DNA from: Nemertoderma westbladi
Taxonomy: Eukaryota > Animalia > Xenacoelomorpha
Assembly (NCBI GenBank): GCA_032718475.1
Contig: JAUCBJ010002508.1
Location: forward strand, 1 to 35,757
DNA: 35,757 nucleotides
Direction of reading: 5' to 3'
In this document: positions 1-35,757 of the stretch, piece after piece
How positions within the stretch are numbered: the first letter of the stretch is position 1
How the letters are laid out: each line of letters begins with the position of its first letter
Made by a program: the position numbers and the translations under genes
The notes under the pieces: generated by a model
Told to the model about the DNA's origin: nothing
Databases searched by the model: none
What the model saw: the letters and a program-made list of their open reading frames with translations, nothing else

Positions 1-230
1 AATCAGAGACATGAAGGGTGACGGCTTTCACAGCGTCATGGATGCTCACAAATTATAGTTACTAACATCTATAGTTATGAAGTTATGCGCGAGTAATAAG
101 TAAATTTTGGGAAAATAATAATTTAAATAATAACAATTTAGATAAAATAAATTTTTTGAAAAAACTAGTTGTTACGGAGTCGCATAGTCGTCTACAGTTC
201 CCCAGTCTACAGCTAGATGGCGAAATATCA

Positions 231-547
231 ATATCTGAAAGTACATCTTCTCCAACTTTGTTATTTACAATCCCTTTAGACTGAAACTTGCTAGCATCTA
301 CTATAGCATATAGGCTGTATCTTTACAGAAATGCAGCGTCGTCTGCATTACACCTGTCTGCAGGTAGAGTGTGAAATTTCTGAAAGTTAACATTTTCTAG
401 AATTTTTGATATTTACTTACAATTGCTGTTAAGCTGAAACTTGACAGTTATCTTCTACGGGGGTGAGGTTTTACTTTTCTCAACATATTCACATAACATC
501 ATACATGGCCTAGAACGCTGTGGCCCGAAGGGCCACAGGCTTTCTAG
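231..547 (+). mobile_element. Non-autonomous Helitron-like element, 3' portion
   Basis: Perfect hairpin CTGTGGCCC-GAA-GGGCCACAG (518-538) followed 5 nt later by CTAG (544-547) then T, the canonical Helitron 3' end. Two diverged ~150-bp internal repeats (tctgaaagt...ctgaaacttg at ~234 and ~380). 5' end not defined. Confidence 0.55.
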
Positions 548-862
548 TTTTACTATATTCCTCAAAATATTATACTATTCAACATAATAATGCTATCTTA
601 TTCAGTTAAATAATTTAACCATACCCAATGTTACATTATTTAAATAATTTAACCAAACTCAATGTTAAATAAATAAATTTAGAGAACATCTGTGATTGTA
701 GATGTTTGTTGGTGTTGTGTTTTTTATTAACCAATAAATATTGCATTATATTAATAAGCAAACAAACACAGATTTGAGATCAACACTAAATTAAATATTA
801 CAACATAGCAAGCTATATTAATTTTAATGTATAGTTCACATTCTAATACTATAACATAGTTG

Positions 863-1380
863 CAGTTACAGAGTATGGGCAGTGAGGCACTATCTACCAC
901 TCCCACTGAACAGCATCGTGTCCTTGCAGCCAGTTACAGTAGGGGCGGTGAGGCACTGTCTACCACTCCCGCTGAGCACCAGCATGTCCTTGCAGCCAGC
1001 TACACTAGGGGGCAGTGAGGAAACATCTACGATTCCTGCTGAGAGTCAGCGTGTCTTTGCAGCCAGTTAAAGTAGGGGAAATACTGTCTTCCACTCCCAC
1101 TGAGCACCAACGTGTCCTTGTAACCAGCTACACTAGGGGGCAGTGAGGAAACATCTACGATTCCTGCTGAGAGTCAGCGTGTCTTTGCAGCCAGTTAAAG
1201 TAGGGGAAATACTGTCTTCCACTCCCACTGAGCACCAACGTGTCCTTGTAACCAGCTACACTAGGGGGCAGGGAGGAAACATCTAAGATTCCTGCTGAGA
1301 GCCAGCGTGTCCGTGCAGCCAGTTACAGTAGGGGCAGTGAGGCACTGTCTTCCACTCCTGCTGAGCGCCAGTGTGTTCTT
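863..1380 (-). repeat. Minisatellite, 8 units of 61-68 bp with a 128-bp dimeric higher order
   Basis: Units begin cagttac/cagctac at about 863, 931, 997, 1064, 1125, 1192, 1253 and 1320; 997-1124 is repeated at 1125-1252. On the minus strand the unit is the last ~20 codons plus stop of the adjacent CRE-like ORF. Confidence 0.9.
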
Positions 1381-1637
1381 AAAGACCTAAAACATGCACA
1401 AGTGACTCGTAGTGTTGCCAATGAGAGGCAGGTTCTAACCCATCCCATAACGCGAGTGTAGGGTTTATCCCACTTACTGCTCATGATATCTGCAACGCAG
1501 TGAAGGACAGATGAGGCATTCTCTGCTCCAACTACTCCATCTACATAGATAACAAGGGGTGAAAAGTTAGATTATCGCTGCGTGCAAGCATCTGAATATT
1601 TCCTCTTCTCCTTCTCCGCACTCAAGATAATGGATGG

Positions 1638-1953
1638 TGTAAGCGGATTCAATTCCCTACATTACCCACCCAAAAATGGGACCAGTGGCATTTTACCAAT
1701 ATGGTTGGCGATGTGAGATTACCAATAATAATCTCACCTCATAACCAACTGGGGGGGGATACACGCCGTAAGCCACAGAGAGAGGTGAGAGGTCAAACCA
1801 CATCAGGGGGATACACCAGCTAGTGAGGCTGGCACAAGGGGGTAACACCAACAACCATTCATCCAGACAATAGACAGCAGCCTATGGACGCGACGACGCG
1901 TACAATTCACAAACCAGTCGGGATCTCATGGTCAACTCCACGATCCCGTCACA
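1638..1953 (-). mobile_element. 316-bp TG..CA element (solo-LTR-like), copy A of the TGTGACGGGATC family
   Basis: 5-bp TSD GATGG (1633-1637 / 1954-1958). Minus strand starts TGTGACGGGATC and ends GGAATTGAATCCGCTTACA. Interrupts the CRE-like remnant. Confidence 0.85.
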
Positions 1954-2221
1954 GATGGAACAGATCTGGAAATGTAGGAGGGCGTCAGAGTTGATGACCC
2001 TAATATCAAAAAATGGCCTCCTCTGAAACTTCGGGAACCCCGTAACTGATAGATCACAGCATAGTACCTCGATATTCTGGACCTAATCAGCATCGCAGAT
2101 TACTAGCTTACGTTCGACAGCTGCTTCTGAGTAAGCCAAGCTGATGAGTCCTGCACATCACGAATTTCGTTGTGACTTAAATTTACTCAGGCGACACCAG
2201 GCTTGCAGTCTAGAAAATGTT

Positions 2222-2824
2222 TGTGGGGCCTTCGCGCAGCACGAGAGCCCATATTAGAAAGTACATTATACTAATCTCTATTAGATATACGAAAACCATC
2301 TTTCCCAAAATATATATGAGTGAAGGCGATGCTATCAGTTTGTGATAAACTAGTTGTAAAAACAGAGATCCATTTTAGTTTGCCGTTACAGACTTTACCT
2401 GTAGTTTGTAAACCTTCTAACTAGGGCTAATTAAGTAAAGTATTACATTTTTAGTTTTACAATAATCTTCTCCTTCATTAGCCTCGTTGCGCTCGTTCTG
2501 ATTTGTCTTAAAATAATTTTCCTAAACGGAGACTAACGACCTAATAACTATGCAAAGTCTCGAAACTGTGAGAGTAACTGCTGATATATGGCAGATGGAT
2601 ACTCGTATCCACTGTAAACTCGTTGCGTTCGTTCGTTTTTGACCAAACTTCATATTCTTTTTAAACTTTTGCGGGACTGCATACGTTCCAAGTTTATTTT
2701 AATTTCATCAAGGAATAACCGAGTTATTAGTGATCAAAAATTTACGACGACGACGACGATGACAGACAACTCGTTAATGGTACCCATATGCTAAGGCTTC
2801 GCTCATTTCGTGGCTCGCCCCACA
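2222..2824. mobile_element. 603-bp non-autonomous insertion, class uncertain
   Basis: 7-bp TIR TGTGGGG..CCCCACA. Flanks tgtt/tgtg, or alternatively an exact ATGT duplication (2217-2220 / 2824-2827). Removing it restores the VSH-FLDCK reading of the host. Subterminal hairpins and a (GAC)n microsatellite at ~2744-2765. Confidence 0.75.
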
Positions 2825-3254
2825 TGTGACACAGTGAATGGGTGAACCGCATCCATCACAGTTAGTAGGTGCTCCGACCAGTGGAGTGTAGCATAGTAAT
2901 AAGACAACCCATCTCGGAATTCATTAGCGGAAAGATCAAACTGATAACTGACTGATATTTATTTCCTTTCTGCTGGTTACATATCAAAATAAATTTTAAT
3001 CAATATTAACCAATAAATTTTAACCCATATTTAAAAATTTCCAGTGTAAGACAACCACCACAGAAGACGAATAGCCAGGCTATTGCCGTCTTGTTGTGGT
3101 GACCAGAACCAACAGGGAAGATGGGGGGTGGGGGGGGGGGGTGCCTGGTCATTTTGAAATTTGATGTAGGCCTGTATTACTGCACGTCTGTATTGTGTAT
3201 CGTAAATCAATCAGTTTAACTACATTGTGGCTCACATAATATTTTGATTCTGTT

Positions 3255-4499
3255 AATCAAATGCATAGTAATGTTAAATTAATATAGAAAGTTAATTATT
3301 ACAAACAAATAGAAATACTACAATAATGAAGCACAAATTATAAAAAGCATCTCAGAATAGAGACAAATTACAAAGGGGGCGGGGGAATAAGAGTTATAAG
3401 GGGGAGGGGAGATGGGATAGGGGGAGCGGGGAACGAAAGAGGAGGAGCCTAGGAGACGAGGTCCAACAGACCCTCGTCCGTGGACCTAATCGATCCTAAG
3501 ATCGAAGCGGCATTGCCGATCTGAATGGCAATGAGGAGCCTCTGTAGGAGGAATCGGTGCGACCGCGGCTCGTTGGTGACACTACGTATACGGTCGCCGA
3601 TCTCCTTCAGGAAACTGCGAGTGGAAGAGCCCGGACAGCCGTAGGTCTCAAAGGCAACCGGGGAGAAGATGTAGCCCCGGTCGACTAGCTCCCGGTATTT
3701 GGCTGTTTTCTTCTCCTCAGCCACCTCCGCAACGCGACCCCCAGCAGTCAGGGCAAGGTGTATGTGGCTGGGACAAAGGGGATCTACCACAGTCGCATCC
3801 CAAGTGACGGATTTACCATGTTTCCATGGAACCATGGTTACTCCGTCGACTCGCTTCCCGCCACTCCTGCAGAGGCCTGGAGGTTCCAGCATAGCTGGGA
3901 TCCTGCAGCTGGTCAACGCACGCTTAACCAGGTCATTGACCATGGCGTGGCGTGCGTGTCGCCCAGCGCTCCTCTTACAGGAGAGGCCATGGAGACCGTT
4001 GGGTGCGACTGGGTCGTCACAGCGGGCGCATTTGTGAGGCTCGGTGACCGGGCTACCAAGGCGTATTGCGACTGCTACTTGCAACTGCGCGCCCGTAAGT
4101 TTCAGGCCCAGCGAGCTGACCGGAATGGCCTCAAGCCAGCAACCCGACACATCGTTCTTGATACAATTTAGGCGCGCAGTATCGAGTGGCAGTGCCCCCT
4201 CGCGGATGGAAGCAAGGGACGCCTCGTGGACCGGCTGTATCAGGACACGTTGTATGGCGTCAGTGGAGGAAGTGGCAGGTGGTGTGGTGCCAGTGTGGGA
4301 AGTAACTGTGGATGTGGTGTCAGTGGGAGAAGTGAGTGATGGTCTAGGTGCGGTGGCAGTGGGAACGTGAGTGTCTGTAAAAGTTGGAAGTTGTGCGTCC
4401 CGCGCGTTGGTAGCGAGGGCAATTGCAGGATCGGGGTGGCTCCCGTCCGTTCTAAATAGGCGGCCTGAGAGATCGGAGCATGCAGCAGCAGCATGCAAC
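3255..4499 (-). mobile_element. 5'-truncated CRE-like non-LTR retrotransposon (second family)
   Basis: 10-bp TSD TGATTCTGTT (3245-3254 / 4500-4509). ORF followed by a pyrimidine-rich, then AT-rich, 3' UTR. Confidence 0.8.
3449..4498 (-). CDS. C-terminal linker/CCHC/RLE region of a CRE-like retrotransposon ORF (RT lost to 5' truncation)
   Basis: 349-aa open frame with SGCWLEAIP, CARC..HGLSC (CCHC), RHARH..VND, LEP, KRVDG, WDATV, EEKKTAKY and FSPVAFETYG, the motif order of CRE-clade RLE domains. Confidence 0.85.
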   Translation of the reverse strand: MHAAAACSDLSGRLFRTDGSHPDPAIALATNARDAQLPTFTDTHVPTATAPRPSLTSPTDTTSTVTSHTGTTPPATSSTDAIQRVLIQPVHEASLASIREGALPLDTARLNCIKNDVSGCWLEAIPVSSLGLKLTGAQLQVAVAIRLGSPVTEPHKCARCDDPVAPNGLHGLSCKRSAGRHARHAMVNDLVKRALTSCRIPAMLEPPGLCRSGGKRVDGVTMVPWKHGKSVTWDATVVDPLCPSHIHLALTAGGRVAEVAEEKKTAKYRELVDRGYIFSPVAFETYGCPGSSTRSFLKEIGDRIRSVTNEPRSHRFLLQRLLIAIQIGNAASILGSIRSTDEGLLDLVS

Positions 4500-4509
4500 T
4501 GATTCTGTT

Positions 4510-5590
4510 TAATTTCTATTGAGATTATTACCTTTATTTTAGAATGATTGAATATTAAAATTAACGGTTTATGTTATAGCTCTGAAAATAAGTGGTTTTT
4601 TAAGTTTGACGCAAAAGACGATTTTTATTTTTATAGCCAATCTCTAGTGGCACAGAGTTCAAGATTGAGGGTCCTCGAAAACTCACTGATCTCTGTGAGG
4701 AAGTTAGGTGACATAGTGGTATTGAGAAGTTGCCATGGGAAGCGCTGTGGGTATGTTAGTTGTGGGCTGAAGAACGTTTTTGGAATAGTTTACCAAGGGT
4801 GGAATTTGGGCTTATAGTTTTCGATTAAATATCATACATGAAGGTGCAAACTGATAGTTCATTGAGTTTTTTAAGTGGTAAAATATTTAATTGTTTGTAA
4901 ATGGGAATTGATGACGATCTGTAGTGTGAAAATGTAATACAGCGTAAAAGTTTATTGATTTTGGTACGTAGTGGTTTCAGAGTGGTGGAATGTGTGCTAC
5001 CCCATACCAGGATCCCATTTTTTTCTAGCACCTGATTTATATGTGTTTTCCACTTTAGTTTTGAATCTATCCGAATGCCAAGTAATTTTGTGTTGTCTGT
5101 CTGTTTTATATCGGTGTTGTTAATTTTATATTGTTATCTGTTGCTATTGGTGATAGTAGGAATAGGAAGGTTAGTAAATATGGTGTACTCAGTTTTCTTC
5201 AGGTTTAGTAATAGTTTATTGTCAGGTAACCAGTCGTAGATTTTAGTTAATTCACTGTTCGACTAGATATTAATGAGTGGATATCACGATGTGAGTTGAG
5301 TAGAGTTGTGTCGTCAGCGAAAAGTGTACAAAGTAAGTTTGTTGCTTTGGGTAAGTCATTAATAAAAATGAGAAATAGTATGGGAGAGAGGACCGATCCC
5401 TGGGGGACACCACAAATGAGAGGTAATAAAGTTGAATTATTGCCGTCGATGGAGACAAATTGTTTGCGATTAGAGAGCAAACTAGAAATAAGTTGAAGGG
5501 GTATGTCTATGATACCATAGGTTTCAATCTTATAAACAAGGAATTTGTGGTCTATTGTATCAAAGTCCTTTTTATGTGGTCAATGTATAA
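4510..5590 (-). pseudogene. Degenerate CR1/L2-group (Crack-like) LINE RT C-terminus
   Basis: LSNRKQFVSI..CGVPQGSVLSPILFLIFINDLP..LFADDTTL (5247-5480) and GILVWGST..LLRCITFSHYR..PIYKQLNIL (4825-5031), with stops and frameshifts between. Confidence 0.85.
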
Positions 5591-5599
5591 GGCGCATTG

Positions 5600-6880
5600 A
5601 TAGTTGTTAGTCCGTGTAGCTGTATTGGATGACGTAGTAAAAATATCTTCAGCTGCCATCTCAATACAATCAGCATTAATCAGAATTTATTTGAACTATA
5701 ACTATAATTTACATTTTTTAATCATCTATTTTTTCACAATTTTGGAAAATATATATTCCTTCCAGAAGCTACTACTACTTTTCAGTAAACTTTGCATGTA
5801 TATGGAATAATATGATACTTCAACTATTTTCACTTCGCCATTTATTTCAAAAGATGGATCTGCGACGCTAAACAAGGTCCATTGTTTATTGCAAAGATGC
5901 ATTTGAAGTTGGATTTGTGCCATGAATTTACGATTGTGATCGATTGTGAAAGATAAGATTTTTGAATGGCATGTTTTGATGTTGGACATTTTACTTCTAC
6001 CACGTGCGTTGGTTTAATGGAATCTGAAATGGCATCCAAAAATAAGATTTTGTGGTATTTTATAAAAATACTAGCTACATTATTAAAACAGTAAATACCA
6101 TTGAAAACACTAGCTATCACAAACATTTGTTTTCATTTTCTTTAAAACATTTGTTTTCACATGTAACTAGCCAAAATATGTCAAGAACAGTAATCAATAG
6201 CCCAAAACAATATGTTTTGGATACTTTTTGGTATTTTTATATTTTTGGATGTCAAACCAAAAACAGCTATTATGAAAGGCAAAATAATGGTGACACAGGC
6301 AACACTAGTACCAGTAACACTTTACAGTGAACTGACAAAAAAATCGAAATAATTTCCATCTAGAGCAAATCTACCCATCCCGCATTGTTCGCTGTAAAAA
6401 CAATTAAAAAATAGATTAATGAAACGCCTGGCAGTATTTAGCTAGCTATATTTATTTTTAGCTACATACAGCTCTACGGTACAGGTATGGGCGAAATAAA
6501 TATTATTCTAGAATAATTAACTTGATATTAATAATTTTCCTCCATACCGCTATCCTATAATCGATTCTTAACACAACACAAATACACATCCAAATAAATA
6601 CATAGCTACATTTATTATTTGTTTTATTTTAGATACTGCAATATTATTCTTTATACAGTATTAGCCAATCAACAGCGCTTGACAACTGTTGCTGACGTCA
6701 CTCGTGCAGTTTTTTGAAACGGCCTGATTTTTCGATTTTGCTAATTTTGCGTTTTAAAATTGCTATAACTCGGCAAATATTAATTTTTTTGAAGTAAAAT
6801 TGCTCTCTGGGGTTTTTTCACATGCTCTTTCACATGAAACCGACGAAAACTCGAAAAAAAATTTCCGAGTCGTCTACCCC
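5600..6880 (-). mobile_element. Probable ISL2EU/PHIS-type DNA transposon end carrying the YqaJ gene
   Basis: Minus strand begins GGGGTAGACGACTCGG at 6880, flanked by AT (6881-6882). CCAAT and TGACGTCA boxes at ~6664-6700. As I recall, ISL2EU elements encode a YqaJ ORF and duplicate AT. The other end is not found. Confidence 0.45.
5726..6126 (-). pseudogene. YqaJ/lambda-exonuclease-like PD-(D/E)XK domain fragment, frameshifted
   Basis: VVEVKCP in the 5842-6126 frame continues as KFMAQIQLQMH..LFSVADP..FWKEYIF in the 5726-5989 frame. EVKCP plus YxQxQxQM is the YqaJ signature. Confidence 0.75.
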
Positions 6881-7598
6881 ATTGTTAATTAATTAATTAA
6901 TTTAAATTTGAATTTGACTGAAAAACTGAATTTAAATATTTATATAGATTGCAACTTATATTTGGCTACCTTTTAATGGGTGATTAATTTAATTATTCAC
7001 CCTTATATATTTGTAGCCTTTTTAATTTGTGCCTCTAATTGAATCAAACATTAAACTAAAATATATGTCACAATATTGGTCTGTCGGTAGCTGGTCAATG
7101 AATCTCTCATAAATTTGTTAATTAGTCGCTGTTCATTCATTGAACATTTGAACACGTGCTGCTCGAAGACCCCACAACGTGTTAGAGCTACCTACAGTTT
7201 AATTTGAGGTTGAGGATTCGGTATTGTAATTCTATTGGAGACATTTCTGTTAATGTAAAAGAGTTCACTATAGTATTTGTAATATGGCGTAGGAGGGATT
7301 AGGTTGTGCAAGTTGGTAAGGTACTTTAGAGTTTGATTCCAGTGGCTGTTAAGGAAGGGAGTGTGGTAGTCAGCCAGCTAGCTTAGGAATTGGAGGCAGG
7401 TTCCACTGGTCTCTAGTTGAGAATTGGGAGCTTATTTATATGGTTAATTGTATAATTATGTAATTAATTGTAAAATATGTATAATTCTTACAATGGTTTT
7501 TCTAAACCCAAGCAAATTTTTTCTGAAAGTTACATGTTAGGTTTTTAATCTGGCGATCTAATATACATTAGATGCGATCTAATAATGCCTAAAATAAA

Positions 7599-7805
7599 GT
7601 ATACTAACCGTCTAAACTTTTCTTGTATACTAACTGTCTAAACTTTTCTTGTATTCTAACTTTCCAACCTTTTCTTGTATACTAACTGTCTAAACTTTTC
7701 TTGTATTCTAACTTTCCAACCTTTTCTTGTATACTAACCGTCTAAACTTTTCTTGTATACTAACTGTCTAAACTTTTCTCGTATACTAACTGTCTAAACT
7801 TTTCT
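7599..7805. repeat. 26-bp minisatellite, ~8 units, resuming at ~8187-8224
   Basis: Unit gtatactaac(c/t)gtctaaacttttctt with an alternating variant gtattctaactttccaaccttttctt. Confidence 0.9.
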
Positions 7806-7844
7806 AGAACTTTTTGTTGGGCACAGCTTTTGCAAATTCGGCAA

Positions 7845-7918
7845 TGACGTCCAGGTGGGATCGAACTGGTGACCTCCGAGTTGGAAATCTGACGCTCTAA
7901 CCATTCAGCTAGCGGCTC
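7845..7918 (-). mobile_element. tRNA-derived SINE head or tRNA pseudogene
   Basis: Minus strand GAGCCGC-TAGCTGAATGG (A box)-TTAGAGC..CCA-GTTCGATCC (B box). Acceptor stem does not pair, so not a functional tRNA. Confidence 0.7.
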
Positions 7919-8769
7919 AGGTAAAAGGTAGACCTGGAAATACTACCTGATACCTTGTATGTCCGCAATTTACCTCCTCATGGCCTCCCAACTGTCAATA
8001 CCATCATATGATGCCACTGTGCTCAACCCTACCGTACTTGGCCGTTTTTTAACCACTCACTAGAAAGAAAGGGTAGTGTATATAAACCATGAACCATCAC
8101 AGCCACAATGATTAATTAAACACTCTAGCTACTAATTTAGGTAGGACAGTTACACCCATAGAGAATTGCGACCGGTATATTTATATAAACTTTTCTCGTA
8201 TACTAACGGTCTACACTTTTCTTGTGCTCATTGTCAATCTCAGGGGTGCATGAATTGATTCCTTTGGGGTCTTTGCAGACGTCACTTCCTTTCTCGCAAA
8301 CGTAAGTGTTCCACGCCATTTCGTACTTCGCCCCACTCAAACTGCTTATCGCGTTCACTTCAGCACGTATTTTCTAAAGATTGAATTGATAATTTTTTAA
8401 GTTTTTTTAAGAATTTTTTAAAGTTTTTTATTTAAATTAGGTCAGGTAATGCATATTCAAGACCAAGGGGGGTGGATCTTCCACATCCATTTATCAACAA
8501 GCCAAGGATAAAAGCCTGGGTCAGGCTAGGGTGCTGCATTTTTAATGCACTATTAATTACAGTAGTTTTGCAATTTAAAATAAAATTTGATTTAAATTCA
8601 ATAATTTTTTCACATACAATCAATTTAAATAGCAAGTTATTTATCTATATTATTATTTATTTATTTACCAAATACAGACAACTCGAAAAATCGCACCCCC
8701 CGATAATAACGGAGTTATAAGGGAATTCGGCTAAATATTTAGACCATTATCTATTAGACATGACCTGAT

Positions 8770-9769
8770 CAGGTCGGGGTCCCCAGAACCTGCTACCACT
8801 ATGGCAGTAAAATGGTACTACCTGTAGCTGTCAGCCCAGTAGGGCAGCCCGATCAGCGCCAGTAGCCTATTCATTATTTAGTTGATCAAGCCCCGTTATT
8901 TGGTAAGCCCCGTCAACTAAATAAGTCATTGAGGGCTACAGTGCCTAGGGCACTATTGAAGGCAAAGGCTTGAGCATACATCTGCTCTGTCTATACTAGA
9001 TGCTCCTCTACTAGTGTTAGGTAACCTAACCCAGGAGACACACTTGGTTCAAGGTGTAACAAAAGGACCCCTACAGTCGGCAGCAGGGCTGTAGGCCATG
9101 GATAGACGGAAGGTAATCAACCAATCACGTCATACGTCATACGTCATACGTCATACATAACGTCATACTGAACTTGGGAGAAACGAAATTGCGACAACTA
9201 TGGAGAATCGGGTAGCCTGGTAGGATCTCATTTCCACTGTCCGAGTTCGCTCGACCTAGTAGTAGTAGTAATCAACCAACGGCTAACCATGTAGACAAGG
9301 TTGGTGGAAGGTAATCAACCAACGGCGACTTACTGCAAAGACGCTTGTAGGAGTTGTAACCACAAGCGGTTTACTCCCACAATTGAAAGATATGAGTAAG
9401 AGAACCCTCCAGAGAAATACTGGCTCAGTCGTCGCCGAAATTGATGGACGTTAGTAACAAGCTCATCAGAGCACTTCAGACCCTAAACAACATCGAATCT
9501 ATAACTTCCAGGGTCATGAGTGCAACATTTGATGGGAATCCTAAGACAATATATATGTACCGGTATATGTAATATGTTGCTACAGTCCAACCAATGCCTC
9601 AGAGCCAGAACTAGCAGTCAAGTTTTATGAAGATCTGACTGGACTTATAAAGGACATTCCGAAACACAATGTCAAAGTAGTTGCTGGTGACCTGATTGCT
9701 CAAATTGATCCAGAAGACATTAAGGGTTACACCTATAACACCAGTTCGAACAGAAATGGATGCTTACTC
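8770..9769 (+). mobile_element. RTE-clade LINE 5' fragment (probable 5' UTR + APE endonuclease piece)
   Basis: 9475-9769 is clearly homologous to the reverse complement of ~28490-28770 (TLNNIESI..CCYSPTNASEPE..VAGDLxAQI..NRNG). Assignment of the GC-richer 8770-9470 stretch as 5' UTR is inference. Cut at a TTAA by the piggyBac-like MITE. Confidence 0.65.
9125..9267 (+). mobile_element. Extremely 5'-truncated RTE copy with (TAG)n tail
   Basis: 9165-9267 matches the reverse complement of 25644-25749. 12-bp TSD GTAATCAACCAA (9113-9124 / 9268-9279). (ACGTCAT)n filler at the 5' junction. Confidence 0.9.
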
Positions 9770-9773
9770 TTAA

Positions 9774-10610
9774 CCCTATTAGTACCAGGCTATAAAATGT
9801 TGTACAAATACCGGGGGGGGGGGGGTCATATTGACCCTTCCCTCTAAAATCTACAAATTTTAACGAAAACGTCTGATTTTTTTTGTCCATAGATTTCACT
9901 AGTCTGAATCCGACCAAAAAAAACTACAAAAATTACAAAACTAACATTACATTAGCACCAAAATTACAAGTTGTGAACAATTTTCATAAAATTTGAAAGT
10001 TACAATTTTCGGCAAATTGTTTTTTCAATACAGGTTTTCTGGTGCTTAAAATCCATTGGAAAATATTTAAAAATAATCTGATCAGTATAAATGTCTGTTT
10101 TAGTCCTCTATGTATGCAAAAAATTAAAAAAACAAGTAACCAGCACTTTTCAGTTTACACAAAATATTTAATTCACTTATACGATGCTATAAATTCACAT
10201 TTTTAGGTTTTCTGGGGCGCTGATTCTAATTGAATAGATTTCTAATTTGCCAGATCATTGCAAATCGTATTTTTCGGCGTAATATGGCAAATTTTGGTGC
10301 TAGCACCAAATTTCGTACCCATCACCAAAAAGTACAAGTTTGCGATGTCCAGTGCTGTTTTTAATGATTCCAACGGATTCAGGACCCTCATAAACCCGTA
10401 TAACGCAAGAAACAAGATTATAATATCTATTGATCAGTTTGCTTATTTTAATAAATTTGGTGCTGGCACAACAATTTTCACCCACCAACGAACCACTCAC
10501 CCACCGATACAAGTTTGAAAACTCTTATGCAATTTTTACTTATTACATTGAATTCAGAACGCTCACAAACCCGTATAACGCAAGAAACAAGGTGACACAA
10601 TCAATTTATA
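9774..10610 (+). mobile_element. piggyBac-like MITE, left half only
   Basis: TTAA (9770-9773) followed by CCCTATTAGTACC. Colinear with 23884-~24715. Ends abruptly at the BEL LTR. Confidence 0.85.
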
Positions 10611-11224
10611 TGGGTTTGTTTACGCGCTCGCATTCAATCGTTTTGTATTTACAAATTACGGGCAGTTATGATAATGAAATGTGGACAATAAAAGCACTAA
10701 TAAATAACATAATATATTTCGATAACGTAGTAAAAATATTGATAAAATAAGGGGAGGGGAAATGAATGAAACATTTACTTCGAGTATATGTGGTTACAAA
10801 TATCAGCAGAAATAAAGTGTTATCAAAGTAAATGAAATGGGACGAATGAAAAGGCGTGCAAGCGAGCGGACGGGGAGCGAGCGAGCGAGCGAGCGGTAAA
10901 AAACAATTTGTGACAACCGGTGGAGAAAATAGGAAGACTGACGAAATTGCTCAGAATGAAGTATATAATGGTAAATTATTACATCGCGAGGTGATAACAG
11001 GAGGTCAAGATGCTGAATGGAGGGGGTCAGGCCTAAAACATGAGGTTTGCATTGATGTAACACATGACGGTGCTAACATACTAGGGCTAACAAATTAGTA
11101 GATTCGACCAATGAATGTGCAGGGATACAATAATTCTGTTTGAGGTTGATGGGCGTTGTGAAGGGTTATTATTATTAATTATATAATATAATGTCAGTAT
11201 ATATCGAGAGGGGGGTGGTTATAT

Positions 11225-11470
11225 GAGTGAACATGTGGCAGCCCGCTTTAACCTGGGCCCACTTACAGTACTTGATAATGTTAGTGGGACTGAGGGGGGG
11301 CTTGTTAAGTGAATGATAAGTGGAATCTCGCTGCAACCCGAGTCCACGTACTGTACAAAATGATCATGTTAGTAAGACAAGACTTGGGGGGTTTATTATA
11401 TGAATGAAATGTGGAATCCCGCTGTAACCCGAGTCCACGTACTGTACGAATGATTTATGTTAGTAAGATG
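11225..11470. repeat. Three diverged ~90-bp tandem units in LTR U3 (also ~20557-20802)
   Basis: Core gtggaatc.cgctg.aacccgagtccacgtactgtac occurs twice, plus one more diverged unit upstream. Confidence 0.8.
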
Positions 11471-11759
11471 GATGGGTGTGTAGTACGTATTTTGATAATT
11501 TAAATGTTTAGATTATATTGAGGGTGTCGCACCAAGTCAAGGAATTTTGTTAGTTTCTGCTATAGATAGACTGGTCAATCTACGGGAATGAAAGTCTAGT
11601 TTTTCGATATGTGTGTGTACAAATATGCAAACATGCGAACCTTTTGATTGAAATACCGGTGACAACAATGACATAATTTGGAGACGAAGTGAGTATTACA
11701 ATTTTGGGACAAAACGATAAATACATAACCGAGGCGAAAATAAGAGAGGGCAGGGCTTC

Positions 11760-11940
11760 AAGTACTAGCACAATCAACTCACGTGTGGAGTTAGTAAGAA
11801 AGTGAAAGTAATTGAGAGGGTGAGGTCAAGTACTACCACAATCAACTCACGTGTGGAGTTAGTAAGAAAGTGAAAGTAATTGAGAGGGTGAGGTCAAGTA
11901 CTAGCACTAACAACTCGCGATCGGAGTTAGTAAGAAAGTG
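11760..11940. repeat. 68-bp tandem array in LTR U3 (2 full units + partial here; 3 + partial at 21092-21340)
   Basis: Unit aagtacta.cacaatcaactcacgtgtggagttagtaagaaagtgaaagtaattgagagggtgaggtc, each with a CACGTG E-box. Followed by a (GA)n tract. Confidence 0.95.
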
Positions 11941-12091
11941 AAGTAATTAACACAGAGTGAGAGAGAGAGTGAGTGAGAGAGAGACAGGGAGAGAGAGAGA
12001 AATCGATTAAAGGCGGGTAAAGCGAGTGAGGTAAAGTAAATCGAGTGATATAAAGTGAATGTTAAAGGAAATGTTAGAGCGTTGGTTGACA

Positions 12092-12104
12092 CACCGCCCC
12101 TCTT
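12092..12104 (-). promoter_or_regulatory. Polypurine tract
   Basis: AAGAGGGGCGGTG on the minus strand immediately before the TG of the 3' LTR. Confidence 0.85.
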
Positions 12105-12322
12105 GGCAGGGAGTGCCAAAAGGAGACATAGGAAAACCAACGCGATATAGATAGAGTGATAGGGTGTACAAGTCTACGTATAACCAATGAAATACTCAAC
12201 CGCCACCATACTAAAGGGTTAATATCAACGAGTTAGTACGTGTGAGATAATGAGAGAGTTCCATGTTCGAGGCGACGCGACATCGAATTTGAGTTCGAAA
12301 CAATGTTACATCGAGTTTGTGT

Positions 12323-15300
12323 TCAATCGGAGTTCTTCAGTCCGTTTCCGTCGTCCTCAGGTGTACGTCCCCAATACGAGAGCATCTCATCGGGATCGGA
12401 TCCCTCCAACAGACAAAGTTTACTAACGGGACGGAGGAGGTCTGACTTGTCGTAGGCGACGCGAACAGTGCGAACTCGTCCATCTTTACCGGGCCGAACC
12501 TCAGAAACTCGTCCGATTCTCCACGAGTTTCTAGGGAGTTTCTCATCTGTAATGATCACGACATCGTCCACCTTGAGGTTCCTCTGGGGCGCGGTCCACT
12601 TGGAACGTTTGTGGAGCGTAGGGATATATTCCCGAATCCATATGTCCCAGAAACGATCAGACAGGCCCTGTGCCTGTCGCCAGGATTTGCGGCCGAGTTC
12701 GTCTTTACGGTCAAACTTCCCTGGTGGGGATAGTTGGACAGGGTTCCTGAGGAGGAAGTGCCGAGGAGTAATCGGTTGGTCGGCGGTCGGATCGTCGGTA
12801 ACCGGGGTCAGTGGACGCGAGTTGAGGATTCCTTCTACCTCGGCCAGCACTGTACGAAAGGTGTCCTCGTTGATACGGGTTGAGTCCTTGATGGTGGCGT
12901 ATAGAGAGTCCTTAACGCTACGAATGAGGCGTTCCCATACTCCAGAGGTATGGGGGGCAAGCGGTGTCTGAAAATGCCAGGTGCAGTCCAATGTTCTCAA
13001 GTGTGAAGTCACTTTGTCTTGGTCAACTCGAGCGAGGGATTCTTTGAGCTCGGATTCGGCGCCGACAAAGTTCGTTCCGTTGTCGCAATAGAGGTGCTGA
13101 GGGGTTCCCCTTGTGGCGATGAAACGTCGTAATGCGTTGATAAAACGGTCTGTTGAGAGGTCCTCTACCATATCCAGTGCAATCGCCCTAGAATTAAAAC
13201 AAATGAATATAATGCCGTATCGTGTAATCAAGGACCTCATTCTCTTAAAGAGAAAAGGGCCAAATAGGTCCATACCTGTAAAAGCAAAAACAGGTTTATA
13301 TGGAGTGAGTCGTGACTCAGGTAAATCGGCCATTATCTGGGTCATCGTGCGAGAATGCAATCTCTTGCAAGCAATGCAAGCACTAAGCATGGTTCGTATC
13401 AACGATCTTGCATTAATGATCCAATAACGCTCTCTAAGGAATGCCAGACTGTGACTTTGTCCAGCATGGCGAAGTCTGATGTGTACATCGTGTATCAAGA
13501 GCCTGGCATAGTGACAATTCTTCGGTATAAGGATAGGAAAGCGCGCGTCGTAGGACATGGGTGCTCGTGCAACGCGGCTCCCTAGTCTCAGATATCCGTC
13601 GTCTTCGTCTAAAAAGGGAGATAGTTTCCGGATTGTACTCACCTTGGGGATTGGGGATCCAGACTTTAGAGCTGTATACTCACCTGGGAAGCCAACTCGT
13701 TGAACGTACTGTTCAATGCGCTGTTTGGCAGTGACGAGCTCCGATGAGGTCAACTTACGAGGACTACTGGGTTGTAGAGGACCACGTTTACGTCTTAGGT
13801 ATTCAAAGAAACGAATGAACCAAGACACACCGCGTATGAGTCTGTATGACTTATAATAGTGCTGTATAAGTTTGTCTGTAGGGGGCAAAGGGGCCATGGT
13901 GTTCATAGCATAGACTCGGGTGTCAGACTTAAGCTCGGGATCGTCGGAGGGTAATGTATAAGGCGCGTTGTGCGAGACCGGCCAGTATTCTGGAGTAAGA
14001 GACAGAAAGTCTGGGCCCCGAATCCATTGTTCCGTTTGTAGGAATCTCTGAGGCAATAACCCACGACTCGCATAGTCAGCGGGGTTAAGATTCCCCGGGC
14101 AATGATGCCACTGATCCACAGTGGTATGACCATGAATAAGGCTGACTCGATTGGCTACGTAAGGCTTAAAGCGACGGGATTCATTTCTCAAGTAACCTAA
14201 AGTAACAGTTGAGTCAGTCCAGAATGTCATAGAGCGGATGGGCATGTCAAGTTCTTGCCGAACTTGTACAGTCAAGTCGACGGAAAGATGTGCTGCTTGT
14301 AATTCAAGCCTGGGGATAGAGATATATCTGAGGGGGGCACTACGGGCCTTGGCAATCAAGAAGCCAGTGGTAATGGCGCCATCGGGTGTGGTTGTACGAA
14401 GGTAACTCACCATACCATACCCTTTGTCGCTGGCGTCCGAAAAGGAATGAATGTCGTAAATGTTGTCAGGTAAAGGAATAGGGGTGTAAGTCCGGGGTAT
14501 GCAGAAGTCGACCAGTAGCGTGAGTTGTAATTTCCACTCGTTCAATCGGGTCTCTAGTGGTAGTGGAATAGGGTAATCCCAGCCAAGTTTATGGCGCCAT
14601 ATATCCTGCAGCAGGATACGCAGTAAGAGGGTAACAGGGCCCAAGAAACTCAGAGGGTCGAATAGAGAACTGACTAGAGATAGGACACCTCGCTTGGTGG
14701 ACGGTGTGTCCTTCAGCCGTATGTCAATTGATAGCGTGTCATTCACAGTGTCCCAAACAAGTCCAAGGGCTGTGGTGATAGCTGTCTGTATGTCAGAGTC
14801 ACGAGTGGTATGAGTCGGGATGGCAAGGTAGGTTGGGTCTAATGACATGAGAAATTCGGAATTGTTGGAATGAAACTTGGTGAGGTGAAATCCCCCAAGC
14901 GATAAACATTCGATCAAACTTTTAGCGAGATCTACAGCTTCTAATGGGGTTTGAGCACCAGACATACCATCATCGTAATAAAACTCGTTTTGAATTGTTT
15001 CATTGACTCTTGGAGGGTATCGGTGTGCGTTGTCGGAACCTGTCCTTCGCAGAGCTGTGAGAGCGATAGTTGGGGAGTCCCCTGCTCCAAAGATATGGAC
15101 TTCCATCCAATATTCTGTAGGACTGCGATCCATGTCGCCATTCTCCCACCACAGGAATCGTAAGGAGTCCCTATCTTCCGGGTTGACTTCGACCTGGTGG
15201 AACATAGATTTTATATCGCACGAGAATGCTACAGCATGGCGACGGAATTTGCAAAGTATTCCAGACAGTAGGTTGGATTGGTCGGGTCCGTTGATTAGGT

Positions 15301-16065
15301 TGGCATTCAGAGAAGTGCCAAAGTAGGGTGCAGCTGCGTTGAACACAACTCTAATCTCGTTGGGTTTCTTGGGATATAGAACATAATGGTGCGGCAGGTA
15401 CCAAGAACGAGGGCCATGCGAGTCAATCTCAGATGGGGTGAGTTTCCTAGCGTATCCCTGTGATATATAGTCTTCAACCTGAGTGGTATAGAGAGTTAGA
15501 ACTTCCGGTTTCTTCCTGAGACGTTTCCCTAACCAAACTAAACAACGTTGTGCGTATAATTTGTTACATGGGAGCGTTACATCGTCTCGTTTCCACAGGA
15601 GACCTAGTGAGTAATGTCCGTTGGGTTTAAGGCGCATGGCCTGCAGTATGGATTGGGATCGGAGGTTTAAGGGGGACATTTCCTTTCCTAAGGAAGACGA
15701 ATGTACTTCCATCTCCCAGAATCGTCTAAGGTTCTGTTCTAGGTCGTATAAATATGAAATGTTAGGATGTTGAGATTGTTTGGATGATGTCTTGGGACTG
15801 AATGGAACCAATGTAGTCATTGTCGGGTGTGGGTTCTGTGTCACTTCACAGTTTGAATCGGAACCAGGGTCAAAAGTAGCTGCAGTTCGTTCAGGGGGAG
15901 AATGTCGGTCATTGAGTGTATCCAAGTCGTTAACGTCAGATAGGGTACAACGTATTTGTGAGGTGGGATAAATGTCAAGGTCATCGTCTGGGGCAAGATT
16001 AGGGCCACAGACTGACCATCCAAACGGAGTTTGGACAGCGTACGGATGAGTCTGGGGGTTCGGGC
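12323..16065 (-). CDS. pol: BEL/Pao Pol: reverse transcriptase, RNase H, integrase
   Basis: The frame of ORF 12323-15925 extends upstream through GPNPQTHPYAVQTPFGWSVCGP. RT: WYLPHH, RVVFNAA, CDIKSMFHQV, FYYDD. RNH: FSDAS, SIPRLELQAA, WTDS, NPADYASRG. INT: HHCC, MDLFGP, CDNGTNF, GVWERLIR, WIREY. Confidence 0.95.
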
Positions 16066-19000
16066 CCCGCGAGATTGAAGTTGCATCAAGGCGACTGGGG
16101 CATCCTGTCCCAACAAGACTGTTACTTGAGGGATGTCTAAAGGGGGATGACTCAAGTCTAAGTCAGCTAAGTGGGGCCATTCTCTGATATTCCAACACCT
16201 TGGGGTTACAAAGTTGTCTCTAAACCCTTTCATGACATCGAAAGTGACATTCACTAGTATAGCGGTCCCATTACTGCGGACAGGAGAGACATTACACTTG
16301 ATAGCGCCGACTTCTATGAGTCTCTCTTTGTCTAGACAGGTACTAATTGGGATGGTCCTATACTGAGTGCAATGGAGACGTAATGGGGGCAAGTTTCGGT
16401 CATCGAGTATTGATTGGTCAGAGCCTGGGTCAATCAACGCGTATGTTGTAAGAGACATTGTAGTATGATCTGAAGTGAGACGAACAGGGACTGTCTGTAG
16501 AACAGTATTTCTCTTTTGAAATCTGTGAAGACAGGTATTTCGTGAAGACATAGGGGGATGACTTGTCACGTGTTTGTTAGGGGCTGACGCAGTGGAGCGA
16601 GGCATGGGTGTGGGTGTATTAGCGGATGAGTGAGGAATTCTAGTAAATGGCGCATTGGGGGGATGCAATAGTGAATGATGTTTGTTCGACTTGCACGTCT
16701 TGCATGTATATTTAGACAAGCAGTCAGCGGTCAAATGGCCTCGTCCAAGGCAGTTGCGGCACATGTCATGGGAAGGATAATTTGCAACGAAGTTATCTTT
16801 ATCATGATATGTGAGGTTTAGGAAGGAATCACAGCCATAGATTTTATGACCTCCATCGAAGTACATGCAGCGAAGTCTATTCTGACTGGTGGCACTGATG
16901 GTTTGTGTACCATCTATGGGTAACTGAGGTGCATTGGGAGGAAGGCTAGGTCTAAGAGGGGTTGTAGACGTAGTCCTAACTTGTTTTGGTACTGCTGAGG
17001 TGAGTGCCTGAAAGCTAGCTGGGGGTCGGGTCTTTGGTTTACCAGTGCCATAGTAATTCAATACGCTGACTTCCTGGTCTAGGAAGTTGACAAGATCAGA
17101 GACCTGAGGTTCCACCCGTTTGTTGGTATGAAGTTTGGTTGCGTGGCGGGTCCAGCGATTAACCAGTTCGATAGGCAGCCTGGAAGCTAAGAGATCCATA
17201 TTGCTGGGGTCATTCAACCGGGTCGAACTACCAATGGATTCCAGGGTGGCGTGGCTAATAGATATATCGTCGATAAACTTTAATAAGTCGGATGCCGTGA
17301 GGTTCAGTCTAGGGCCCTGGGTCAGCTGGTTCAAGATAGACCTTGAGACTTCCCTGGGGTGTCCGTACCTCTTGTCGAGTTGGGCCCAAGCGAGTGTATA
17401 CCCATTGTCTGAGCTGCGGTATAACTCGGCAACGCGGCGGGGTTCGCCAGCTGTGAACTGTATGAGATAGATATGTTTCTCATTGTCAGGGATAGGTTTA
17501 GAGTCTATAAGGTCGTAGAATGTCTGCTTAAACTGGACATAGTCTAGTAACTTGCCGTCGAATTTGGATGGTTGCAATGTGGGTAACGTCAACTTTAGGA
17601 GGGCAGATTGTTCTGAGTTGAGGCTACCAGCAAGGGGTCTAGGAATAGTTGAGTCAGATTTGTAATCAAGTGAATGTTGAGGAACAGTGGGGACGGGAGT
17701 TTGGGATGAGAGTGTGTGATGGTTACTGATGGTGTTAGGGTTGGGTAATGTTAGTGCAGATGATTGCTGGTGATTCGTGTGACTATTTAAAGGTCGGGCT
17801 GACAGAGTAGAAGGGCAAATATTACCAAAGTTAACCAATGGATCTGCCGAGTGGTTGGTAGGTACAGATGGTAGATGTTGGAATCTTGCCGATGACTCTA
17901 CAGTCGGGGGGTTAAAGGGTGCGACATCAGGGTTTAAAGTTGATGGCAAGGATGCGGGTACACAACTCACAGTATGCGGGAGGACCACAGATTGCGTGGT
18001 TATATTGTGAGCAGTGACAGGGGGGTGATTAGTCGAGCAAACTATTGGGATAGCAGTGGTGATGTTGATGCTGGGGCGTGTCGTCACAGTCATAGGTTGT
18101 GAGGGTAGCGAGGGGGGAAATGACTGGGTAGTGCAGGGGTAAGGGGATGGTAGAGTTACAGTAGGCGCGGTTGTTGGGATATTGTCGGTGGATAAGGTAG
18201 TAATTGGTATCGGTATAGTAGGAGTGGGACCACTACATACAGTAACAATGCTGTTTCGGTTTTGTTCATTAATTTCGTTTGCGTAAAACTCCGCCTCCAG
18301 TTCTAGCTCTCTGCATTTTGCATCGCGTTGAATCTGCTTACTCCTCTTAGATAATTCGTCTAAATGTTGGTACGTTTGCATTTGTGCCTTATATTTCATA
18401 AGTTTGAGTCGAGTAGCACGAGCTAATCCACTCAGTTTAGAACTGGAGACGGCTGAGATCGTGGGGTGAGAGTTTATTTGACTTACCGAATCTCCAGGGT
18501 TCACGTCTACTATTCTCGACTTTACCTGATTACCAATATTACCGTTTTGAGTTTCCACAGTTTTCGTCTGGGGGTTGTCCTGTGTGACAGAGTTCACAAC
18601 ACTCAAGGGGTTGGAGGGAATCCCCACTAAGTTGACCGAAGTCGAGACTGGAACCTGAGGGGAAACTAAGGGACTCGCATCAGTGTTGTTCGAATTATTC
18701 ACACTGACACCTAGATTTAAATGATCGTTAACTACCAGTACTGACAGTGCTGCAGGTACCGGTAATGGGTTATTTTTATTGTACTCAACCGGTAGGTCTA
18801 TAGGCATGATAGGCCTAATTGTATTTTGAAACCCAGATTCGTTATGGATTACGAAATCTCTAGAGGCGTTTAAAAAATCAGTTAATAATTCCTGGTCACA
18901 TGTTTCCCTATTGGGATTAGGGTTATCGGGTGCCGATACCGGTAGGCCTATTTCATTGCTCTGTAAGTCTACATTTGCATTTAGTAAAGTTAGGTCCGGC

Positions 19001-19638
19001 GATGAAAAGCCACGAAAAGGTGTGGGATTGTGATACTCATCTATGCAAGCTGTAGTGAGGGAACAACGGACGTGTCTCGGTCCCGCACTAGATGTTTTGT
19101 CACCTAAGGGGGTTAGTGTAAAATCACCATGAGAATTATTTATGTTACCTGTTGCTGTTGGGTGGGGCAGTGCGAGCGAAGTCCTCCTTGCCCGTTCTGA
19201 AGGAAGATTTGGTGGATCTACTACGGGGATAGATTCACTTTGTGCGTCCTCCTGATAATCGGCATATTTGCGCTCCAGTTGATAATACCGGGCTTCAGCC
19301 TCGGCATAATCATGTGTGAATTTGTTGTAAAGTGTATTATTCTGAGCCCGAAAGTTAGGGATAAGTAAAATTTGATGTGTTTTGCTCCGGTACTTACCGA
19401 ATGATAGTTTGAAAGTGTTGAACGACGCTTCTATTAAGCCGTCCTCTACAGGGCCGGTTAGCGAGAGGTGGTAGGCGAGTGCGTTGTGGGCGCGTGTAAA
19501 TGAAGATTTAAGTCCACTCAGAGCACGCGAATCGAGAGCTCGCGAATCGTCGACATTTGGAGAGCCACCGTGGTCAGAAGTGATGGAGGAAGACGCATCC
19601 TCGTCGAGTTGGTGTTGGCTACCGGTAGCAGTAGCCAT
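15841..19638 (-). CDS. gag: BEL/Pao Gag + aspartic protease (true homology ends at the frameshift near 16066)
   Basis: 1265-aa ORF with LPTLQPSKFDGKLLDYVQFKQTF (DUF1759-like), CMYFDGGHKIYGC / CRNCLGRGHLTADC / CKTCKSNKHHSLLH, and protease ALIDPGSDQS. The residues after SRG are out-of-frame read-through. Confidence 0.93.
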   Translation of the reverse strand: MATATGSQHQLDEDASSSITSDHGGSPNVDDSRALDSRALSGLKSSFTRAHNALAYHLSLTGPVEDGLIEASFNTFKLSFGKYRSKTHQILLIPNFRAQNNTLYNKFTHDYAEAEARYYQLERKYADYQEDAQSESIPVVDPPNLPSERARRTSLALPHPTATGNINNSHGDFTLTPLGDKTSSAGPRHVRCSLTTACIDEYHNPTPFRGFSSPDLTLLNANVDLQSNEIGLPVSAPDNPNPNRETCDQELLTDFLNASRDFVIHNESGFQNTIRPIMPIDLPVEYNKNNPLPVPAALSVLVVNDHLNLGVSVNNSNNTDASPLVSPQVPVSTSVNLVGIPSNPLSVVNSVTQDNPQTKTVETQNGNIGNQVKSRIVDVNPGDSVSQINSHPTISAVSSSKLSGLARATRLKLMKYKAQMQTYQHLDELSKRSKQIQRDAKCRELELEAEFYANEINEQNRNSIVTVCSGPTPTIPIPITTLSTDNIPTTAPTVTLPSPYPCTTQSFPPSLPSQPMTVTTRPSINITTAIPIVCSTNHPPVTAHNITTQSVVLPHTVSCVPASLPSTLNPDVAPFNPPTVESSARFQHLPSVPTNHSADPLVNFGNICPSTLSARPLNSHTNHQQSSALTLPNPNTISNHHTLSSQTPVPTVPQHSLDYKSDSTIPRPLAGSLNSEQSALLKLTLPTLQPSKFDGKLLDYVQFKQTFYDLIDSKPIPDNEKHIYLIQFTAGEPRRVAELYRSSDNGYTLAWAQLDKRYGHPREVSRSILNQLTQGPRLNLTASDLLKFIDDISISHATLESIGSSTRLNDPSNMDLLASRLPIELVNRWTRHATKLHTNKRVEPQVSDLVNFLDQEVSVLNYYGTGKPKTRPPASFQALTSAVPKQVRTTSTTPLRPSLPPNAPQLPIDGTQTISATSQNRLRCMYFDGGHKIYGCDSFLNLTYHDKDNFVANYPSHDMCRNCLGRGHLTADCLSKYTCKTCKSNKHHSLLHPPNAPFTRIPHSSANTPTPMPRSTASAPNKHVTSHPPMSSRNTCLHRFQKRNTVLQTVPVRLTSDHTTMSLTTYALIDPGSDQSILDDRNLPPLRLHCTQYRTIPISTCLDKERLIEVGAIKCNVSPVRSNGTAILVNVTFDVMKGFRDNFVTPRCWNIREWPHLADLDLSHPPLDIPQVTVLLGQDAPVALMQLQSRGARTPRLIRTLSKLRLDGQSVALILPQTMTLTFIPPHKYVVPYLTLTTWIHSMTDILPLNELQLLLTLVPIQTVK

Positions 19639-19875
19639 GGCGGGCTGTCAGGCTGATGCGTACTGGCTGACGGGCGTAGCCTACGGTGTACTGGTGTATG
19701 GCAGTATAGTGCAGTGCAGTAGGCAGTAGCGTACTGCAGTACTGGAATGTAGGCCCAGCTACACTAATACTGTAATAAGGTCCACTGTCAAAACCCTAGG
19801 CTGCTAGGCACTAGGCTACAACAGTTTAAAAACGCCCTAAGCACTAACTACAGAACTAAGATGCCGGTGGAAAAG

Positions 19876-19889
19876 AAATTGTTTTTTAC
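19876..19889 (-). promoter_or_regulatory. Non-tRNA primer binding site (self-priming candidate)
   Basis: Minus strand GTAAAAAACAATTT directly follows ..GACACTTTCA. 14/14 complementary to the LTR segment 20228-20241. No TGG tRNA-type PBS at this junction. Confidence 0.8.
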
Positions 19890-21491
19890 TGAAAGTGTCT
19901 ATCATTGGGACACTCAAGGGAGGTTTCGGTTGCAAAATTGAGTTTCTTTATTAACGCGCTCGCATTCAATCGTTTTGTATTTACAAATTACGGGCAGTTA
20001 TGATAATGAAATGTGGACAATAAAAGCACTAATAAATAACATAATATATTTCGATAACGTAGTAAAAATATTGATAAAATAAGGGGAGGGGAAATGAATG
20101 AAACATTTACTTCGAGTATATGTGGTTACAAATATCAGCAGAAATAAAGTGTTATCAAAGTAAATGAAATGGGACGAATGAAAAGGCGTGCAAGCGAGCG
20201 GACGGGGAGCGAGCGAGCGAGCGAGCGGTAAAAAACAATTTGTGACAACCGGTGGAGAAAATAGGAAGACTGACGAAATTGCTCAGAATGAAGTATATAA
20301 TGGTAAATTATTACATCGCGAGGTGATAACAGGAGGTCAAGATGCTGAATGGAGGGGGTCAGGCCTAAAACATGAGGTTTGCATTGATGTAACACATGAC
20401 GGTGCTAACATACTAGGGCTAACAAATTAGTAGATTCGACCAATGAATGTGCAGGGATACAATAATTCTGTTTGAGGTTGATGGGCGTTGTGAAGGGTTA
20501 TTATTATTAATTATATAATATAATGTCAGTATATATCGAGAGGGGGGTGGTTATATGAGTGAACATGTGGCAGCCCGCTTTAACCTGGGCCCACTTACAG
20601 TACTTGATAATGTTAGTGGGACTGAGGGGGGGCTTGTTAAGTGAATGATAAGTGGAATCTCGCTGCAACCCGAGTCCACGTACTGTACAAAATGATCATG
20701 TTAGTAAGACAAGACTTGGGGGGTTTATTATATGAATGAAATGTGGAATCCCGCTGTAACCCGAGTCCACGTACTGTACGAATGATTTATGTTAGTAAGA
20801 TGGATGGGTGTGTAGTACGTATTTTGATAATTTAAATGGTCAGATTATATTGAGGGTGCCGCACCAAGTCAAGGAATTTTGTTAGTTTCTGCTATAGATA
20901 GACTGGTCAATCTACGGGAATGAAAGTCTAGTTTTTCGATATGTGTGTGTACAAATATGCAAACATGCGAACCTTTTGATTGAAATACCGGTGACAACAA
21001 TGACATAATTTGGAGACGAAGTGAGTATTACAATTTTGGGACAAAACGATAAATACATAACCGAGGCGAAAATAAGAGAGGGCAGGGCTTCAAGTACTAG
21101 CACAATCAACTCACGTGTGGAGTTAGTAAGAAAGTGAAAGTAATTGAGAGGGTGAGGTCAAGTACTACCACAATCAACTCACGTGTGGAGTTAGTAAGAA
21201 AGTGAAAGTAATTGAGAGGGTGAGGTCAAGTACTACCACAATCAACTCACGTGTGGAGTTAGTAAGAAAGTGAAAGTAATTGAGAGGGTGAGGTCAAGTA
21301 CTAGCACTAACAACTCGCGATCGGAGTTAGTAAGAAAGTGAAGTAATTAACACAGAGTGAGAGAGAGAGTGAGTGAGAGAGAGACAGGGAGAGAGAGAGA
21401 AATCGATTAAAGGCGGGTAAAGCGAGTGAGGTAAAGTAAATCGAGTGATATAAAGTGAATGTTAAAGGAAATGTTAGAGCGTTGGTTGACA
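19890..21491 (-). repeat. 5' LTR, complete, 1602 bp
   Basis: TGTCAAC start at 21491. AATAAA at 19952-19947, a 6-bp U5 hairpin AGTGTC/GACACT and a CA end at 19890 abutting the PBS. The last 64 bp are inferred because the 3' LTR lacks them. Confidence 0.85.
20268..20300 (-). promoter_or_regulatory. LTR core promoter: TATA-like box + initiator
   Basis: Minus strand TATATA (20299-20294) lies 28 nt upstream of the A in TCAGTC (A at 20271), which is canonical TATA-Inr spacing. Same site in the 3' LTR at 10936-10968. Confidence 0.65.
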
Positions 21492-22716
21492 AATAGAATG
21501 CCTGTGGATCTATCGTCCACTGTGGCAGACCAGACCATGCGAAATATAATTTTCGGCCTGATATGGTCTAACAGCTTGGTTAGGTTGCCTTCCCATAGAT
21601 GGCCGAGCGTAATCTGCACACGTACCCGTTTGTATACATGTACCAGGTTTTGCTGCTGCTGTCACCGTAATAGTTATAGGATGATTTACTGTACATACCG
21701 TTAGAGGATTTGCTGTACAATTGGTATAATGTCCCCCCTACTGTATTGGTGACAATCACGCTTGTACTTTCAATTATTTGATTATTTCTACTGTTTATAA
21801 TATTGGGATTATTAAAATAATTATTTTGGTCTGATATTAAATCATTAATATTTGTTACCTTTCCATCATTATAAACTTGAGTTCCAACTGACTTTTTCAT
21901 TTGTCCAGTTAATATATCTAATTATCTATATATAATATATTATTCCTTATTCCTTTGTTGGTCTCTTTCATTTGGTCTTACTAATCGCTGGACAGGGAAC
22001 CGGTTATTGGAAAGTCCAGTCGAGTGATGTGTTTTGACCCCAGAAGTAGTGTCATAAATAAGAATGGTTGTGTAACTAGTCCTAATGTGCATCACACCAA
22101 TACACCAATAATGTTATCGCCACTACATTGCGAACAACGTACCAACCACCTAACAAATCTTAAGTAAATCCTATCATAACCTAAGCAACAAATATCAAGA
22201 AGAGAGAAAGAGTAAAGACTATTTGATGTAGAACTCAAGGAATAAAGTCCACATACAATATCGTCATTAAATACACAAATAATACCACTAACACCAACAT
22301 CTGGTCACTCTACAGTTAGCACATTAATCATTCCCTATAGCAAATCAAGGCACCTGTACTCTAACTAAACAATAAACATACTCATCCATCTGTGAAGGCT
22401 CTCCTAACATAATATATTGTCCCCTTCTACTGAATAACAATTGTTACCTCCTCATTACCGGAAGTATACTGTTTTTCTATGGTATAATAACCACTACAAT
22501 ATAATCATTACACTTGATTGGGCTTTAGCTAATACACAGTGTTTAAACTTTCTTCAATACGTGATATATTGCCTGCTCACACCTCACCCATGTAACTAAA
22601 CGCCACACCTTCATACATCATATCTCACCATGTAGCCAATAATACATCCTCCGTGTTTACAAATCTAATTGTCCTTTATTGGTTTTGGTATTATCATTTA
22701 CACCCTTCATTGATAT

Positions 22717-22824
22717 TTAGCAGGCGAGGTTTGTTGTGGCTTTCTTATAGGCGAAGAATGTACCCAACCGCGTATGGCTCTGTTCTTGCACATAGTCTGT
22801 ATTAAAGTAGACCTTCTTACTTTC
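22717..22824 (-). CDS. Putative host gene, terminal coding exon (ESKKVYFNTDYVQEQSHTRLGTFFAYKKATTNLAC*)
   Basis: Acceptor ttgctctgtag, phase 0 matching the upstream exon, 89-nt intron, TAA at 22719-22717 and AATAAA at 22680-22675. An alternative acceptor exists at ~22851. Confidence 0.45.
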   Translation of the reverse strand, partial: ESKKVYFNTDYVQEQSHTRLGTFFAYKKATTNLAC

Positions 22825-22913
22825 CTACAGAGCAATTGTTTGTACTGCACCTATAACGTGTACTGCACATATGATGTTTGCCGTTTATACGTAAGACTGA
22901 AATGTTTACTCAC

Positions 22914-23059
22914 CGCGCAGCTTTGACATTCAGCACCATACTGAACAATAGCACCGCTGTCGGCAACAGCTTTGTTAGTGACAGCTTCAATGTAGGCATC
23001 TATTTCATCACTTCCAGAGTCCATTGACAAGGAAAACCTCTCGTGGCAATCCAATAACC
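22914..23059 (-). CDS. Putative host gene, internal exon (G)LLDCHERF..GAECQSCA
   Basis: 146-nt open exon with strong donor CG|GTGAGT, weak AAG acceptor, and a phase-1 start matching the signal-peptide exon. Confidence 0.55.
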
Positions 23060-23075
23060 CTTAATTGGGAATTAA

Positions 23076-23343
23076 AAAAATAAACTTGCAATTGCGGATT
23101 TAGACTCATTAGGCCAAGGAATGCCTGTTAATCACCATATGGGTGTTCTTCCACAGTAAACCCTTCCACTCTGTTTCCCAAGTTGCCTTGATTCCCATTT
23201 ATCGACCACTGAAGGATGAAAGCCGGGGTTGGGCTAGGCTGCATCATTTAAAGCACTGTGTCCAAACAGTGTTACCCCAACTAGGGATCGAACCAGGGCT
23301 TCCTAATTGAAAGCCCAAGAATGTCACCACTAGACTAAGCTAC
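23076..23343 (-). mobile_element. tRNA-derived SINE with Meta-domain-like core
   Basis: A box TAGTCTAGTGG, B box GGTTCGATCCC (tRNA-Glu-like, CTTTCA loop). Core CCCAACCCCGGCTTTCATCCTTCAGTGGTCGATAAATGGG resembles the MetaSINE domain as I recall it. T-rich tail and possible TSD AATTAA (23070-23075 / 23344-23349). Confidence 0.8.
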
Positions 23344-23883
23344 AATTAATATTACTCAATGTGATAAACTTCAACACATTATAAGTAATTATAAGGTTTA
23401 GAATTAAACCATAAAGTATTAAATGGGATTAGCCCTATACACACTTCGCCACCCCAGAAACCAATATGTTTCGAGACCTGAAACAACTGTCACCACTCTA
23501 CAGCATCGATGCCAGTTAACATGCAATGTTTGGATTAGGTCTGCATGTAGGCGACGATACTCCAGAATAGGGAGACCAAGATAGCGTAGATGTTCTGTAT
23601 ATGTTCTGTCCCTTATATTTTTAATTGGGCAGTTTGTGCGTCTTTGGACTGATTCGAGGAGTTGCATTTGACCAATTTTATATGTGACCAGACAAGAGAA
23701 GCATATTCTGAAACTGGACGGACCAGAGATTTGTATAAGCTGGTAAACAATATTTGGTCGAAATTCCTGAAGCTTCGAAACATCAAACCAAGAACTTTGA
23801 TTGCCTTCTTTGTAATTGTCGCAATGTGACTGTCAAATTGAAGATCACTTTCTAAGATCACACCTAGTCCTTCTCCTTTAAAA

Positions 23884-25436
23884 CCCTATTAGTACCGGGC
23901 TATAAAATGTTGTACAAATACCGGGGAGGGGTCATATTGACCCCCCCCTCTAAAATCTACAAATATTTACGAAAACGTCTGATTTTTTGTTTGTACGTAG
24001 GTATCACTTGTCTGGATCCGACCGAAAAAAAAAATTTTCGAAAAATGTACTGGGGTGGTTATATTGCAGCACCAAAATTACAAGTAGTGCACAATTTTCA
24101 CCAAATTTGAAAGTTACATTTTCGGCTAATTATTTTTCAATACAGGTTTTCTGGGGTGCAAAATACATTGGAAAATATTAAAAAATGATATGATTACTAT
24201 AAATGGCTGTTTAGTCCTCTCTGCGTAGGAAAAAAATGAAAAAAAAACAAGTAACCAGCACTTTTCAATTAGAACACAAAATTTTTAATTCACTTATACG
24301 ATGCTATAAATTCACATTTTCAGGTTTTCGAGGGCGCTGATTCTAATGTAATACATTTCTAATGTGCCAGATCATTGCTACTTGTATTTTTCGGCGTAAT
24401 TTGGCAAATTTTGGTTCTAGCACCAAATTTCGTACCCATCACCAAAAAGTACAAGTTTGCGATGTCCAGTGCTGTTTTTATTGATTCCATCAGATTCAGG
24501 ACCCTCATAAACCCGTATAACGCAAGAAACAAGGTGATACTATCTACTTATCAATTTGCATATTTTCCAAAATTTGGTGCTGGCACAACAATTTTCACCC
24601 ACCGGCTAAAAATACAAGTTTGAGAACTCTTATGAAATTTTTACTGATTCCATTGAATTCAGAACTATCTCAAACCCGTATAACGCAAGAAACAAGGTGA
24701 CACAATCAATTGATATATTTGATGGTTTTCAAAATTTGGTGCTAGCACCACATTTTGCACCCACATCCGAAAAATACAAGTTTGAGATGTCTAGTTCGAT
24801 AATCATATTTTCCATTGAATTCAGAACAGCCATAAACCTCTAAAACGCAAGAAATAAATTGTCACAAGCAATTTTATCTATTGAATGGATTTTCAAAATT
24901 TCGTGCTAGCACCAAAATTTGCACACAGCACCGAAAAATACAAGTTTGATACGCTTGGTGCAACTCGTATATATTTCATCGAATCCAGAAACCCAAAAAA
25001 CCCCAATTGCGTAAAAAACAAGTTTAAAACGTTCAATTTACAAAATTGACTTATTTCAAAATTTGGTGCTGGCACCAAAATTTGGTACCCGCCGAAAAAT
25101 ACAAGTTTGAAATTTCTAAATCAATTGATATGAATTCCATCAAATTTCTAACACCAAAAAACCGGTGTAAATCAAAAATAGAGATGTTACAATTCATATT
25201 TAATGAAATGTAATTTTCAAAAAACGTCTCAAAAAAAGTGCCAAAAGTAGGGTTAAAAAATGGTGCTATAACTCGAAAAGTACCCAATATTTTTGAAAAC
25301 GGTTTTCACTACTAGGAAGACAATAGATTTTTAGGAAAAGTCATAAAATTTCAGATTCCCAACTGCGTTTGTTTCAGAATTATAATAAAAAAACCATGGG
25401 AGGGGTCATATTGACCCCCCCCCGGGTTTAATAGGG
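23884..25436 (+). mobile_element. piggyBac-like MITE, complete, 1553 bp
   Basis: Termini CCCTATTA..TAATAGGG followed by TTAA (25437-25440); left flank degenerate (tttaaaa). GGGGTCATATTGACCCC palindrome near both ends. Five ~162-bp internal repeats. No transposase. Confidence 0.85.
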
Positions 25437-25643
25437 TTAATGTTCGGCTAATTATTGATAATCCAAGCTTGTAGACGAATTTGGGTTATTACTTCCAATG
25501 TGCATTATTTTGCACTTGTCAAAGTTGAAATATAGTCTCCAAGTAATGCTCCATGCATCGAGAACACCCAAATCACATTGCAGAGGGCCTGATATCAGTG
25601 AAGGGATTGGGTTGAAAATACAACTGTTTTTCAAATCATCAAC

Positions 25644-28600
25644 TACTACTACTACTAGGTCGAGCGAACTCGGACAGTGGAAATGAGATCCTTCCAGGCT
25701 TCCCGATTCTCCATAGTTGTCGCAATTTCGTTTCTCCTAAGTTCAGTATCCCTTTCAAGTTGATCTATATATGTTATGGCCAGTCATCCACGACTACGCT
25801 TTCCATGAGTTGGTTGCCAGAAAAGTAGATCTGGTATGACCTCGTCTTTACTTCGTCAGCAGTGCCCACTGAATCTTATTCTGCGTTCACGGAGGGTGGT
25901 TGATACAGGTGGTATTGTACCATAAAGCTCGGCGTTAGTCAGTGTCCAGGTCTCACCCCCATATAAAAATACACTTTCCACTGTGGCTCGAAAGAACTTA
26001 GTCTTCAGGTGCCTGGAGAGATCTGATTTCCAGATGGTATCCATTTTTGATAGAGCTACCCAAGCCTTTGCTTTCCTAACTTCTATGTCCTTTTTGCTAC
26101 TCTCTCTCCATGATCCAAGATACTGGAAGTCATCGACCTTCCTTAGTTGATTATTATCAATGGTTGTCAAGTTTCCATCAACATTAAAGGTCATGAATTC
26201 GGTCTTTGTAGCATGTATATGCAATCCAACCTCCTTAGCAGCCCTCTTCACTTTATTTAGTAGAAGCTGTGCATCTGCTAGGGTATTAGAGAGCAGCGCG
26301 ATGTCATCCGCAAAGTCGGTGTCTGTGACTGTAGTTGCCGGATATCTACTACTTCTGCGTTCTTGAAGTGTGAATCCCAGGTCTTCACCCTTTGTGGCCG
26401 TCCTCATTGCGTAATCCAGCACAATTACAAATAGTAATGGTGCTAGTGTGTCACCTTGCAGTACGCCAGCCAGGATTGAGAAAAACTCAGTTTCCCATCT
26501 GGTGAGAGTACCTGCGCTTCTGTGTCACAATATAACAATCCAATGTGTGACGGGATCCGAGAGGATCCCGGTTTATCCGGTGTCGCTTATGTACGCGTCC
26601 CCGCCGTGCGAATGAAGAGATAATAGTTTGCGTTGTTCCGATGTTATTGATAACATAATACTGTAATATATATAATATGGTAAATATAGATAGCAGATAG
26701 CAGTTGACCGGTAATAACTGAGTAAACTGGTGACGGCGATGACGGTCTAAATTGTCACCGTACTACCGTGACTGTAGTGACAGACTGAGATAACTGAGGT
26801 GAATGAATAGCACGACTGGTAATATATTGCACGGTTTGGCCTTATTACTGTACCTAGTCGATGCTGTCCCCCCATTGGCTAATATCCCACTTCTCGCCCT
26901 TTCACCTTCCCTGGTGTGTTTCCCGTTGCCCCTGTTGTTCTCTCTCTGTTAGGGGTTTGGCCCCTGACCCCTATTGTGTGTTTCTCCTTCCCTTCCCACT
27001 TTATTGGGGTGACACGAGGTTGATATTGGTAATCAACCTCGTGCTCCCAATATTGCTTTATGGCTCACTTTATGGGGTTTGGTGAGGTGGAATTGATTCG
27101 CTAACACAATGCCAGCAACAATTACTTCTGGTATTCCATAAGCTCTTAGGATTTCAAGCATTTTACCTCTATGGATGGAGTCGAATGCCTTCTTGAAGTC
27201 CACAAAAGTCATGACAGCGGGGAGATTCTTTGACTTAATTCCTTCAATCAGTCTCCGTAGTGCAAGTATCTGAGCTATTGTTGATCTACTTGGTCGAAAT
27301 CCGTTTTGGCTCTTACGCAGTAGTTTCTCTATGTGAGGCCTAATCCTATATAGAATCATTTTATTGTATATTTTGGCAGCTACCACAAGCAGACAGATCC
27401 CACGATAGTTTGTTGGTATGCCGAGGTCTCCTTTCTTGGGGAGAGGCTTTAGTTGACCTTTAGTCCAAATTGGTGGTGGCTTTTCCCCTTTTAACATCCG
27501 GTTGCAAACATTCAATAATGGTCTGTTTAGCACTCCGGTTTTCCATACCTCCGCTGGGATTTCATCTAATCCACTCGCTTTATTATTGGACATGCTTTTA
27601 ATGCTTCTTTTGCAGTTCGGCAGGTGTGAAGTCCCCTGTTTCTATAGGTAGTGTCTTGTCATATATTTTCCTTGTAGGGCTGACTTCGATGTTTGGTGGC
27701 TGCCCAAGCAAGTTGCTGAAGTGATTTTTCCACTTCCCAACATGTTCTTCAGGACTATCGGCTTTGAGGCGCCCCTTTGCACAACTTTTCCGACCAGATA
27801 CCTCATTTACAGTTTGCCAGGTAAGTCTTGATTGTTGCTGTATGTGAGCAGTTGTAATTGCTTCAGTTTTATCCTGTATGTACTTTTCCTGGCTGATGTT
27901 GTAGGCCAATTTAAGATCGTCCTTAGCTTTCTCAACCTTGTTAATGTTTTCGGTTGTTGGTTGTTCGGTTTTAACTTTGTAGGCTATCTTAAGATCTTCT
28001 CTCTTACAAGTAACCTCAGAGTTTTGCCATGGCACATATTGTTTTCGTTTGGGTTTCTGGGGGATATGCCTCTTAGCTGATTCCTTGTGGGCTGTTATTA
28101 TATTCTGGTATATTGAATTGGTGGATTGGTCTTCATCCATTGACTGAAGTGCTTCAAAGCGGTTTTGAACTTCTACTGTATAAGCATCCTTTACAGCATT
28201 GTCAGTTCTGAGTTTTTCCCAGTCATATTTGATTTGCTTGCTTGTCCTGGGTTTGCTGGCTCTCAAACTGAGTCTGATCTCTGCAGTCACAATTCTGTGG
28301 TCCGAACCAATTAGGTTGAACGAGCTGTATGCCTCGCAGTTGATCATGCTGTTTCTCCACTTTTTGATTATAAGGATGTAATCCAGTTGTGCTTTGGTTC
28401 CATTAGGGTATTGAAAGGTCCATAGCTTCCCCTTACTCTTTTCGAATGTGTTGTTTGTTGGTATCAATTCACATTCTTCCATTAGGTCTAAAAGTAAGTA
28501 CCCATTTCTGTTAGAACTGGTGTTATAGGTGTAACCCTTGAGGTCTTCTGGGCCAATTTGGGCATTCAGGTCACCAGCAATGACTTTAACATTGTGTTTC

Positions 28601-28783
28601 AGAATGTCCTTTATAAGTCCAGTCAGTTCTTCATAAAACTTGACTGCTTGTTCTGGCTCTGAGGCATTGGTTGGACTGTAGCAACATATAACTGTTGCCT
28701 TGGGATTCCCATCAAATGTTGCGATCATAACCCTGGAATTTATAGATTCAATGTTGTTTAGGGTCTTAAATGGGCTTAGCAGA
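25644..28783 (-). mobile_element. RTE-clade LINE (APE-RT), 5'-truncated and pseudogenised
   Basis: APE CYSPT..GDLNAQIG..QLDYILI..GSDHRIV (27598-28791). RT PLPKKGDL..NYRGI..FVDFKKAFDSI, GVLQGDTLAP, DFADDIALL. (TAG)n tail. TSD ATCAAC (25638-25643 / 28784-28789). Frameshifts and an internal deletion near 25935. Confidence 0.93.
26546..27106 (+). mobile_element. 561-bp TG..CA element, copy B of the TGTGACGGGATC family
   Basis: 5-bp TSD CAATG (26541-26545 / 27107-27111). Starts TGTGACGGGATC, ends GGAATTGATTCGCTAACA. Splits the RTE RT. Confidence 0.9.
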
Positions 28784-29801
28784 ATCAACAAAAATATAAA
28801 TGTTGTTGGTGATGAAATTTAGGTTATCGTTGACAAATCCAATGAACATTATAACTCCCGCAATGCTACCTTTACCTCACCTTTAACCATGAACCACAGA
28901 GAACATTCACCAGAGACAACAACTCGTTGAAATCGGTTGGTGATTAAATTGTACTAATTACCTGCAATCCCCAGAGACTTCAACTTTTCTATTAGGTGTC
29001 AGTGTGGTACCTAGTAAAAATCCTTTTTAAAATCGAGATATGCGACATCAACACAATTTCCAACATCAAGAGCCGCAGACAAGTTAGATGACATCTAGCA
29101 ACTGAAAAGTGCAGGACCTACCACGAAGACAACCATACTGGTCCTTTGTAATGCGTAGAAATTCTTGTAGATATAAATATATTACATCACGTGCAAACAA
29201 CACTTGTTAAGCTTATGCCTCTGAAGTTGCTCCACAAGTTCTTTTTTCCAATTTTATACAGTGGTACAACATTTGCCAGTTTCCAATCACTGGGTAGAGT
29301 ATGGGTATCCATTGATTTTTTAAATATAATTGATAGTAGATTAGCAATGGATAATGCAGTTTCCTTTAAAACTTGTGGATAGACATTGTCTGGTCCAGGA
29401 GAACTTGTTGATTTCATTTTCTTTATGGAGTTTAGGACTGACTCACAAGAAAAGTCTACTTAACTCAACAGTGGTGCGTTAGAAGGGGGATGTTTAGCAG
29501 AGAAAATGTCAATGTCAGATTCTACCATGAAAATGCTGTTAAAATACTTGTTTAGAGAAGTCGCTTTGGCAATATTAGTCTGAGCAGTGAAACCATCATC
29601 ATTAATGAGATCACAGACAGAGACATCTGGACTTTCTGTTTAGTACTACATATCACCAAAATTCTTTCTGATTAGTAGCTCCCTTGAGGGATGGTGCGCT
29701 CCATGTCAGCGTGAGCTTTGCGCATTGCAGTAGTGCAAATATTCCTAGGATAACACATTGTATCCTACACCATGTTAGCTTGTCTGTACGGGCATGGCAA
29801 G

Positions 29802-30178
29802 CGCTTTAGGTCAATGGGTACAAAGGTCAATGGGTACAACAACGGGTCAAAGGGAACAAAACGAGTCAAAGGGTACAAAACAGGACGTCAAAAGGTACAA
29901 AAAAAAACGAGTCAAAGTGTACAACATCAAAGGGTACAAACAAGGCGGTTATATAGTTATTTTATTATTTTGGTTAGGGTTAGTTGGTCAGGCCTCAACC
30001 ATAATTAAAACTGTCATGTAACCCTAACCCTAAGTCATAATCTAAGTAATTCCGCAAAATATCTTAAATTATAACTTAGGATTAGGGTTACATGACAGTT
30101 TTAATTAGGGTTGAGGCCGCCACTACTGTAACCATTGTTTGTACTCTTTGACGCGATGTACCCATTGACTCAGAATCT
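29802..30178. mobile_element. Foldback/MITE-type non-autonomous DNA transposon
   Basis: 8-bp direct repeat ATGGCAAG (29794-29801 / 30179-30186). Subterminal gtcaa(a/t)gggtaca repeats inverted at the two ends. Internal ~50-bp inverted arms (~29990-30041 / ~30069-30118). Confidence 0.75.
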
Positions 30179-30496
30179 ATGGCAAGGCAAGAATTCGAAA
30201 TTCAGTACCATTTTTTTATCGAATAATATTCCTATATACTCTTCGAATATTATTCAAAGAATGTGGTTTTTTGCAAACGATTGTGCGTGCTAGTGTGAGT
30301 AGATAGGTATTAATAGTAATTTCTGTTTTAGTTTTATATACTTAGAAATGAACTTTTGCTAATTGGATGAAGTACTGACCACTAAACAGTGTCTGTATAT
30401 ATTCAAATTTATATTGGTATTTTTAAATTTATGATACATTTATATTTACTATTTACATTTACATATAAAAAACCCTTGCCCTTATGGTCTACTTAC

Positions 30497-30551
30497 CATA
30501 TGCTGAGTCAACTGATGCCAAAACAGCCATTAACATAATATATTCAAACAT
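30497..30551 (-). CDS. Putative host gene, first coding exon: signal peptide MFEYIMLMAVLASVDSAY(G)
   Basis: Exon 30497-30567 bounded by acceptor ttttcattttccag and perfect donor G|GTAAGT. Hydrophobic core followed by a phase-1 intron, typical of secreted proteins. Confidence 0.65.
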
Positions 30552-30769
30552 AGTTGGAAATCTTTGGCTGGAAAATGAAAACAAATAATATTAAGGGAAT
30601 TAGGTCACAATCTTTGCAGATATTGGCGAACAATCACTGAAAGTGAAAATTGTGATCTTGAGCGCAAATTTACCGCAAGAGAAATAAATGCTCGTTTATT
30701 ATAGTTTTGGTTAGAAAACACAGCCCTGTTCCCTGTATCCTGCTTGATTCCCTTAATTTATTAAATTAA

Positions 30770-31022
30770 TGTGACGGGATCATGGTTGGCGTGGAATCCT
30801 GACTGGTTTACATTATGATGTTTTGCTACGCGTCGCTGATTAGAGAATACTGACTGGCCACTGAGGTCAGGATTGTTAATTCACCTCTTGGCTAGCCCCA
30901 TTGCATCATCCCTTTGCTGGTATGCCCTATTGGATACCTTAATGGCCAACTTGAAAAATTGCCCCCCCCCCCCCCCCCCCATTTTGTGGTTTAAAATGCT
31001 TAGCGGAATGGATCCGCTAACA
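30770..31022 (+). mobile_element. 253-bp TG..CA element, copy C of the TGTGACGGGATC family
   Basis: 5-bp TSD ATTAA (30765-30769 / 31023-31027). Starts TGTGACGGGATC, ends GGAATGGATCCGCTAACA. Confidence 0.88.
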
Positions 31023-31394
31023 ATTAACTTCATATTTCAAACCCACTAAACACACATTATTGGTGTTTGAATAAGAAGAAAAAGTTTCAAAGTATACAGT
31101 ATACAGTAGAGTATGAAATAGAAAAATATTCAAACTGAACTTTAATTTGAAACTTTTACTTTTTTCGTCTTTAATGTGAAACTTTTTTATGTTTACTACT
31201 TTAGTTTGAAACTTTTTTTACTTTTTTCGGCTTAAAAAAAGTTTAATACTTTTTAATCACCAATAAAAAATGGAGACGAAATTGACCTAAATCAGCCACC
31301 ATAATTGTTTTGTAACTAAGAAATTGATTTATGTAACGGAAACAGTCTTTATAGCGGAGATTTATGCGAAAATTTATAAACAATAAGGAAGCAG

Positions 31395-31440
31395 CAAGGC
31401 GGCTGGCTACCTGGAATACTAGGTATTCCAGGTAGCCTTG
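31395..31440. mobile_element. 46-bp TIR-only element (P- or hAT-like)
   Basis: 8-bp TSD GGAAGCAG (31387-31394 / 31441-31448). CAAGG..CCTTG ends. Perfect 15-bp stem GGCTACCTGGAATAC-TAG-GTATTCCAGGTAGCC. Confidence 0.8.
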
Positions 31441-33179
31441 GGAAGCAGGTTTAATGCGAAATTAGCTTAACACGTCTGTACCAATGATATATTTGCAACT
31501 GCCCTGATTAGTTTATATCACATTAATTTTAACATTTTTATTTCATATGCATTGTTTTTAAAAACTAATTTCTTGTAATGATCTCTGATAGATTAATTTT
31601 TACTGTGCATTAGCGCCTAGATCACCATAAATATTGCGCTATATAAACAGAAAAATTATTATTAATATTATGATAATTCTATCGTGAAACCAGTCTCAAA
31701 CTCTGGTCGAATAATAATTTAACATATAAAAGAATATAAGTATATTATTTCGGCCAGTTGGCAATATTAGAGGACCTAGGAATTCGAAACTGGGTATGAA
31801 GAAAAATTAATTAGCAGGGCATAAAAATGTAAATATTGTTTACAAAATTCTTAACTTTAATTTTACATAACGGTACAAAATTAAGTGTGGTATTCAACCA
31901 GTTTTACATGATCTTTCATTTTAGACATTTAATTATTAAGTTCTCTAAACCTAATAATGAATTACTTTCTCCTTACACGTCACATTTAAGGTAAGAATTC
32001 AAACTAAATTAATTAACTAATTTAGTTACCGAGTGAAAAATAACTAACAAATTAATAATCAGAAAATATATATTTAAATGAAATATTTAAAGACTCTTAC
32101 TAACCTGGGTCTTGACTAATAGATTTGTATAATATATTAATTACATTTATGTTATGATTAATTTATTATTAGTTATTACTAATAGGCCTATAGCTTTAGA
32201 AACGTTTCTACAAGAACGAGATTATCATTAAATTATATAAATATACTAAATATATACATTGATCGATGTTTATATACCAATATTATTAGTGCATGTTAGC
32301 TGCCCACAATTAGATACAGAAAGCAGCTATCTGCTAGTCAGTGTGTGAGCCATAGTTAGTGCAAGCCACACCCTCAGATAAATTCAATGGCCCCGATAAT
32401 TCAGTTTGTAATTCCGACTTTAAAATCATCTCAGTTGGTAACTAGGCGTAACTGCGTTAATTGCTACTGTATAATTATAACAATAACCATTTACTTCCTT
32501 ATAAGTTAATGAGAATAATGCCTACAAACGTTTCAAAGGAAGTGAACCAGTATAATAATTTACAATATTTTAGTTTCTCCCTCTCAGGCCTCACCTTCGG
32601 TCCTTGTGGTCATATAATGAAGAGCTACTACACTGGCAGTGGTATATCACCTCTACGGAAAACCCGTTGTTTGCAGTAGCAATAAAAAAAACTACTAAAC
32701 GTGCAACAATCACCATCAATCGTAGCTGTTAGGTCAGCAAACATAAAATGATTCAATTGACTTTAACCAACTGCAATATTATTTACCGAATTATTGATGG
32801 AATGAAATTGATAGAAATGGCACTAGAAATCTCAAACTTATAATTTTCAGCACTGGGTAAAAATTTAATGATAAAATGTATTTAATTAGTATCAACGCAG
32901 CAGAAAACCAAAGTGCGAATATATAGCATAATAAAAGTCATACTGTCAAACTTGTGTTCAAAATGAAAATACCTGATTGCTTGAAAACTACTGCCTTTTA
33001 TAGTAACTAAATGATTTCAAATGGATTCAGGGCCTCAAAAAAACCTCTATAGAAAAAAGATTTGATGAAAATTATAACTTATAAATTTATTTAAACAGTG
33101 AGTTTAACAAATCCTCGCCAAGGAAAGGACATCATCCTTGGCAAGTGATAATTAGGGGTCAACTCCATATTGACACCAA

Positions 33180-34412
33180 ACACCAGGTTTATAAGGGGAC
33201 CATGGACCCATTTTGGCACTTAGAAGGATATTTGAAGAGTTATCAAAAAAGAAAGACAGGCATCTGGCTTTTATCTTTGTTGACTTCTTCAAGGCCTTTG
33301 ATTCAGTCTCTCGCTCACGTATGTTCAGCATACTTTCATTATATGGGATTCCTGATGAAATTATTGCAGCAATCAGATCAGTATACGATGGTTCGACAAC
33401 ATTTGTGTCTACTGTTGACGGTGACACAGAACCATATGAAGTGTTATGGGGCGTCCTCCAGGGAGACACACTTGCACCATTCTTGTTCATAATTGTGGTT
33501 GACTATGTTCTACGCATGTCCTTAGATCATCATAATGATGATGGGGTGATGATAACTCCACCTACTGGCTCCAGAAGTCGAGGAAATCCTGCCAAGTACC
33601 TAACTGATCTAGACTGATGACTTAAGAGTACTCTCAGAATCACTAGAGGGAGCCCAACGGCTCCTCAAGCTTATTAGAACATGCTGCTTCTAGTGTTGGT
33701 CTTTTTATTAACTCCAGAAAGACCAAAATTTTGACAGTTAACTTTGAAAGTTATCAGCAAGTCTCTGATCGGATGAGCATAAGCTCAAAGGATGGTATGC
33801 TTGAGCATGTGGACGACTTATATTACCTGGGATCATAGATCCGGAAGTCAGGTGAGGACCTTCGAATACGTAAGGGAAAGGCATGGGCAGCCTTGAATAG
33901 GTTTTCCAGGATTTGGAAGTCACCGAGAATTAATCGAAAACTTAAGGTCCGAATATTTAGAGCAGCAGTAGTGCCAGTACTCCTCTATGGGAGTCCATGC
34001 TGGGCTCTAACTCTAGATGGCACATTCACAAGAATGCTACGCCGGGTTCATTGTGTCAAGTACAACGCACACATCTCCAACCAGACACTATATAACATTG
34101 GAGGTGTCTCATTGGTTCCCCCAAGCTTGACACTAGAACAAAATCGCCTTCACTTTGCAGGACATTGCTTTCGCCGTGAGGACCAGCCAGTGCATAATCT
34201 TGTACTTTGGCAGCCTCATGGAGTGAATGAGCATGGTGGACAGCACATGACTTTCTTGAGACGCCTCTTAAAGGACACTGGCCTTGAAGATGCGGATGAT
34301 CTAGCAAATGTCATGGGTGATAGGGAGTTGTGGCGGCGCAATTTTGTCGACAAGCCGGCACAGCATTCTTAAAAATGCAGCTGCAATGCAGCATGCCGAT
34401 ACTAGTAGTAGT
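33180..34412 (+). pseudogene. Second RTE-clade family, RT to 3' end, degenerate
   Basis: ILALRRIFEE..FVDFFKAFDSV..GVLQGDTLAPFLFIIVVDY..LTDLD (33213-33617) and IFRAAVVPVLLYGS..FAGHCFR..MGDRELWR (33893-34372). Short (TAG)n tail at ~34403-34411. Confidence 0.88.
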
Positions 34413-35757
34413 TATAAGGGGTCATAATTCACGAATTAAACAGTCAGTAACATCCGGTCTTGTAGATGTAGATGGCAGCCCAGCCAGCCTCTGGCACGCT
34501 TGGTTCTGCTTCTCGGCAATCGGACCACACTGTCCCCATACCCAACCCACATTGCCTCGCCTGGCATTAGTGGGGCTTAGGGAGCGTGGGTAGTTCCCGC
34601 AGAGAACAGAGCTTTTGGCCAACCAGCCCTCTAGTGCTTGCGCACTCTACCCGCTGGCTTCTAAGTACGTCCCAGGACCAACTGCTTGACGACAATAAGT
34701 AGTACTATCTACCCGGGTTTTGACTCAATAACAAGTCTAACAAATCGTTGAAGGACCATGTACTATGCGAACTATTTTCAAGTCAGTATTGTCACCGCGA
34801 AACCAAAAACAATAAACAAGTATGTTAACACTAGGAATGTAAAAGCCTTTGCTGAATTGCCCCGTTATTTTTATTATCTTTTACATTAAAATACTCCGTA
34901 GTTGATTTAATAAGTGTAAGAGACCGTATTATTGCTGTATCTGTGTTTTTAGAGGATCTAAGACCTATTTCCTCCGTATGTGTACTGTGAAAGGCATATT
35001 TTATGATTCTATGGCAATTCGTGACGCAAAAGGGTGATAGCTACTCTTGAACAGTAGTTACTATGACTACGGTTAACAGCTGACATTCATACGTGTTGAT
35101 TTCCTTTGTTCTACGGCGTCTCTCAGTTCAGTCAGCCAATGAGAGCGTTTTTGTGGCTCCTTGTACAGAGAATTTCCGAGAAATGACGCAATGCCTATGT
35201 GCAGTGCTTACATTCAGTCTTGAGCCAAAGAAAGAACGGCTTAGAAATATTTTGTGCTGTACTGCTTTTTAGTCGTACACTGGTAGGTTTAATTATAAAG
35301 GGCATATATCCTTTAACAAACGGACTGACGGAACTGCATGCCTATGTGCACTGACATACCGGTGCTGATTTGTTGTTTTATACTGCTATTTGCTGTCAGT
35401 TCTTCATAATATGGTTGATGAATTATTATATTTGGAATAACGATAAACAACCCCGAAACCCAATGTTCTTGATATACCGAAGGTAAGAGAGAAGGGTTAC
35501 AGATAAACGATTGTGACTTATGTTAAAGTGGTTTGAAGTGAATCTAATGTTATTTGATAGACCCTACATGAGTCAGCCTGTGTTCCTTTTATATGTGACT
35601 AAAATCAGTGAAGATTGGCAGATTAGTGTGCAGTATTGTGCAGCATAGTGTATGAGTGAGTCTGTTAAAGAAGCAATTCCTAAAGAATGCGCCATATATG
35701 TGGATTATAATTAAGCCATATCGTTGCGAGTAGTTTAAGTCATAACTCTGTTTATGT

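Follow-up and report, generated by a model that had tools for sequence, protein, structure and literature searches.

The window analysed here is the whole 35,757-nucleotide stretch of contig JAUCBJ010002508.1 (assembly GCA_032718475.1) of Nemertoderma westbladi, and it carries an LTR retrotransposon on its minus strand, to which all features of the element below belong, with the 5' LTR beginning at 21491 and the 3' LTR at 12091. The 5' LTR (19896–21491, 1596 bp, TG...CA) was delimited by LTR-LTR alignment at its start and by junctions of sibling copies at its end, and its sequence contains an AATAAA polyadenylation signal at 19947–19952. A gag-protease ORF (15841–19647, first ATG at 19638) with DUF1759, Cys/His motifs and a protease-like motif overlaps, in a different frame, an RT-RNase H-integrase ORF (12323–16162) with Peptidase_A17, Integrase_H2C2 and DUF5641, both identified from open reading frames and Pfam; a polypurine tract region is recognisable in the sequence at 12092–12105. 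The 3' LTR, traced by LTR-LTR alignment to 10615–12091 and including a second copy of the putative primer at 10896–10909, is cut short in U5 by another repeat, and neither its remainder nor the right flank of the element was found within the window. Both LTRs agree at 1472 of 1477 aligned bases, with one 68-bp repeat unit more in the 5' than in the 3' copy, and the insertion is therefore young. The five bases to the left of the element (21492–21496) recur past the LTR end in one contig of the public run X2 and are probably the target-site duplication of this insertion; the flank of that sibling beyond these five bases is absent from the window.

The assignment to BEL/Pao, made in an earlier note on this DNA, is borne out by DUF1759, Peptidase_A17, Integrase_H2C2 and DUF5641. 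The Gag-PR-RT-RH-IN order with Pao-type domains is present (Pfam), together with LTRs, TG..CA ends, a polypurine tract and a short target-site duplication, the last seen via one sibling contig. All 120 homologues among the matches listed were of BEL/Pao type with PF05380, at 39–45% identity, and those named to species came mostly from marine invertebrates and fish. The element may resemble the Sinbad, Suzu and Sailor clades of BEL/Pao, to our knowledge the least studied superfamily of LTR elements. Its LTR-gag-PR-RT-RH-IN-PPT-LTR layout is that of Belpaoviridae (Semotivirus), with an LTR of 1.6 kb exceeding the 0.2–1.2 kb quoted by the ICTV, whose account describes the replication of the family as poorly understood and gives it an 18-nt primer-binding site (PBS) for host tRNA-Arg or tRNA-Gly (PMC8742986). 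Such a site is absent from the window element; this trait is descriptive, and membership of BEL/Pao rests on the Pol proteins.

Further repeats occur in and around the element. U3 contains 68-bp tandem units and 86–91-bp units, at 21068–21348 and 20538–20800. An 85%-identical repeat with subunits of ~163 bp occupies 9772–10611 and 23882–24716, one copy abutting and truncating the 3' LTR. Non-LTR retrotransposon fragments, namely an endonuclease ORF with a weak Exo_endo_phos_2 match and RT pieces, lie at 25856–28818 on the minus strand, and a 128-bp, MITE-like near-palindrome with 61-nt arms, 90% complementary, at 29991–30118. A 374-aa frame at 3449–4573 (minus strand) had no Pfam match; its C-terminal part presumably resembles the restriction-like endonuclease end of CRE/NeSL-type retroelements.

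The end of the 5' LTR was mapped with contigs of four public runs matching 19600–20400, which stem from three studies (X1 and X3 share one sample) and one of which may be the source of the window sequence. Among the matches listed (24 of 40), contigs left the LTR for unrelated flanks at 19896 (at least seven), 19895 (at least four) and 19894 (at least one), which places the end at 19896, where the LTR terminates ...GATAGACA, with the scatter expected from chance matches; at least two further contigs, of the same letters, left at 19903. Contig depth rises 1.7- to 7-fold across 19896/19897. No exits at 19890 or 19786 were seen among the matches listed (24 of 40, and 9 of 16 in a second mapping), and run X5 contributed nothing further at the LTR end. 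The 3' LTR of the window stops ~55–60 nt short and therefore cannot fix this boundary. An end at 19786, where TTGACA is followed by TGG, was rejected, having no sibling junctions among the matches listed, unlike 19896. Contigs of X1 and X4 that cross the PBS and leave the element at ~19750 (window 19750–19924) suggest internally deleted or non-autonomous derivatives.

Two details of the earlier note had to be given up at this point. It had placed the LTR end at 19890 and let the 3' C of the proposed primer pair with the first base after the LTR; at least 12 sibling junctions put the end at 19896, so that a 6-nt spacer (19890–19895) intervenes and the complementary motif starts 7 nt after the LTR. 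Taken literally, the agreement of siblings with its LTR end also failed, their end lying 6 nt earlier. As relatives defined by two LTRs (see below) have spacers of 0–4 nt, the end at 19896 corrects the geometry without refuting self-priming; the 6 nt of the window element are the longest spacer observed.

What the earlier note had reported of the motif itself was confirmed. The 14-mer at 19889–19876 of the minus strand has exact complements at 20241–20228 and 10909–10896, giving three matches in the window as against none in 100 shuffles, and the post-LTR sequence is free of a tRNA-type site, no TGG occurring in the 30 nt that follow the LTR and the first being met at 19784. We accordingly refer to 19876–19889 as a candidate non-tRNA PBS and to 20228–20241, matched at 14 of 14 positions and ending ...AC, as the candidate self-primer. 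The motif is A+T at 12 of its 14 positions and includes a 6-base run; none of 65 control windows further down the same leader reached its score. A primer split by an intron was also considered for the window element and rejected, the best junction giving only 9 nt at poor sites as compared with 14 contiguous ones.

In the predicted fold of 20271–19760 the 14-bp primer-PBS helix appears in both the MFE and the centroid structure with a pairing probability of 0.98, accompanied by a 5-bp outer helix and by a 7-bp U5 hairpin (19893–19915) beside the PBS, likewise in both structures, which would cover the LTR end and half of the spacer. The overall fold of the leader is no better than that of shuffles (z -0.71). 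Variants of this region were encountered in the public runs: X1 and X2 hold a diverged LTR subfamily (window 20034–20307) in which the primer-bearing 272 nt are swapped for 152 other letters, and a low-depth contig of X3 (window 19937–20223) misses most of R from 5 nt past the predicted cut site onward, which may reflect a mis-jump during strand transfer.

The transcript start is indicated by one contig of X4, a run taken as cDNA solely from its adapter. This contig begins at 20271, at the A of TCAGTC, behind an adapter that we take to be of the template-switch type, TCAGTC being presumably initiator-like, and a TATA-like box is found in the sequence 28 nt before it (20294–20299). Transcription starting downstream of 20228, which would have spoken against the earlier note, is thus not what was seen: the start lies upstream of the primer in this one contig, and the primer is therefore internal to the RNA, at +31 to +44. 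The same contig has a joint between 20252 and 19777 with eight letters between, read as a 22-nt first exon (20250–20271) joined to 19784 with one mismatch. The 465-nt GT..AG intron defined in this way (19785–20249, one contig of one run) takes in the primer together with the remainder of R, U5, the PBS and four upstream ATGs, all of which are missing from the spliced RNA, leaving a leader of 168 nt to the gag ATG; other X4 contigs cross the PBS unspliced. The weak donor is not of the GTRAG type, and the mismatch lies 2 nt before it, so that the spliced contig, one of a single run, may come from another copy. On the evidence of this contig, the isoform devoid of primer and PBS is likely the mRNA, unable to self-prime.

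Relatives were collected from 80 metagenome and 19 MAG loci (99 loci); none of 145 pattern matches in viral contigs was a relative. Both LTR ends were readable from two copies in 16 families. Fifteen of the 16 had no TGG site, and their post-LTR sequences differed from one another; 14 of these 15 had a perfect complement of 11–15 nt in their own LTR, starting 0–4 nt after the CA. The complement is contiguous in two of the 14 (L049 and L097), and in the other 12 the match exists only across a predicted intron of 76–697 nt that begins with a GTRAG donor and ends in a YAG acceptor rich in pyrimidines. A search open to every GT and every AG picked a GTAAG donor for the best junction in all eight split elements of the first set. 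A second set of seven loci, fetched after the idea had arisen, comprised four split elements, one contiguous element, L092, in which 10 of 11 positions pair with one mismatch, and a TGG control. In 9 of the 14 two-LTR relatives the match has a length of exactly 11 nt, as does the Tf1 primer. In the TGG-type family L089 the self-complement score was only 5, and L091 scored 8 with 700 nt of its LTR searched and 11 with the whole tail. A crude pattern search for an acceptor downstream of the PBS in the relatives, as a general genome/mRNA splice switch would have it, gave no consistent result.

In an unrooted tree of 29 RT-RH segments, built from the fetched loci only, contiguous-primer elements appear scattered among split ones, and the window element, on a long branch, groups with two split elements (97/84, 98/92). 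Spacer length goes with the type of polypurine tract: tracts ending GAGCCA occur with no post-LTR spacer (L049, L070, L073, L087, L092), tracts with GGGGCCGG with spacers of 2–4 nt (L001, L019, L022, L023, L033, L038, L097). L089 (7553–13532) is a complete BEL element with 203-bp LTRs ~95% alike, a 5-bp target-site duplication and a TGG-type PBS, located in a 1.44-Mb record titled Wolbachia chromosome; this placement reflects either mis-assembly or Wolbachia DNA integrated in an insect genome.

Several controls bear on whether these complements are specific. For each of 17 elements, 65 windows further down its leader served as controls. In 13 elements none of them reached the observed score; it was reached once in L049, twice in L091 (whose score came from the truncated LTR), five times in L092 and 50 times in L089. 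When the PBS of one family was paired with the LTR of another, 6 of 272 pairs reached 11, all among three families sharing a PBS. Between the sister families L083 and L095, three primer bases at exon ends are changed together with the three PBS bases paired with them, and L025 (split) and L014 (contiguous) likewise differ in matched positions. A blind scan of 43 further loci returned nine split matches (at least 11 nt), four contiguous ones and 30 blanks, many of the blank loci ending before the LTR. Swapped targets gave split matches in 0 of 129 and matches of any kind in 12 of 129, for which reason split calls are safe and contiguous calls less so. One contiguous blind match, that of L029 (12 nt, 33 nt away, a local hairpin), was dropped, as were secondary matches in L005, L030 and L076, prior to the count of 27 positives. 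The 3' end of the primer reads AC in 22 of these, AT in three and ACT in two; that of the window element ends in AC. The covariation across relatives that the earlier note had proposed as a check is therefore present, as a family-specific complement in 14 of the 15 TGG-less relatives.

The AT-rich composition of the motif and the misplaced LTR end at 19890 might suggest that the complement is accidental, or the product of a single local inversion; this reading is contradicted by the shuffle, within-leader and cross-family controls and by the lineage-wide pattern, and we find it scarcely credible. Very improbable, in our opinion, is priming by a host tRNA, tRNA fragment or small RNA, whether the post-LTR site or the TGG at 19784 were used, even if the ICTV gives an 18-nt tRNA-Arg/Gly PBS for the family (PMC8742986) and TTGACA followed by TGG stands at 19791–19782. 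That TGG lies 112 nt beyond the LTR end at 19896 and marks instead the beginning of exon 2. A primer for the post-LTR site would moreover need a run of six U; such a run is a Pol III terminator, which argues against a Pol III product in this role. Furthermore, the post-LTR sequences vary by family and track the LTR of each family itself.

A different function of the duplex has also to be weighed, namely control of RNA processing, by hiding the 5' polyadenylation signal or setting the choice of splice sites, with something else acting as the primer. The duplex encloses AATAAA in the window element and, where the signal was found, in most relatives, and in the window element it opens 8 nt past the X4 splice donor. 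Such a role would not account for a site fixed at 0–6 nt past the LTR, for the conservation of the AC/AT end, for Watson-Crick pairing at every position or for the absence of an alternative PBS from all 15 families, and we judge it quite unlikely.

The predicted structures raise the further question of whether the primer acts in cis. Across 16 elements the primer-PBS helix had a predicted probability of at least 0.68 in six and of at most 0.19 in ten, and this poor prediction in the majority would fit priming in trans by the same sequence, borne on a second packaged RNA or on a short (spliced) transcript of a solo or 3' LTR, in place of fold-back. The far greater depth of LTR contigs than of internal ones points the same way, implying that LTR-only templates are abundant. 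Speaking for fold-back are the 0.98 helix of the window element with its flanking hairpin and, to the extent that the accessible text on Tf1 describes it, the derivation of the Tf1 primer from the 5' end of its own mRNA; a trans primer would, besides, still need a cut after ...AC, as the polyadenylation signal lies downstream of it. We consider priming in trans unlikely, and retain fold-back of the element's own RNA as the preferred reading.

Self-priming has been described for Tf1, Tf2, Tj1 and the Tf1/sushi group (PMC7175516, PMC4600332, PMC10085805, PMC5341516), and the comparisons with it here follow those parts of the papers that were accessible. As in these elements, a tRNA-type PBS is missing and a complement of ~11 nt links the post-LTR site to the element's own R (PMC7175516, PMC10085805, PMC4600332). 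Two of the three duplexes of the Tf1 'pretzel' have predicted counterparts in the window element, the central duplex and the U5 hairpin beside the PBS; the third helix predicted here involves sequence 5' of the primer and differs from the third of Tf1. The Tf1 primer consists of the first 11 nt of the RNA, whereas that of the window element is internal (+31 to +44, from one contig and promoter motifs); moreover, a predicted intron interrupts the primer in 12 of 14 relatives, and a spacer of 0–6 nt follows the LTR. The Tf1/sushi elements are Ty3/gypsy chromoviruses, whereas the window element is BEL/Pao, with Pao-type domains and no chromodomain match; it would work like Tf1 and is not a member of the Tf1/sushi group. 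The analogy to Tf1 drawn in the earlier note is thus upheld in part: the complement within the element's own RNA and the missing tRNA PBS stand, the position of the primer and its interruption by an intron in most relatives do not conform.

Self-priming has also been predicted for the plant Ty1/copia TAR lineage (Houba, Osr-1) and for Tcn1, by complements of at least 10 nt starting 0–5 nt after the LTR (PMC6317226). These belong to other superfamilies, and the accessible part of that paper deals with contiguous complements matched by blastn and has no primer divided by an intron. In Tf2, according to the portion of the report available, alternative start sites yield an isoform without the self-primer that is translatable and not reverse transcribed (Persson et al. 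2016, PMC5341516); the start site shifts there, whereas in the window element a splice appears to remove the primer (one contig). In departure from the ICTV description, the tRNA site is absent in the window element and in 15 of 16 defined relatives. The literature check that the earlier note had called for turned up no report of self-priming, nor of a splice-built primer, in BEL/Pao, with subscription journals, Repbase Reports, GyDB pages and supplements outside the search. A term look-up in PMC554778, PMC3118150 and PMC2774666 found no mention of a PBS, and the accessible parts of PMC3601003, PMC6934838 and PMC8220671 held nothing on BEL self-priming. The literature was also searched for a tRNA-like primer encoded by a Cer element, and no such paper was found. 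The element in question, from C. elegans, reportedly encodes its own tRNA-like primer.

Taken together, the family-specific covariation, the lack of a tRNA-type site and the start upstream of the primer support the proposal of the earlier note that priming in this part of Belpaoviridae is tRNA-free. We think it probable that these elements are self-primed, with splicing building the primer in the relatives and removing it in the window element. The unspliced RNA of the latter would fold back so that +31 to +44 pair with the site 7–20 nt after the LTR; a cut after ...AC, presumably by the element's own RT/RNase H as in Tf1, would free a 3' OH. Extension of this end by RT would proceed through the 6-nt spacer, U5 and R as far as the cut, followed by a jump to the 3' R. 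Removal of the spacer would have to take place before integration or in the course of it, and plus-strand copying of the primer would regenerate the PBS in every cycle. Rewriting the PBS from the primer each time would explain why the match is free of wobble and family-specific, spliced junctions included. In most relatives a predicted LTR intron interrupts the primer of ~11 nt with its AC or AT end, so that only spliced RNA could prime, and a daughter would keep the intron only if its 3' copy stays unspliced; otherwise intron-less families would arise. In the window family, splicing from +22 to past the PBS would yield an mRNA-type RNA with primer and PBS gone. Pairing, cleavage, priming and spacer removal in vivo, splicing of the introns in relatives and the division of labour between isoforms are what we infer from these patterns. 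Two features set demands on the scheme: the 6-nt spacer needs unusual end processing, and an internal primer leaves ~30 bases unpaired at the 5' end, so that plus-strand copying has either to halt before them or to cope with them.

A more general reading, which we hold to have about an even chance of being right, is that in a widespread BEL/Pao lineage of aquatic animals the spliceosome acts as a switch between genome and messenger: removal of the LTR intron would build the ~11-nt primer in most families, and in intron-less ones splicing would excise primer and PBS from the mRNA. The window element would represent the intron-less members; its LTR end is mapped, a candidate site for its cap is at hand, and its apparent splice removes the primer. 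The scheme makes exact predictions, a cut after ...AC at 20228 and junction-spanning primers in 12 families. tRNA-based PBS filters in LTR finders would miss or mis-bound such elements. If true, Belpaoviridae would gain their first case of self-priming, and splicing would for the first time be seen to assemble a primer for reverse transcription; tRNA-free priming throughout the lineage would mean that self-priming had arisen independently once more, here with a primer internal to the RNA and with host splicing engaged in making it. It would also raise the question of how an intron survives in an LTR that passes through RNA, the 5' copy being spliced and the 3' copy not, and retrotransposition in these elements would be tied to the control of splicing.
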